A stretch of DNA of 64,000 nucleotides. Origin: Spirochaetaceae bacterium. Its GTDB lineage: Bacteria > Spirochaetota > Spirochaetia > DSM-2461. The stretch is from the NCBI GenBank assembly GCA_965224705.1, contig OZ245056.1:416001-480000 (forward strand), read 5' to 3'. The notes beneath the pieces were generated by a model. It made no database searches. It was not told the origin of the DNA and worked only from the letters and a program-made list of their open reading frames with translations. Positions 1 through 64,000 of this stretch are shown here, piece after piece; the stretch's first letter is position 1, and every line of letters begins with the position of its first letter. Position numbers and translations under genes: made by a program.

Positions 1-1
1 A

Positions 2-1000
2 ATTCTAATCGGCCTGGGCATACCGGCATTGGTTTTCTTCTCCCTGCTGTATCTTTTGATCACCTTCCCTTTTATACGGCGGTGGTCAAAGAAAATTGAT
101 CACAATCTTCTTTCTCTGCCCGGAGTATGCAACGCAGGAGAAAACATCACTGTGGAAGCCGATCCGAAACGCCCGGTCTTTCTACCGGGTACCCGTCTGT
201 TTCTTCATTGGCGATTCAGTTTTGGACCGTTCAAGGAGAAGTTATTCATTCCCCTGCCGCCCAGAGGCAAGGGTCGGGGTCAATTGAAGTTTAGCCGCCG
301 CGGTCATTGGCTGGGCAGACCGTATTTCCATGCTGCCGATCCCTTTGGTTTTTTTGTATTTCGATGTGCAATTGATGTTCAGCGGAACATTACAGTCCCA
401 CCGAAACCTGTTGCTTTGACACGGGGTTTTCCGGCAGGGAAGAAGTCAACTGTATCGGCCGCAGCTCCCCGATTAAAAGACGATGCTGAGGAACGCCTGG
501 AAAGGCGTCAATACAATCCTGGAGATGATACACGGCGTCTGGACTGGAAGCATTATGCCCGAACCGGTGAATTCATGATAAGAATTGGTGAGGATGCAAT
601 CCAGACTCGGGGCAAAACATGGCTGCAGGTTGCCGCATCACGAAGCCGCTTCGTAAAAAAGCGGTACGGTCAACTTGATTCCTCCCTCAGTATGACGATG
701 GCTCTGGTTCATCTGCTCACCGAGGCAGGAGAGGTGTTAACACGATTTCCAGGAGAGGAGAAGTGGATCAATACCAATCACAAAAATTGGCTTGAATGCA
801 TATCCCGGGTTGAGCCTGGAAGCCTGCACACCCGGAACACGCCATCGGCAGGTGAATCCCTGTTCATAGTGTCCAGCTCAAAGGATATGGAAGGGTATCA
901 GTTTTATACCCAGGCCCGGCAGGCAGGATGTCAGTCTGTTTTCATAACATCGGATTCCAACTCCGTCCGCCGTCCATGGTGGTGGTTTTTTGAAGAGTAA
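2..1000 (+). CDS. DUF58 domain protein (5' end outside window)
   Basis: Motif LERRQYNPGDDTRRLDWKHYARTG typical of DUF58; frame open back to base 2; precedes a transglutaminase gene as in MoxR-DUF58-TGase operons. Confidence 0.8.
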   Translation: MLIGLGIPALVFFSLLYLLITFPFIRRWSKKIDHNLLSLPGVCNAGENITVEADPKRPVFLPGTRLFLHWRFSFGPFKEKLFIPLPPRGKGRGQLKFSRRGHWLGRPYFHAADPFGFFVFRCAIDVQRNITVPPKPVALTRGFPAGKKSTVSAAAPRLKDDAEERLERRQYNPGDDTRRLDWKHYARTGEFMIRIGEDAIQTRGKTWLQVAASRSRFVKKRYGQLDSSLSMTMALVHLLTEAGEVLTRFPGEEKWINTNHKNWLECISRVEPGSLHTRNTPSAGESLFIVSSSKDMEGYQFYTQARQAGCQSVFITSDSNSVRRPWWWFFEE

Positions 1001-3125
1001 TGAGATGGGAAAATTGATGGGCAATGTACCTCGTATTTTGCTGGGCGGCTGTGTATGGGTTCTTTATTGCGCTGGTCTGGATGACATTGTGCCCCCTGCA
1101 TGGATATGGGGTGCTTTTCCAATGGCTGTGCTGGCAGGTTGGCTGCTCAAAAGAATCAAGGTACGGCTTCTACCGGCCATAGCTCTGACGGTCCTGCTTC
1201 CCTGGATAATCCGGGGCATCATTTTTACGCTGGCCGTGATAACCCACAAAGACATTCAGGTGAGTTGGGACAGGGGCTGGCTGCTCACAGCACCCCTCTG
1301 GTACTTCCTTGCCATAAGTAACTATCTTGTACCAAAATTCCCTGTCTTTGCCTGTGTGGAAGCCCTGGTTGCTGCCATTACAGGCGGAATTCTTATTACT
1401 CTCTTTTTCAATGACTTTGGTGAACTCTCCTCCCTGCAGGTTGAGAGCTTCCGCTTATTGATCTCAAGCTTCCTGTTTCTTCTAACCCTGCTCTGTCTGT
1501 ACATAGCCTGCAGACGAATCCACAGAAAACCCGGAGGGACACTTCATCCGGCTGGTGTGATGTACTGGGGCAGTCTTATCCTGCTGATCAGTCTGATGAT
1601 TTTTCTCGGCAATTCAGTACGGCGGGAAGAGTCTGTCAGTGCCGGAGGAGGGTTACTTACAACCGACCTGTTTCGTTTTGACTTTGGAGATGTTCTTACT
1701 CTTGAGCCCAGAATTGAACTCAATGCAGAACTGTCCCTGCTTTACAGGGAAGATGGAAGACCACAAACCCGGTATCTCAGACGGTTTACACTGTCGGGTT
1801 GGAGCGGGGAAAAAGGTTTTTTCAGAGATCCTCCCATGGAAGTCGACTACCCTGGCGGTCCTTCCCTGCCCGCCAACCTGCCCGGAGGCCTGAGAACATG
1901 GGCTATTCCTGAGGCAAAACAGGCGAGCACAGTCAGGCAGGAGTACTATCTGGTTGCCCTGGATCCAGAATCATTCATCTCTCTTGGAAGTCCATTCCGT
2001 ATTGAGCCATGGACAATCTGGGATGATGCTTCATTCGTGCGGGCCTATGCGGCAGAGTCAATGGTTTCCCATGCCGGGAAATGGGAACTCTCCGATGCCC
2101 AATCCGACACCCTTCCCTCTGATTTCAAGGAATACTTTCTTAGAGGTGGTGATGAACCTGAGTTCAAGGAACTGGCCGCAACAATCATTGGTGATAAAAC
2201 CGGTGTTTGGGAAGGGGCCAATGCCATTGAGAACTGGCTTCTTGATAATTATTACTACTCCCTCATTCCTGGACTGGCTCCTGACGGGGATCAGTTATCC
2301 TGGTTTCTTTTTGAGTCCCGGAAGGGATATTGTTCCTACTTTGCCTTCGCCATGGCCAGGCTTTGCCGGTCAGTTGGTATTCCCGCCCGTGTTGTGGTGG
2401 GATTCTTCACCAGACCCCAGACTTCCACATTGGGTTTCACACCGGTATTCTCAGATTCTGCCCATGCGTGGGTGGAAGTCTGGATAGAAGAATATGGCTG
2501 GATAAGCTTTGATCCGACCTCAAATACAATGGCACCTGGTGAGGATTATCCGATGCGTTTCACCTCTCCCGATGAGTGGCTGCCCCTTGTTGAGGAGATA
2601 TTGACCCGAAGAGGTGAAGTAAGTGCTGCCATTGAAGAATTGACGGAGGATGCCGGATTTGAATCAAAGTGGTGGCAGGATCTATTCATTGAGATGAGGG
2701 AAAAGCCGTCCGTAATCGGCATAATCATTCTTCTACTCATTGTACTCCTTTACCTGCCTGGCCGGATAATTCCCGGTATTTCGAACATTATCAGTGAACA
2801 TTCAAGGTCTCCCGAACGGTCAGCCAGGGGACAGTGGCAGCGTTTTTCACGGCATTTGATACGCAGCGGATGGCATGCAAAAGAGGGGGAGACAATTCTG
2901 GAGTGGGCTGAAAGAATCGATTCTGTGGAAGGTTTCTCTTCCTGGACAAGACTGTATCTCAAGGCAGAATTCTCTCCAGTCTTTGAAGAACAGGATAAAA
3001 CAGCCGCAGATATGCTTGCCGGAAAGGCATGGAGATCATTGAAAAAAACAAGCTTGAGACGCCGCATCAAAGCATGTCTGTCACCGGGGTGGTCAACAAA
3101 ATCACAATGGAGATCTCACAGGTGA
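990..3125 (+). CDS. Membrane-anchored transglutaminase-like (TgpA-type) protein
   Basis: Several N-terminal TM segments; triad motifs GYCSYFA...GIPARVVVGF...HAWVEV...FDPT; true start may be ATG 1005 or 1017. Confidence 0.85.
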   Translation: MKSNEMGKLMGNVPRILLGGCVWVLYCAGLDDIVPPAWIWGAFPMAVLAGWLLKRIKVRLLPAIALTVLLPWIIRGIIFTLAVITHKDIQVSWDRGWLLTAPLWYFLAISNYLVPKFPVFACVEALVAAITGGILITLFFNDFGELSSLQVESFRLLISSFLFLLTLLCLYIACRRIHRKPGGTLHPAGVMYWGSLILLISLMIFLGNSVRREESVSAGGGLLTTDLFRFDFGDVLTLEPRIELNAELSLLYREDGRPQTRYLRRFTLSGWSGEKGFFRDPPMEVDYPGGPSLPANLPGGLRTWAIPEAKQASTVRQEYYLVALDPESFISLGSPFRIEPWTIWDDASFVRAYAAESMVSHAGKWELSDAQSDTLPSDFKEYFLRGGDEPEFKELAATIIGDKTGVWEGANAIENWLLDNYYYSLIPGLAPDGDQLSWFLFESRKGYCSYFAFAMARLCRSVGIPARVVVGFFTRPQTSTLGFTPVFSDSAHAWVEVWIEEYGWISFDPTSNTMAPGEDYPMRFTSPDEWLPLVEEILTRRGEVSAAIEELTEDAGFESKWWQDLFIEMREKPSVIGIIILLLIVLLYLPGRIIPGISNIISEHSRSPERSARGQWQRFSRHLIRSGWHAKEGETILEWAERIDSVEGFSSWTRLYLKAEFSPVFEEQDKTAADMLAGKAWRSLKKTSLRRRIKACLSPGWSTKSQWRSHR

Positions 3126-4867
3126 AGCAGCTCATATTCGTTATACTCATAACCCTGCTGTCACTGTTCATCCATGCTGATGAGGTTGACAGTCTCATAG
3201 ACAGAGTGGACATTGCTGTTGCAGAAAACAGGTACACTCAGGCGATCACACTTCTGGAGGAAGGGAAGGTATCCTGGCCCCGGGATACAAGAATCCTGAT
3301 TCGAGCCGGCAAGCTGTATCTTGAGCAAAAACTCTACCATCTTGCACTGGCCGAATTTTTGAAGGCCGGTCAATTCAAACCGAATAACCCCTATATTCTG
3401 TTCGACATCGCCAGGGCCTACAGCTATCTTGGAAGTTACAATACGGCTGTTGATACTCTTGAAGAAGCCCTGGACATAGTGGAAGAAGGGGCACTCCGGA
3501 TATCTATAATTGACGATCTCAGCTGGATGTATTTTAAAACTCATCGAATGGATGAAGGGATTGTTCTTCTTGAGAATGCTCTTCAGGAGCAATACAACCG
3601 GGGTTGGGCCCATACTCTGGGAACCCTGTACTCAGGTATATATAATGCTGACCTTGCCCGTGAATGGTATTTGAATTCCATTGAGGATGCCCTCAACGCA
3701 GGGGACGAGTTTTTCGCCTCTGTTGCTTTTTATAATTTATCCATACTCGAACAAACTTTTTACCAATATGACAAAGCACGAGAATACGCCAGTCGATCTC
3801 TGGAACTCCGTGAGCGGACAAATGGATACATTATTACAGGCGAGTTGGAATTCATGTCCTGGAACCTGCCAGATTCCATCAAGGCGTACAGGACAGCGGA
3901 AAGCATGGATGAAACACCTCTTTCCCGTGTCAACATTGCGTATTTCAGCAGACGGATTGGCCGTTTAGACGAAGCGGTGCGGTTTATAAATGACGTTCTG
4001 GCGGAAGATGATGAGTCCTGGATGTATTCCTATGGAATTAACACCCAGCGTTTCAATATGGATCTCAACGAAATTCTGGCTGCCGCATGGAATGGAAAGG
4101 CAAAAACAGAAGCCCTCACTCCTCAAGGAAGCATGGGGGGGCATGTACGTCGATTTATCCGTTCCCTTATATGGAATATCCGGGGAATTTACCATGATAT
4201 GAAATACCGTGCCCTATCGAGTCAATATGTATCGGAACTCACCGCTGAGGGAAATATCCTTGATTCAGAATGGTATGCATACCGCTTGAATCAGGGTTAT
4301 AGCCGATCAGCAATGAGGCATCTGGACAACGCACGGGCTCTTGAAACAGCATTAACCGTCCATGCAGTCCCATGGTATCTGCTGGAATCTGGAAGGGAAA
4401 AAGGTAATCGAACGGACATAAATCTGGCACTGAATTCCTTTCAATCCGATGAACAGGAACCTGTTGAACGTTCGCTGCGAACACTTGCAGAAATAACTTC
4501 CAGAAGCAGAGATACGGGATCGAATAAAACTCTTGCCGATTTGTACGCAATCAATCCAGGCGGACTCCGACAGTATGGATTGTCTCTGCCTGTTCATATC
4601 GTTATTCCCGGAGAAAAGCTGCCGCTGCTCAAAAGAAGAATCATCAGAATTCTGCGCTCGGCCGGATATAGAATTGCAGGAAAGAAAGAGAGTTTAACCT
4701 CAACCCTGACCATCAATATGCGCAGCGAAGAGCTTTACTGGTATCTATCAGGTCCTGAGGGAAAAACAATCAGCGAGGCTCGTACCGGTATAATCAAAAA
4801 ATCCCGGGATGCAGCGGAGGTATTGGCTGGACTTCTGGATCGTTTCTATTATACAAAAGTGGATTAA
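3122..4867 (+). CDS. Exported tetratricopeptide repeat protein
   Basis: GTG at 3122 after GGAG, GTGA overlap with upstream stop, signal peptide MKQLIFVILITLLSLFIHA; multiple TPR-like helical repeats. Confidence 0.75.
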   Translation: MKQLIFVILITLLSLFIHADEVDSLIDRVDIAVAENRYTQAITLLEEGKVSWPRDTRILIRAGKLYLEQKLYHLALAEFLKAGQFKPNNPYILFDIARAYSYLGSYNTAVDTLEEALDIVEEGALRISIIDDLSWMYFKTHRMDEGIVLLENALQEQYNRGWAHTLGTLYSGIYNADLAREWYLNSIEDALNAGDEFFASVAFYNLSILEQTFYQYDKAREYASRSLELRERTNGYIITGELEFMSWNLPDSIKAYRTAESMDETPLSRVNIAYFSRRIGRLDEAVRFINDVLAEDDESWMYSYGINTQRFNMDLNEILAAAWNGKAKTEALTPQGSMGGHVRRFIRSLIWNIRGIYHDMKYRALSSQYVSELTAEGNILDSEWYAYRLNQGYSRSAMRHLDNARALETALTVHAVPWYLLESGREKGNRTDINLALNSFQSDEQEPVERSLRTLAEITSRSRDTGSNKTLADLYAINPGGLRQYGLSLPVHIVIPGEKLPLLKRRIIRILRSAGYRIAGKKESLTSTLTINMRSEELYWYLSGPEGKTISEARTGIIKKSRDAAEVLAGLLDRFYYTKVD

Positions 4868-7311
4868 AGGGAATTCTCAGGAAATTTATCTTCCCCAAAA
4901 AGGTCAATCAGTGCTTCATCAAGTTTATCATGAAAGATAAACGATATACCGATTTTAACTTCCGCAGTCATCTCATCAATATCCCTCTTATTACCTGAAG
5001 GTAAGATGACAGATGTAAAGCCGCGGCGCTTGGCCGCAAGAATTTTCTCTTTCACACCGCCGATGGGAAGAATCCGATTGGTGAGGGTCACTTCCCCTGT
5101 CATCGCAATCTTTCTTCCTGGTGGTATCTGGAGAGCGGCTGAAAGTATTGCAGCAGTCAGTGCAATTCCTGCAGAGGGACCATCAACAGGGATTGCTCCC
5201 TGAGGGACGTGGACATGAATAGTTTTATCCCTGTCAAAATCAGATTTGAGTCCGAATTTATTCTTGTGGGCTCTCAGGAAGGAAAGTGCTATCTGAGCAC
5301 TTTCCTTCATTACATCCCCCAATTGTCCTGTCAGTATGAGCTTCTCATCCCCATCAAATATCAGTGCTTCTACTGGCAGAACACCGCCACCTCCTCCATC
5401 ATAGTATAAACCGGATGCCAATCCAGGACGTTCTGCAATTCCAGGATCATCTTCAAGCCGTTCCTTACCCAGATATTCCCTGATGAGTTCAGGGGTGATA
5501 TCCAGTTTGAATCCTGCAGTTGAAGGCTTCCTGGATTTCGGTGAATTGTATATGGCGGAATGAGTCTGATTAAGATGCAGTGCAGCACTGTTTATCTTCC
5601 ACTGCCCGGGACGAGTTTGTCCATCATGTATGAGTTTTCTGACGACCTTGCGTATCACCTGTCTGATGGAACGTTCCATATTACGTACACCTGCTTCCTG
5701 TGTGTAACCTCGAATCAGAAAATCCAATGACTGTTCCTGAAAACAGATGCTGTCATTGTCCATTTTATTATTTTCAATGTGTTTTGGAATAATAAATTGC
5801 ATTGCTATCTTCTTCTTCTCCAGAATTGTATAGCCAGGGAGTCTGATCACTTCCATTCTGTCTCGCAAGGGGTGAGGTATGCCTTCAAGACTGTTCGCAG
5901 TAGCGATGAATAACACCTCTGAAAGATTGAATGGAAGTTCCATGTAGTGATCTGTGAAACTGTAGTTTTGTTCAGGATCCAGCACTTCCAGAAGAGCAGA
6001 TGAGGGATCTCGTCTGTAATCATGAGAAATCTTGTCGACTTCATCCAGTAGAAATACAGGATTAATGGACCCCGCACGCTTCAAGGCTTGAATTATTTTC
6101 CCGGGAAGGGCTCCAACATAAGTCTTTCGATGTCCTCTAATCTCAGCTTCATCATTGATTCCTCCCAGGGAAATACGCACGAAATTTCGTCCGAGAGCAT
6201 GGGCAACAGAACTTCCGAGAGAGGTTTTGCCCGTCCCTGGGGGCCCAATAAGACATAGGATGGGACTCTTTAACCTGTTATTCATTTGTTTTGTGGCAAT
6301 GAAATCCAGAATGTGTTCTTTTGGTTCATCCAGTCCGAAATGCTCTGAATCCAGTATTCTTGCAGCTTCACTTAGATTGTTCTGATCAGAAGTCCTCCGA
6401 TCCCATGGAAGATCGATTATCCATTCCAGATAGGTTCTTAAAACACTGTATTCGGGATTGACAGACTGTATTCTTGAGAGACGGCTGAATTCTGTCCGGG
6501 CTTTATTCTCTGCTTCATCGGGAAGATCCATTTTAAGAAGTTTTTTTTCAAGCTCTGCCAGGCCTGTGGGATCATTGCCAAGTTCCTTGTGAATTTCTTT
6601 CAACTGTTCCTTTAGAAAGAAATTTTTCTGAGAACGTTCCATGTTTTTATTAACACGGTTGTTGATTTTTTTCTTCAATCTGAAAGATTCCATCTCTACC
6701 TGCAGTATAAGACACAATTCTTCCAGACGTTTTCTGTCATTTTTCTCCTGCAGAAAACTGACGGAGATTTCTGGAGGGACTTTCAGCTCATCACATACAA
6801 GACTGATAACAGCATCTATACTCTGATTTTCTGCAAGCTTAATAATAGTTTTACTTCGGGAAGCATCCTCATACAGATAGAGATACGATTTGAACTTTTC
6901 GACTGTTAACAGATACAGTGCTTCCAGTTCAGCATTGGGAATTTCTTCCAATCTTGTGAGATGAACCCATGGTGTATTGTTTCTATAGCGAATTTTTTTT
7001 ATCTCAGCCCTGTGACAACCTTCAAGGAACACCTGTACTTCCTCATTTTTGTCACGAACCGGGCCAACAAGAGCAATTGTACCGATTGGATATATATCTT
7101 TCGGGAAGGGATTTCTAATAGATGGATTGTGAAATCCAAGAAAGATTTCATCATCAGTATTTTTTGCCTCATTGATAGAACGAATGGAATCAGGGCTGTT
7201 GAATTTCATGGTTGTATTATTGCGAGGCAATACAATTTTATTGTTCAGAGGCAGAAGTGGAAGTATTCTTTCCGAATCAGGCTGTGATTTGCTTAACCTC
7301 ATCCAGTTCAT
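4864..7311 (-). CDS. lon: ATP-dependent protease La (Lon)
   Basis: Walker [10 protein letters not shown], Walker B LLDEVDK, catalytic DGPSAG and GGVKEK; follows clpX; start approximate (7302-7314). Confidence 0.95.
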
Positions 7312-8560
7312 CACTATCGTCGTATTCTCCAATTTTAATGATCTCTGGTTTGACTTTGTCCTCAATAACTTCTTGACTGATAAGAATTCTCTTTCTTCCT
7401 GTGATGGAAGGAACTTCATACATCACATCAATCATGGCGGATTCAACAATGGCCCGAATTCCTCTGGCACCTGTTTTCCTTTTAATGGCCTGCCTGGCAA
7501 TTGCACTGACGGCTTCCGGGCTGAATTCCAGTTCAACGTCATCCATTTCCAGGGATACCGTATACTGTTTCACTATCGCATTTCTTGGTTCAGTGACAAT
7601 CTGCTTCAACTCTTCTTCGGTGAGATCATCCAGGGCAACCTGTATTGGCAAACGTCCAATAAACTCTGGAATAAGGCCAAATCTTATAAGATCATCGGGA
7701 AGAATCTGACCGAAGAGTTCGCTCAAATTCTTCTCTTTATTCTTCCTGGCATCAACTCCAAATCCCAATGGATGTTCGGAAATGCGTGAAAGCACGATCT
7801 TATCCAATCCAACGAATGCACCGCCGAATATAAAAAGAATGTTGGAAGTGTCGATCTTCAGCATTTCCTGGTTTGGATGCTTCCTGCCGCCCTGGGGAGG
7901 GACCGAAGCAATTGTTCCTTCAATTATTTTCAGTAAAGCCTGCTGGACGCCTTCCCCTGAAACATCCCGTGTGATGGAAACGTTTTCCCCCTTATGTGCA
8001 ATTTTATCAATTTCATCAATATAGATAATGCCGCGTTCAGCGGCAGGAATACTGTTCCCGGCGGTTTGTATCAGTTTCAGCAGAATGTTTTCAACATCTT
8101 CACCCACATAGCCAGCTTCAGTAAGGGTTGTTGCGTCAGCAATGGCAAATGGGACCTTGAGTTTCTGTGCCAGTGTTTTTGCCAGAAGAGTCTTCCCGGA
8201 ACCCGTGGGGCCAAGCAAAAGAACATTGGACTTCTCTAAATCGACCTCTTCCTGATTAATTCTGTCCTTGTGCATGATTCGCTTGTAATGATTATAAACT
8301 GCAACAGACAAAACTTTCTTAGCCACTTCCTGGCCAATAACATACTGATCAAGGTATTCTTTAATCTCCTTGGGGACAGGTAGATCTTCAATGAATTCGG
8401 CTGTAATGCTTTCGTTTTCTTCGGCAATAATGTTCTCACAAACTTCAATGCATTCATCGCAAATATAGACACCTGGCCCGGCAATGAGTTTCTTGGCCAT
8501 TTCTCCGGTTTTACCGCAAAAGGAACAAACTTTTATGTCTTTATTCTTTGTTTTTGCCAT
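7277..8560 (-). CDS. clpX: Clp protease ATP-binding subunit ClpX
   Basis: C4 zinc finger CSFCGK...[27 protein letters not shown] loop. Confidence 0.97.
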
Positions 8561-9155
8561 CTTCTGATTTCTCCAATATACTGTCTACTATTCCATATTT
8601 GACGGCTTCTGCCGCAGACATGTAAAAATCGCGTTCCAGATCCTTTGAGATCGTCTTCTCATCCTTATCCGTGTCTTCCGCAAGGTACTTAACAAGCAAT
8701 TTCTTCAGCCGCAAGATTTCACGAGCCTGTATTCCAATGTCTACAGCCTGTCCCTGAACACCACCCCAGGGCTGGTGGATCAGAATCCGTGAAGAAGGCA
8801 GTGCCAGCCTTTTGCCCTGTGTGCCGCCAGCCAGCAGGATTGCGCCCATGGAAGCGGCCTGTCCCATACAGATTGTTTGTACATCAGCATTAATATGACG
8901 CATCGTATCATAAACAGCTAAACCGGCTGTAACCGAACCACCGGGGCTGTTAATATAAAAGCAGATATCCTTGTCGGGATCCTGGGATTCCAGATAGAGC
9001 ATCTGTGCAACTATATGATCGGCATCAATATCTCTTATTTCTCCTCCAAGAAATATTATCCTCTCCTGGAGGAGCTTTGACCATATATCATATCGTGTTT
9101 CACCGATCCCGGTTTTCTCAATGACGAATGGGTTGTATGCGGCCTGGGTATCCAT
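8541..9155 (-). CDS. clpP: Clp protease proteolytic subunit ClpP
   Basis: [25 protein letters not shown]; tig-clpP-clpX order. Confidence 0.97.
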
Positions 9156-9166
9156 TATTTATCTCC

Positions 9167-10504
9167 TTAACTGGATAGCAATTCTGAATAATCAATCTTG
9201 CCATCCTTAACAACAGTAGATTCTGTTAAAAGGAATTCAATCAACTTCCTGGTTATCAGCTGTTTTTTAAGATACTCTTCAATCTGCTTATTGCCAATCT
9301 TTTTTTTATATTCTTCCACATCAATTTTCATATTGTCTGCTTCCTGCTTAATCGCATCCAGCAATTCCTCATCATTTACATCCAATTTCTCTAATTCAAT
9401 GATTCTTCCATAGATCAGCCGAACCTTGACAGAGTCTATGGCATCTTCCCGCCATTGGCTCGTGAATTCAGCCTTGCTCCGGCCATTCTTTTCTAAATAC
9501 TTGAGAAATTCCTCTTCTGATAAATCTGTTTGTCTGATGTATTCATTCCAGGTGTTCTCAATTTCAGATTCAATCATGGATTCGGGTAATGAAATGGCAG
9601 AACTATCAATGAGTTGTTTCCTGATAGCCATAATTTTCTTTGAGCGAATCATTTCATCCGCATTTTTTTTAAGATTTGACTTCACTCTATTCTTAAGATC
9701 CGCAAGGGTGTGGAGGTCGTCTGAAACATCCTGGGCCAACTCGTCATCCAGATCAGGTAATTGTCGTCTTTTAACAGCATTTATCTTAACCTTAAGCTTC
9801 ACTGTACGGCCAGCCAGATCTGGAGGAGCTTCATTGGTGAAGGTTTTGGTTATAATTTTTTCCTCACCAGTTTTCAGCCCCGTTATATCATCCTCAATGC
9901 CATACGGATGACTATGATTGTTCATTGTGAATGCAAAACCACTGCGTTCACTGTCTTTCAACAACTCATCATTCTCCCCTAATTCAGCAAAATCCATGGT
10001 GACATTCGAATCATCCTCTATGATGCCATCTTCTTTCTCAACAAATACTGAATTGTAAAGTCTGATCTTTTCCAATTCCATATCCACGTGTTTTTTTAGA
10101 ATGCTTACTTCTGGTGCTTCGACTGTCAGGCCTTTATAATCACCCAGGGTAATTTCCGGGAAAACATCAAAGACGATGAAGAATTTATATGAATCTCCAG
10201 GATTCATTGCCTGAAACTCTGTTAAATGAGGTAAAGAGAGAGGATTTTCCTCAACTTCTTTCAATGCCTGTTCTGAGGCATCTTTGATAAGATTGGAAGT
10301 TGCCTCCTCTTTCATACCTGCGGCAAATTTCCGAACAAGCAGTGACCTTGGGACCTTCCCTTTACGAAAGCCGGGAATCTGTGCCTGCTTTTCAAATTTC
10401 TCCACTACCTTATTATAGTAACTTTGCGTTGCATCCCCTGATACTTCAATCGTGAGTCTGGCGGCTGAATTCTCAATCTTTTCAATTTGTTTGTCTGTGA
10501 TCAT
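9167..10504 (-). CDS. tig: Trigger factor
   Basis: Ribosome-binding motif IPGFRKGKVP; ATG at 10504 with GAGG RBS (the ORF-track extension overlaps a tRNA). Confidence 0.93.
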   Translation of the reverse strand: MITDKQIEKIENSAARLTIEVSGDATQSYYNKVVEKFEKQAQIPGFRKGKVPRSLLVRKFAAGMKEEATSNLIKDASEQALKEVEENPLSLPHLTEFQAMNPGDSYKFFIVFDVFPEITLGDYKGLTVEAPEVSILKKHVDMELEKIRLYNSVFVEKEDGIIEDDSNVTMDFAELGENDELLKDSERSGFAFTMNNHSHPYGIEDDITGLKTGEEKIITKTFTNEAPPDLAGRTVKLKVKINAVKRRQLPDLDDELAQDVSDDLHTLADLKNRVKSNLKKNADEMIRSKKIMAIRKQLIDSSAISLPESMIESEIENTWNEYIRQTDLSEEEFLKYLEKNGRSKAEFTSQWREDAIDSVKVRLIYGRIIELEKLDVNDEELLDAIKQEADNMKIDVEEYKKKIGNKQIEEYLKKQLITRKLIEFLLTESTVVKDGKIDYSELLSS

Positions 10505-10525
10505 AATATCCTCTATAGCTGCTAA

Positions 10526-10605
10526 TGCGAGAGAAGGGACTTGAACCCTTACGCCGAAGCACCGGCTCCTAAAACCGGCGTGTCTACCATTTCCACCACT
10601 CTCGC
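10526..10605 (-). tRNA. tRNA-Leu (anticodon TAG)
   Basis: GCGAGAG/CTCTCGC acceptor stem, anticodon arm CCGGT-TTTAGGA-GCCGG, long variable arm, GGTTCAAGTCC T-loop; CCA not encoded. Confidence 0.95.
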
Positions 10606-10740
10606 CTGAGATAGGGGCCCCGCAAAAACTCATCCCGGTTCTGTCGGATCGTTCCGCCACACTTCAGCGATGAATCTCATCGCCGGTTTTTGGGGGTGTG
10701 TTTGGGAGGTCCCGTAAATAACTACCCTGGCGGTAAGTAC

Positions 10741-10768
10741 AAAAAGGCGGCATCCAGCCGCCCTTTTT
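10741..10768 (-). terminator. Intrinsic terminator after tRNA-Lys (possibly bidirectional)
   Basis: AAAAAGGCGG-catccag-CCGCC-CTTTTT hairpin with T tracts on both strands. Confidence 0.75.
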
Positions 10769-10771
10769 CAG

Positions 10772-10844
10772 TGAGCCGTAAAGGGATCGAACCTTTGACC
10801 CGCAGATTAAGAGTCTGCTGCTCTACCAGCTGAGCTAACGGCCC
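10772..10844 (-). tRNA. tRNA-Lys (anticodon CTT)
   Basis: GGGCCGT..ACGGCTC acceptor stem, AGCTCAGCTGGTAGAGC D arm, GCAGA-CTCTTAA-TCTGC anticodon arm, GGTTCGATCC. Confidence 0.96.
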
Positions 10845-11214
10845 ATATCATTTTCAATGCAGTCTAGTGAATTCCCTTCAACATGTCCAGCGGTACTGCA
10901 TGATTCCATGGCGGGTGAAGGAGGCCCGGAAGAAGAAGGACACAACTCATGCCCAGAAGGCCGGGATCACCAGGAAGAAACTTCGCAGGGCAGTGAGCAG
11001 ATACTGGTTGAAAGGGGTTTTACAGGCTTTCTGACACCGGGTAAGTCTTCCTCTGAGGCAGGACAGGACCATGATGCAGAAAGATCGGACTACATCCATA
11101 CAACGGAATACAATCAACCGCTGCTTTTCCTCTTCCCCTGTTGGCAAAGCATACAATACGTCCTAAAGTGTTGGATCATATTGTAATTCATGCATGAAAA
11201 CAGGAGGAATGACA

Positions 11215-12183
11215 ATGAAATATCATACACTGGGCCGTACTGGAGTGAAGGTTTCCAGCCTGTGCTTTGGCACGATGTCTTTTGGGGATACCGCTGATGA
11301 GGAGGAATCGGCCCGGATGTTCAAGCGCTGCCGTGATACAGGCATCAATTTCTTCGACTGTGCCAATGTCTACGCTGAAGGCCGCTCGGAAGAAATTCTG
11401 GGCAGACTCATGAAGGATTCTCGTGACGAATTGGTTATCACGTCGAAAGTTTCCTCCGTAGTGGGAAATGGTCTTAATGACCGGGGGATGTCACGCCGTC
11501 ACATTCAAATGCAGATCGAAAGGAGTTTGAAACGCCTTAAAACTGACCGCATAGATGTCTATTTCCTTCATCACTTTCACGACGATACAGCTATTGAATC
11601 GGCACTGAGGACTCTGGATGATCTGGTGAGTCAGGGAAAAATCCTGTACCCTGCGGTGAGTAACTGGGCTGCCTGGCAAATAGCCAGAGCATTGGGGATT
11701 TCCGCTCATGAGGGACTGGCACGGTTTGAATGCATTCAACCTATGTACAATCTTGTCAAACGGCAGGCCGAAGTTGAAATTCTGCCCCTGGCAAAATCCG
11801 AGCAGGTCGGTGTGATTACATACAGCCCTCTGGGTGGTGGATTGTTGACTGGTAAGTATTCTGCTACTCAAAAACCAGATCAGGGCCGACTCGTTGACAA
11901 CAGTATGTACACAAAACGCTATGGAACACTGTCATACTTTGAGATTGCTGAAAGATTCACTGAGTACGCAAAGTTAAAAGGGTATCCTCCAGCAACTCTG
12001 GCGGTGGCATGGGTAATGGCTCACCCATCCGTCACGGCACCGATTATCGGGGCACGAAATCTCGAACAACTGAAATCTTCCCTTGCGGCCATTGAGGTTG
12101 AGATGACCGATGAATGGCGTTCCGAGATCTCTTCTCTGTCCAGTGCTCCCCCCCCTGCCCATGACCGGCTTGAAGAAGCATAG
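11215..12183 (+). CDS. Aldo/keto reductase
   Basis: LGRTGVKVSSLCFGTM, FFDCANVY, SLKRLKTDRIDVYFLH, YSPLGGGLLTGKY, PIIGAR; GGAGGA RBS. Confidence 0.93.
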   Translation: MKYHTLGRTGVKVSSLCFGTMSFGDTADEEESARMFKRCRDTGINFFDCANVYAEGRSEEILGRLMKDSRDELVITSKVSSVVGNGLNDRGMSRRHIQMQIERSLKRLKTDRIDVYFLHHFHDDTAIESALRTLDDLVSQGKILYPAVSNWAAWQIARALGISAHEGLARFECIQPMYNLVKRQAEVEILPLAKSEQVGVITYSPLGGGLLTGKYSATQKPDQGRLVDNSMYTKRYGTLSYFEIAERFTEYAKLKGYPPATLAVAWVMAHPSVTAPIIGARNLEQLKSSLAAIEVEMTDEWRSEISSLSSAPPPAHDRLEEA

Positions 12184-12239
12184 GAGTCTGTCGGACTTAC
12201 GCCTCACGGCTCGAATCAGTCTTAAAGTCCGACAGACTC
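12184..12239. mobile_element. 56-bp miniature inverted-repeat element (MITE/REP-like)
   Basis: Perfect 15-bp terminal inverted repeats GAGTCTGTCGGACTT/AAGTCCGACAGACTC flanked by direct repeat ATAG (12180-12183, 12240-12243). Confidence 0.7.
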
Positions 12240-12384
12240 ATAGGAGCCTGGGAAAACCTTCTGTTTCCCGTATGTGATGGGTTACCATAAGGATGATTCC
12301 CCCCTGTAAACACCTGCTTTTGTTTCCATCTCTTCAATGTCAAGTCTTGACTTATACGGCCTGCCCGAAGGAAACTGGCGAAGC

Positions 12385-13305
12385 GTGAAATATCTTATAA
12401 CTCTGGCAGTCTATGTCCTGGTATCCGGCACACTTGGTGCAACCCTGGCCCTTTCATTCACACTCTGGGGATGCCGCCGGGAGCAGAAATTTATGAAAAC
12501 CTTTCTGTTCATCAGTTATTTGACATTACTGTATCTCCTTTCAGGGATGAGATTTGCCCTAACAATCTTTGCCGGATGGGACAGAGGAGTTTTAACGTTT
12601 GATATTCTGGAAAGAGTGTTTCTTGCTTCCCTGATTTTCTTCTTACCGGCAACAATGAATTTCCTTCTGGGTCGAAAATGGACAGTCTTTCGTGTCACCC
12701 GAATTATAATTTCCGCCGTCATTTATCTTAGTTCCGGCATAGTCAGTCTTTTTACTCAATCCTCGCCTCTGCCCGGTATGCTGGCCGTTTTATCATTTCT
12801 TCTCATCATTTTTTTCGTCATGGCTGATGCCGCCAGTGTTTTACCTTTGATTCGGGATGAGGTTACGCGTATAGCGCTAACACTTCTTTACAGCATAACC
12901 TTTCTCTATCTGCCTCTTGCCCAGGTTATTCATCTTATATTGACTGGTTATGAACTTGTTCTGTTCCTTTCCCTGGTGTTTTACTACTTCATACTGGGCA
13001 TCTGTTCCATTGTTTACTTTCATCGCCTGCTGATATCCGCAACGGCGGATGATGATCGTCTTGCTTTTCGTGAGATCTGTGCCAGTGTCGGCCTTACCAG
13101 AAGGGAGGCCGAAATTGCCGAATTGATTTCCACCGGATTTTCCTACAAGGAAATCGCCTCCCTCCTTGACATTTCTCCGAACACTGTGAGCAATCACATT
13201 GGAACTATATACCGAAAGACGGGGACACGTTCAAAAGTTGATATGGTCAATACCCTGCGGGATTATTCTCATAACTCTGCCCGGGAAGCTACAGAACCCG
13301 GTTAG
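12385..13305 (+). CDS. Membrane-bound LuxR-family HTH regulator
   Basis: About 7 hydrophobic segments then GLTRREAEIAELISTGFSYKEIA...ISPNTVSNHIGTIYRK; start may be 12337 or GTG 12385. Confidence 0.85.
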   Translation: MKYLITLAVYVLVSGTLGATLALSFTLWGCRREQKFMKTFLFISYLTLLYLLSGMRFALTIFAGWDRGVLTFDILERVFLASLIFFLPATMNFLLGRKWTVFRVTRIIISAVIYLSSGIVSLFTQSSPLPGMLAVLSFLLIIFFVMADAASVLPLIRDEVTRIALTLLYSITFLYLPLAQVIHLILTGYELVLFLSLVFYYFILGICSIVYFHRLLISATADDDRLAFREICASVGLTRREAEIAELISTGFSYKEIASLLDISPNTVSNHIGTIYRKTGTRSKVDMVNTLRDYSHNSAREATEPG

Positions 13306-14629
13306 CTTTAATTGTGTCGGCATAGAAACGGCCGCTGGCCTTGATACTTCGTTCCTGAGTTCTATAATTAACCCTCACCAGCCCGAATCGCTTTGAGTTG
13401 CCGCTGGCCCATTCAAAGTTATCCATCAACGACCATGCAAAGTATCCCCTGAGATGGACTCCGTCACTGATGGCCCTGGAAGCCATTTCAAGATGCGTCC
13501 GGTAGTATTCCAGGCGGTCTATATCCCATATGGACCCATCTCTCTCCACCTTATCCCGGGCTGCCTGCCCATTTTCAGTGATGTAGACTGGTTTGTCCGG
13601 AAAGTATGACTGTGAGAAACGAAGAGTCCAATACAGTCCCCGAGGTGAAATGTCCCATCCCATATCGGTACGAGGATAGCCTTCAGGGTATGATAACAGC
13701 CGATAACCACTGTCACCGATATCGGAAACGACAGGAAATGAAAAGTAATAATTATAAGCAACCATATCCACGGGACTGGATATAATCTCCATATCCCCAT
13801 CCTGAATATCAGGAAGCTCACCATATTCATTAACATAGGCAATCTCATCGTATCGACCGGTGAGATGAGGAAACAGACGTTGAGAGTTCACATCCTTGAA
13901 TGCCTTTCTGGCAGCATCAATATGAGCCGGTTCCTCATATAACGGCCACACGGCCTTCAAATTCTCCACCAGGCCAATACGGGCATCGGAAACAGTTTCC
14001 CTGAGAGTGCCTGTCCCCCGTCCGTGTCCCAGCAGGGCATGGTGAATAGTCTGGTTCACTTCTTTGACGGGCAGTTTACCGCCGGGAGCAAAAATGTCAT
14101 CACCATGGGCAAGCTGGGTGAAACATGCAATTTCATTGATCGTAAACCAGTTTTTTACTCTGTCGCCGAATTTTTTTCCGCACAGCTCCGCATAGTCGGC
14201 AAATCGTTCAATAGTTTCCCTGCTTCTCCACCCTCCGAAACGCTGCTGCAGAGAATAGGGTAAATCCCAGTGAAAGAGTGTAATCCATGGCTCAATTCCC
14301 CTGTCCAGCAGACTGTCGATGAGTCGGTTGTAAAAATCGATACCTTTTTCATTGAGTTTTCCATCGCCCTCCGGAAGTATGCGGGACCAGGCCAGGGAAA
14401 AGCGGTAAGCCGTGAGATTGAGTTCATTCATCAGAGAGATATCTTCCTGCCAGCGATGATAATGATCACAGGCAATTTCTCCCGAATCTCCATTGTCAAT
14501 GCGTCCTGTCTCATCACAGAAAACATCCCAGGTACTTAAACCGCGGCCATCTTCGTGAACGGCTCCTTCAATCTGGTAGGCTGCCGTTGCAGCCCCCCAT
14601 GTAAAATTGTCGGGAAAGGTAAAATTCAT
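13289..14629 (-). CDS. GH1 beta-glucosidase
   Basis: FTWGAATAAYQIEGA, acid/base TINE, nucleophile YITENG, WSLMDNFEW. Confidence 0.95.
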   Translation of the reverse strand: MNFTFPDNFTWGAATAAYQIEGAVHEDGRGLSTWDVFCDETGRIDNGDSGEIACDHYHRWQEDISLMNELNLTAYRFSLAWSRILPEGDGKLNEKGIDFYNRLIDSLLDRGIEPWITLFHWDLPYSLQQRFGGWRSRETIERFADYAELCGKKFGDRVKNWFTINEIACFTQLAHGDDIFAPGGKLPVKEVNQTIHHALLGHGRGTGTLRETVSDARIGLVENLKAVWPLYEEPAHIDAARKAFKDVNSQRLFPHLTGRYDEIAYVNEYGELPDIQDGDMEIISSPVDMVAYNYYFSFPVVSDIGDSGYRLLSYPEGYPRTDMGWDISPRGLYWTLRFSQSYFPDKPVYITENGQAARDKVERDGSIWDIDRLEYYRTHLEMASRAISDGVHLRGYFAWSLMDNFEWASGNSKRFGLVRVNYRTQERSIKASGRFYADTIKANRVL

Positions 14630-14748
14630 AGCAGACTCCAGGAATTTAGAAATTAAAAACTAAGACCCTCTCATAGTATCATGAGAATGGCTGAAACGCA
14701 ATCCTTTTGCAGTTTTCCGGCTTCTCCCATCCATTCAGGGAGTACAAA

Positions 14749-15627
14749 TCAATACCCTGAGCTCATCCTCTTAAGAAAGGACTCTTTTTTACGCCATTTT
14801 GGATGAACCTTTACTCTGAGATCAAGATGGATCTTCCAGGAAAAGATCTTTTTCATTTCCCTCTGGGCTGCAATACGGATCTCCCTGATTCTTTCACCAT
14901 TGTGCCCAACAAGAATTCCTGCTTGAGTGGGTTTGTCTACAATAAGGAATGCCCGAACCCAGAGGGATTTGTTATCAGCAAACTCCAGATCGGCAATTTC
15001 AACATAGAGAGCATGGGGAAGTTCCTGTCGGCATCGGGCAATGGCCTGTTCCCGAATCAACTCAGAAATTCGAAATTCTGTATTCTGATCGGTGTAAACA
15101 TCCTTCGGGTAATGGATTTCCCCATCCGGGCACGCCTCCACGATCGCCTCAGTGAGTTCTTTGAGATTCATGCCTTTCAATGCAGAGACATTGATTATTG
15201 CTGCCGGTTTGAGATGGGCGATAACAAAGCCTCGAAGTTCAGGGATGCGGGGTGGGGAAGCATCAATTTTATTGATGGCCACAATGACAGGATTGCGATT
15301 GTTCTCAAGCAGTTTCATGAGAATTTCTTCCTCCTGACCAAAAGCTCTGGACGCATCAATGACATAGAGGACAAGATCTGAATCCTTCAGGGATTTGTGA
15401 ACAATATCTTGAAGAAATAGATTGAATTTTCTATCTGACTGGTGGTAACCGGGTGTATCCAGAAATATCACCTGGCCCTCAGGATGGTTTATAATCCCCC
15501 GGATGGAGTTTCTTGTGGTTTGAGGAACCGGAGATGTGATGGCTACTTTTTCGCCGCATAGGGCATTTAACAACGTGGACTTCCCTGCTGAAGGACGGCC
15601 GATAATAGTCACAAATCCGCATTTCAT
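14749..15627 (-). CDS. era: GTPase Era
   Basis: GRPSAGKSTL, PQTTR, DTPG, NKID, C-terminal KH domain. Confidence 0.96.
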   Translation of the reverse strand: MKCGFVTIIGRPSAGKSTLLNALCGEKVAITSPVPQTTRNSIRGIINHPEGQVIFLDTPGYHQSDRKFNLFLQDIVHKSLKDSDLVLYVIDASRAFGQEEEILMKLLENNRNPVIVAINKIDASPPRIPELRGFVIAHLKPAAIINVSALKGMNLKELTEAIVEACPDGEIHYPKDVYTDQNTEFRISELIREQAIARCRQELPHALYVEIADLEFADNKSLWVRAFLIVDKPTQAGILVGHNGERIREIRIAAQREMKKIFSWKIHLDLRVKVHPKWRKKESFLKRMSSGY

Positions 15628-15728
15628 ACTGTTTTAATTCCAACTGAACCTTGTCTCGAACCTTGTTGCCTACTATATTACCTTAAACTATATTGTTTAA
15701 TAACTGCCAAATTTGAGGTATTAGTGTA

Positions 15729-16319
15729 ATGAGACTTGACAGCGATGAGAAAACTGAAAAAATGAACAAAGATGGTTCTGATGGATTGCAGGTAAAACTC
15801 CTTAAAACCCGAACCATACTTCTTTCCGGTGAGATCAACAAAGATCTGGCTGAAAAAACTGTAAAGCAGATGCTTTTAATGGAAGCCGAGAATGATGACC
15901 CAATCAAAGTATTCATTGATTCTCCTGGAGGGGATGCCGATGCCGGTTATGCCATCTTTGATATGATTCGGTTTATCAAACCAATGGTTATCACCATCGG
16001 CATGGGAACTGTGGCAAGTGCAGCCGCCCTGGTCCATCTGGCAGCGAATAAGGAAAACAGACTGAGCCTCCCCAACGCTCATTTCTTAATTCATCAACCT
16101 CTTTCCGGGATTCGAGGTGTTGCAACAGAAATCGAGATCCATGCCCGGGAATTGGAAAAACTTCAGGAGAAGATAAACAAACTTATTGCAGAGGAAACTG
16201 GACAGAAGCTGAGTAAGGTCGTTAAGGATACCGACAGGGATTACTGGTTAAGTGCTGAAGAAGCTCTGGATTATGGCTTAATATCCCGGATAATAACTCG
16301 TCGGGGAGATCTTGAGTAG
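15729..16319 (+). CDS. clpP: Second ClpP proteolytic subunit
   Basis: FIDSPGGD, VASAA, IHQP, DRDYW. Confidence 0.92.
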   Translation: MRLDSDEKTEKMNKDGSDGLQVKLLKTRTILLSGEINKDLAEKTVKQMLLMEAENDDPIKVFIDSPGGDADAGYAIFDMIRFIKPMVITIGMGTVASAAALVHLAANKENRLSLPNAHFLIHQPLSGIRGVATEIEIHARELEKLQEKINKLIAEETGQKLSKVVKDTDRDYWLSAEEALDYGLISRIITRRGDLE

Positions 16320-16340
16320 TTCTTCTAGAATTAAATACCC

Positions 16341-17318
16341 ATGAATGTCACTGACAATACGATGATCAAGAATTCAGGTGATCTCATCAACAAGGTCCAT
16401 CAGGAACTTGGGCGACGGGTTGTTGGCCAGCAGGAGCTTATTGATGGATTGCTCACAGGAATAATTTCCGGTGGTCATGTTCTGGTGGAAGGAGTTCCGG
16501 GTCTTGCGAAAACACTGGCAGTGAAGGCATTGGCCGATGTGTCAACAGCGACATTCAAACGCATACAGTTTACTCCAGATCTCCTGCCCGCTGATCTTAC
16601 CGGCACGATGATCTACAGATCGCAAACCGGGGATTTCATTCCCCGCAAAGGCCCCATTTTTGCAAATATCATACTGGCGGATGAAATCAATCGTGCACCG
16701 GCAAAAGTTCAATCGGCACTTCTAGAGGCCATGGCCGAAAAACAGGTAACCATAGGAGATCAGACCTATGCACTTCCGGAACTGTTCTTCATCATGGCTA
16801 CCCAGAATCCCATTGAACAGGAAGGAACTTACAATCTTCCTGAAGCACAGCTGGACCGATTTCTCTTAAAGGTAAATGTCAGTTATCCAAGCCCTGCCGA
16901 AGAACTCACTATTCTTGAGCGTATGGTTGACAAACCGGAGATCCCGGTATCTCATGTACTGGATAAAGACCGAATTCAGCAGCTTCGAGCCGCCGCTGAG
17001 CAGGTGAGAGCGGAAGAAAAAATCTGTCAGTACATTGTTTCTCTCACTGCGGCCAGCAGGGAGAAGGACAGACGGCAGCTTCAGTTTACCCGGTATATTG
17101 AATATGGAGCCTCTCCCCGTGCCACTCTTGCCATCTATCAATGTGCAAGAATTCAGGCACTCTATGAAGGGCGGGGTTACGTCCTCCCTGAAGATGTTAA
17201 GAAGGTCGCTCCCATGGTTCTCAGGCACCGTATTGTCCTCTCCTATGAGGCCGAAGCCGAGCAATTGGATGCTGATGATGTTATTCGCCAACTTCTCGCA
17301 TCGGTTTCAGTCCCGTGA
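16341..17318 (+). CDS. moxR: MoxR-family AAA+ ATPase
   Basis: GVPGLAKT, RIQFTPDLLPADL, DEINRAPAKVQSALLEAM, ATQNPIEQEGTY, GASPR. Confidence 0.95.
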   Translation: MNVTDNTMIKNSGDLINKVHQELGRRVVGQQELIDGLLTGIISGGHVLVEGVPGLAKTLAVKALADVSTATFKRIQFTPDLLPADLTGTMIYRSQTGDFIPRKGPIFANIILADEINRAPAKVQSALLEAMAEKQVTIGDQTYALPELFFIMATQNPIEQEGTYNLPEAQLDRFLLKVNVSYPSPAEELTILERMVDKPEIPVSHVLDKDRIQQLRAAAEQVRAEEKICQYIVSLTAASREKDRRQLQFTRYIEYGASPRATLAIYQCARIQALYEGRGYVLPEDVKKVAPMVLRHRIVLSYEAEAEQLDADDVIRQLLASVSVP

Positions 17319-18187
17319 GCAGGGATGATCTTTCAAATCGGGTCCGACGGCTTCATGTCCGGTCACGTAATCTTGTTGACAGCTTTTTCGCCGGGAATTA
17401 TCACTCAGTTTTTAAAGGGCCCGGTCTTGAATTCGACAGGGTAAGAGAATACGAATACGGCGATGATACTCGTTTTATCGATTGGAATGTTTCTTCCCGA
17501 ATGACAGATCCCTATACAAAAGTTTTTAAGGAAGAACGGGAACTCATTCTTTTTATGGTGGTGGATGTCTCGGCATCTCTTACTCAGGGCAGTTGTCAAA
17601 TCGATAAACGCAGTGTTGCCGGAACCCTGTTTGCCCTGCTGTCTCTGGCAGCGGTAGCCAACAACGATAAAGTGGGCAGCCTGCTGTTTACAGACGATGT
17701 GGAACGTCTGGTTGTCCCGGCCAAAGGTCGACGACATGCTCTATGGCAGATCAGCGAGGTATTGGGCTATGAGGCTGAAGGACGTGGATCCAACATGGGA
17801 AAGGCTCTGAGAACCGCAGTGCAGACATTGAAGCGGAAGAGCATCATTGTCATTATTTCTGATTTCCGGACGACCAGTTATACAAGGGAACTCAATCTTT
17901 CAGCTCATAAGCATGATGTTATTGCAATGCGTATAACGGACTCCCTGGATAGTGAATATCCAGCGCTGGGATTGGCGGAGATCAAGGATCCGGAAACGGG
18001 TGAGAGCATGACGGGCTGGAGTCGTTTGTCCTCATTAAAGAGGAAGTATAAGGAATTCTGGGATGAACACAAACAGGTCTGGTTGAAAGAATGCCGATCT
18101 GCTGGAGTTGATACCCTGGATGTGGGGACAGGGGATGATCCTGCAGAAAGATTACAGACTTTTTTCCGCCGGAGGCGTGGCGTGTGA
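17315..18187 (+). CDS. DUF58 domain protein
   Basis: FKGPGLEFDRVREYEYGDDTRFIDWNVS, DVSAS; follows moxR. Confidence 0.92.
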   Translation: MSRDDLSNRVRRLHVRSRNLVDSFFAGNYHSVFKGPGLEFDRVREYEYGDDTRFIDWNVSSRMTDPYTKVFKEERELILFMVVDVSASLTQGSCQIDKRSVAGTLFALLSLAAVANNDKVGSLLFTDDVERLVVPAKGRRHALWQISEVLGYEAEGRGSNMGKALRTAVQTLKRKSIIVIISDFRTTSYTRELNLSAHKHDVIAMRITDSLDSEYPALGLAEIKDPETGESMTGWSRLSSLKRKYKEFWDEHKQVWLKECRSAGVDTLDVGTGDDPAERLQTFFRRRRGV

Positions 18188-19044
18188 GAGGCTTGTTCCT
18201 CCTGTCTGTATTTTTTCTAACCCTGTCTTCTTTCGGTTCTCAAGCTGTCATCATTGATACACAGTTCAATCCGCCAACCTTCCATGTTGGAGATCTTGTA
18301 GAGCTTCTTATAGAATTCAGAGTCGAATCTGATGTAAGTATTCAGATTCCAGAGGTATTGCTGGAAGCCGAATGGATTGATATCAGGGATGTACGGCTTG
18401 ATAAAGGCGAAGATACGTATTCCATTCATATAGACTTCACTCCTTTTGCGACAGGTATCCGAACCCTGCCCCCCCTTGATCTGGGAGCGATTCGTCTTGC
18501 AAACATAAAAATATCAACGAGTTCAATGCTCCCGTCCGCTCACGAGAATGCAAGACTTCTGCGAGGACAGATTCTGATACCCGGTACACGTCTGGGACTG
18601 GTTATCATCCTGACCTTGATTGCCATGTCGCCATTTCTAATTCGCTGGATTTACAAAATCATCTCCAGGCTGTTCAGAAGTATTGGCCGATTGTTTCTCA
18701 TTGGAAGGCCCTTCCGCAGATTACTGCGCTTACTTAAAAAACTTGGATCGGACATCGAAAGTTCATCCGAATCCGACTGGTATTCAACGCTTACAAAAGG
18801 TTTGAGGGATTATCTATCCGAAAGGATTGAGTATAACTGCAAAAGCGCTACAACTTCGGCGATTTCGGCACGAATAGATTCTGTCAGTACGGACAGTCCT
18901 CAGGGTAGAATTCTCCAAGTCCTTAAGGATGGTGATATGGTGAAATTTGCAGGCCAGAATACCGATGCTTCCCAACGTGAACAGACTCTTACCACTGTGA
19001 AATCAGCAGTGATTGATTGGGAGAAGGCCATTGTTCAGCATTAA
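18184..19044 (+). CDS. Bat-operon membrane protein (unknown function)
   Basis: Signal peptide, one TM, position between DUF58 and batA; C-terminal DMVKFA motif. Confidence 0.6.
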   Translation: MRGLFLLSVFFLTLSSFGSQAVIIDTQFNPPTFHVGDLVELLIEFRVESDVSIQIPEVLLEAEWIDIRDVRLDKGEDTYSIHIDFTPFATGIRTLPPLDLGAIRLANIKISTSSMLPSAHENARLLRGQILIPGTRLGLVIILTLIAMSPFLIRWIYKIISRLFRSIGRLFLIGRPFRRLLRLLKKLGSDIESSSESDWYSTLTKGLRDYLSERIEYNCKSATTSAISARIDSVSTDSPQGRILQVLKDGDMVKFAGQNTDASQREQTLTTVKSAVIDWEKAIVQH

Positions 19045-20032
19045 TGAACCCGGCTGGCTGGCACTCTTTCTTGTGTTTCCTGTATTGCTCTGGGCAAGGT
19101 ATTTCTGGCGTCAGAGGGGTGGCCGTTTTGTATTTCCATTCCGTGTATGGAATGGAGATGGATTTCGATTTCCCGGATCATGGCTGGATCCGGTCAATGC
19201 TTTTCTAAATGGACTGAGCTGGCTGGGAGTTTCCCTGTTGATTATAGCTCTGGCCGGTCCTGCTCTTATTGAAAGGGAGAAAATCCAGCTTTCCCGCGGC
19301 ATGGATATCATTGTTGTCCTGGATCAATCACTCAGCATGGGTGTTCAGGATTATCCTCCCGTGAACAGATTTGACATGGCAAGAGAAATGATCCATCGAT
19401 TTGTTCTGGGGCGTAAAGGTGATTCCCTTGGACTGGTGAGTTTCGGTTCCCAGGCAATCCTCCATTGCCCCCCTACAACCGATTATGCCTGGTTCCTCCA
19501 GCGTCTGGATGAACTGCAGATACGGGGACTTGGAGATGACACAGCATCAGGTATGGGCCTGAGTATTGCTGCCTTGCATCTGTCCGATTCTACAGCCAGA
19601 GAAAAGGTTATTTTACTTCTGACCGATGGGGATGACAATGCGGGTGAAATTCGGTTTGAAACAGCAGCAAAGCTGGCTGCCAGCCGTGGTATCAGAGTGT
19701 ATTTCATTGGTATAGGCAAACAGGGCGAATTTCCTGTCAAGCTGGTTGATCCTGAAACCGGCAAAATCACAATGGGAACAGTGGTTACTCGTTTCGATGA
19801 GGAGAGAATGAAGTCACTGGTTGAATCCATTGGTGGTGAATACTGGAATACCACAAGTCCCGGTTCATTGGAATCTGTCATTCAAACCGTTGATTCACTG
19901 GAAACTGTTGAACGTCAGGTAAGTGTTCGGGTAAACAGTCTGCCCATTCATCGAGCCTTTATCCTGACTGGAACAATTGCCATTGTACTGGCGTACTTCA
20001 TTCGCAAATCTCTTATGGGGGGAATTCCATGA
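19031..20032 (+). CDS. batA: VWA domain protein BatA
   Basis: MIDAS DQSLSM, LLTDG; N- and C-terminal TM; TTG start after GGAG. Confidence 0.85.
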   Translation: MFSINEPGWLALFLVFPVLLWARYFWRQRGGRFVFPFRVWNGDGFRFPGSWLDPVNAFLNGLSWLGVSLLIIALAGPALIEREKIQLSRGMDIIVVLDQSLSMGVQDYPPVNRFDMAREMIHRFVLGRKGDSLGLVSFGSQAILHCPPTTDYAWFLQRLDELQIRGLGDDTASGMGLSIAALHLSDSTAREKVILLLTDGDDNAGEIRFETAAKLAASRGIRVYFIGIGKQGEFPVKLVDPETGKITMGTVVTRFDEERMKSLVESIGGEYWNTTSPGSLESVIQTVDSLETVERQVSVRVNSLPIHRAFILTGTIAIVLAYFIRKSLMGGIP

Positions 20033-20997
20033 TATGGGTTCACCCCGAAAGTCTGCTGGGATTACTTGTTTCTGCCATTGTTATCATTGTGACAATACTG
20101 AGTAGACGTCAAACGCGGAGAAATCTGATCGCCATCAGTAAAAACAGTGTTGAATGGCAGGTAAGAATGTTTCTCAAGGATATCAGTATGGCAATGTTTA
20201 TGATCCTGGCCGTACTTGCCATGCTCGAACCCCGAAGCGGCAATAAACCCATAAGCGGAGAACGTACAGGTCTGGATATTGCTGTAGCTTTCGATGTTTC
20301 CCGCAGCATGCTGACCGAAGATCTCAGTCTGAACCGTCTGGAAATGGGAGTTGCCGCATTAGGTCAGATTACCAGAAAACTGGGAAATGCCCGATTCTCC
20401 CTCATTCCATTTAAAGGAGATGCGGTTGTTCAGGTTCCTATGACCGAAGATCGGGTGATGTTGAATCTATGGATGGATCGCCTGGGTCCGGGACTGTTCT
20501 CATCGACTGGAACCAGTCTTGAAGCTGCCCTGAATGCGGCTTATGAATCTTTTCCCGATGGAACAGTCCGAAGCAGAATCATTATTCTCATTACAGATGG
20601 TGAATCACTGACAGGCAGTATTGATAAACCAGTAAAGCATCTCATTCGGGAAGGGATCATTGTTCATGTCATTATTTCCGGGACAGTGGATGGTGGTCCT
20701 GTTCCTGTCGGCAATGGACATTTTGTTACAGATGGGCATGGCCGTATGGTTGTGAGTAGGGCCGACTTCAGGGCCGCAGAACGATTAGCAGAGAATACGG
20801 GTGGAACTGTTCAGGATTTAAGCAGGATTGGCGCAACAGCGAATCTTATAGATATCATTGAAAAGAATCAAAAAACAGCTGAATCACAGAAAATAAGCTT
20901 TACAGGTGTCTACGCTTATAGACTGTTTCTTATTCCGGCTGTAGTTATGATGCTGCTGTATCTTCTGGCAAGGATATTCCCGTGGCGAAAGAAATAA
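20029..20997 (+). CDS. batB: VWA domain protein BatB
   Basis: DVSRSM, LITDGE; follows batA. Confidence 0.8.
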   Translation: MIWVHPESLLGLLVSAIVIIVTILSRRQTRRNLIAISKNSVEWQVRMFLKDISMAMFMILAVLAMLEPRSGNKPISGERTGLDIAVAFDVSRSMLTEDLSLNRLEMGVAALGQITRKLGNARFSLIPFKGDAVVQVPMTEDRVMLNLWMDRLGPGLFSSTGTSLEAALNAAYESFPDGTVRSRIIILITDGESLTGSIDKPVKHLIREGIIVHVIISGTVDGGPVPVGNGHFVTDGHGRMVVSRADFRAAERLAENTGGTVQDLSRIGATANLIDIIEKNQKTAESQKISFTGVYAYRLFLIPAVVMMLLYLLARIFPWRKK

Positions 20998-21575
20998 GAA
21001 TTCTGACTGCCAGCATTACCATGCTGATGATTTCAAGTTTACAATCCTGCAATATCATGAAACCGGCAATGGAAGTTTTATCGGGAAATCTCTCCTATGA
21101 GAGGGGACAATATCAGAAAGCAATACTTCACTACCTATCCGCGGAGAAACAAACAGACATCAGCAAAGATGTTGTTCAGTATAATCTTGGAAATGTTTTT
21201 TACACGCTGGGCGAAGGAGATGAGGCTCTTGAGGTTTGGTCCATGGCAGAAGAATCCACAGGAGATGTGAATATACTCTTTCGAATCGCATTTAACAGAG
21301 GCATCGTTTACATGAACAAGGGTTCATACGAAGAAGCATATCGATCTTTCAGACAGGCACTCATTCTCCAGCCATCGGATATTGATTCAAAAATAAACCT
21401 TGAAGATGCACTTTCAAGAATTCGTTCTGAGGTTTCCCAGAGCCCCTCTACCGAGGATATCCCCAGAAGTGGTGATGAAGCTGATAACAACCTTCTTCTT
21501 GATTATATTAGACGAAAGGAGGCTGAAGGGTGGACTTCTCAGAAAACCGTGGAATCAAACGAACGAGACTGGTAG
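20982..21575 (+). CDS. TPR protein, BatC-like (possible lipoprotein)
   Basis: YNLGNVFY, FNRG, KINLE TPR motifs; ends RDW; LQSC lipobox-like. Confidence 0.75.
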   Translation: MAKEIRILTASITMLMISSLQSCNIMKPAMEVLSGNLSYERGQYQKAILHYLSAEKQTDISKDVVQYNLGNVFYTLGEGDEALEVWSMAEESTGDVNILFRIAFNRGIVYMNKGSYEEAYRSFRQALILQPSDIDSKINLEDALSRIRSEVSQSPSTEDIPRSGDEADNNLLLDYIRRKEAEGWTSQKTVESNERDW

Positions 21576-23554
21576 GCATTGCCATCTTATTATTGCTTCC
21601 CCTGACAGTGGATGCTCTGGAAGATGAAAGCCTGCAGCTGGAGCCTCCCAAGGCTGTGAGAGGTCAAAAGGTTACAATTACGATTCGGACAGATTTGCCC
21701 TGGAGTGATGAAGTTCGGATTGATTATCCGCAGTTTGAAGAATCAATAGTCTGGTGGTCGTATCCATATGCCATGCCCTGGGGAAGAATTGATGACGATG
21801 GTTCAATTTCGAGACTCATTCAGGTACGGGCAGCTATCCGGGTGGATGAAATTGGTTTCCATACTATTGAACCTTTTTCCATACAATCTGGAGAAAATGA
21901 ATTTATTACAGACGTAAAAAATCTTGTCTGTGTGGAAGTTGATGAGAAGAATTTACCATATCCGATTGTACTGCGATGGCGAAATCTGCCTGAAGTCATC
22001 TGGCAGGGACAAACAGTCCTCCTGTCACTTGAGGCCAGAAACTTCCCTTTTCTGGCATTTGCCGAGTCTTCAAAGTTAAATCAGGTGCCTGTCGGTCTGT
22101 TGGAAGACATACCAGATTATGGACAAATTATAACGAGGTCTTATGAGAACGATATCCTGTACGATGTCCCGGTGGCCTCCTGGCTCTGGACACTGAGTGA
22201 ACCTGGTACCTATTCTTTTCCTGGTGCTGAAGTGGTTATCAATGGACTTGTACGAAGTATTCAGGGGTTTTCATTGACAGTGAGGGAACTGCCTGCCCCT
22301 GCGAATGAATACGGAGCTATAGGAAATTTTCGTCTGGATGCAGGATGGGAGGACAGGCAATACAGCATCGGTGAGATTGTCACCATAAGAGTACGCGTTG
22401 AAGGAGTTGGAAATTTGAGTGTGCTGCGTACTCCCATCCCGAAATTCCCCGGCGCAGAACTTGTCAGTTCAGGTTCTCAATCATCCATCTTCCCCGATAT
22501 ATCCGGATACAGGGGCTGGAGAGAGGATCATTATGATTACCGCATCAATGCAGCAGGTGAATTGGGGATGATCCTTCCAGAATGGACATGGTTCAATCCT
22601 CAGCAGCCAGATCAATTTCAGGGTGCTGAAAGAAGAACATATACGATTCAGAGTCGGGATGTTTCCAGTGAAACTGTGGTGAATGCTGCAGATCTGCTGC
22701 TGGGAATTGAGATGTTCAGGTACCGTGCATCTGTATTCCATGCTCAGCGATTACAATGGTACCTGCTTCTGCTCCCTGGTTTCCTGATGATGCTCTTTTT
22801 TCCATACCTGAAAAAGAACCGGCAGTTTTTTGCATTGGGAACTGGTGTTTTCATCCTTATGGCGGCTGCAGCCAATGATGTTTCCGATGCAGAAACAGCG
22901 ACAGAAGCCAGGAATTCTGCTCAAAGTGGAGAATGGGATAAGGCGGATCAATCCATGGATGTTCTCAGGGAGAAGTATGGAAACTCTCCAGGTTTTCTGC
23001 ACGACAGGGCCATCATCGCCATGGAAAAGAATCAACCCGATGCGGCGGTCAAACTCATACGGCAGAGTTTGTACTTACGGCCGGGAGATAAAAGATTGAT
23101 GAGAACTCTGGAATTCATGGAAGATCGTCTTGGGTTGTCAGACCAGGTAAGTCCTCCCCTCAAATGGCCGCCATCACTGGCTTTTGCTGTCTGGCTCATC
23201 ATTGTCCATGCTGTATTTGCGGTAGTGACAATGCTGCTGTTCAAACGTGAAGCTCGAGAATACATTCTTCTTGTTTCTGTCTCAATACTTTTTGCTGCTG
23301 CTACATCATTTCTGATTTACACTCATACTCTCTGGAACAGGGAAATTGGGATAGTCAATTCTCAATCTCAGGTTTTACGCAGGATTCCTGTCCCCCTTGC
23401 TCCGGAGTGGATGAAACTTCCGGTTGGTACTGCTGTAGAGGTGATTGCCGTTGAGAACCTGAATTGTCTGGTCCGTACGAGCTACGGGCTGGAAGGCTGG
23501 CTGGCACTGGAATCAATTAACCTTGTCAATGAGGGAATCAATGGATTTCGATGA
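21530..23554 (+). CDS. BatD-like protein fused to BatE-like TPR/SH3 region
   Basis: GAIGNF and VRVEGVGNL BatD-like motifs, TM, TPR, C-terminal SH3-like GLEGWL. Confidence 0.7.
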   Translation: MDFSENRGIKRTRLVGIAILLLLPLTVDALEDESLQLEPPKAVRGQKVTITIRTDLPWSDEVRIDYPQFEESIVWWSYPYAMPWGRIDDDGSISRLIQVRAAIRVDEIGFHTIEPFSIQSGENEFITDVKNLVCVEVDEKNLPYPIVLRWRNLPEVIWQGQTVLLSLEARNFPFLAFAESSKLNQVPVGLLEDIPDYGQIITRSYENDILYDVPVASWLWTLSEPGTYSFPGAEVVINGLVRSIQGFSLTVRELPAPANEYGAIGNFRLDAGWEDRQYSIGEIVTIRVRVEGVGNLSVLRTPIPKFPGAELVSSGSQSSIFPDISGYRGWREDHYDYRINAAGELGMILPEWTWFNPQQPDQFQGAERRTYTIQSRDVSSETVVNAADLLLGIEMFRYRASVFHAQRLQWYLLLLPGFLMMLFFPYLKKNRQFFALGTGVFILMAAAANDVSDAETATEARNSAQSGEWDKADQSMDVLREKYGNSPGFLHDRAIIAMEKNQPDAAVKLIRQSLYLRPGDKRLMRTLEFMEDRLGLSDQVSPPLKWPPSLAFAVWLIIVHAVFAVVTMLLFKREAREYILLVSVSILFAAATSFLIYTHTLWNREIGIVNSQSQVLRRIPVPLAPEWMKLPVGTAVEVIAVENLNCLVRTSYGLEGWLALESINLVNEGINGFR

Positions 23555-24008
23555 TATTCTGAACCAGTGGAATGTGGGTGTTGCCCGGAAAAGGAAGAAG
23601 CAGGGTCTGGAATCTCCCAATTCAGAATTCAATAACTGGCTTGATCAATATCCTCCCGGCACCGGTCATGTTGCCGAAAAAGAAATCCACCATAAGCCGC
23701 AGTATCGGAAAAAAAACCATAAAGTACAGAAGCATCACCCCCAGGACTCATTAAATCTTCATGGATACAGTTGTGAGGAGGCTGAAGAAGAATTAAACAA
23801 TTTCATGATATCCATGCGGAAACGCAATCTCAGGACAGGACTCATAATTCATGGTAAAGGACTGCATTCCTCTGGAAAACCAGTTCTGGCCCCCCTGGTT
23901 CGTCAATATCTGGCGTCTTCAAGTGTTGTTGTCAAGTTTGGCCGTGCATTAAATAAGCATGGAGGTTCAGGTGCTACCTGGTTTGTTCTTGATTATCGAT
24001 CTCGATGA
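23541..24008 (+). CDS. Smr domain protein
   Basis: LNLHG, IIHGKG, GGSGAT. Confidence 0.88.
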
Positions 24009-24208
24009 ACTATTCGGCCCCGTGTCAAATCATAGGGGGACAGTTCAACACGGACCTGGTCTCCCGGGACAATGCGAATATAATGTTTCCTCATCTTACC
24101 TGAGAGATAGGCGAGGATTAAATGACCCGCCTTTAATTCTACACGGAACATAGTGTTCGGTAAGGATTCTTTAACAATTCCTGCTACTTCTATGGCATCT
24201 TCCTTCAA
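23993..24208 (-). CDS. infA: Translation initiation factor IF-1
   Basis: KEDAIEVAG...[10 protein letters not shown]...[30 protein letters not shown] start after GGAAGG gives 71 aa. Confidence 0.96.
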
Positions 24209-24534
24209 TAACGACCTTCCTTTTTTATACAGTGACACCTCTAAAAGACATCCATTCCTGCTTAGCTGAACTATTTCTACCGTTTCAATGCTGCAGAATC
24301 CCCGTGTAATCCAGAGCATGAGCAACAGCCGGTATAGGATGCAGACAGTCCCACTCAGGATCTGCCGCCTCGTATTGCAGTCAAATCTCTGCACCAGTTT
24401 CCAGAAATGGATTGTTTTAAGTGCTCCAGCATTCATGCTAATTGACTGGAGAGAATGAGTCAAGATGTGTAAGAGCTGTTAAAACTCAACAACTCTGTTT
24501 CATTGTCCGATAATACTATTGGAGGAATAGAACA

Positions 24535-24921
24535 ATGTACTTCGGTTCTGTCGGTGGAACAATGTCATCAATGCAGCTCAATAGAATTTCTCAATCGGGA
24601 AGTCGAGTGCTTGTACCTGTCCGACCATCCCAGACAGCCATTGCTCAGTACCGATACATAGGGGGTACTCCGGCTTCCAATGGTCAACAGACGGTACCTT
24701 TACCGAGAATTCACCTGTTGAACACTCTGATCAATAAACTTATGACTCGAAATAAAAATCTGGTTCCTCATTCCATACAGGACATCTCACCGGAACAAAC
24801 TGATGCACTGTTGAAACAATATGCTTCAGAACTTCACCAGGCCATAAAGGCTGTACCTGAATCGTTCGGCACTTTTGGTAGTAGTGTAGATGTCGGAATG
24901 CTGTTTCAATTCAGTGTGTAG
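24535..24921 (+). CDS. Hypothetical protein
   Basis: 128-aa ORF with strong GGAGGA RBS; overlaps next gene. Confidence 0.7.
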   Translation: MYFGSVGGTMSSMQLNRISQSGSRVLVPVRPSQTAIAQYRYIGGTPASNGQQTVPLPRIHLLNTLINKLMTRNKNLVPHSIQDISPEQTDALLKQYASELHQAIKAVPESFGTFGSSVDVGMLFQFSV

Positions 24922-26113
24922 AACTCCTTTACTTGTTCTGATTTGCGTCACAGCAGTAACTTCATCAATAGATTCTCAAGTTTTATTCCAATACAAGCAC
25001 AACAGCGGTGACAGGTGGCATATCACAAGCCGCATCAATGAAGAAGTCTTACTGGATGGAGAAATTCTTAAGAAGGTTGAAATTCTTAACAAGATTTCAG
25101 TGGAAGTCTTAAAAGGGAATGGTTCTGATGGACTCATATATAATCACTATCAGATTGCGGAACAGGTTCTGGGGGAGGACTTTTATAGATGGAATGAGGA
25201 GTATGATGTCACCTATGGTCGTGATGTCCGTGGGCGGCTCTCAGGACTGAAAAGAAACACTTCCATACCACCTGTGAGAAATGTTCCCGTCTATCCAGCC
25301 GAACCTGTTGAGACAGGCGGCATCTGGGAAGCTCGAGGTCAGGAGTATTTCGATTTACAGTACACCTATAATATCCGGGAGTTAATCGCAGTTGAATTCA
25401 TGGCAAGTTATAAATATGAAGGACCGGAACTCATTGATGACCGTAAAACTGATAGGGTATTGATTGAATACTCATTCAACTGGAAACCTGATGCGTCACT
25501 CAATCGGCGTCTGAAGAAATATGCAATTCATCCCGTAAGTCTTGAAGGAACATTTGTTCAGAATATCTATTGGGATCAAATTGCCGGAAGAAACTATGCA
25601 GAAGAAGGGACTTTTTCATATACATATCTCATGAATAATGGTCATACTTATACTTTCAGGGGAACTTCCCATGGCCGGGCAGTGTATGCTGAATTCATGG
25701 ATAAGGAGAGCCTTGTCAGGGAGATTGAAAGCCTGGACAGCGTCGATGCATTTGTCACAGATGATGGTGTAAGCCTGACTCTTGATAATATCCATTTTGT
25801 CCCTGATAGTGCAGAGATGCTGCCTGGAGAGGAAAAAAAGCTTGCAGGCATAGCAGAAATTCTGCGAAAAATCCCGGATCGAGACATTCTTATCATTGGG
25901 CATACTGCGTCTGTCAGTCCAGATCATGATGGTCAGGAACTCTCCGAGAAGAGAGCGGGAGCTGTTTCCAGGTATTTCACAGACTTGAATATTCGGAAAT
26001 CAACTCAAATAATAGTAAAAGGGATGGGAGATAGCCAGCCGCTTGCCTATAATGGTACGGAAGAGGGTCGTAGAAGAAATCGGCGTGTCGAGATAATTAT
26101 ATTGGAGAATTAG
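24890..26113 (+). CDS. OmpA-family peptidoglycan-binding protein
   Basis: IHFVPDSA, IGHTA, LSEKRA, GMGDSQP, NRRVEI; N-terminal signal-like segment. Confidence 0.88.
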   Translation: MSECCFNSVCRTPLLVLICVTAVTSSIDSQVLFQYKHNSGDRWHITSRINEEVLLDGEILKKVEILNKISVEVLKGNGSDGLIYNHYQIAEQVLGEDFYRWNEEYDVTYGRDVRGRLSGLKRNTSIPPVRNVPVYPAEPVETGGIWEARGQEYFDLQYTYNIRELIAVEFMASYKYEGPELIDDRKTDRVLIEYSFNWKPDASLNRRLKKYAIHPVSLEGTFVQNIYWDQIAGRNYAEEGTFSYTYLMNNGHTYTFRGTSHGRAVYAEFMDKESLVREIESLDSVDAFVTDDGVSLTLDNIHFVPDSAEMLPGEEKKLAGIAEILRKIPDRDILIIGHTASVSPDHDGQELSEKRAGAVSRYFTDLNIRKSTQIIVKGMGDSQPLAYNGTEEGRRRNRRVEIIILEN

Positions 26114-27247
26114 ATGAACAGTCTACAATCGTTGAAGTTTCAAATCATGAATACAGAAGCATCCATTGCTGCTGAAAAGGAAAAAGAATGGGCCGTTCTT
26201 ACTCATCTCGGGCAGGCTGTTTATGATTCTGAAGCTCGTAAGACTTTGCCGGAAGAATTGATTTATCCAGTGGACATGGCCGCAGACAAGATTAACACTC
26301 TGGAAGACTCGCTCCGACAACTTCTTGAAACGGAAGAACTCAGTACAACACTTTCTGAAGAAAAACAATCACTGAATGTTGAACTGCGCAATCTTAGAAA
26401 TAAAACTCAAAGCTGTTTGGAGGAATTCGCAAAAAGTGCATGGGAGTATTGGAAAACCGCACAGGAACCAGAGGAATTAGGAGAAGCACTTGAGGAAATC
26501 ATTAAAGCAGATGATCGCATCAAGGCTGTCGATAATGCGGCTTCCCGCAATGCACAGCTCAATGGGAATTGGGGCGGTTCAATACTATCAAGAGGCAGGG
26601 CCCTGTTTTTGTCTGGACGCCGTCGAACAGCTTCAACTGTAATGGAAAGGCTCTGGGGTGTTGTTGGCCGCAGGATTTACGAGAATATAGATGCACAGAT
26701 TTTCAGCAATACCAGCGTGGAAGCATCTGCTGAAGCCCTGAAGGCAATTGAAGTAAGAAAACTGGAAATACAGGACAGTCTTCTTCAACTGGCTGCCAAA
26801 AATGAAGACCGTGAGGCAAAACTTGAAAAACTGCCTGGTAAGGGAAGTCTTCGCAATCGGATCAATATGATTGAGAAGATGCTGAAGGATGACCGGATTT
26901 CATTGGATGAAGCGTTAAACAGTCTGGGAACTGCCTGGCTGGATACCGATGTTGACGATGAATTCATTGAATTGGGCGGGGATCATAAGAAGGACTGGGA
27001 TGAAATCCGTCGTACAATCAAAAATCTTGAAGAAACAAAAAACTCATTGGAAGCTCATTGCAGATATCAGGACGCAGAAGCAGCCTGGAGCAAGCAGGCC
27101 GTGCGTGTTGAAAACTTAGATGCCCGGCTGAAGAAATTGCAGGCACAGCTCAAGACCGCCAGGAAGGATTTATCAGCACTCGATAAAAAAAGAACGAAGC
27201 TCAAAGAATCATTAATACCCCTGCCTGATTCTCAAGAAAACGACTGA
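26114..27247 (+). CDS. Coiled-coil protein of unknown function
   Basis: E/K/L-rich heptad pattern throughout; abuts the upstream stop. Confidence 0.65.
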   Translation: MNSLQSLKFQIMNTEASIAAEKEKEWAVLTHLGQAVYDSEARKTLPEELIYPVDMAADKINTLEDSLRQLLETEELSTTLSEEKQSLNVELRNLRNKTQSCLEEFAKSAWEYWKTAQEPEELGEALEEIIKADDRIKAVDNAASRNAQLNGNWGGSILSRGRALFLSGRRRTASTVMERLWGVVGRRIYENIDAQIFSNTSVEASAEALKAIEVRKLEIQDSLLQLAAKNEDREAKLEKLPGKGSLRNRINMIEKMLKDDRISLDEALNSLGTAWLDTDVDDEFIELGGDHKKDWDEIRRTIKNLEETKNSLEAHCRYQDAEAAWSKQAVRVENLDARLKKLQAQLKTARKDLSALDKKRTKLKESLIPLPDSQEND

Positions 27248-27275
27248 GGGTATTTCATTAAAAATATGAGAAATC

Positions 27276-29246
27276 ATGCCTAAACTTCCATCTTCGATCG
27301 GAAAATACAAAGTTATAGATCGTCTTGGAAGGGGGGGGATGGGATTGGTCTATAAGGCCCTGCATCCTACCCTTGATACATTCGTTGTACTGAAGAAGCT
27401 CATGTTGAAAGGAGATAGTGTACATCGTGAACGCTTTCGCCGGGAAGCGGCTCTCATGATGGCACTCCGCCATGAAAATGTGGTTGGCGTATACGATCAT
27501 TTCAAGGCAGGCAGTTCCTGTTTTCTTGCTATGGAGTATGTGGATGGATATTCGCTGGCTGAGTTAATTGCCCGGGAAGGACCCATGCATCCAGATGAAG
27601 CGGCATGGCTCACAGGGAAGGTTGCACTGGCTCTGGAGCATATTCATGAAAATGGGATAATCCACCGTGATCTCAAGCTGTCCAACATTCTCCTCGCACA
27701 GGATGGTTCGGTGAAGCTTGGAGATTTCGGGATTGCATTTTCCCCCGGCGGCAGTGATGTTCTTACGGACGAGGGGACAGCCCTTGGCACCCCCTCATTT
27801 ATGGCCCCCGAACAATTGGTGGATGCCCGTCAGGCCGATGAACGCTCGGACATCTGGTCTCTGGGTGTGTGTTTCTTTGAATTGTTAACATCCCTGAAAT
27901 TCGTTACCGGCCCGACACCTGCAGCCATTAGAGCACTCCTCCCAACAGCTGTGAAGAGTTACAGGAAGAAACTCCCTCACACTCTGTCCCATCAACACCG
28001 CAGATTTTTAAAAAAATGCCTTCAAATTCGCCCGACATCCCGTATGTCCGGGGGAAATGCCGCTGTCAAAGCATTGGATGCAAACCGAAATCAGGAAATG
28101 CCGATTCAGTTGAAATTACGGCTGGACAGATTGTCTGGATCAGAGGATGTACTCCGGTCACATCCGTCGGAGCCTCCGGCCGCCCATGGAAAGACAGGAA
28201 CTCGCAAGCCGTTGCGCCTTGACTCCCTTTTCTCCCGTATCATCCGGAAGCCGGAACAAGGTCAGATTGAAGAACGAAGGACTGCTAGAGATATGAACGG
28301 GAAACTTCGCCGACCAAAATTCTTTTCCTTTGCTGTGATTGCTATTCCAGTTTTATTCATTCTTACAGTTCTACTTGTTCCGGGGCTCTGGGATGAAGTA
28401 ATGAGATCCAATCGCTATGGACGCCTGCAGCTTTCCCTGGATTTTCCAGACCAGGCACCCTCTCATTGGATTAGTTCTGTAAAAGTAAGGATATACACCA
28501 TGGATGGGGATACCCTGACTGAAATTGCTACCCCCATACTCAGATTGAACCGGGACAACACCCGTATGAGAAGCCGCCCAATTTCCCTTCAATCCGGCCC
28601 GTATCGGCTGAGCTGGAGTCTTGGCGATCGTATAGTCTGGAAGTCATTCAACCTGAGTTCCATAAGGGAGAATCGTGCTCAGGGGAACCATCCATTCATG
28701 ATAGAAGAAACCCTTGGCGAACCTCCAGTGTTTCCGCTGAACCTTGAAGTAACGGCCAGGAATGCTCTCACGGAAGAAGAGGTACCGGTTCAGGCAGCAT
28801 GGGAACGCCTGGATGAATCTACCGGAGAATTTGAATCGGGCGGAATTTACGAGTTGACCTTTCAATCTGATGGATTCATCCAGGAAACTTTTACAATTGC
28901 CACCAGTCCATGGCGGCGGGAAGTCAGCATCCATGCCGCACTCTGGCCGAATCCGGGATATATCCGGCTTTATAATTCCAGCTCTCGAAGAATTCTACCC
29001 CGATTAGACGGGAAACGTTCCTATCTCAATCTGGCCGAAAGTCCACGTCTCAGTCATTTACAGTTTCTATCTCCGGGAGAGAACGTTTTATACACCCTCT
29101 TACCCGGCGAATACACAATAACACCGGGTCCGGGTAAAAAGGGTCAGCAGCAGTTTACACTGGATTCTGGCGAACAACTCGATCTCATCATTGAAATGGG
29201 CAGTGACAGAAATACCTCCATCCGCATCAGACAGGAAAGCCAGTAG
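27276..29246 (+). CDS. Membrane Hanks-type Ser/Thr protein kinase
   Basis: GRGGMG, HRDLKLSN, DFG, GTPSFMAPE, DIWSLG; one TM; extracytoplasmic C-terminus. Confidence 0.93.
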   Translation: MPKLPSSIGKYKVIDRLGRGGMGLVYKALHPTLDTFVVLKKLMLKGDSVHRERFRREAALMMALRHENVVGVYDHFKAGSSCFLAMEYVDGYSLAELIAREGPMHPDEAAWLTGKVALALEHIHENGIIHRDLKLSNILLAQDGSVKLGDFGIAFSPGGSDVLTDEGTALGTPSFMAPEQLVDARQADERSDIWSLGVCFFELLTSLKFVTGPTPAAIRALLPTAVKSYRKKLPHTLSHQHRRFLKKCLQIRPTSRMSGGNAAVKALDANRNQEMPIQLKLRLDRLSGSEDVLRSHPSEPPAAHGKTGTRKPLRLDSLFSRIIRKPEQGQIEERRTARDMNGKLRRPKFFSFAVIAIPVLFILTVLLVPGLWDEVMRSNRYGRLQLSLDFPDQAPSHWISSVKVRIYTMDGDTLTEIATPILRLNRDNTRMRSRPISLQSGPYRLSWSLGDRIVWKSFNLSSIRENRAQGNHPFMIEETLGEPPVFPLNLEVTARNALTEEEVPVQAAWERLDESTGEFESGGIYELTFQSDGFIQETFTIATSPWRREVSIHAALWPNPGYIRLYNSSSRRILPRLDGKRSYLNLAESPRLSHLQFLSPGENVLYTLLPGEYTITPGPGKKGQQQFTLDSGEQLDLIIEMGSDRNTSIRIRQESQ

Positions 29247-29345
29247 CAGGTTATACGCCCATCCCTCGCTCCAGCCGCAACTGTGTCAGGCGGCATTCTG
29301 TCGACATCGTAATGGTGAAGAAGGACGGAGAGGGAATGTACATTC

Positions 29346-29807
29346 TCAGAAGTCCTCGTTGTTATGGCTGTCGATAATGACAGTAACCGGACCCTCATTG
29401 ACCGTTTCCAGTCTCATTGCCTGCCCGAATTCACCGGTAGGAATATTCCTGCCCAGTTCCCGGGAAAGGGTGCTGACAAAATTTTCATAAAGGGGGATGG
29501 CTTTGTCCGGTAATGCGGCCTGGTGAAAGGAAGGACGGTTCCCTTTCCTGGTACTGGCCAGCAAAGTAAATTGACTGACGACCAGGGCCTCTCCATTGAC
29601 ATCTTCCAGAGAAAGGTTCATCTTTCCTGCCTCATCCTCGAAGATTCGAATTTTCAAGATTTTCCGGGCCAGCCATTGGCTGTCCTGGAGAGTATCATCC
29701 TGATCCACACCAAGCAGAATCATCAAGCCCTTACCGATAGATCTTGTATTATTACTCCCCTTGATAACAACTGAGGCCTGACTCACCCGCTGAATAATGG
29801 CTTTCAT
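29346..29807 (-). CDS. dtd: D-aminoacyl-tRNA deacylase
   Basis: MKAIIQRV, SQFTL, NEGPVT. Confidence 0.96.
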   Translation of the reverse strand: MKAIIQRVSQASVVIKGSNNTRSIGKGLMILLGVDQDDTLQDSQWLARKILKIRIFEDEAGKMNLSLEDVNGEALVVSQFTLLASTRKGNRPSFHQAALPDKAIPLYENFVSTLSRELGRNIPTGEFGQAMRLETVNEGPVTVIIDSHNNEDF

Positions 29808-29885
29808 AAACCCTCCGTTCACAGTATATTTCCTTCGGTCTTAAGAGTATGTACGGTTATCACCTGTTATACTATTATTTCCGAC

Positions 29886-30617
29886 ATGAAAAACTACCTG
29901 ACAGGAGTTCATGGAATAGCTGAAGCCATGAAGAAGCGAACGTGCATCTTCTACTATTCAAAGAAGAGTAAACGCATTTCTGAACTGACAGGCCTTGCAC
30001 GGCAGTGTGGTGTTCCCAGTTATAATGTTGCCGATAAGGAGATTACCCGCATGGTTTCATCGGGAAGCCATCGAGGCTATGTTCTTGAAATTGATGTCCA
30101 TGAGAATAAGATTAATAGTCTGGATGATCTATGGGCAGAGGCAGGAGATTCAAGCCTTGTAATCGTTCTTGATTGTATAACTGATCCGGGAAACCTTGGA
30201 GCAGTCATAAGAGGAGCCGAGCAGTTTTCTGCTGATGCCGTCATCATTCCCAGACGTCGATCTGCCAACCAGTATGCCGATTCTCTGAGCCGGGCTTCAG
30301 CAGGAGCAATTGAATGGGTTCCTCTGATTGAAGTCCAGAACATCAACCATATCCTGAAAGATCTGAAAACAAATAATTATTGGATATGGGGTGCCGTAAC
30401 GGATGGTGAACCCGTCAGCAAAACCAATCTCACAGGACGGACTGTGCTTGTAATGGGACGGGAAGGTGAAGGATTGCATCGTCTGGTTCGGGAAGGTTGT
30501 GATGGACTTGTGAGTATCCCGACATCCGGTAAACTGGATTCCCTCAATGTGGCCACAGCAGCAGGTATTCTTATGTATGAAGTTCGACGTCAGCAAAGTG
30601 CTCAGGATCTTCATTAA
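29886..30617 (+). CDS. rlmB: 23S rRNA Gm2251 methyltransferase (TrmH/SpoU family)
   Basis: ITDPGNLGAVIR, GREGEGL, SLNVATAAGILMYE. Confidence 0.85.
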   Translation: MKNYLTGVHGIAEAMKKRTCIFYYSKKSKRISELTGLARQCGVPSYNVADKEITRMVSSGSHRGYVLEIDVHENKINSLDDLWAEAGDSSLVIVLDCITDPGNLGAVIRGAEQFSADAVIIPRRRSANQYADSLSRASAGAIEWVPLIEVQNINHILKDLKTNNYWIWGAVTDGEPVSKTNLTGRTVLVMGREGEGLHRLVREGCDGLVSIPTSGKLDSLNVATAAGILMYEVRRQQSAQDLH

Positions 30618-30713
30618 AAAACAAAAATTCATGAAGTACTTCCCATCAATGCTTGCATGTATCATGTCAATATGTTAAATCCCTACGATTGATAGATCAA
30701 AGGAGAAAGAATA

Positions 30714-31886
30714 TTGGCAGAAGAACTCTCTTATGTTTTAACGACTCCCTATACAATTGCAAAATCCCGGACTGGCGGAATCCTCTCAAGACTCTTTTCA
30801 AGGGTAGATCTTGATCTGGTTGCCGCACAGGTTTTTACTCCGGACAGGAAAACCGTTGAAAAATATGCTGCTTCGGTGATAAAGCATTCCAATCCAAACA
30901 AGCCCGGCAGTGCTGAAATCCTCAGCAAATATGTCCTGGACAACATGACTCCCAGTGATGGACGGCCCCACAGGGTGGCACTTTTCCTTTTTCGGGGAGA
31001 GAATGCTGTCAGTCAGCTTATGGATCAGGTTGGTGCCCTCTATCCTGAAAACCGGGGTTTGGAGTCGATTACAGGTGAAACAATCCGGGACACCTATGCT
31101 GACCTGGTTCGAGCCCAGGATGGAAAAATCGTGTATTTTGAACCGGCACTGCTGACACCGCATTCCAAAGAATCAGCAAAGGAAAATCTCCTCCTTTTCA
31201 ATTCATTCATTCGCAATAAGGACAATATCGTCAAGAATCTCATACATGCCCAACCTGAAAGTATTGAACAAACTCTGGTCATTATCAAACCTGATAACTG
31301 GCGTACACGTTCAACACGTCCAGGTTCAATTATTGACATGTTCAGCCGTACGGGTTTGAGGATAGTTGGCATGAAACTGTATCAAATGTCTGCTTCTGAT
31401 GCCCTGGAGTTTTACGGAAGTGTTCAGTCTACGATTGAGGACAGAGTTGCACCAGATGCTGTAGAGCGGGCAATTGCCATATTGGAGGAAGAATTCAATA
31501 TGCAGTTTGAAACAGAATCCAGAAATGAATTCTCAGGATTCTTCAGCAAGGTGTTTTCCAAATATGAATTTGGCAGAATTGTTGAATTCATGTCAGGATG
31601 GCGGCCTGAGTTAGTTCCCATGGATGAAATGAACAGTCCAGGAACTGTCAAATCAATGGTTCTTGTCTATGAAGGAAGGAATGCTGTTCGGGAGATCCGG
31701 CAGGTTTTAGGGCCGACTGATCCGCACAATGCTCCAGGTGGTACGATTCGACGTGACTTTGGCAGTAACATCATGGTCAATGCAGTTCATGCTTCTGATT
31801 CACTTGAAAGTGCAGCACGTGAGTTTGATATAGTTAAAATCCATGAAAACAATCTTTCAGAACTGATTGAAGAGTTCTACAGATAG
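30714..31886 (+). CDS. ndk: Two-domain nucleoside diphosphate kinase
   Basis: TLVIIKPD, LGPTDP, GTIRRDFG, NAVHASDS in C-half; NDK-like N-half. Confidence 0.88.
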   Translation: MAEELSYVLTTPYTIAKSRTGGILSRLFSRVDLDLVAAQVFTPDRKTVEKYAASVIKHSNPNKPGSAEILSKYVLDNMTPSDGRPHRVALFLFRGENAVSQLMDQVGALYPENRGLESITGETIRDTYADLVRAQDGKIVYFEPALLTPHSKESAKENLLLFNSFIRNKDNIVKNLIHAQPESIEQTLVIIKPDNWRTRSTRPGSIIDMFSRTGLRIVGMKLYQMSASDALEFYGSVQSTIEDRVAPDAVERAIAILEEEFNMQFETESRNEFSGFFSKVFSKYEFGRIVEFMSGWRPELVPMDEMNSPGTVKSMVLVYEGRNAVREIRQVLGPTDPHNAPGGTIRRDFGSNIMVNAVHASDSLESAAREFDIVKIHENNLSELIEEFYR

Positions 31887-31891
31887 AATGA

Positions 31892-31924
31892 TGCCTGCAG
31901 CAGCCTCCCATTCTGCTCCAGGCA
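31892..31924 (+). terminator. Hairpin after ndk
   Basis: TGCCTGCAGCAG/CTGCTCCAGGCA 12-bp stem with one mismatch, followed by AT-rich DNA; no clean U tract. Confidence 0.4.
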
Positions 31925-32013
31925 GTGAAATTATTAATTAATTAAAAAAAACACACATTCCTGATTAATCAAGCACTTGCAAGCTCGTCATAGGAGTTGA
32001 AAGGAAGTGCAAG

Positions 32014-32646
32014 ATGAAAGCATTGATAAGAATCACAATCATTTTTCTCCTCCTGTCCTGTTCCCAACAAATCTCGAAAGAATCCATGAGAACCTATGCG
32101 GAGGCGCGCTCTGCCTATCTCAATGGGGATTTCGATACGGCCAGCCAGTTACTTGAAGTCCTGCTGCCGGAAAAATCACTGACCACACAGGTGATGTTCC
32201 TGTTGGCGAAAACGTATTTCATGCAGGGTAAAAACATGAAAACTGAAGAACTTCTTGAGAAGATCGTGAAACAAACACCTGAACATGCTGATGCCAGGCT
32301 CTGGCTGGCGAGAACAAAAATTGCCCTTGATGAACCTCTGGAAGCCCGGGCAATCCTTGAATGGGAACTGCTCTGGAGTGGAGAGGATCCAAGAATCCTG
32401 GCTCTGATGGGAGCCTGTCAGCAGATTCTTGGTGAAACAGACAAAGCCATGGACTACTATCGCCGTGCCGCACTGTTTGAGGATGAATTGGTAAAGATAT
32501 ATCTTTCCCTGGCAGCAATATACGGTCGCAGCCGAATTAAGAAGATGGAGGAATACTATGTATACAAAGCAGAATCCATTGCATCAGCTGACAGTCTTTT
32601 TGCAGGTGCAGTTCAAGCGGCAAGGACAGCAATTGATAAGAAATAG
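32014..32646 (+). CDS. TPR lipoprotein
   Basis: Lipobox LLLSC; TPR repeats. Confidence 0.75.
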   Translation: MKALIRITIIFLLLSCSQQISKESMRTYAEARSAYLNGDFDTASQLLEVLLPEKSLTTQVMFLLAKTYFMQGKNMKTEELLEKIVKQTPEHADARLWLARTKIALDEPLEARAILEWELLWSGEDPRILALMGACQQILGETDKAMDYYRRAALFEDELVKIYLSLAAIYGRSRIKKMEEYYVYKAESIASADSLFAGAVQAARTAIDKK

Positions 32647-33097
32647 GAAGGTCTTTCTTTTCCCCATCATCATTTCCTTACTCACATCCTGCCTGGGGAC
32701 AACGAAAGTGATGATTGTACGGGATGGGCCTGACCGGCATACAAGGTTTCAACTTGATAAGCTGACCATTGATGGTTTCAATGCCTTCGACAATTTCAAA
32801 GAGGAAATCAGGGAACTTCAAATCAGTTCTGCCGCAATGGCTGATCTGATACTGACGGAGGAATCAGAAACCAACAGTTCGCCGTGGCTGGTTGATGTGT
32901 ACTACAGGAGTGCTGAAGTTTTCAGGGGATTCCAGAGGACACAGAGCAGTGCTGTGATACTGACAGTCAAAGACAAATATGGGGGTATCTATTCCAAAGT
33001 TTATCATACAAAACAGGGGGATGCCGGCTTCGACGATGTATCCATTCTGATGGACAGTACCATGAATGTGTGGCTGCTGCTTGCAGAAAAACTATGA
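32633..33097 (+). CDS. Hypothetical lipoprotein
   Basis: TTG 32633 gives MIRNRKVFLFPIIISLLTSC lipoprotein signal. Confidence 0.6.
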   Translation: MIRNRKVFLFPIIISLLTSCLGTTKVMIVRDGPDRHTRFQLDKLTIDGFNAFDNFKEEIRELQISSAAMADLILTEESETNSSPWLVDVYYRSAEVFRGFQRTQSSAVILTVKDKYGGIYSKVYHTKQGDAGFDDVSILMDSTMNVWLLLAEKL

Positions 33098-34494
33098 GAA
33101 CCCTTACAGATAAACAGCTGTTGATTTTTCTTCTGATTGTATGCGGGGCAGGCATTCCCGGTCTGGCCTCTGAGGAGGGAGCCGTTGTACTGGATCTCTC
33201 CACTGCGATTGCCATGACTCTCGCAGAATCTCAGGATCTTGGAAACGGCCGGTTTTCATTGGAAGCAGCAGAAATCCAGCGGCGGCTTATATTCCAGGCA
33301 TTCTTTCCAGCATTGTCTGTTGAGTATTCCAGTGGAGATTCCATAGTCAACAATGCCGCCGATACAAAAAAAACAGAAATAAAAATAGCTCTTCTCCAAC
33401 CGGTTTTTCAGGGGGGACGAGTACTCCATTCCCTCCGTCGAAAAAAATTGGAACTGGATCAGGGTCAACAGGAATTAAAATCTCTGGCCGATGAACAAAG
33501 GCTGTTATGCTACTCAAATTACTTCTCATATTTGATACAGAAGGAAAAAATTCTTCACCAGGAGGAAATAGTCTCCATAGCTCAGGATCAGCTGCGAATC
33601 TCCCGGACAGAATTTGAACTGGGTCGAATACGGGAAACAGACTTTTTGGAAACAGACCTGGAAGTTCAGGGCATGATTCAGGGGTTGGAAACCCAGTATC
33701 AAACATTGAAGGAAGCAGCTTACAGTTTGCGGCAGCTGCTAGGATTGGAGCCGGATCAACCCTTTCACATCCTGGAAAGACTTCCGGTCAATTATTCAGG
33801 TATCGAAATAAATCACCCTTCTGAGGAGCTTATCATCATGGCACTGCGATCCAATTACCAGATCCGCCAGGGATTGCTGGAACTTGAATCCAAAAGAATG
33901 GACTATAAATCAGCGAAAGCTCAATGGCTGCCAACCCTGTCAGTTGAGGGATCTATGACGCTGTCAGGAGATGGATACCCCGTACAGAACGCCAACTATG
34001 CCATTAAACTCAATCTACAGTTTCCTCTTCCATGGGCTTCCGTTTCCGGTTCACTGGGAATTACCTCATCATCAAATAATAATTCAGGCACCACAGGCGA
34101 ACTTGGATTTCGAATACCTCAAAACACAGAGTATGCAGTCAATGCTAAAACAGCATCCCTGGCGTTGAGCAACACACAGGAACGGTACGAAACCCTTCAG
34201 AAGAATTTACGTTTCCAGATTCGCAATACACTGAGCCGCTACGACGGTATGCGAAAATCTCTTCAGATGTCGAACAAACAGGTAGCCCTCCTGAAACGCC
34301 GTCTGGAAATTCTTGAATTGGAAGTTGACCTTGGAACCACCACGAGGCTGGATTTCATTACAGCACAGAATGAATACATTGAAAAAGTTCTCGCCCTTCT
34401 GGAAGGGACTCTGGAACTCCTATTGACTGAGCGGGCCCTTGAATCACTCATCGGGCTGCCATTCAACACCCTGACACATTCGAGGTATCCATGA
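33094..34494 (+). CDS. TolC-family outer membrane efflux protein
   Basis: Two OEP repeats (FFPALSV..QPVFQGG; WLPTLSV), ELG..TRLDF; ATGA coupling. Confidence 0.85.
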   Translation: MRTLTDKQLLIFLLIVCGAGIPGLASEEGAVVLDLSTAIAMTLAESQDLGNGRFSLEAAEIQRRLIFQAFFPALSVEYSSGDSIVNNAADTKKTEIKIALLQPVFQGGRVLHSLRRKKLELDQGQQELKSLADEQRLLCYSNYFSYLIQKEKILHQEEIVSIAQDQLRISRTEFELGRIRETDFLETDLEVQGMIQGLETQYQTLKEAAYSLRQLLGLEPDQPFHILERLPVNYSGIEINHPSEELIIMALRSNYQIRQGLLELESKRMDYKSAKAQWLPTLSVEGSMTLSGDGYPVQNANYAIKLNLQFPLPWASVSGSLGITSSSNNNSGTTGELGFRIPQNTEYAVNAKTASLALSNTQERYETLQKNLRFQIRNTLSRYDGMRKSLQMSNKQVALLKRRLEILELEVDLGTTTRLDFITAQNEYIEKVLALLEGTLELLLTERALESLIGLPFNTLTHSRYP

Positions 34495-35852
34495 CTGAGT
34501 TCTATCTCCTGGCGGCAGTTTCACTCCTCATCCTTTCAGGAAGCAATTTACAATCAAACAGTGTTCCTGCGGAAGAGTCTTCTGAACTGGGCGCATATAA
34601 ACCACCGGTCAAAACCCTGATCACCGAATCCGAAGAGATTCAGAACCAGATCTACTCCAGCGGCAACATCAGCTATGCCCGCAAAGCGGATATCACCGTG
34701 TCCGTTGATGGCCGGTACAAAACCCTTAACTATGAGGAAGGAGATAAAGTGACCTCCGGAGCTGTGGTTGCCCAACTCTCCAATGTACAGGTGGAAATTC
34801 AACTCTCAAGAGCCATTGCTGCGGTGAGTTCTGCCAGAGCCGAACTGACCTTAGCGCAGGCCAATTATGATGAAGGCCGGAATCAATTCGAGGCCCGCTT
34901 CCTGGGAATTGAAAAAACGGCACTGGAAATAAAACAGAAGGACAGAGAACTCCAGGAATTGCATAGAACCCATGAGGATCAGGCGGCTCTGTTTGAAGTT
35001 GGAGGCATTACGGAATCTGCTCTGCGATCTGTAAAACTGACCTTCCAATCGGCGGCGACTGAACTGGATCTCCTTAAAAAAGACCTTGAAATACGGAGAA
35101 TTGGTCTTCGCGAACAGGATGTAACTATTCAGGGACTGACAGTTCCCGAAGATGCAGAGGAATTAAAACGAGTTCTTACAGACATCAATACCCGTACCCT
35201 GCTTGCCGAGAAAAAAGTTGCAGAAGCAAGATTGATTTCTGCCCAGAAGGAGTTGGAATCGGCACAGGCCCTTGTTGAGGAACTCTCTCTGAAATCCCCA
35301 ATCACCGGAGTTATTGGAGCACGGGGTCCTGAAGTGGGTGAGAAGGCCTCTCCCGGAGACAATGTTTATACAGTTTTCGAGAGCAGAAAACTTCATGTTG
35401 TATTTCCAATCCAGGAGGCCGATGCGATTGGAATCAGTCGGGGGATGGAAGTAGAGGTTGAAATTGATGCCCTGCCCGGTAAAAAATTCACCGCCGTTAC
35501 CGACAGAATTTCACCCATAGTGGATCCCTATTCCGGAAATGTTACTATCCGTGCGGTCCTTGAAGGCAGGGATCTGGATCTCCAGCCTGGAATGTTTGCC
35601 AGAGTGACTATAAAGATCGGATCTCCACGTTCAGCCATTCTCATCCCCCGGAGTACTCTTGTCAGCAAAAGGGGTGAATCCGGTTCGATATATACAGTGA
35701 GAAATGGCAGGGTCTACATCAAATCCCTGCAGCTGGGTCAGATGTTTGATGGAAATATAGAAGTGCTGGAAAATCTTACCGAAGGAGAACTCATAATCGA
35801 TGATCCCTCTCCCATTCTCAGGGAAGGAGAGGAGGTAAACCCTGGGCACTGA
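34491..35852 (+). CDS. RND periplasmic adaptor (membrane fusion protein)
   Basis: Lipoyl motifs EGDKV and KSPITGVI, long alpha hairpin, LQPGMFARV. Confidence 0.88.
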   Translation: MTEFYLLAAVSLLILSGSNLQSNSVPAEESSELGAYKPPVKTLITESEEIQNQIYSSGNISYARKADITVSVDGRYKTLNYEEGDKVTSGAVVAQLSNVQVEIQLSRAIAAVSSARAELTLAQANYDEGRNQFEARFLGIEKTALEIKQKDRELQELHRTHEDQAALFEVGGITESALRSVKLTFQSAATELDLLKKDLEIRRIGLREQDVTIQGLTVPEDAEELKRVLTDINTRTLLAEKKVAEARLISAQKELESAQALVEELSLKSPITGVIGARGPEVGEKASPGDNVYTVFESRKLHVVFPIQEADAIGISRGMEVEVEIDALPGKKFTAVTDRISPIVDPYSGNVTIRAVLEGRDLDLQPGMFARVTIKIGSPRSAILIPRSTLVSKRGESGSIYTVRNGRVYIKSLQLGQMFDGNIEVLENLTEGELIIDDPSPILREGEEVNPGH

Positions 35853-37284
35853 ATCGAAATGGCTGTTCAATCTGATCATCATACTGACCTCCTCATGCAG
35901 TCTGATCAATCTTCAATCCTTCAACATTTCTTCCTGGCCTGATACAAGGAATCAAATTCTTCCAATGGATGCTGTTATCTGGGTGGAATTTCCCGAAGAT
36001 GTGAACCATACAAGGGCCGAAGAAGCCGTATCTGTCAGCAATCATCTGGGTGCCGTTGAATGTGAGTATACATGGACGGAGAATCGAATACATCTTCAGC
36101 CGAGAAACCCATGGATTCCCGGTTACCGAAACACGCTGATCATCGATGGAGTTTTCAATCTACCGGACAATCGGGAGTACAGGGTCAATCAGATTGTTCC
36201 ATTTCACATTCTTACTTCCAATAATGTACCAATTCTTCTTGGATTCCAGCCGGATGATGAGGCCATTGTTACACAAACAGAGCCACTGGTTCTACGTTTC
36301 TCCAGATCAATGGATGAGGCCTCATTTCAGGAAGCCCTGAGAATAAAACCAGATTCTGACGTGAATTATGCCTGGACCCCGGATAGCAGCATGGTAACGG
36401 TTTCACCGGACAAAGAATGGAAAAGCTTAACACGACACTCGGTGACCATTCCTGAAAGCATCACAGACAAAACCGGCGTACCTCTGGCCGAAGAATACAT
36501 CTTCAATTTTCGCACTATTAATGACACGGTCCCTCCCCTACTCCAGAACTCCCATCCCTGGAGCATGAAGAGCAGCCAGTTTCTTACAAATCTAACCCTG
36601 GACGACATCGACAACAATCTTGGGATATATCTTCAGTTTGATGAATCCATTGACTGGGACACTCTGGAATCAGCCTGGTCAATAGATCCGGATATGACAT
36701 TTCAGACCGTCATTCTTAGTAGCAGTTCAGCCGCATTCATTCCTGAGGACAGGTGGACGCCGGAGGAAAGCTACACAATCACCATCGATGAAAACTGTCA
36801 GGATTTATCCGGTAACAGATTGATTGAACCGATAACGGTTGAATTCACCTGTGCCATTCTTCGCCAGGAGGTGACGGCCATTTCCCACTCAACAGCCGAT
36901 CCAGTGAACGATCTTACAGCAGGCTCCCCTGCCAGCAGCATTCCCCTCAGTTTGGAGACAGGTCCCGAAGCATCGCATGGGTTTTCCCTTACCTTAAGCC
37001 AGCCCCTGAGTGTGGAAAGATTGCCGGATTTTATCGGCACAATAACCATCACTGCGGTGTTTCCATCCACCATTTCAACACCAGAGCTGGCCCATGCTTC
37101 ATTGATCACACCCCTTACTCTGGAACTCCACTATAAGAATTTCAGCCCTGCCATTTCCGGAACTCAGGTGAATCATTATTATCGCATGTCCCAGAATGCC
37201 AACCCGGATAAAACTGTCAACGATGCAGGCTCCCATGTTACCGAAAACTGGACAATTCTCTACGTCCTTGAGGCTTCTCCGTGA
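35842..37284 (+). CDS. Ig-like (Big_5/SbsA-type) repeat lipoprotein
   Basis: Repeated LRFSRSMD/DxxGxxLxExYxFxF/DTVPP units; in-frame CTG at 35842 after GGAGGT yields lipoprotein signal ending LTSSC. Confidence 0.7.
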   Translation: MGTESKWLFNLIIILTSSCSLINLQSFNISSWPDTRNQILPMDAVIWVEFPEDVNHTRAEEAVSVSNHLGAVECEYTWTENRIHLQPRNPWIPGYRNTLIIDGVFNLPDNREYRVNQIVPFHILTSNNVPILLGFQPDDEAIVTQTEPLVLRFSRSMDEASFQEALRIKPDSDVNYAWTPDSSMVTVSPDKEWKSLTRHSVTIPESITDKTGVPLAEEYIFNFRTINDTVPPLLQNSHPWSMKSSQFLTNLTLDDIDNNLGIYLQFDESIDWDTLESAWSIDPDMTFQTVILSSSSAAFIPEDRWTPEESYTITIDENCQDLSGNRLIEPITVEFTCAILRQEVTAISHSTADPVNDLTAGSPASSIPLSLETGPEASHGFSLTLSQPLSVERLPDFIGTITITAVFPSTISTPELAHASLITPLTLELHYKNFSPAISGTQVNHYYRMSQNANPDKTVNDAGSHVTENWTILYVLEASP

Positions 37285-38807
37285 GGTGTTCAGCCCTGTT
37301 TATTCTGCTCGTTACAGGCTGTAATTTCTTTGATATCATCAATACAGAAAGTCTTGAAATCACCGGCTTTACACCTGACTCGAAATTCATCAATACGGCT
37401 GACCTCCATGGGATCTCCATTACTTTTTCCCGAATTCCAGATCTTACTCTGGCCGAAGAAGCTTTTACTCTTACAGATGACGGCCTCCCATCCTATGGAG
37501 AATTTGCATGGTCAGGTTCCACCATGATGTTTCAGCCCTATGCAGGTTGGAAGAATGGAGTTCAGTATGAAATGAAGGTGGAAACCTCTGTCGAAGATTT
37601 CCGCGGCCGCTCCCTGAGTCAGGATTTTGTGCATTCTTTTACAACCCGTTCCGAAGAGACAAGGCCATTCATTGTATCATCAACACCAGGTGATGGAACA
37701 GGTACTTCCCAGCTCCGCCCCCGGATAACTGTTCGGTTTTCTGAGCCCATGGATGTGGGTACTGTTGCTGAATCATTGAGCATATATCCAGATATGGATG
37801 GCATTCTTCTCTGGGACAGTGCAGGTGAGTTATTCTCCTACATCCTCACAGAAGATCTGGACTGGCAGACAGAATATGAAGTAACAGTAACCGACAGGGC
37901 TACCGATGCTCAGAACAATTCTCTGGCAGAAGAATGGACATGTAAATTTTATATCGGTACCGATTTAATCAATCCCTCCCTCCTCTCACTGAGTACAACA
38001 GGCTCCAGTCGGACCGCAGTACAGGACAGTCTTGAAGATTCAGTACTCACCGTGACACCAGACTGGGAAACCCATTGGCCTGTTGTTTTGAATTTTTCCG
38101 AATCCATGAACACCGAAAGCTTCCAGGGAAATCTGAACATCTCTCCTGGAATTAACTGGACTGAGAACTGGAATACCGACTCCACCCTGCTCACACTCAC
38201 GCCCGATCCAGAATTCTCATGGGATACAACTTACACAATAGTCATTGAAACAGGTATCACCGATATTCAGGGGAATAGCCTGGATACAGAATACCATTTC
38301 ACCCTTCGTACCAACGGCCCCGGTTCCAAACCTCCAGAAGTGGCGGCTGTTGCCCTGTACACAGATCCTGCCGATTCCGGATCGGCCGTTATCCCCACTC
38401 CCTACTCAGCGGTGAGTTTCGCAAATTTCATCGCTCCTCCTGGAAACAGATTCTCGGGAAACTCCATAATTGATGTCTTCCTGGATATGGCCGATGGAGC
38501 CATTCCCGATGTGCTGTCTCTGGCTGAAAATTTCAGGGTAAGAAGAGGGGGCGTCAGGGAGTTTCACATCCTGGCTGCAGCCCGGAAGGATGCCGCTTTC
38601 AATCCTCCCAATTTTGGAACAACAGAATTTGATCCTGCTGATCCAAAAACAGCCTATAACGACTGGGTACGCTTCATTGTTTACATTGACAACAATGACT
38701 CCTCGGCCACCGGAATAATGACATTGACTATTACCGGAGAGTTTACTGATAGTTCTGGCCGTAAAATGGGTAAGGACTGGACAATGCCTGTTCTGATAAC
38801 GGACTAG
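37281..38807 (+). CDS. Ig-like (Big_5/SbsA-type) repeat lipoprotein
   Basis: MRCSALFILLVTGC lipobox; FSEPMD, FSESMN, DIQGNSL repeats. Confidence 0.8.
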   Translation: MRCSALFILLVTGCNFFDIINTESLEITGFTPDSKFINTADLHGISITFSRIPDLTLAEEAFTLTDDGLPSYGEFAWSGSTMMFQPYAGWKNGVQYEMKVETSVEDFRGRSLSQDFVHSFTTRSEETRPFIVSSTPGDGTGTSQLRPRITVRFSEPMDVGTVAESLSIYPDMDGILLWDSAGELFSYILTEDLDWQTEYEVTVTDRATDAQNNSLAEEWTCKFYIGTDLINPSLLSLSTTGSSRTAVQDSLEDSVLTVTPDWETHWPVVLNFSESMNTESFQGNLNISPGINWTENWNTDSTLLTLTPDPEFSWDTTYTIVIETGITDIQGNSLDTEYHFTLRTNGPGSKPPEVAAVALYTDPADSGSAVIPTPYSAVSFANFIAPPGNRFSGNSIIDVFLDMADGAIPDVLSLAENFRVRRGGVREFHILAAARKDAAFNPPNFGTTEFDPADPKTAYNDWVRFIVYIDNNDSSATGIMTLTITGEFTDSSGRKMGKDWTMPVLITD

Positions 38808-38815
38808 GAGCAAGC

Positions 38816-41803
38816 ATGACTCGTTTCATTCTGTTCATTCTATCACGGCCCATCGCCAGCATCATCCTGTTCACAGGTATCGCCGCAGGAGGAGTAATTT
38901 CCTCTACCAGTATTCCATTGGATTTCCTTCCGCGAATGGAAGTACCCCGAATTACGGTAGCAACGGCCTTTCAGGGTCTTCCAGCATCCGATGTCCGTGA
39001 ACTCATCACCATACCACTGGAAGATGCATTATCGGGTTTAAATGGCTTGAAGAGAATACGGTCATTTTCAAGAGATGGTTCATCGCTCATCCAGCTGATA
39101 TTGAAATGGGGCAGTTCCATGGATACGGCAGCCCTTCAGGTAAGAGAGATCATCGATGTGGCCAGTGTTTCCCTGCCAGGTCAGTCAGAAAAACCTCTTG
39201 TTCTTCCTGTTGACCCTGGAGAAGCCCCTGTCATCCTTCTTGGTATCTTCCCCAGAACGGGTGTGAATCCATCCCTGATTCGGGAAATGGCCAATCGGGA
39301 AATTCGGGCGGCCCTGCAGCAGGTCGAGGGGGTGGGCTCCATCCAGGTATCCGGGGGGCAGCAGGAGTATATTGAAGTCAAAGTTGATCAATCCCGCCTC
39401 GCCCGGACCGGTCTTTCCCTCTCGGTACTGTCAGATACCATCGGGGGCATGAATGCCGAATACCCGTCCGGAAGCATTAACGACGGCGACACACGGTACA
39501 TCATCAAAACCGATGGACGGCGTCAATCCGTGGAGGAAATCTCACGAACAGGACTTGTTGGAAACAATGCTGCCAGTTTAATCCGTGTACAGGATGTAGC
39601 CCAGGTTCAGCGGGAACCAGGAAAGAGACAGGCATTTCTTATCACCGATGGGAGAGAGGGTGTCGCAATGCTGATAAGACGAAACCGGGGATTCAGTCCC
39701 GTTACTCTGAGCCGCAACCTCAGAACCCGCATACCAGATCTCAACCGCACTTTTTCAGGTGATTTACAGATCCAGTTTATCTATGACCGCTCCGAAGAAA
39801 TATCGTCCAGCATCAGGCGTCTGTTTCTATCCGGTATCGCTGGAGCTCTTGCAGCCTTTGTTGTACTCTGGCTCTATCTCCGCCGACTCAGCTATGCCTT
39901 AATCACCATAACAGCCATTCCCCTTTCCATTCTGGGAACCATTCTCTCCCTCAAGTTCATGGGTATCACCTTCAACATAATGTCGCTTGGGGGACTCACT
40001 CTCGGGTTAGGGATGCTGGTGGATAATACCGTGGTTGTTCTTGAGAATCTTGTCAGGAAAGCCCATTGCAGTGGTAATTTCAGTATCGCAGAATCCACTT
40101 CTGAGATTGCCTCTTCCACCGTAGGTTCCACACTCACCAGCATTGTTGTTTTCCTACCCCTCCTCTTCCTGCCCGGACTGCATGGTGAGCTTTTCAGTGA
40201 CCTGGCCTGGGCCGTCATCCTATCCCTTGTCTTCTCTTTTCTGGTGTCAATAACGTGGGGGCCGCTGTTGTTTTCAAAACTGAATTTCAAGGGAGCATCT
40301 CCCCTCCCCGATCGTCCATCGAAGAGTGTTCGACTTTTATTCAAGAAACAGCTGCGCCATCCCGGCCGATGGATATTCCCCGCAGTCATGTTCATGGCGG
40401 CCGGTGTATTGATTGCATCGGGGATGAGTTTCCGCTGGCTGCAGCCCATTCATCAATCCCGTATCGATGTTGTGGTAAAACATCCATCAGGAACCACCAT
40501 TGAGCACCAGTTTCTAACCGCTGGAGAACTGGTCAACTACCTGAAAGATGAATCCAGCATCATTTCCGTCAGTGTAACAGGCGGAGGCAGTCTCCAGGAT
40601 CCTTACTTCCTTGCCGATCCATCCCGAAGCCGGGAACGAATGGATCTACATGTATTTCTTGAACCAGATTCAAATTGGACGCCCAATCTGCTGCAGGAGG
40701 ATCTGCAGAACAGGCTGGGCGAAGGAATAAGCGTCAGGGCAGAATATCCCCGGGATTTATTAAGCCAGGTGCTCAATCTGTCTGAGGGCAGAATCCGCCT
40801 CATCGTTCCGGGAAAGGATACCGAATCGGCTGTAAAACTGGCCATGAACATACAATCAAATACGAAGGGGAATGAGGAAATCGATATTATCCAGGGAAAC
40901 AAAAAACCCCTGCTCCGTTTACAGCCTGACCGGCAGGCCCTCCACCGATACGGTTTGAACCCTGCCTCTCTGGCAGGAATCGTTGGTACTGCTGTCAATG
41001 GGCAGGTAGTCAGTTTCCTGGAGGAGACAGGCCGCCGCATTCCAATAAGGGTAAGGCTGAGAGAAGAGGATAGAAAAAACCGCCGAATTCTGGAGGAATT
41101 GAGCATCCGTGCAGCAAAAGATGCGGTGTTGAAACTTGGTGATGTGACGACTTTTATTGAACATGAAGACTATCCTGTCCTCCACCGGGAGGAGCGGAGA
41201 GATGTTGTGAGAATTGAAGTGCCTTCCCATCAGGCAGGAAAGTGGTTGAGTCAATGGAAGGGGCATATCATCCATCCTGAATCAGAGCTCATTCAAACTC
41301 AGCGAAAGGCCTTCATCCACCTCATCCTGCTGGCTGTTGGGCTTCTTTACATTCTTCTGGGCATACAATTCAACAGCTCTGGACTACCCATTATGCTTCT
41401 TTGCGCACAGCCCCTTCCTCTGGTTGGTACAGTTTCACTTCTCTGGGTAACAGGTTTGGAACTCACACTGAGCAGTCTTCTGGGCATGCTGATGGTACTG
41501 GGATTGAGCATCAACAATGCCATCCTACTCTATGAAAACTACCGCCGCAAACGGCTGAAGGGCATGTCTCCGGGACTGACAATTTACCTTGGAACATTCG
41601 AGTGCATGCGTCCCATTATGATTACAACGTGTACAAGTATTGCCGCCATGCTTCCCCTGGCGTTGGATTTCTCCGGTCGAAATCCCCAGCAGGGTCTGGC
41701 CCTGGCGGTCACTGGGGGATTGGGTGCTGCCATACCCGCTGCATTGTTCTGCCTGCCTGCTCTCTTCTATTTCTATTTCACTCAGCAGGATCACAGGTTA
41801 TGA
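38816..41803 (+). CDS. RND permease (AcrB/AcrD/AcrF family)
   Basis: RPIAS N-terminus, GMLVDNTVVVLEN, RPIMITT; two-fold TM/periplasmic architecture. Confidence 0.9.
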   Translation: MTRFILFILSRPIASIILFTGIAAGGVISSTSIPLDFLPRMEVPRITVATAFQGLPASDVRELITIPLEDALSGLNGLKRIRSFSRDGSSLIQLILKWGSSMDTAALQVREIIDVASVSLPGQSEKPLVLPVDPGEAPVILLGIFPRTGVNPSLIREMANREIRAALQQVEGVGSIQVSGGQQEYIEVKVDQSRLARTGLSLSVLSDTIGGMNAEYPSGSINDGDTRYIIKTDGRRQSVEEISRTGLVGNNAASLIRVQDVAQVQREPGKRQAFLITDGREGVAMLIRRNRGFSPVTLSRNLRTRIPDLNRTFSGDLQIQFIYDRSEEISSSIRRLFLSGIAGALAAFVVLWLYLRRLSYALITITAIPLSILGTILSLKFMGITFNIMSLGGLTLGLGMLVDNTVVVLENLVRKAHCSGNFSIAESTSEIASSTVGSTLTSIVVFLPLLFLPGLHGELFSDLAWAVILSLVFSFLVSITWGPLLFSKLNFKGASPLPDRPSKSVRLLFKKQLRHPGRWIFPAVMFMAAGVLIASGMSFRWLQPIHQSRIDVVVKHPSGTTIEHQFLTAGELVNYLKDESSIISVSVTGGGSLQDPYFLADPSRSRERMDLHVFLEPDSNWTPNLLQEDLQNRLGEGISVRAEYPRDLLSQVLNLSEGRIRLIVPGKDTESAVKLAMNIQSNTKGNEEIDIIQGNKKPLLRLQPDRQALHRYGLNPASLAGIVGTAVNGQVVSFLEETGRRIPIRVRLREEDRKNRRILEELSIRAAKDAVLKLGDVTTFIEHEDYPVLHREERRDVVRIEVPSHQAGKWLSQWKGHIIHPESELIQTQRKAFIHLILLAVGLLYILLGIQFNSSGLPIMLLCAQPLPLVGTVSLLWVTGLELTLSSLLGMLMVLGLSINNAILLYENYRRKRLKGMSPGLTIYLGTFECMRPIMITTCTSIAAMLPLALDFSGRNPQQGLALAVTGGLGAAIPAALFCLPALFYFYFTQQDHRL

Positions 41804-44709
41804 GAATTAAATTGATCTGGATTACCATCATCGCTGCTGCTTCGGCCGGATTAGTTGATGTGGAATTCGGAAAAACTCAATCCGCCGCCCGGACATTCGT
41901 CATAGTCACCAGATATCATGGAATTAATGCATCCGAAATTGAACGGATTATAACCAATAAACTTGAGAATACGATTGCAGAGCTGCCCGGTATCAAAAGC
42001 ATGCACAGTTCCAGTGAGTTCTCCCAGTCCCGTGTGAGTATCACTCTGGACAGCCATGCTTCTCCCGATGACTTTTACCTCCTCCTCCGGGATCGTGTAG
42101 ACCGAGTCGGTGCTCAATGGCCTGATTCGGTTCAACGGCCTCAGATCCATTCATTCTCGGGAAGGGATCAACCAATCTTCATCGCTGCCTTCTCCACCTC
42201 TCAAGACAGGCTTCCCATGCTTGGAAACACGGTTGAAAAAGATATAAAACTTCGCATAGCCCGTGTGGATGGGGTTGGTGAGGTGAATACAGGCGGCGGC
42301 GGAATCCAGGAGATACATGTTGAACTCGAACCCGACAAATCTTCCCATGTAGGACTCACCCCCGGCAGTGTTGGAAAGGTATTGCAAGATCAGCACATCA
42401 GACTACCCATCGGTTTTTTGGAAGAAAACAACCGGGAGACAGAACTTTTGATCAATGGTCAATTCAAGGATCTGAAGGCGGTAGAGAATCTGCTGCTTCA
42501 TACCGGGAAAACAGACCGGATACCCCTGAACAGCACAGCCGATGTGCATTATGACTTCAGAAAACCGGAGGACATAAGCCGTCTGGATGGCCGGGAAATG
42601 GTAACTCTGTATGTTCATGCAGCAGGTGATGCCAACATAGTTCAGGTTGCTGGAGATCTGAGAGATGAAATCGCTCGTCTCAAGGCTGAGGGCTATTCCA
42701 TCAACACAGTTTTCGACCTTGGCTCCCGGATGGAGAAGTCTATTGGAAATGTCCTCATTTCAGTTTTTACAGGCATGGCCTCCATCGCTGTTTTTCTTTT
42801 TTTAGCCCTGCCATCTCCCGGAATCATACTGCACCTGACGCTTTCCCTGGCCCTGATTGATATTTTTACAATCAGCCTGCTGTCAGCACTCAGTATTCCA
42901 ATTGATCAGGCCATACTGGCCGGAATGGCCGTAGGGACGGGTATGATGATTGACGGGGGCCTGGTGATAACCGAAGCTATTCAAAGACGCGGCTACAGCT
43001 TCAGAACAACAGCTCCACCCCTTATTGCTTCCACAACTACAACCCTCATCGTTTTCATACCCTTGATACGTTCGGCCAGTTCAAGCCCCGCCATCGTCTC
43101 ACTCTCCCTCGCAATCATTTTTCTCCTGGTGTTTTCCCTTTTTTACTACCTCACTTTTTTACCCCGTTTCCTATCAGTTCCGGAGAAGAATTCAATAACT
43201 GAACATAGAATTATGAAGCCGCCCCGGAAACTCATCGTGTGGTGCACACACCATCCATGGGCTGTACTTGGCACATCATCTGCCATATTCACAGCATCTC
43301 TTGGGTGCAGCTTCATCCTTCCGAGGGATATAGATCAAAATCACGAGCCAGGGACCCTGTTCGCCCAACTTGAAATGGAAAGCGGAGCTGCCCTATCATC
43401 AGTGGATGAACGAAATTCTGCCGTGGTACAGGTATTAACCCGGCAGGGAACGGGTATACTCTCTGTGGAAAGTCGAGCCAGGGTGGGACAGGGTCAACTC
43501 ACCATCCGCTATGATCCAGAAATTACCAGCCCCATGGACATCACTCTTAGACTGGAAGAGGCAGCGGCAGGAGTACCCGGTGTGTTTGCATATATTCCCG
43601 ACGGAGCTGCCATGGAAGGGACACAGGTTAAGTTTTCCCTGTCTGGACCGGATAATGGATTTCTTCGAAAACTGGCCATGGAGATCGCCGACAACTCCCT
43701 GACTCTTCCCTGGGTCAGCAGCTGCGTTCTCCATTTCAAAGAAGATCCTCCATCCTATGTATTCGTTCCGGATACCGAAATACTCCAGCAGAGGCTGCTT
43801 AATACCCGCGACATTGCCAATTTCCTTCAATGGGGCATTCAGGGGCCAGTTGCTTTGAAATGGATCCAGAACGGGCAGGAGAGGGATCTTCGAGTATTTC
43901 TCAGCCGTCAGAACATCGAGAATCTCTCAAATCTTCATGATTTGACCCTGAACACCGGGAGTGGCGAGCGTGTCAAACTGGATCAACTTGGAAAATGGCA
44001 GTTATCAAAAGAGCCTTCCACGATTACCCATGTCAACAGACAGCGGGCGGTAGATTTCTCGCTGATCACGAATAAGTCCAACCTTACAGAGGTGCTGGCA
44101 CTGGCGGAGGATTTCATCATGGAAACACCTCTTCCATCGGGTTATGGGCTTTTTCATGACAGAAGTCTTGAAGAAAAACTCGGCGAGTACAGGTCTCTGG
44201 GGTTCAGTTTGATTCTCTCTCTCATGCTTATTTTTGCGGTTCTGAGCATACAAAGTGAATCCCTGCGGGATCCATTGATTGAGCTTTCCATCCTTCCCAT
44301 CAGTCTGTCCCTTCCCATCATTATCTACACTCTGACCGGGCAGACCCTGAGAAGTTCCACATTGATTGGGCTCATTCTCCTGAGCGGCATGTCGGTGAAC
44401 AACAGCATTCTCATTCTATCCTGTTTCAGAACATCCCCTGATTCTGGTATCAATGCCATTGTTAGAGCTGTCTGCCAGCGCTACAGGAGCCTGATTCTCA
44501 CGACCGGAACCACTCTTCTGGGAACTTTACCCCTCCTGCTGTTCCCCGGAGACGGAAACTATTTCACAAAGGATATGGCCCTGATACTCGCTTTGGGTCT
44601 GGTCGGCTCATTCTCAGCTTCCCTGACCTGCTATCCAGCTCTCCTGACTCTTTTTGAATCAAAATGCAAGTTCATTCCCCAGGATGGGTTGCTTATCCGT
44701 ACCAAGTAA
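41800..44709 (+). CDS. Second, divergent RND permease
   Basis: ATGA coupling at 41800; EIERIITNKLE, VDGVGEV, GMMIDGGLVITE, GMSVNNSILI. Confidence 0.85.
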   Translation: MRIKLIWITIIAAASAGLVDVEFGKTQSAARTFVIVTRYHGINASEIERIITNKLENTIAELPGIKSMHSSSEFSQSRVSITLDSHASPDDFYLLLRDRVDRVGAQWPDSVQRPQIHSFSGRDQPIFIAAFSTSQDRLPMLGNTVEKDIKLRIARVDGVGEVNTGGGGIQEIHVELEPDKSSHVGLTPGSVGKVLQDQHIRLPIGFLEENNRETELLINGQFKDLKAVENLLLHTGKTDRIPLNSTADVHYDFRKPEDISRLDGREMVTLYVHAAGDANIVQVAGDLRDEIARLKAEGYSINTVFDLGSRMEKSIGNVLISVFTGMASIAVFLFLALPSPGIILHLTLSLALIDIFTISLLSALSIPIDQAILAGMAVGTGMMIDGGLVITEAIQRRGYSFRTTAPPLIASTTTTLIVFIPLIRSASSSPAIVSLSLAIIFLLVFSLFYYLTFLPRFLSVPEKNSITEHRIMKPPRKLIVWCTHHPWAVLGTSSAIFTASLGCSFILPRDIDQNHEPGTLFAQLEMESGAALSSVDERNSAVVQVLTRQGTGILSVESRARVGQGQLTIRYDPEITSPMDITLRLEEAAAGVPGVFAYIPDGAAMEGTQVKFSLSGPDNGFLRKLAMEIADNSLTLPWVSSCVLHFKEDPPSYVFVPDTEILQQRLLNTRDIANFLQWGIQGPVALKWIQNGQERDLRVFLSRQNIENLSNLHDLTLNTGSGERVKLDQLGKWQLSKEPSTITHVNRQRAVDFSLITNKSNLTEVLALAEDFIMETPLPSGYGLFHDRSLEEKLGEYRSLGFSLILSLMLIFAVLSIQSESLRDPLIELSILPISLSLPIIIYTLTGQTLRSSTLIGLILLSGMSVNNSILILSCFRTSPDSGINAIVRAVCQRYRSLILTTGTTLLGTLPLLLFPGDGNYFTKDMALILALGLVGSFSASLTCYPALLTLFESKCKFIPQDGLLIRTK

Positions 44710-45492
44710 TGAGTTTTCCATCCAGATAACCATTGAATAAAGTCGTTTATAAAAAGCTGAGAATGGATCCATGAGTTTGAAAACAAAATTCTTATTGGCC
44801 AGTTTCACTCCACAGTATCCATACACTAAATAACCTTGATCCGTGGGCAGCAGAACAATGTGGATGGAGAGATTGTTCCTGTCAACGATTTTAATAAATG
44901 CGCGCAGAGTTGTGACATTTCTAACCGAGAAACCAAGATTCTCACCATCGTAAACATACTGAGCCTCATAGTAGCCGGATCCCAGAACCACTTCTTTCAT
45001 GTAAATAAGGATACTGTCGAAAAGTGGAATTTTGTCCACAATGGGATCATCCTGTGGTTTCCTATTCTGAAGACTCTCTACCCGGTACACATCTTCAAAC
45101 AAAGGAACGATGGCTTTTTTTCTGGCCGAAGGATAAACCACTTCGGAAATCCTGCTCACCCGCCTGGTGATGTTGTAGAGATTGAGATCTATGTCTCTAA
45201 CTCCCTGAGGATAGGGTATGAGGTAGAGTCCCTCCACCATCACATCCGGCTGCAGTTTCCGGTTCGACTGCCTGATAACATCGATGGAATGGTGATCTGG
45301 GGCCAGTTTTAATCCAATACCGGATCGATCATAACGAAATGCAATGGAATCGGATTCCAGAGCAGAACGGGCCGTCCCGGGCAGATTGGCCAGCAGGGAA
45401 TCTCTGTCCAGCTGCTTTGCCGTTAGAGGGAAGATCAACCAGAGAGAAAGAAGAACGAAACTGATACGAAACCCAGATACTACACCGTTCAT
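44659..45492 (-). CDS. Exported hypothetical protein (spirochaete DUF6675-like)
   Basis: Signal peptide; VEGLYLIP, YPSARKK, GYLVYG; family recalled from memory only. Confidence 0.5.
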   Translation of the reverse strand: MNGVVSGFRISFVLLSLWLIFPLTAKQLDRDSLLANLPGTARSALESDSIAFRYDRSGIGLKLAPDHHSIDVIRQSNRKLQPDVMVEGLYLIPYPQGVRDIDLNLYNITRRVSRISEVVYPSARKKAIVPLFEDVYRVESLQNRKPQDDPIVDKIPLFDSILIYMKEVVLGSGYYEAQYVYDGENLGFSVRNVTTLRAFIKIVDRNNLSIHIVLLPTDQGYLVYGYCGVKLANKNFVFKLMDPFSAFYKRLYSMVIWMENSLLGTDKQPILGNELAF

Positions 45493-45569
45493 TATATGTT
45501 TCTATCCCGACTCATGACATCAATGCAAGCACCTGTTGCACTGAAAGATACAATAAGTTACTCTCACTT

Positions 45570-46166
45570 ATGCAGATAACAGATACCTGTTGCTTACAAA
45601 ACTGTCTTGAACCAGCCTGGACGGACAGTGATTTCTGCCATGCTCATCATCCGGAAAAAGAAGAATACATCAATACTGTCCGAAAAACCATTCTCAAGAG
45701 GAAAACCCTGTCCGGCTGTAATTTCAAGAATATGGATCTGTCCGGTCTGGATCTTACAAACAAAGATTTCTGGCATTGCAGTTTCAGTCAATGCCGCTTC
45801 GACAGGTCGGATTTCAGTGAATCTCAATTCTACATGTGCATGCTGGATGAAATTCAGGCCATGAACTGTCAGTTCACTTCCATCAAGATGCTGAGCACAG
45901 TAGCCGCAGGGAGCAATTTCTCCTACAGTGATTTCACCGGTTCTGATCTGATCAATATCAATTTCAATGGAATACTGGGCGATTCATCCATCTTCAATGA
46001 ATCCGATTTGTACTGCAGCCGTTTCATTGGAGCCAGTTTGAAGAATACTCAGTTCTGCGGCTGCAATCTGGTCAGGGTGGATTTCATTGATTCCAATCTG
46101 GAAAACGCTGTTCTCACCGATTCAAATCCAGAAGATGCCTTCATCATGCCGGGGGATGTAGATTGA
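45570..46166 (+). CDS. Pentapeptide repeat protein
   Basis: (S/C/A)-(D/N/Q)-F-x-x repeats; N-terminal Cys/His cluster. Confidence 0.88.
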   Translation: MQITDTCCLQNCLEPAWTDSDFCHAHHPEKEEYINTVRKTILKRKTLSGCNFKNMDLSGLDLTNKDFWHCSFSQCRFDRSDFSESQFYMCMLDEIQAMNCQFTSIKMLSTVAAGSNFSYSDFTGSDLININFNGILGDSSIFNESDLYCSRFIGASLKNTQFCGCNLVRVDFIDSNLENAVLTDSNPEDAFIMPGDVD

Positions 46167-46729
46167 AACTTGTCAGTTATTTTCATGAGGCAGGAATCAG
46201 CAATACCTATATCATCGGGCCTGTTGATGGGGGTTCGGCCATATTAATCGATCCAGGACGATTCAGCGAGCCATTATTCGAACTCATTGAGGAAAATCAT
46301 TTCGATATTAAAGGGGTACTGATAACCCATACACATAGCAGCCATGCCGGCGGACTGCGAACGCTGCTCAAAATTTACAGGGCTGTCATTGTTGCCGGCA
46401 GCACCTCTGTGACCGGTTTTCAATCTCTGCCGGCTGATTACGGCTCAAGGAAAACAATCGACTGTTTTGAATATGAAGTTCTCCCTGCCAGGGGCTATTC
46501 AGAGGATAGCCGGATATACAGGATCAATTCCTACATATTCACGGGAGATATGATATTTGCCGGCAGGATTGGCTGCGTTAAAAATACCAGCGAACTGATA
46601 AACCTCCGCCAGTCATTGAAGGAGAATCTGCTCACTCTGAATGATGATTTCCTGCTGCTTCCCGGTCATGGACCGCCATCAACTATCAGAGCTGAACGGA
46701 AGTATAATCCTGATTTTGGCAGGGATTGA
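46163..46729 (+). CDS. MBL-fold metallohydrolase (glyoxalase II-like)
   Basis: LIDPG, THTHSSH, FTGD, LPGHG. Confidence 0.8.
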   Translation: MKLVSYFHEAGISNTYIIGPVDGGSAILIDPGRFSEPLFELIEENHFDIKGVLITHTHSSHAGGLRTLLKIYRAVIVAGSTSVTGFQSLPADYGSRKTIDCFEYEVLPARGYSEDSRIYRINSYIFTGDMIFAGRIGCVKNTSELINLRQSLKENLLTLNDDFLLLPGHGPPSTIRAERKYNPDFGRD

Positions 46730-46800
46730 TTGCCGGAAGAATGGCAGTCCGGGCCTGTCAATCTCCCGTTTGTACTGTCACTCCCGAGAGTTATCATGAT

Positions 46801-47433
46801 CTATTGATTCGCCGGATTCTCCACCCTTTTCATTGGAGCCTCTTCCTCCACTTCAGCGATCAGGGAAGTCATGACTTCTTCATCAATTTCAAGTTCTTCT
46901 GAATGGGACTTGAGCACACCCTCTGCGGCATCCACCGAATTGTAAATCGGCATTCGAGCAAGCTTCCATGTAATTCCATCCGAGGCATTATACTCATCAA
47001 TAATCTCTCCATCCCATTCAGCAACATCCTCTATGTATCCCCGAAGAGAAGCAGAAATCCTGTCTTTCACCTCAGATTCAGCGATGGATGGCTCAATCAC
47101 GACACTGTTTAAGCGAGAGTGTAACTGCCATACGGCATCAGAGACAGCTTTCTGATCCGCTGCATCTGAATCCGTATCACTGCCAATCCCGAAAATCATT
47201 CCCTCCTCCAGAGGAGGATTACGAACCCATTCCGGTAAATCAGGTTCCGGTTCAACAACTTCCTCCTGGACTGGAGGATCAGGAACAACCTCCTCCTGGA
47301 CTGGAGGATCAGGAACAGCCTCCTCCTGGACTGGAGGATCAGGAACAGTCTCCAGTTCGGGAGCTGCTTCTGTTGAAGCACAAGCTGTCAAAAGAACGGT
47401 TACAACAATTATGCATATAGATTTATTCTTCAT
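46801..47433 (-). CDS. LPP20-like lipoprotein with Pro/Glu-rich tether
   Basis: Lipobox LLTAC; PEWV...FGIG LPP20-type motif. Confidence 0.7.
   Translation of the reverse strand: MKNKSICIIVVTVLLTACASTEAAPELETVPDPPVQEEAVPDPPVQEEVVPDPPVQEEVVEPEPDLPEWVRNPPLEEGMIFGIGSDTDSDAADQKAVSDAVWQLHSRLNSVVIEPSIAESEVKDRISASLRGYIEDVAEWDGEIIDEYNASDGITWKLARMPIYNSVDAAEGVLKSHSEELEIDEEVMTSLIAEVEEEAPMKRVENPANQ
47261..47350. repeat. 3 x 30-bp coding tandem repeat (PDPPVQEE[A/V]V)
   Basis: Unit tcctcctggactggaggatcaggaacaRYc at 47261, 47291, 47321. Confidence 0.95.
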
Positions 47434-48326
47434 AGTTCCAACACCACCTGAATTTCTACCCGCCGGTTGAGACTGCGCCCTTCCAGAGTTCTGGTATCAC
47501 CCAGTAAGACACTGCCTCCCAGTCCATGAACCCTGTCAATCTCTAAACCAACTCTGCGGAGAATGTCTGCCATCGTTTTGGCACGGGAGAAGGAAATGCG
47601 GTAAAGGATATCATCCTCCCCTTTTATTCCCGTAGGATTAGCATGGCCCGAAACAACCACAGATTCATAATCAAAATCACTGATTTCATCCACCAGGATG
47701 ACACCCAATGCATTCAGGCTCTGCTCCTGACTCTCTGTCAGATTTGTTCTATTGGCCGCAAAATTGAGAATCTGAATCGTCAGTACATTTCTCTTCAGAG
47801 AAACGGATAGGTCGCTTCCATAGTTTCCTGCAACAGCATCATACAACACTCTTTCCAATCGTGCCGCCCGAATCATGGCACCCTCATCAAAATGATTGAT
47901 TACCGTTTTCGGATCAACGGAGTGATTCTCCCGGAATCGTTTTACGGCTGTTTGAGCAATGATCAGAGCAGAACTTTCAGGATATCGAACAAGAGCATAG
48001 TTCAAACCATCGGTTTCATAGCGGTCTTCCACTTCTGCAGTTCTGAGTTTCACATCGTCAAAGAAGGATGCAATCATACCATCAACAACTTTTATTCCCG
48101 CATAGCCAATATTTTCCGACCTGATCAATCCGATCACCTGAGAACTCAACTGCAAACGTATTTCTTCCCTGCCTGAGATTTCAGCATCCTCCTGTGTAAT
48201 CCCTTTACCCCGTCCATAAAAAAAACTATTGGAACGAAGCCTTCTGGATAACCATTCAGGATCTTGAGCACTCAATGAGCTCAGGCTGAAGAGTACAACT
48301 ATTCCTACTGTAATTCTCTTATTCAT
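47430..48326 (-). CDS. Exported LPP20-like + OmpA-like domain protein
   Basis: Signal peptide, PEWL..FYGRG, SGHANP, SFSRA, NRRVEI. Confidence 0.75.
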   Translation of the reverse strand: MNKRITVGIVVLFSLSSLSAQDPEWLSRRLRSNSFFYGRGKGITQEDAEISGREEIRLQLSSQVIGLIRSENIGYAGIKVVDGMIASFFDDVKLRTAEVEDRYETDGLNYALVRYPESSALIIAQTAVKRFRENHSVDPKTVINHFDEGAMIRAARLERVLYDAVAGNYGSDLSVSLKRNVLTIQILNFAANRTNLTESQEQSLNALGVILVDEISDFDYESVVVSGHANPTGIKGEDDILYRISFSRAKTMADILRRVGLEIDRVHGLGGSVLLGDTRTLEGRSLNRRVEIQVVLEL

Positions 48327-48361
48327 ATTTCTCCTGTTTCCTGGGAGTCTAACATGGTATT

Positions 48362-50455
48362 TCAGAACTTGTGAACAGTATTGTCAGCTAATTCGAATGA
48401 AATAATGAATTTCAATTCGGTCCGGGACGATGATTCCATATTGTTAATATGAACCTGGAGATTCCTGGAGTCAGAACTCCCTGTACAGGTAAAATTCAAC
48501 AGACTGTTTTCTGCATGGAACATAACAGAATTGCCACCATCGGAAAACTTCATCCATCTTACCCCAATTTGCCTGCGGCTTTCATCAGGGCTGAAATCAC
48601 CTGTATTCATCGAATACACTTCTACAAGGGCACTTTTCTGTTCAGTGGAGCTGATAGTAGATGGACCACTGCCATACCACGACAGATACTGGTACCGCTG
48701 ACGGAGACCGAAACTCACACCGGAACTTTTATTTGAAAAGAGTACTCGGCCATCTGCCAGATATCTCATATTCTGCTGCAAAACCCTGGAAGGACCCTTG
48801 ATTTTACATTGCAACTCCAGATCATCGCCATAATTCTTAACTTTGTACCTGGTCAGTTTCAAATCCTGCCTCATATCTTCACCAGGAACAATGCCCATAG
48901 TCAGCATGTTTTCAACCCCAAAGTCCACCGTTTCCAGCACTCCGTTGACAAGGTTGATGCGCATACCAACTTTTTTCCGAACAAGTAATAAGCTGTTGCC
49001 AGAAATCCTGTGCTGCCAGGGACAGATCTGAGGTTCATCCACTATGTCTTCGGTAGAACTCAGGGGATCAGGAATGATTGTATCTGAATTACTTATTCTG
49101 GGGTAGGCTAAACGTATCAGTGAAGTTTCCGGAACAGGCATCTGCATTCTGGCGATTTCATAACCAGAATTACCCCATACATTTTCTTCCTTCAAACAAA
49201 GAAACAGAGTAATGAAGCCCTCCCCCTTCCCTGGGAAAGCACCAATTTCCCTGAAAAGAGCAATTTTCTGCTCATTGCCCGGGGCAATTGTCGGTTGACG
49301 CACCTGTCCACTGGCGACGATGTTTCCAACACGCTGTAAATTCCAATTAATCTCATAACCTGACAGGTCAATAAAATAATGTCGATTCTTCAGCAGAATT
49401 GAGCCATTTTCAAGATCTAAGGGCTGAGCGGAAATTGGTGAAAATACAGCTTTCAATTCATCTGTTTCAGATGTTCTCCTCAGTGGGTCAGCAAAATTTC
49501 TGAACAGAATACCAGCGATATTGAGCCGCTCATTCACCTGTTCCATCAGATTGCCAACTCCTTTCCTCAAAGTTTCGGCTTCAATCCACAGGAGTACCGG
49601 TGCGGCATTGATTTTCTGCGGCGGATGATCTGAATAAAAAACAATGTCTGATACCAGACCTTCATCATCACCCTGAAAATGAATGAACCGGCTGACATCA
49701 TATTCATTGACCGCCTTTTTCATCTCCAGATAAGAATTTTCATCTCTTTTTTCGCTCTGAATTGACCATACAATGACTGATGGATGATTTCTAAAACTGC
49801 AAATCATTGATTCAAGCCGTTCATATTCGACCTCAACGAAAAGATACATCCCGACCCTGTCCGCCGCTTCAAGGATGTCATCGGTAAGGGAATCATCCGT
49901 ACAATAAATGGTGTCGACATTGAGTTGTTTGAGAGAACACAACGATTGACTGTCCGTGAAATCGAAATTGACCTGATTAACCCCTTTAAGCTTGACAGGT
50001 TGACCATTTAATGTGAGCTTTCCTCCCCGCTCCCCAAAGAGAATATCAAATTGACGGAAACCCCAGGCCATTGATTTCACATCAACAACATTTCCATCCA
50101 TGTCGACTGCTTCAATCCTCAAGCTGTAGAGGAATGGTGACTCGGCACTCCATAGATGTGGTTCAACAATTGTAACCTCGCTGTATGATACGGGGTTTGA
50201 TCTGCCATCAAATGTAATACTCTCGGGAGAGCTTGATGCAATAATATCAGGCTTTCCGGGCTCGGAGAGATACCATCTCACTGTGAGGGAAGTATTCTCA
50301 TCCATGTTTGATCCATCAAGCCTTATATCAACTGAGAGCAGGGCATCCTGATACGCTCCATCCAGTTGACATGCTGCCGCAACATCTGAAATACAACCAG
50401 CAGAAGATTTCTGATCCTCACCGATGATGCTTATATTTTTGTTTTCTTCAACCAT
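48362..50455 (-). CDS. Degenerate GH2 beta-galactosidase-like protein
   Basis: LWSAESPFLY, GFRQF, LKGVN, ADRVGMY, RNHPSVIVWS, NRHYFIDL, WYGSGP; catalytic motifs altered. Confidence 0.7.
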   Translation of the reverse strand: MVEENKNISIIGEDQKSSAGCISDVAAACQLDGAYQDALLSVDIRLDGSNMDENTSLTVRWYLSEPGKPDIIASSSPESITFDGRSNPVSYSEVTIVEPHLWSAESPFLYSLRIEAVDMDGNVVDVKSMAWGFRQFDILFGERGGKLTLNGQPVKLKGVNQVNFDFTDSQSLCSLKQLNVDTIYCTDDSLTDDILEAADRVGMYLFVEVEYERLESMICSFRNHPSVIVWSIQSEKRDENSYLEMKKAVNEYDVSRFIHFQGDDEGLVSDIVFYSDHPPQKINAAPVLLWIEAETLRKGVGNLMEQVNERLNIAGILFRNFADPLRRTSETDELKAVFSPISAQPLDLENGSILLKNRHYFIDLSGYEINWNLQRVGNIVASGQVRQPTIAPGNEQKIALFREIGAFPGKGEGFITLFLCLKEENVWGNSGYEIARMQMPVPETSLIRLAYPRISNSDTIIPDPLSSTEDIVDEPQICPWQHRISGNSLLLVRKKVGMRINLVNGVLETVDFGVENMLTMGIVPGEDMRQDLKLTRYKVKNYGDDLELQCKIKGPSRVLQQNMRYLADGRVLFSNKSSGVSFGLRQRYQYLSWYGSGPSTISSTEQKSALVEVYSMNTGDFSPDESRRQIGVRWMKFSDGGNSVMFHAENSLLNFTCTGSSDSRNLQVHINNMESSSRTELKFIISFELADNTVHKF

Positions 50456-50526
50456 ACTCTACTTTAGCATGAGCGGACTTGTAGAGGAAACAAGGAAATT
50501 CTAAACTGACAGCAATGGAGGTCATT

Positions 50527-52125
50527 ATGAAGCTGCAGTGGAAAAATCTCGATGAAGCAGAACACTACATCGAACTGATGGGAAAAAAACGGTTACCAAA
50601 CCTTTCAAAAGTCCTGAATGAAGATCGTGTCAGATCCTGGGCAATAACGGCGGGTGGAGGATTGGAATACTTTTATGGGGCCTCCCTGATGACAGAAGAG
50701 AGCATCGGAAGTCTTCAGGCATTGGCCGATGAGCAGCAACTCATTGAAAAGTATTCGATCCTTCTATCGGGAGAAAGAATCAATACCGGTGAGAATCGTC
50801 GTGTTCTGCACCATCTCACAAGGGGAGAACTCAGGGGCAGCATTGTCGATAACGGTCAGAACATCGGTCAGTTTTACCAGGAGCAGAATCTCCGCATAAA
50901 GAAATTCTGTGAAAAAGTTTTCTCCGGGAAAATCACCGGCTCAACCGGTAAAAAATTTGATACGGCTGTCCAGATTGGCATTGGCGGATCAGATCTTGGT
51001 CCCCGTGCACTTCACATTGCCCTCAGCGGGATTTGTTCGTCACGGCTTGAGGCCCGGTTTGTTTCCAATGTGGATCCCGATGATGCAGCTCGAATAATCG
51101 CCCTGATTAACCCGGAAACAACTCTGTTCATCCTTGTTTCGAAAAGCGGCCTCACCCAGGAAACTCTGGCCAACAGAGATATCCTGCTCAAACGGATGCA
51201 GGAACAGGGAATACCCGGTTTCGATGCTTCCCGGCATTTAGTTGCTGTTACCAGCCGTACAAGTCCATTGGCCGAATCGGATTCAGTCCTTGATTCTTTT
51301 TACATCGATGATAATATCGGCGGACGGTATTCCTCCACCAGTGCAGTGGGAGGAGTCATTCTATCTTTGAGTTTCGGATCCGATGTGTTTGAACAGATAC
51401 TTGCCGGTGCTCACGATGCCGATAAGGCAGCCGAAAAGAAGGATATTCGAAAAAATGCGGCCCTCATGGATGCCATGATCGGGATATACTATCGCAATGT
51501 ATTAAATCTTCCTACAGTTGCTGTACTGCCGTACAGTCAGGCCCTTTCACGATTCCCGGCCCACCTCCAGCAGCTGGATATGGAATCCAACGGCAAGAGT
51601 GTCAACCGATACGGTCAGGCAATCTCCTACCCGACTGGACCAATCGTATTCGGAGAACCGGGAACGAATGGCCAGCACTCATTCTACCAGCTTCTTCATC
51701 AGGGCACTGATATTGTGCCGCTGCAATTCATTGGATTCCGGGAGTCTCAATGCGGCGGGGATGTCGTCATGGATGGTTCTACAAGTCAATCCAAGTTGAA
51801 CGCCAATCTTGCGGCCCAGATAATTGCTTTTGCAAAAGGCAGAAAACATAAGAACGCCAACAAGAGTTTCGATGGTATGAGGCCGAGCAGTTTACTGGTT
51901 GCGGACAAACTGACCCCGAAAACCCTGGGGGCACTTCTTGCCCACTATGAAAACAAAGTCATGTTTCAGGGATTCTGCTGGAACATCAATTCCTTCGACC
52001 AGGAAGGTGTTCAGCTTGGTAAGATTCTAGCCAGTTCAGTACTGGATTCTTCGACAGAGGATGAAGCCCTGAAAACCTATGCCCGTATACTGGGACTTCA
52101 GTCACTGTTCATATCAATGGGTTGA
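50527..52125 (+). CDS. pgi: Glucose-6-phosphate isomerase
   Basis: GIGGSDLGP, SKSG, GGRYS, QQLDMESNGK, GQHSFYQ, FDQEGVQLGK. Confidence 0.97.
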   Translation: MKLQWKNLDEAEHYIELMGKKRLPNLSKVLNEDRVRSWAITAGGGLEYFYGASLMTEESIGSLQALADEQQLIEKYSILLSGERINTGENRRVLHHLTRGELRGSIVDNGQNIGQFYQEQNLRIKKFCEKVFSGKITGSTGKKFDTAVQIGIGGSDLGPRALHIALSGICSSRLEARFVSNVDPDDAARIIALINPETTLFILVSKSGLTQETLANRDILLKRMQEQGIPGFDASRHLVAVTSRTSPLAESDSVLDSFYIDDNIGGRYSSTSAVGGVILSLSFGSDVFEQILAGAHDADKAAEKKDIRKNAALMDAMIGIYYRNVLNLPTVAVLPYSQALSRFPAHLQQLDMESNGKSVNRYGQAISYPTGPIVFGEPGTNGQHSFYQLLHQGTDIVPLQFIGFRESQCGGDVVMDGSTSQSKLNANLAAQIIAFAKGRKHKNANKSFDGMRPSSLLVADKLTPKTLGALLAHYENKVMFQGFCWNINSFDQEGVQLGKILASSVLDSSTEDEALKTYARILGLQSLFISMG

Positions 52126-53429
52126 CGGGTAGATTCAAGTACATCCCGCCACAATGAACCTTCACTGTCCACCTTCTTGCGTTTGAAGGTTGCCATGAGA
52201 ATGGGAACATGAACCAGGGCATTATTCCACTGACCAATGATGCAGCCTGTTCGACCGCTCATGGCGGCATGCACTGCATTGGCACCCAACCGGGCACAGT
52301 AGTGGGAATCAACGGGATTAGCCGGTGTCGCACGAATGATGTAACTTGGGTCAATATATTTGATGTTGGCCTCTCCATTACGCCTGACAAGGAATCGGCT
52401 GATTTCATTCTTGAGAAGGACTCCGATGTCACCATAGGTTTTATTGCCCGATGCATCTTTTCCCGACTTCCCATCAGTCAGTAAATTCTGACCTGCACCC
52501 TCGGCAACAAGAATGACGGCATGCTGTCTCCTGTCCAGGCGGTGTCCAAGATTCTCCAACAATCCATTTTTTCCCTTAAGAGAAAAAGGAACCTCCGGTA
52601 TCAGACAGAAATTGACATCGCTGGTGGACAAAGTTGTATGAGCAGCAATGAAACCTGAATCCCTGCCCATAACCTTGACCAGTCCCACACCGGCAACAGA
52701 GCTTTTTGCCTCAACATGGGCAGCACTGACCGCCTCAACAGCCTTGGAAACCGCTGTATCAAATCCAAAGGATTTATGCACGAACATGATATCGTTATCT
52801 ATAGTTTTTGGAATTCCTATACAGGATATTTTCAATCCCCTCTTTGTGATCTCCTCTACAATTTCCAGATTCCCCCGCTGAGTTCCATCTCCGCCGATAG
52901 TGAACAGAATATTGATGTTCAATCGTTCCAGGGCATCCACGATGGGTTCTACTTCTCCATACCCACGGGAAGAACCCAATACGGATCCTCCCAGATTGTG
53001 AATATCATCAACATTGTCCTGGTTCAGCATCATGGGTTCGAAATTGAATTCAGATCGGAATCCTCTGTAGCCATATCTGATGCCATGGATCCGTTTAACA
53101 CTGTAGAAATGCCACAGAGTACGGGTTATCGCTCGAATAACATCATTCAAGCCGGGGCATAAACCGCCGCAGGTTACAATGGCTGTATTCACATGACTCG
53201 GGGTAAAATAGATCATCTCCCGGGGGCCGGCTTCTTCCAGCATCCAGGCAGGATTGTACTCAGACCCTATATTGGAAGCCTCCATTGTATTGGTACGCAT
53301 GATGTATTGATCGTCACGGGTGTAGTTGGCAATGGAATCACCCTGTGTCGTTGAGTACTGTTTGGGCGAATGAATCTTACAGGGACCGAGTTTCTGTATC
53401 CGAAAATCATAGTCCATCTTCTTCAACAT
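52098..53429 (-). CDS. pfkA: ATP-dependent 6-phosphofructokinase (group X)
   Basis: TCGGLCPGLN, GSSRG, GGDGT (Gly at the ATP-specificity site), PKTIDND, MGR. Confidence 0.9.
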   Translation of the reverse strand: MLKKMDYDFRIQKLGPCKIHSPKQYSTTQGDSIANYTRDDQYIMRTNTMEASNIGSEYNPAWMLEEAGPREMIYFTPSHVNTAIVTCGGLCPGLNDVIRAITRTLWHFYSVKRIHGIRYGYRGFRSEFNFEPMMLNQDNVDDIHNLGGSVLGSSRGYGEVEPIVDALERLNINILFTIGGDGTQRGNLEIVEEITKRGLKISCIGIPKTIDNDIMFVHKSFGFDTAVSKAVEAVSAAHVEAKSSVAGVGLVKVMGRDSGFIAAHTTLSTSDVNFCLIPEVPFSLKGKNGLLENLGHRLDRRQHAVILVAEGAGQNLLTDGKSGKDASGNKTYGDIGVLLKNEISRFLVRRNGEANIKYIDPSYIIRATPANPVDSHYCARLGANAVHAAMSGRTGCIIGQWNNALVHVPILMATFKRKKVDSEGSLWRDVLESTRQPIDMNSD

Positions 53430-53623
53430 AACCCTTGATTATACATAGTTCTGAATTTAATACAATGTAAGATGACCTCATTACCTGGATAATCGCATGG
53501 AAAAGATTGAAGATTCAGAAATACGGTCTCCTCCAGCCATATCCATTCGACAAACCGGTGCCCGCAATAAGTCCTGTTTCATTGAAATCCAGAACAATGC
53601 TTCACTGCGCACCATTATGTTGC

Positions 53624-54208
53624 TTATACAGTCTCTGCTATCTTTTGAAACTTCTCGGTAACCAGATCAAAGCCTGTTTGAAAAATCCGTTGATTAATTG
53701 GATTAAATCTCTTGTTTCTTTCTGATACAACTTCATCCAGGGCGGCAAAGAGAGCATCCCTGGTTATCAGAAGTGGTTTAAGGGCCATCAATGCTCCAAG
53801 AGCAACCATATTGGCCCCTTTTTCCGTTCCTTCCTTGAGAGAAAGATCCGTTGCCGGAATGTCTATGAGTCTCAGATCATCTCTGGTTGGTGGACTCTTC
53901 ACCAGGGAAGAATTCCATATGAGGATGCCGCCAGCTCTAATCTTTGGTTCAAATTTCACCAATGATGGCCCATTAAGGGCAATAACAACACTGGGCTGCT
54001 CCACAATCGGTGAAGCAATGCTCTCAGCACTCAATATGACAGAACAATTGGCCGTCCCTCCACGCATTTCCACGCCATATGAAGGGATGTGGGAAACCTG
54101 CCTTCCCTGACGCATGGCCGCAACACATAGAAGCTTGCCAGCCAGTATCACACCCTGACCGCCAAATCCTGCTATGATGATTTCTTCTGTTGGGTAAAGC
54201 TCACTCAT
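53624..54208 (-). CDS. 2-oxoacid:ferredoxin oxidoreductase gamma subunit
   Basis: AGFGGQG, PSYGVEMRGG, NMVALGA. Confidence 0.92.
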   Translation of the reverse strand: MSELYPTEEIIIAGFGGQGVILAGKLLCVAAMRQGRQVSHIPSYGVEMRGGTANCSVILSAESIASPIVEQPSVVIALNGPSLVKFEPKIRAGGILIWNSSLVKSPPTRDDLRLIDIPATDLSLKEGTEKGANMVALGALMALKPLLITRDALFAALDEVVSERNKRFNPINQRIFQTGFDLVTEKFQKIAETV

Positions 54209-54987
54209 GAAGCCTTTGCCTTAAGGGCGGCTGCTTCAGCGGGCCTGTCTCGGAAAACTTTGAGAGGGTAATAGGGAACCATTGCATTTTTAACCCAATC
54301 AGCTCCGTCAGAAGGTTTAACACCCCAGTTGGTAGGACACATGGATAGGATTTCAACAAATGAATAACCCTGGCCCTCTTTTTGATAGCGGAGAGCCTTG
54401 ACTATTGCCTTTGCAGCCTTCCTGACAGCGGCCGGATTATGTATGGAAACTCTTTCAATGTAATTTGGAGCTCCCAATGTATTCATGATTTCGCAGGCTC
54501 TGACAGGGAATCCCATGCTATCGGGATTTCGCCCCATTGGAGATGTCAGGGTTTTCTGACCTTCCAGTGTCGTTGGCGCCATCTGTCCGCCCGTCATTCC
54601 ATAGATGGCGTTGTTGACAAAAATAACTGTAATATTTTCTCCGCGGTTGGCTGTATGGATTGTTTCACCCGTCCCAATTGCCAGAAGATCGCCATCTCCC
54701 TGATAGGAAACAACGATTCGATCCGGCAGGGCACGCTTCACACCTGTCGCTACGGCAGGAGTCCGACCGTGGGGAGCTTCAAGCCCATCAACATCAATGT
54801 AATTGTAAAGAAGGACTGAACAGCCAACCGGGGCAATGACAATGGCCTCTTCTCTGACATTTAATTCTTCCAATGCCCCAGCCAGCAGTTTATGTATTAT
54901 TCCATGTCCGCAACCTGCGCAGTAATGCGTACGGACATCCATGAGGGCGTCAGGACGCTTGTATATGGGTAAACTTTTCCTGCTCAT
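54205..54987 (-). CDS. 2-oxoacid:ferredoxin oxidoreductase beta (TPP-binding) subunit
   Basis: YCAGCGH, GDGD...NN, YGMTGGQ, CPT. Confidence 0.93.
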   Translation of the reverse strand: MSRKSLPIYKRPDALMDVRTHYCAGCGHGIIHKLLAGALEELNVREEAIVIAPVGCSVLLYNYIDVDGLEAPHGRTPAVATGVKRALPDRIVVSYQGDGDLLAIGTGETIHTANRGENITVIFVNNAIYGMTGGQMAPTTLEGQKTLTSPMGRNPDSMGFPVRACEIMNTLGAPNYIERVSIHNPAAVRKAAKAIVKALRYQKEGQGYSFVEILSMCPTNWGVKPSDGADWVKNAMVPYYPLKVFRDRPAEAAALKAKAS

Positions 54988-56029
54988 ATTTTTCTATCCT
55001 TATCATTATATCCTGCACCGGCAGTATCACACCGCCAGCTCGTCCATAAAAATCAACTTCTACTTCACCGCTAATCGCTAACTGAACATCCTCGACCATC
55101 TGTCCATGACTCATTTCCACGGCAAGAACCCGCCTGCAATGCTGAGCAACTTCAAAAAGTTCCCTGTCGGGGAATGGCCAGAGGCTGGTTGGTCTGAACA
55201 AACCAGCTTTTATTCCTCTCTCCCGGAGTTTATCGACGGCTTTTTCAGCCACACGTGCCGCTGTTCCATAGGCAACGATAAGCCAGTCGGCATCATCGAC
55301 ATGGTGAGTGTCAAAATGACGAACATTTTCTGTGATTCGTGTGTACTTCTTCTGGAGGTTAAGATTGTGCTGTTCCAATGCGCCATCAGGCTTCAAGAGA
55401 AGAGAAGCTACAATATTCTTACGGCGTCCTTTAGCTCCATTGACTATCCACGGCTTCTCAAACTTCTTACCCGAGGGCTGCGGCAGTATCACGGGTTCGG
55501 ACATCTGCCCAAGGTAGCCATCCGCAAGAATAATAACCGGAATCCGGTACTCATCGGCCAGATCAAAGGCGTGAACAGTGAAATCCGCAAGTTCCTGGGC
55601 ATTGCCTGGTGCCAGAACAATGGTTCTATAGTCTCCATGTCCTCCTCCGCGAGTAGCCTGAAAATAATCACTCTGTGCACCGGAAATTCCCCCCAGTCCG
55701 GGTCCACCCCTCATGATGTTGGCAATAACACAGGGGATTTCCGCACCAGCCATGTAGGAAATAGCTTCCTGCTTGAGGGATATCCCCGGTGAGGATGATG
55801 AGGTCATGGAACGGCCACCGGCAGCAGCCGACCCCAGAACCATTGATGCGGCGGCCAATTCGCTTTCAGCCTGTATGAATGTGCCGTTAACTCGGGGCAT
55901 GTGTTCGGCCATGTAGGCAACAACTTCATTCTGCGGAGTTATCGGATAGGCATAATAGTGTCGGCAGCCAGCAATTATAGCCGCCTCTGCCATGGCTTCA
56001 TTACCCTTCATCAAAACATGTTCCGCCAT
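54950..56029 (-). CDS. 2-oxoacid:ferredoxin oxidoreductase alpha subunit (VorB-like)
   Basis: GNEA, YPITPQ, QAESE, SSSPGISLKQE, RGGPGLG. Confidence 0.92.
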   Translation of the reverse strand: MAEHVLMKGNEAMAEAAIIAGCRHYYAYPITPQNEVVAYMAEHMPRVNGTFIQAESELAAASMVLGSAAAGGRSMTSSSSPGISLKQEAISYMAGAEIPCVIANIMRGGPGLGGISGAQSDYFQATRGGGHGDYRTIVLAPGNAQELADFTVHAFDLADEYRIPVIILADGYLGQMSEPVILPQPSGKKFEKPWIVNGAKGRRKNIVASLLLKPDGALEQHNLNLQKKYTRITENVRHFDTHHVDDADWLIVAYGTAARVAEKAVDKLRERGIKAGLFRPTSLWPFPDRELFEVAQHCRRVLAVEMSHGQMVEDVQLAISGEVEVDFYGRAGGVILPVQDIMIRIEKYEQEKFTHIQAS

Positions 56030-56253
56030 TAAACTGCCTCCTTGATTTCAAATACATCGATAGCTGCATCCGGACACATGAGGGCACAGGCACCACAGGC
56101 AATGCATTGGGATTTATCGACACAGGTAGTATAATAGGCCCCAAAGCTATTGATATCTGTTCCCATTTCCAAAATCTTCCTGGGACAATTCTCAATACAA
56201 AGACCGCATCCCTTACATCTTTCTTTATCTATTACAGGAAAACCCTGTTTCAT
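56029..56253 (-). CDS. 2[4Fe-4S] ferredoxin (delta subunit)
   Basis: CKGCGLCIENCP and CIACGACALMCP. Confidence 0.93.
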   Translation of the reverse strand: MKQGFPVIDKERCKGCGLCIENCPRKILEMGTDINSFGAYYTTCVDKSQCIACGACALMCPDAAIDVFEIKEAV

Positions 56254-56867
56254 ATGTTCCCCCTTCATCATCAGATTGATTTAAGACTAGTCGGGCAGAA
56301 TGAACTTGGCAAGGTCGTTTTTCTATCGAAAAATGAATAAAATTTAAGTTTTCCACACTATCAGCCTGTATATTCAGCCTGGCAGATACATACTAGTGCA
56401 TGAGAACTATATACCCCTGGTCAATAATGGAGAGGGAAAACAACGGAGCAGGGGAATTTTCCTCATTCTTCGTTAATTGGTAACATTATACTGCATATAT
56501 CTCAGGGAGGTGATGAAGTAACGTTCCTGAAGTCTGTCGGATTTTGAGGTGTACTCCCCGTTGCGTCAATATAGAATTTACTCCTGGCAGAGGCCATCAT
56601 CATTGAATTCTCTGCTTCCTTTTGGGTGAGGTGCCATTGGCGAACAATGCAACCCGCTACTGACGGTGTGTGCGGTGATTGGGGATGGCCACAAGAGGGC
56701 CTGGAGTGGAACGGCAAGTTTGAAGGTGTTTCAACCGTCACATAGTGCCATGGGGTGGTTCCATAATACGAAGAGGATAACCTCTGAATGAGGACTGGCG
56801 CCGCGGCTACAGACAATGTACACGATGATGAAAACAATGGAGAATAACGAAGAATCAGGAGTTATAG

Positions 56868-58409
56868 ATGACAAGCAATCAACAACGTGAGGCACTGCAG
56901 CAGCAGATCTGGAAAATTGCCAATGATGTACGGGGTGCGGTAGATGGCTGGGATTTTAAGCAATATGTACTCGGTACCCTGTTCTATCGTTTTATCAGTG
57001 AGAATTTTTCCGGCTACTTTGAAGCCAATGATGAGAGCATTCACTATGCGGAACTGGACGATGGGGTGATCACTCCGGAAATCAAAGATGATGCCGTTAA
57101 AACCAAAGGCTACTTCATCTATCCCAGTGAACTGTTTGCTAATATTGCCAAAGGCGCGAATACCAACGACAGCCTGAATACCGACCTTGCCGCCATCTTT
57201 ACCGCCATCGAAAGCTCTGCCAGCGGTTACCCGTCGGAAGCGGATATAAAGGGACTGTTTGCCGATTTTGATACCACCAGCAACCGCCTCGGCAATACCG
57301 TTATCGACAAGAACATCCGTCTGGCCGCCGTGCTCAAAGGGGTGGCCGGGCTTGATTTCGGTGATTTTCACGGCAGCCAGATCGACCTCTTCGGTGATGC
57401 CTACGAGTTCCTCATTTCAAACTACGCCGCCAATGCCGGTAAATCCGGCGGTGAATTCTTCACTCCCCAGCATGTTTCCAAACTGATCGCCCAACTGGCG
57501 ATGCACAAGCAAACCAGCGTCAACAAAATATACGACCCCGCATGCGGCTCTGGCTCCCTGCTGCTGCAATCCAAGAAACACTTCGACGCCCATGTAATAG
57601 AAGACGGCTTCTTTGGTCAGGAGATCAACCACACAACTTACAACCTGGCGCGGATGAACATGTTTTTACACAACATCAACTACGACAAGTTCAATATCCA
57701 ACTGGGCGACACTCTGATCAAACCCCATTTCGGAAACGATAAACCTTTTGATGCCATCGTTTCCAATCCGCCTTACTCGGTAAAGTGGATCGGCAGCGAC
57801 GATCCAACCCTGATTAACGATGAACGCTTTGCCCCGGCCTCTGTGCTTGCTCCCAAATCCAAGGCCGACTTTGCCTTTGTACTGCATGCGCTGAACTACC
57901 TTTCCAGCAAAGGCCGCGCGGCGATTGTTTGCTTCCCCGGTATCTTTTACCGCGGCGGTGCCGAAAAAAGAATCCGCCAGTATCTGGTGGATAAAAACTA
58001 TGTGGAGACCGTGATCTCTCTGGCACCCAATCTGTTTTACGGAACCAGCATCGCCGTCAACATTCTGGTGCTTTCCAGGCATAAATCCGACACCACAACC
58101 CAGTTTATCGATGCCAGCGAGCTGTTCAGGAAAGAAACCAATAACAATGTGCTGACTATTGAGCATATTGAGCAGATCATGAAGGCGTTTGATAGCAAAG
58201 AGAAGGTGGATCACTTTGCTGAATCCGTAGACAACGAGAAGATCGCTGCCAACGACTATAACCTCTCCGTCTCCAGTTATGTGGAAGCTAAAGACACTCG
58301 GGAAGTGATTGATATTGCCCAGCTCAATGCCGAGCTGAAAACCACCGTGGAAAAGATTGACCGGTTGCGCAGTGATATTGATGCCATTGTTGCGGAGATT
58401 GAAGCATGA
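56868..58409 (+). CDS. hsdM: Type I restriction-modification methyltransferase subunit M (type IC-like, m6A)
   Basis: [38 protein letters not shown]. Confidence 0.96.
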
Positions 58410-59077
58410 GTGATATGATTATTTACACGACCGATGATGGTGCGACCAAGATTGATCTGCGTCTGGAGGGTGGCACGGTCTGGTTGTCGCAGCTGCAAAT
58501 TGCCGAACTGTTTCAAACCACCAAGCAAAACATCAGCAAGCATATTCAGGCTATTTATGATGACCATGAACTCGACGAGCAGACAACTGTCAACCAACAG
58601 TTGACAGTTCAAAAAGAAGGCAATCGCGAAGTTTCCCGTACCATCAGCGAAGTGATTTATTTGCGAGTGGACAGCGACAAACCCTTTGCCGGACTCAGCA
58701 ACTTTGAAGGCAGCCAGCCCACTCAGGCCGAAGCCATGATTGCCAAAAACTACCTCAGCGAACAGGAGCTGCGGGTGCTCAATAATCTCGTGTCGGCCTA
58801 TTTTGATCTCGCCGAACTCAACGCCATTGAACAGCGCGGGATGTGTATGGCCGATTATGTACGGGAACTGGACACCATTCTTAGCTCAACTAATAGAAAT
58901 CTGCTGGATAACGCAGGCTCCATCTCAAGCAATAAGGCCAAAGAAAAGGCCAAGCTCGAATATAGAAAATACAAAGCTAAAACACTTGATAAAGTTGAAA
59001 AAGACTACCTGAAAACCATTACAGCATTAGAGAAACAGGCCAGGAAAAAGATCCGCAAAAAAGGCGGTGAGGTGTGA
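58406..59077 (+). pseudogene. RhuM-family protein with in-frame internal deletion
   Basis: RhuM N-terminus (TVWLSQLQIAELF...EGNREVSRTI) joined near 58645 to C-terminus (SEVIY...AKNYLSEQEL); core YNLD/GYRV segment absent. Confidence 0.75.
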
Positions 59078-59748
59078 GTAAGGAACCACAGATGGACACG
59101 GATACACACAGATTGCATCCTTTTATGGAAAAGCTGCTGGATGGGGCTGGGGTGGAGTGGAAGGCGTTAAGAGATGTCTTGCTGAAAGTGGAGAATGTAA
59201 ACTGGTTAAAGGCCAACAGGACATTTAAGTATATTGATTTGTCATCGGTTGACAGAGCATTACATATAGTTACTGAAACAATAGATGTTGATTCAGCTAA
59301 CCATCCTAGCCGAGCTCAACAAATTGTGAAAAAGCGAGATGTTATTTTTGGAACGACGAGGCCGATGTTAAATCGTTTCGCCGTGATTAATGACGAATTA
59401 GATGGCGAAATCGCAAGCACAGGGTTTGCAGTTCTGAGACCAAATAAAAGCATAATCCTCTCCAAGTTTTTATATTTCTCTCTTACTGCTCGCGATTTCA
59501 TGAACTATGTTGATCAAAATCAGAAAGGTGCTGGATATCCGGCTATTTCAGATTCAGTAGTCAAAAAGTATCTAATTCCCATCCCCTGCCCGGAGAACCC
59601 GGAAAAATCGCTGAAAATTCAGGCGGAAATCGTCCGTATTCTGGACGCGTTCACCGAGCTTAACACCGAGCTTACCACCCGCAGAAAGCAGTATGAGTAC
59701 TATCGTGATCTGTTGTTGAGTTTCCCCAAGCCGGAGGAAGCATCATGA
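59074..59748 (+). CDS. hsdS: Half-size type I specificity subunit (single TRD)
   Basis: FMEKLLDGAGVEWK, one TRD, IPIPCPENPEKSL..QAEIVRILD, QYEYYRDLLLSF. Confidence 0.88.
   Translation: MSKEPQMDTDTHRLHPFMEKLLDGAGVEWKALRDVLLKVENVNWLKANRTFKYIDLSSVDRALHIVTETIDVDSANHPSRAQQIVKKRDVIFGTTRPMLNRFAVINDELDGEIASTGFAVLRPNKSIILSKFLYFSLTARDFMNYVDQNQKGAGYPAISDSVVKKYLIPIPCPENPEKSLKIQAEIVRILDAFTELNTELTTRRKQYEYYRDLLLSFPKPEEAS
59084..59113 (+). repeat. Triple 10-bp repeat arm (AACCACAGAT GGACACGGAT ACACACAGAT)
   Basis: Same pattern as 63671-63700. Confidence 0.8.
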
Positions 59749-59972
59749 GTTTCTCACGCGAAGGCGCGAAGCCGCGAAGAGATATCAAGGAAATTGCCTG
59801 CATCGTGGTGGATACCGCCTTCCAGCTGCACAAGGATTTAGGTACTGGACTGCTGGAATCTGTATATGAGGGTGCCTCGCTGATCAAAGACGGGCTGAAG
59901 CGCGTGGTCAACCATCACACCAACTTCGCGTCTTCGCGCCTTCGCGTGCACCAAAAAGGCGGGGCACAATGA
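59745..59972 (+). pseudogene. GxxExxY protein gene, internally deleted
   Basis: LHKDLGTGLLESVYE joined directly to C-terminal GASLIKDGLKRVVN; nuclease core missing compared with 63279-63581. Confidence 0.85.
59755..59948. repeat. Inverted 25-bp triple-repeat arms around the GxxExxY remnant
   Basis: 59755-59779 CACGCGAAG GCGCGAAG CCGCGAAG; 59924-59948 is its reverse complement with one mismatch. Confidence 0.92.
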
Positions 59973-60019
59973 ATCAGACGCTAACAGACATCGGCTATTG
60001 GCAGGAGGAAGCATCATGA
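59969..60019 (+). pseudogene. 16-codon scar resembling both termini of a PrrC-like anticodon nuclease
   Basis: MNQTLTDI+GYWQEEAS; ATGA overlaps at both ends; position after hsdS. Confidence 0.45.
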
Positions 60020-60087
60020 GTTTCTCACGTGAAGGCGCGAAGCCGCAAAGAAATATTGAGGAAATTGTCCGTATTGTGGTGGATACG
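60016..60087 (+). pseudogene. 5' part of a second GxxExxY gene (interrupted)
   Basis: Near copy of 59745-59815 including left arm 60026-60050; MSFSREGAKPQRNIEEIVRIVVDT. Confidence 0.85.
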
Positions 60088-60125
60088 TTGACTTAACTTG
60101 TGTGACAACTACTTTGGCACAGCGC

Positions 60126-60484
60126 GAGATATTCATAACCCTGACAGATTCCGAAGATTCTCTGTTTCAGAAGAGCACCCAGGTTATGTGTATTTTTTTC
60201 CTGATTTTTTTATCAGTGAAGAAATCTGACCGCTTTTCGATAATCCTGTACTTCTGCTCAACCTGCTGGAACAGAAGAAATCCGGCATCGGAGCTGTTGC
60301 CCTTGCCGTCATTCTTTGCAATGGTTTTGCGGGATTTTCCGATTTTCAGCCCTTGCAATTCGAACTGATAGGCTTTACACTCTGTAGTAGCAAAGCGGGC
60401 TTCTTTCTGTTTGGTATTTCTTTTCATGTAAATATTTTGACAGGGAAGCCTGCTTTGCATCAGGGTATTGATGAGAAATAGGGG
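60126..60484 (-). mobile_element. IS1380-family transposase remnant with left end
   Basis: TECK..FELQG..NDG..SSDAGFLL..VEQK..FTD, frameshift, then LLKQRIFGICQGYE; homologous to 63104-63270. Confidence 0.8.
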
Positions 60485-60490
60485 TTAAGG

Positions 60491-60738
60491 GGTGATGATA
60501 AGAAGATGGTTCAGGCGTTTATTGACTCCAAAGAACTGCCGGATCTGGTGGATAACAGTTTTACTCAGACACTGAAAACGATTCTCGCAGGGTTATAAAA
60601 AAGGCTGATCTGTTGACAAAGCTTTCCGCTCTAGGACCAGCAGCACCGGATGACTTTAAGAGAGTTCTTGGTGCCTATGTTGATGAACTGGCAAAGGGGA
60701 AAGACCCAGCCAAAGTCAGACTGGTAATGGAAGGATAG
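60491..60738 (+). pseudogene. C-terminal fragment of a DUF6079-like (BREX-associated) ATPase
   Basis: [27 protein letters not shown], stop/frameshift, then YVDELAKGKDPAKVRLVME; recognised from memory of the family C-terminus. Confidence 0.55.
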
Positions 60739-60743
60739 CAGAC

Positions 60744-61952
60744 ATGAAAAGATATACAGATGAAGAACTGTTACTTTTGCTCAATGACACTGAGTCAGAT
60801 CGTGTTGAACGTAAACAGTCGTTCAAGGGCGACACGCCTAAAAAGGCCAGACAAGCTGTTTGCGCATTTGCCAATGATCTTCCCAACCATAATGAACCAG
60901 GCATTTTATTTATTGGAGCAGTCGATGACGGGACTCCATCGCAGGAACAGATTACAGACCAAATGCTGCTATCTCTGTCAGATATTAAAACAGACGGGAA
61001 TATTTTACCGTTACCTGCAATGTCAGTAGAAAAACGAAATCTGAAAGGGGCAGAGATGGCTGTTGTGACCGTCATGCCGTCTGACATGCCTCCAGTAAAA
61101 TATGGTGGTCGAATATGGATTCGGACTGGCCCTCGCCGGGCAGTCGCAAATGAGCAGGAAGAACGAATTCTTAACGAAAAACGCAGGCACAAAAATCTGC
61201 CATTTGATATCTATCCATTCCCTTCAGCCAAACTCAGGGATCTATCTCAAACGATCTTCGAAAATGAATATTTGCCTACGGCTTTTGCGAGCGATGTGTT
61301 GGAAGCCAATGAACGCTCCTATGAGGAACGTTTAGCATCCTGCAAAATGATTACGCCTCCGGAAGATACTACACCTACGGTATTGGGTTTACTTGCCATA
61401 GGCAAAAGTCCTCAGGACTTTCTACCCGGCGCTTTTAGTCAGTTTTTACGCATTGACGGAACTGAACTCGCCGACCCGGTGATTGATGAAGAAGAGATCC
61501 GAGGTACTGTAGTCGACATCCTTCGGCGCACAGAAGAGAAATTAAAAGCACATAACCGAACCGGTGTGGATATCACATCGGCCGCAACGCATCAGAAAGT
61601 TCAGCCCTATCCTATAGCCGCCATACGACAGATTCTATACAATGCCGTACTGCATCGCTGTTATGAAGGCACCAATGCGCCCATTCGAGTCTATTGGTTT
61701 AACGACCGGATAGAGATTAGCAGCCCGGGTGGTCCTTATGGCAATGTTACCCCAGAAAACTTTGGCGAACCTGGTATTACAGATTATCGAAACCCGAATA
61801 TAGCCGATGTTCTCAAAACGTTTGGTTACATTCAGGCCTTTGGACGGGGTATTGCAACTGCACGCCGTGAAATGAATAAGAATGGAAATCCGAAGCTGGA
61901 GTTTACCGTCAATTCAAGCACTGTTCTTTGCACCCTTAGGGGGAAACAATGA
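60744..61952 (+). CDS. AlbA_2 (Schlafen) + HATPase_c_4 domain protein
   Basis: ESDRVERK, CAFAN, FIGAVDDG; YP..AIRQILYNAVLHRCY, DRIEISSPGG, RNPNIA, FGRGI. Confidence 0.88.
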   Translation: MKRYTDEELLLLLNDTESDRVERKQSFKGDTPKKARQAVCAFANDLPNHNEPGILFIGAVDDGTPSQEQITDQMLLSLSDIKTDGNILPLPAMSVEKRNLKGAEMAVVTVMPSDMPPVKYGGRIWIRTGPRRAVANEQEERILNEKRRHKNLPFDIYPFPSAKLRDLSQTIFENEYLPTAFASDVLEANERSYEERLASCKMITPPEDTTPTVLGLLAIGKSPQDFLPGAFSQFLRIDGTELADPVIDEEEIRGTVVDILRRTEEKLKAHNRTGVDITSAATHQKVQPYPIAAIRQILYNAVLHRCYEGTNAPIRVYWFNDRIEISSPGGPYGNVTPENFGEPGITDYRNPNIADVLKTFGYIQAFGRGIATARREMNKNGNPKLEFTVNSSTVLCTLRGKQ

Positions 61953-62965
61953 AAACGCCCGTCTTAACTTTCTTCAACAATAAAGGAGGGGTTGGAAAAA
62001 CATCCCTCATTTATCATCTTGCGTGGATGTATTCGACCATCGGGAAAAAAGTTATAGTTGCCGATCTTGATCCTCAGGCAAATCTCACTGCGGCCTTCTT
62101 AAGCGAAGAAAGAATTGAGCAGCTTTGGGACGAGCAGGAGTTTGGCTCCACCATCTACCATTGCGTAAGACCTCTTACGGGTGTTGGTGATATTGTTGAA
62201 CCTGTATTGCAAAAAATAAATACCAACCTGTTTTTTGTCCCCGGCGATGTAAAACTGTCCGGATTCGAAGATGTCCTTTCCAGCGAGTGGCCTAATAGCA
62301 TGAGCGATAACAATCTTTATCGTCCCATGCGAATGCTCTCCTCTTTCTGGCAAGTCATGCAGATGGGCGCGAAGCAGATTAATGCCGATATCATTCTTGT
62401 CGACATTGGTCCCAATCTGGGAGCCATCAACCGTTCGGTATTAATTGCAACCAACTTTGTTGTCATTCCTCTCGGTGCGGATCTGTTTTCCCTGCAGGGA
62501 CTAAAAAACCTGGGCCCAACATTGGGTTCCTGGAAAGACCGGTGGAAAAAAAGATTGGATAACTGGCAAGGCAGTCGGGAATGTCGCAATTATACGGACT
62601 TCGAACTGCCCAAAGGAAAAATGCAGGTCATTGGTTATCTTTGTCAGCAGCATGGGGTTCGCCTCGCTCGCCCTGTTAAAGCCTATGAAAAATGGGTGAA
62701 CCGCATTCCGAAAGTCTATCGAGAAGCAGTTTTGAACCAACATAATCCCGAGTCTTTGAAGCAGGCGGAAGATCCATACTGCCTTGCTACCATCAAGCAC
62801 TATCGGAGTCTTATCCCAATGGGGCAAGAGCATCGCAAACCGATTTTTGAATTAACCGCTGCTGACGGCGCAATCGGCTCCCATGCGAACGCGGTTCAAG
62901 ATGCAAGAGAAGATTTTAAGGCCTTAGCAAAAAAAATTGCTAAAAAGATGGGCGTGGACACCTAA
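61949..62965 (+). CDS. ParA-family ATPase (orphan)
   Basis: FNNKGGVGKT, DLDPQANLT, DIGPNLGAIN; ATGA coupling. Confidence 0.9.
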   Translation: MKTPVLTFFNNKGGVGKTSLIYHLAWMYSTIGKKVIVADLDPQANLTAAFLSEERIEQLWDEQEFGSTIYHCVRPLTGVGDIVEPVLQKINTNLFFVPGDVKLSGFEDVLSSEWPNSMSDNNLYRPMRMLSSFWQVMQMGAKQINADIILVDIGPNLGAINRSVLIATNFVVIPLGADLFSLQGLKNLGPTLGSWKDRWKKRLDNWQGSRECRNYTDFELPKGKMQVIGYLCQQHGVRLARPVKAYEKWVNRIPKVYREAVLNQHNPESLKQAEDPYCLATIKHYRSLIPMGQEHRKPIFELTAADGAIGSHANAVQDAREDFKALAKKIAKKMGVDT

Positions 62966-62989
62966 GAAAAAAGAGTAATTCTGGCATAC

Positions 62990-63270
62990 TGATCTGTTCA
63001 GGGTGCTCTTCCCTGCCGATGGAGTTTTATCATCCCGTCCGCATATATATTGAAGCAGTGGATCATCGCGCAATCGTTCATGATCATTAAGATCTTCATA
63101 CTTTACAATGATTCTGCGGGATTTTCCGATTTCCAGCCCTTGCAATTCAAGCTGATGGGCTTTACACTCTGTATTATCAAAGCGGGCTTCTTTTCTTTTG
63201 TTATTTCTTTTCATGTAAATATTTTAACATGGGAAGCCTGCTTTGTATCAAGGTATTGGTGAGAAGTAGG
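62990..63270 (-). mobile_element. Second IS1380-family remnant with left end, internally deleted
   Basis: TECKAHQLELQG joined to YEDLNDHERLRDDPLL..AGKSTLNR (IS1380 motifs). Confidence 0.85.
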
Positions 63271-63581
63271 ATTTAGACCCTGAACTGCTGGAATCTGTAT
63301 ATGGGGCGGTGTTCGCCCAAATGCTGACGAAAAAAGGGTTGGTGATAGAACATCAGAGAGCCGTGCCGATTCACTATCAGGGAATGGTGTTGGATGAAGG
63401 CTTTCGACTCGATTTTCTGGTTGATAAAGAACTGATTGTAGAGCTTAAATCTATGGAAACACTTCACCCTGTCCACCCCAAACAATTCCAGACTTATCTG
63501 CGTTTGATGGATCTTCCGCTGGGACTGTTCCTTAACTTCGGTGCCTTGCCCAAAGTATCAACCACAAGGCTAGCCCTATGA
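63270..63581 (+). pseudogene. 3' part of the interrupted GxxExxY gene (probably chimeric C-terminus)
   Basis: DLDPELLESVYG..FRLDFLV..IVELKS..KQFQTYLRL..LNFG. Confidence 0.85.
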
Positions 63582-63583
63582 AT

Positions 63584-63610
63584 TTTCGTGTTTTTCGTGC
63601 CTTTCGTGGT
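63584..63610 (+). repeat. Triple 9-bp repeat arm (TTTCGTGTT TTTCGTGCC TTTCGTGGT)
   Basis: Directly after the stop of the GxxExxY 3' fragment. Confidence 0.8.
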
Positions 63611-63666
63611 AAAAAAATGAACACCGCCCTTTCATCTTCGCACCTCCAAAAACCGGAGAATTTCTA

Positions 63667-64000
63667 ATGAAACCACAGATTAACACCGATAGACACAGAT
63701 TTCTGTATAAAGAAGAAACGCACAAAATTATTGGATGTGCGTTTGAAGTGTTGAATACACTGGGGCATGGCTTGCTAGAAAAACCGTATGAAAATGCGCT
63801 GGTTGTAGAATTTCAGCAACAAGGTATTTCTTATGCTCAACAACCTCGATTCCCTGTGATCTATAAATCAGTGAATGTTGGTGAGTATATCCCTGACCTG
63901 ATTGTGTACGATAAAATCATTGTAGACACCAAAGCAATTGAATTAATCGGCAGCAACGAAAAAGCCCAGATAATCAACTACCTGAAAATCACCGGCCTTA
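63667..64000 (+). CDS. GxxExxY protein (PD-(D/E)xK nuclease fold), 3' end outside window
   Basis: Not in ORF track; GGAG RBS, MKPQINTDRHRFLYKEETHKIIGCAFEVLNTLGHGLLEKPYENAL...IPDLIV..IVDTK..QIINYLK. Confidence 0.92.
   Translation, partial: MKPQINTDRHRFLYKEETHKIIGCAFEVLNTLGHGLLEKPYENALVVEFQQQGISYAQQPRFPVIYKSVNVGEYIPDLIVYDKIIVDTKAIELIGSNEKAQIINYLKITGL
63671..63700 (+). repeat. Triple 10-bp repeat arm (AACCACAGAT TAACACCGAT AGACACAGAT)
   Basis: Inside the first codons of the GxxExxY gene. Confidence 0.85.

Follow-up and report, generated by a model that had tools for sequence, protein, structure and literature searches.

The closest described counterparts of the locus analysed here are partnerships between a nuclease and a repeat. 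In the Ssn/NTS-SRM system, for which site-specific cleavage of single-stranded DNA has been shown, Chenal et al. (2025, PMC11893778) describe a small single-domain nuclease gene with its own repeat family on both sides, many gene-less repeat copies, and repeat variants that differ between homologues, all of which have a likeness at our locus. However, Ssn is a GIY-YIG enzyme (cd10448), whereas the 131-aa GxxExxY protein is filled by a PD-(D/E)xK match, and the Ssn repeat is a single 20-50-nt hairpin, whereas a GxxExxY arm consists of three tandem 7-nt words with an 8-10-bp period. RAYT/REPIN systems, as portrayed in PMC3116915 and PMC5581495, similarly combine a gene between inverted repeats, gene-less doublets scattered through extragenic space, low copy number and housekeeping-like conservation, but RAYT is a tyrosine (HUH) transposase with palindromic REPs, whereas the GxxExxY protein belongs to PDDEXK_3 and its arms are not palindromic. 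Several clades per genome and between-species allele swaps at fixed sites further set the GxxExxY cassette apart from RAYT/REPIN; in its working it would resemble either system, while being identical to neither.

TIR insertion sequences and MITEs, as well as Tn7/Mu-type ends, feature inverted ends made of repeated sites, and internal-deletion derivatives; the cassettes share both properties, but lack a DDE domain, and neither target duplications of fixed length nor recent gene copies were seen. The target of a homing enzyme is the allele in which it is missing, whereas the candidate sites of GxxExxY are the element's own ends, and we know of no homing family with such arms. Nuclease-initiated allele conversion with local segmental amplification, as described for freestanding homing endonucleases such as SegB (PMC13096335), would explain both the swaps and the tandem copies of GxxExxY. 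Movement of type I hsdS domains, in which border repeats allow loss or exchange of specificity domains (PMC3077401), is also reminiscent of our locus, where hsdS is half-size; those repeats are, however, hsdS's own conserved regions, whereas a foreign arm stands at the borders here. Moreover, most cassettes lie outside restriction-modification (R-M) operons, and specificity for R-M was rejected because R-M genes make up only 9 of 100 sampled downstream neighbours, a hand-picked and mostly co-oriented subset of 157. GxxExxY/PDDEXK_3 is listed as function unknown (PMC3424549), and no paper on arm-flanked GxxExxY cassettes was found in the literature searched.

We demonstrate the anatomy of the cassette, its clade-specific wording, filled and empty junctions, and between-species replacement at fixed sites. 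Judged from sequence, the best reading is that a predicted nuclease flanked by arms of its cognate word targets its own element, which repair and recombination would spread; more specifically, and with a probability of roughly 0.55, a ~450-bp cassette carries a PD-(D/E)xK gene between inverted three-word arrays, the enzyme nicks its own word type, and host repair swaps it.

Cassettes and arms in the hsdS-hsdR gap

The window, i.e. the whole stretch of 64,000 nucleotides analysed, ends within a type I R-M operon whose hsdS-hsdR gap contains a single intact GxxExxY (PD-(D/E)xK) gene alongside three remnants, with arms of three types:

56868..58409, + strand: hsdM, type I R-M methyltransferase, host operon (TIGR00497, 647 bits)
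58406..59077, + strand: rhuM-family cargo gene, host operon (PF13310, E 2.7e-33)
59074..59748, + strand: half-size hsdS with one specificity domain (PF01420), N-terminus partly arm-encoded
59084..59113, + strand: T10-type left arm (word CACAGAT, repeated every 10 bp), reading in frame within hsdS
59745..59972, + strand: GxxExxY remnant, G8/G9 clade, internal deletion, both arms retained (weak TIGR04256 match, under the cut-off)
59755..59779, + strand: G8-type left arm (word CGCGAAG, repeated every 8 bp)
59924..59948, - strand: right arm, type G8, 24/25 (96%) complementary to 59755-59779
60001..60086, + strand: duplicated segment that takes in the hsdS 3' end, a G8 left arm at 60026-60050 and a GxxExxY 5' stub; as an 86-nt direct repeat it is 88% identical to 59730-59815
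60126..60487, - strand: 5' remnant of a DDE transposase, interrupting the G8 gene, at least 10 copies in the genome (PF13701, below cut-off)
60744..61952, + strand: AlbA_2 / RecG-C cargo gene between two IS remnants (PF04326, PF13749)
61949..62965, + strand: ParA-like ATPase cargo gene (PF13614)
62924..63275, - strand: another DDE transposase remnant, repeating the one at 60126..60487 in the same orientation
63268..63581, + strand: chimeric GxxExxY remnant, 5'-truncated, G8-clade body with A9-clade last 18 codons (TIGR04256, 85 bits)
63584..63611, - strand: A9-type right arm (word CACGAAA, repeated every 9 bp), same clade as the adjoining tail
63667-64062 (in the window 63667..64000), + strand: intact GxxExxY nuclease gene, T10 clade, 131 aa (TIGR04256, 141.7 bits)
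63671..63700, + strand: T10 left arm that supplies the opening codons of the gene at 63667
64063-64092 (window-equivalent, past the window): second T10 left arm, after the intact gene
64125-64154 (window-equivalent, past the window): T10 right arm; 25, 24 and 24 of its 30 positions match the three left arms of 10-bp period
64172 (window-equivalent, past the window): hsdR start, 17 nt after the right arm

The initial annotation had listed repeats of all three periods, each of which lies where it was placed, and at least three GxxExxY genes or remnants with edge repeats within 4.3 kb, which we also find; only the gene at 63667-64062 is intact. Its family assignment to TIGR04256/PDDEXK_3 was borne out by profile matches at the ORFs at 59745 (weak, under the cut-off), 63309 and 63667, the latter covering model positions 2-116 against a cut-off of 35 bits and also matching PF13366 (E 1.8e-31). 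The right arm of ATCTGTG type that it expected beyond 64000 is present, directly upstream of hsdR, and because a further left arm follows the intact gene, gene-less hairpins occur too. The proposal that arms mark the edges of GxxExxY genes holds for 63671-63700 and fails for the arm at 59084, which is located in the hsdS N-terminus. Homologues of hsdS without an arm begin MS..FMEKLLDG, an arm stands in frame at this same place in loci L033, L094, L097 and L100, and hsdS N-termini and linkers are arm locations; three genomes with an arm in hsdS have no GxxExxY match.

Both ends of the 59745 remnant match mostly G8/G9 proteins, and a related allele in read contigs, which derive from a mixed sample, joins these ends to the body at 63392-63526. 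In the chimeric remnant the top 8 matches of the body are all G-type and those of the tail all A9. The second G8 left arm is 88% complementary to the G8 right arm. Each of the G8, A9 and T10 arms adjoins a protein piece of its own clade; on the preferred reading, cassettes of type G8, A9 and T10 have successively stood at this junction. The transposase remnant at 60126..60487 is presumably of IS1380 type. No dedicated site-specific recombinase acting on hsdS inverted repeats was found among the ORFs scanned at the window locus, and promoter and terminator scans remained at or under the shuffle level. Reads from two runs also join 59832 to 64040 on opposite strands, with 43 letters on the short side, which could be an inversion or another locus. 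A candidate deletion allele joins 63618 to 64135.

The predicted enzyme and its clade-specific arm wording

The product of the intact gene is a predicted nuclease of restriction-endonuclease-like fold with PD-(D/E)xK catalytic residues, based on a structure model (pLDDT 97) that is closest to lambda exonuclease (fold match E 5e-4) and Cas4 (SSO0001; Z 8.3, rmsd 3.1, 98 aligned). The fold matches listed include neither HUH nor tyrosine-recombinase nor DDE chains, although being missing from such a listing is no proof. Catalytic and conserved positions are nearly invariant (E26 in 209 of 210, D65 in 209, K77 in 208, Q89 in 205, Y93 in 203), and dN/dS, which could be measured in 8 pairs at one site, lies at 0.06-0.19 there and shows that the cassette gene is under purifying selection. 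The family comprises 18,177 clusters at 50% identity (E up to 1e-10), and the gene occurs in many bacterial groups. Among the best 150 profile matches, 55 are tandem double-domain proteins, 54 of them with one intact active site, and the enzyme may act as a dimer with one active centre.

The arms are arrays of three words that overlap the coding ends, with spacers that are only 62% complementary; the types named are T10, T9, A9, G8, G9 and C10, and gene plus arms have a median length of 455 bp (range 425-678, n=49). Chance is excluded for the arms, since a strict arm grammar run on the source genome returned 116 arms, compared with 0 and 5 raw matches in two shuffles of it. Long ORFs cover 83% of this genome and 107 of the 116 arms lie outside them; strict doublets under 200 bp number 7.

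Enrichment of arms at GxxExxY genes, as the initial annotation anticipated, is pronounced, with cognate inverted arms at 142/193 genes versus 32/959 non-cognate pairs and 5/480 random windows; a first, crude word detector had given 42/96 and was then replaced. No scoring arm pair was detected at 51 of the 193 genes, a clade of 8 genes carries a different hairpin, and in the source genome no intact gene bears exactly the word of the CACGAAA arm family. The seventh base of left and right arms agrees in 105/109 cases (shuffle mean 36, max 54). Arm type also tracks protein clade, as had been supposed: mapping the wording on quick protein trees takes 12 changes, compared with a shuffled mean of 51 (min 41), and the type is the same in 40/40 protein pairs at ≥70% identity, while only 9/24 same-genome gene pairs have the full type in common, several unrelated clades coexisting in one genome. 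This agreement also follows from plain co-inheritance.

If the arms were passive, the protein would serve some other purpose, in repair or as an R-M accessory, and the arms would owe their spread to slippage, to transfer of R-M operons, to long target duplications, or to the MITEs of other elements. Four genomes in which the sole GxxExxY gene is the R-M operon copy, 16 arms inside TIR elements, in-frame fusions to RecQ, and R-M gene duplications known without this protein (PMC3077401) are all consistent with such an account, which is nevertheless distinctly improbable given that grammar and clade-specific type are kept among proteins merely 50-70% identical, that only one arm-like match occurs within 76 hsdR coding controls, and that swap tracts coincide with the cassette.

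The arms had also been suggested to act as a long stem. As RNA, such a stem might loop out the inserted gene, or process it, and thereby keep the host operon coupled; the G8 remnant does fold arm to arm (z -3.8), neighbours are co-oriented in ~80% of cases, and a co-oriented start lies ≤25 nt from the right arm in 30/49 cassettes. However, sense-strand arm mismatches display no G.U bias (40, versus 50 A.C and 97 others), which argues against a selected stem, Rfam returned no family (two chance miRNA matches fell far under the cut-off), and lone arms are common, making an RNA role very unlikely indeed.

Filled, empty and exchanged sites

Filled and empty alleles, another expectation of the initial annotation, are seen before hsdR, where 5/78 homologues are filled, and at the scpA|scpB junction; none of the four results it had named beforehand as refuting (arms not enriched, no arm/clade covariation, no filled versus empty alleles, no inverted arm past the last gene) occurred. 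Filled scpA|scpB alleles share a derived scpB start, so that this insertion looks like one old event, and the empty-to-filled change at scpB is imprecise. This junction has a mosaic structure, one boundary of which falls at the left arm; paralogue conversion as the origin of its divergent alleles was rejected, there being no close match among 13 paralogue loci. A search for the empty site in the genus Desulfobacter gave one close homologue.

At the carB|recQ site, where the arms are degenerate, two species have 11/539 differences within the cassette versus 337/2225 outside, and in other pairs the gene differs by 40-47% and the flanks mostly by 4-24%. Cassettes are retained for long at fixed sites, yet pass from one species to another; in one genus the exchanged tracts have sharp edges at two sites, the tract limits having been chosen after the data were seen; background recombination in this genus is high and widespread, and its flank divergence is patchy.

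Junctions that carry cassettes are very diverse, with one clade at unrelated sites, and among relatives 11/28 good genomes carry the gene, a patchy presence. The gene was present in 7 of 72,556 plasmid records, and in 0 of 50,697 phage records searched with the same query. A host-kept Ssn/RAYT-like system, whose nuclease would cut single-stranded arm DNA for uptake or repair, and in which swaps would be allele sweeps by ordinary recombination, would explain this rarity, the long stay at fixed housekeeping junctions with dN/dS ~0.1, the lack of recent duplicates, and a gene-between-repeats layout like that of ssnA (PMC11893778). We consider it rather unlikely, in view of the patchy presence, the many remnants, chimeras and broken copies, the unrelated clades within a genome, and arms that are word arrays with poorly complementary spacers.

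Mobility and the proposed mechanism

Across 49 cassettes the mean longest flank match was 3.9, versus 3.6 when shuffled, i.e. no fixed target duplication, though the elements may be old, and among 78 same-genome pairs from 32 genomes no recent gene copy was found, the best identity being 76%. The cassette is therefore not a classical insertion sequence, and the initial proposal of a mobile unit of about 0.4-0.5 kb stands as regards the unit and its size; a transposon-like unit that copies itself is not supported. A genuine insertion sequence, in which a novel PD-(D/E)xK transposase would act on inverted ends of three sites each and gene-less hairpins would be the MITEs, would suit the conserved outer bases of the inverted ends, the diversity of junctions, and the gene's last codons retained in gene-less copies, but these flank and identity results, together with the imprecise change at scpB, render it improbable.

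In the self-targeting cassette that we prefer, the arm words would be the enzyme's sites, and the putative nuclease likely binds and nicks its own. Cuts in the arms would start gene conversion, giving rise to allele swaps, chimeras, tandem copies and gene-less hairpins, as host repair swaps, duplicates or deletes the cassette after the nick. The gain of a new site is probably a rare and imprecise event, and cassettes would persist where the left arm either coincides with a stop codon or reads in frame, with a start codon next to the right arm on its far side. Tentatively, and with less confidence, the cassettes may represent selfish elements of a new class. Their minimal Cas4/lambda-exonuclease-like enzyme, as a one-sided dimer, would read a code of three words in the element's ends and drive arm-to-arm replacement with no transposase involved. 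Where arms are seeded at every junction of an operon (L094, L097), defence cargo and hsdS domains could then be exchanged at them, much as in an integron that lacks its integrase. If so, the family would represent a large set of short-site nickases, some 18,000 clusters, with a readable word-per-clade code.

The arms are a concrete candidate substrate with built-in specificity controls (the six word types), and the function of GxxExxY is therefore testable with few oligonucleotides. Should the enzyme cleave its cognate arms, nuclease-plus-repeat partnerships would have arisen independently a third time, after RAYT/REP and Ssn/NTS. A widespread kind of intergenic repeat would then be explained, and it might also be that cargo exchange in R-M operons is shaped by this partnership.

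Part of the arm dispersal in the source genome is hitch-hiking inside an unrelated TIR element, in which 16/116 arms ride, 14 of the 16 with target duplications.

Restriction-modification operon and its cargo

The end of the window holds a type I restriction-modification (R-M) operon, in which ~4.4 kb of cargo lie between hsdS and hsdR. An arm consists of three tandem 7-nt words, and its type name combines the base following the core C[AG]C[AG][AG]A with the period in bp; positions above 64000 lie downstream of the window.

56868-58409: hsdM of the type I R-M operon
Between hsdM and hsdS: rhuM-family gene
59074-59748: half-size hsdS
59084, 63671, 64063 and 64125: T10 arms
59755, 59924 and 60026: G8 arms
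60126-60487 and 62924-63275: two DDE-transposase remnants, direct repeats (PF13701, under cut-off)
63584: A9 arm
63667-64062: intact GxxExxY gene, 131 aa (141.7 bits, cut-off 35)
64063-64092: extra left arm (T10), preceding the right arm
64125-64154: T10 right arm, beyond the window
172 bp beyond the window end: start of hsdR

Every repeat named in the initial annotation was recovered in its place, and the 10-bp-period right arm that it had predicted past 64000 is present. Its count of at least three GxxExxY genes or remnants stands as one intact gene and three remnants, with the single gene being the only intact one.

The history of the locus is partly a reconstruction. The 59745 ORF is read as a G8-clade gene with its middle deleted, and the hsdS end, left arm and 5' stub recur as a duplicate at 60001-60086 (88%). 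The DDE-transposase remnants, which we take to be of IS1380 type, lie on either side of two genes, one AlbA_2/RecG-C and one ParA-like, and divide this stub from a GxxExxY body at 63268; the arrangement resembles a decayed composite transposon, and a 41-aa piece at 60613-60735 weakly matches DUF6079. The best eight protein matches of the body are all G-type, and the last 18 codons of the same ORF have eight matches, all A9-type, beside an A9 arm; arm type and protein clade thus agree for each type here, the chimera included. A short stub (59970-60000) following the G8 right arm resembles the start of the gene following hsdS at another locus, L033, which is presumably PrrC-like, and such a gene may formerly have been part of the operon.

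Contigs from public runs derive from mixed samples and their joints serve as hints only. In a related allele the 63392-63526 body is joined to the 59745 ends, the terminal hairpin occurs as a tandem copy, and a joint from 63618 to 64135 omits the intact cassette (two runs, with a short side of only 27 letters and the intervening letters unread). Another joint spans the hsdS specificity domain (59166-59574) with different sequence between, i.e. a replaced domain, which suggests that the population sampled by these mixed contigs holds a second hsdS allele.

Arm pairs and arm types across the family

By strict grammar, the 3.0-Mb genome carries 116 arms, compared with 0 and 5 raw matches in two shuffles, and 107 of them lie outside long ORFs, which cover 83% of the genome; the arms are not due to chance. 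Gene-less copies retain the final codons of a GxxExxY gene. Relatives, metagenomes, viral contigs and three additional phylum-level samples yielded 210 distinct intact genes, 193 of them with full flanks. Inverted upstream/downstream matches (score of 28 or more) accompanied 142/193 genes vs. 32/959 non-cognate pairs and 5/480 random windows, in line with the arm enrichment proposed initially, and the cassette system is real and widespread. The 51 genes below threshold include an eight-gene clade with another hairpin: these loci (L009, L012, L016, L022, L023, L024, L030, L031) form a supported clade with no triple-word arm pairs, and several have a different upstream hairpin, GTCAAGG...CCTTGAC.

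Among the 109 genes with two-sided grammar, left and right arms agreed in the seventh base in 105 (shuffle mean 36, max 54) and in period in 92 (mean 36, max 53). On a quick tree of these 109 proteins (500 shuffles), the seventh base changed 12 times (shuffled mean 51, min 41) and the period 16 times (mean 48, min 40). The full arm type was common to 40/40 pairs at ≥70% protein identity, 119/174 at 60-70% and 366/2496 at 40-50%, and to only 9/24 pairs inside one genome. Arm type thus tracks protein clade, as had been suggested, and follows the protein, not the host; since kin share labels, the result is one of type conserved within clades, not of recognition. That the arms are passive we consider quite improbable.

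In 49 strict pairs, variable core positions matched the partner arm at 85% vs. 54% for same-type strangers and 73% for the arm of the nearest protein, and spacers at 62% vs. 47% and 43%, respectively. A shared RNA stem would join the two arms by pairing, a reading that is highly improbable given mismatches of 40 G.U-type, 50 A.C-type and 97 other; the arms bear more resemblance to site arrays than to an RNA stem under selection, with a presumed likeness to Tn7 and Mu ends.

Filled and empty junctions, and exchange at fixed sites

Both filled and empty alleles exist, as the initial annotation had anticipated. Among 80 hsdR homologues from many phyla (usable upstream DNA in 78), a right arm lies ≤30 nt from the hsdR start in 5/78, four with an A9-clade gene and one gene-less, and a metagenome contig (L113) carries a T10 cassette at the same junction. 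In two type I R-M operons (L094:3089-7271 and L097:6107-8980), nearly all gene junctions carry arms of a single type; their layout looks integron-like, and L097 has 110-bp tandem hairpin arrays. At several loci, arms lie in frame inside hsdS N-termini or linkers; domain movement in type I hsdS has been described (PMC3077401). An R-M-specific element is ruled out by the downstream neighbours, 9/100 of which are R-M genes (100 of 157 scanned, hand-picked, mostly co-oriented); others include tRNA synthetases, gap, carA, scpB and polysaccharide genes. Elsewhere, a ~80-bp duplication of a methylase gene 5' end flanks a cassette (L010), tandem left-end stubs accompany an in-frame arm in a methylase gene (L002), and an hsdR homologue is part of a 2221-aa open frame that may be a fusion with other subunits (G120:C47:38755).

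Between scpB and the gene we take to be scpA, 10 of 23 congeneric genomes have a gene cassette (2 broken), 2 have arms without a gene and 11 have no arm; stop and start lie within 4 nt in 5 of these 11. The filled alleles share a derived scpB start, which argues for one old, imprecise insertion. Arms are kept around unrelated DNA at L324, and L334 has a gene-less hairpin of other wording. The cassette gene has a dN/dS of 0.06-0.19 in 8 measurable intact pairs (frameshifted L326 rows left out; L329 and L332 missed by the pattern).

The interior of this cassette is a mosaic: between L326 and L322 the left flank differs by 4-11%, the stretch beginning at the left arm and covering two thirds of the gene by 26-30%, and the remainder by 2-5%; the divergent alleles had no match among 13 paralogue loci. 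Between carB and recQ, names that we assume from motifs, two species differ at 11/539 positions across the cassette vs. 337/2225 outside, with flank differences stopping just past the upstream stop and resuming near the right end. Other pairs at this site differ by 40-47% in the gene, with flanks mostly at 4-24%, and exchange is less clear at two further fixed sites. These data come from one genus with patchy background recombination, tract limits were set post hoc, and the recQ-site arms are degenerate.

The protein and a candidate mechanism

The predicted structure (pLDDT 97) shows a PD-(D/E)xK fold in minimal form, and its nearest matches are lambda exonuclease (E 5e-4) and Cas4 SSO0001 (Z 8.3, rmsd 3.1, 98 aligned), the latter tied with BpuSI (Z 8.1); such Z values speak for fold, not function. 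Catalytic residues are kept (E26 209/210, D65 209/210, K77 208/210). A profile search returned 18,177 clusters (E up to 1e-10), and tandem two-domain proteins make up 55 of its top 150 matches, a ranking that favours double-domain proteins. In 54/55 of these, just one of the two domains retains the catalytic set, which suggests a dimer with a single active centre.

With a probability of roughly 0.55, we favor a reading in which the enzyme would recognize its cognate words and nick the arms, and host repair of the nicks would yield allele replacement, chimeras, tandem copies and gene-less hairpins. Surviving cassettes would be those leaving operons readable: in 32/49 the left arm has an upstream stop no more than ~35 nt away, and in 30/49 a co-oriented start is found at most 25 nt from the right arm. 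Freestanding homing endonucleases such as SegB offer a comparison (PMC13096335).

A new insertion sequence is improbable. No target duplication of fixed length was found in 49 cassettes (longest flank match mean 3.9, shuffled 3.6), nor recent gene copies among 78 same-genome gene pairs (best identity 76%), and GxxExxY occurs in 7/72,556 plasmid and 0/50,697 phage records. The sole GxxExxY gene found in four genomes is the R-M operon's own, and GxxExxY matches were lacking in three genomes with an hsdS arm. Moreover, 16 arms of this genome lie inside a separate TIR element, 14/16 copies having duplications of at least 8 bp, so that part of the arm spread is hitch-hiking. This element (~398 bp, non-coding, 9-10-bp target duplications, ~14 near-identical copies, e.g. 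contig C1 757413-757809, 2879401-2879797 and 1587996-1588391, outside the window) has presumably IS4-like ends; nested within it are an arm pair of GxxExxY type and a further hairpin. Arms cluster most densely at 1,166-1,187 kb, in overlap with several members of a large family of ~590-aa ATPase-like proteins (C1 ~495,700-497,500 and paralogues, 20 or more related stretches).

A function kept by the host, as in Ssn/NTS (PMC11893778) or RAYT/REPIN (PMC3116915, PMC5581495), is possible but unlikely. The cassette system itself works like either of these two, but belongs to neither, as their protein families differ from GxxExxY. A family row in PMC3424549 lists function unknown and multiple transfers, and three passages of PMC9881135 do not mention GxxExxY. 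Our literature search, mostly of open texts and without the supplements in which a tabulated link might sit, turned up no paper that connects GxxExxY/PDDEXK_3 with repeats; within that scope, the GxxExxY-with-repeats system was not found in print.

The tandem double-domain proteins (P0001-P0142) are 250-295 aa long, and one domain is catalytically dead in nearly all of them. GxxExxY is also fused in frame to the N-terminus of what motifs lead us to take as RecQ (L351, L360 and G353:C7:20120-20467; 883-887-aa frames), with another fusion of 1062 aa.
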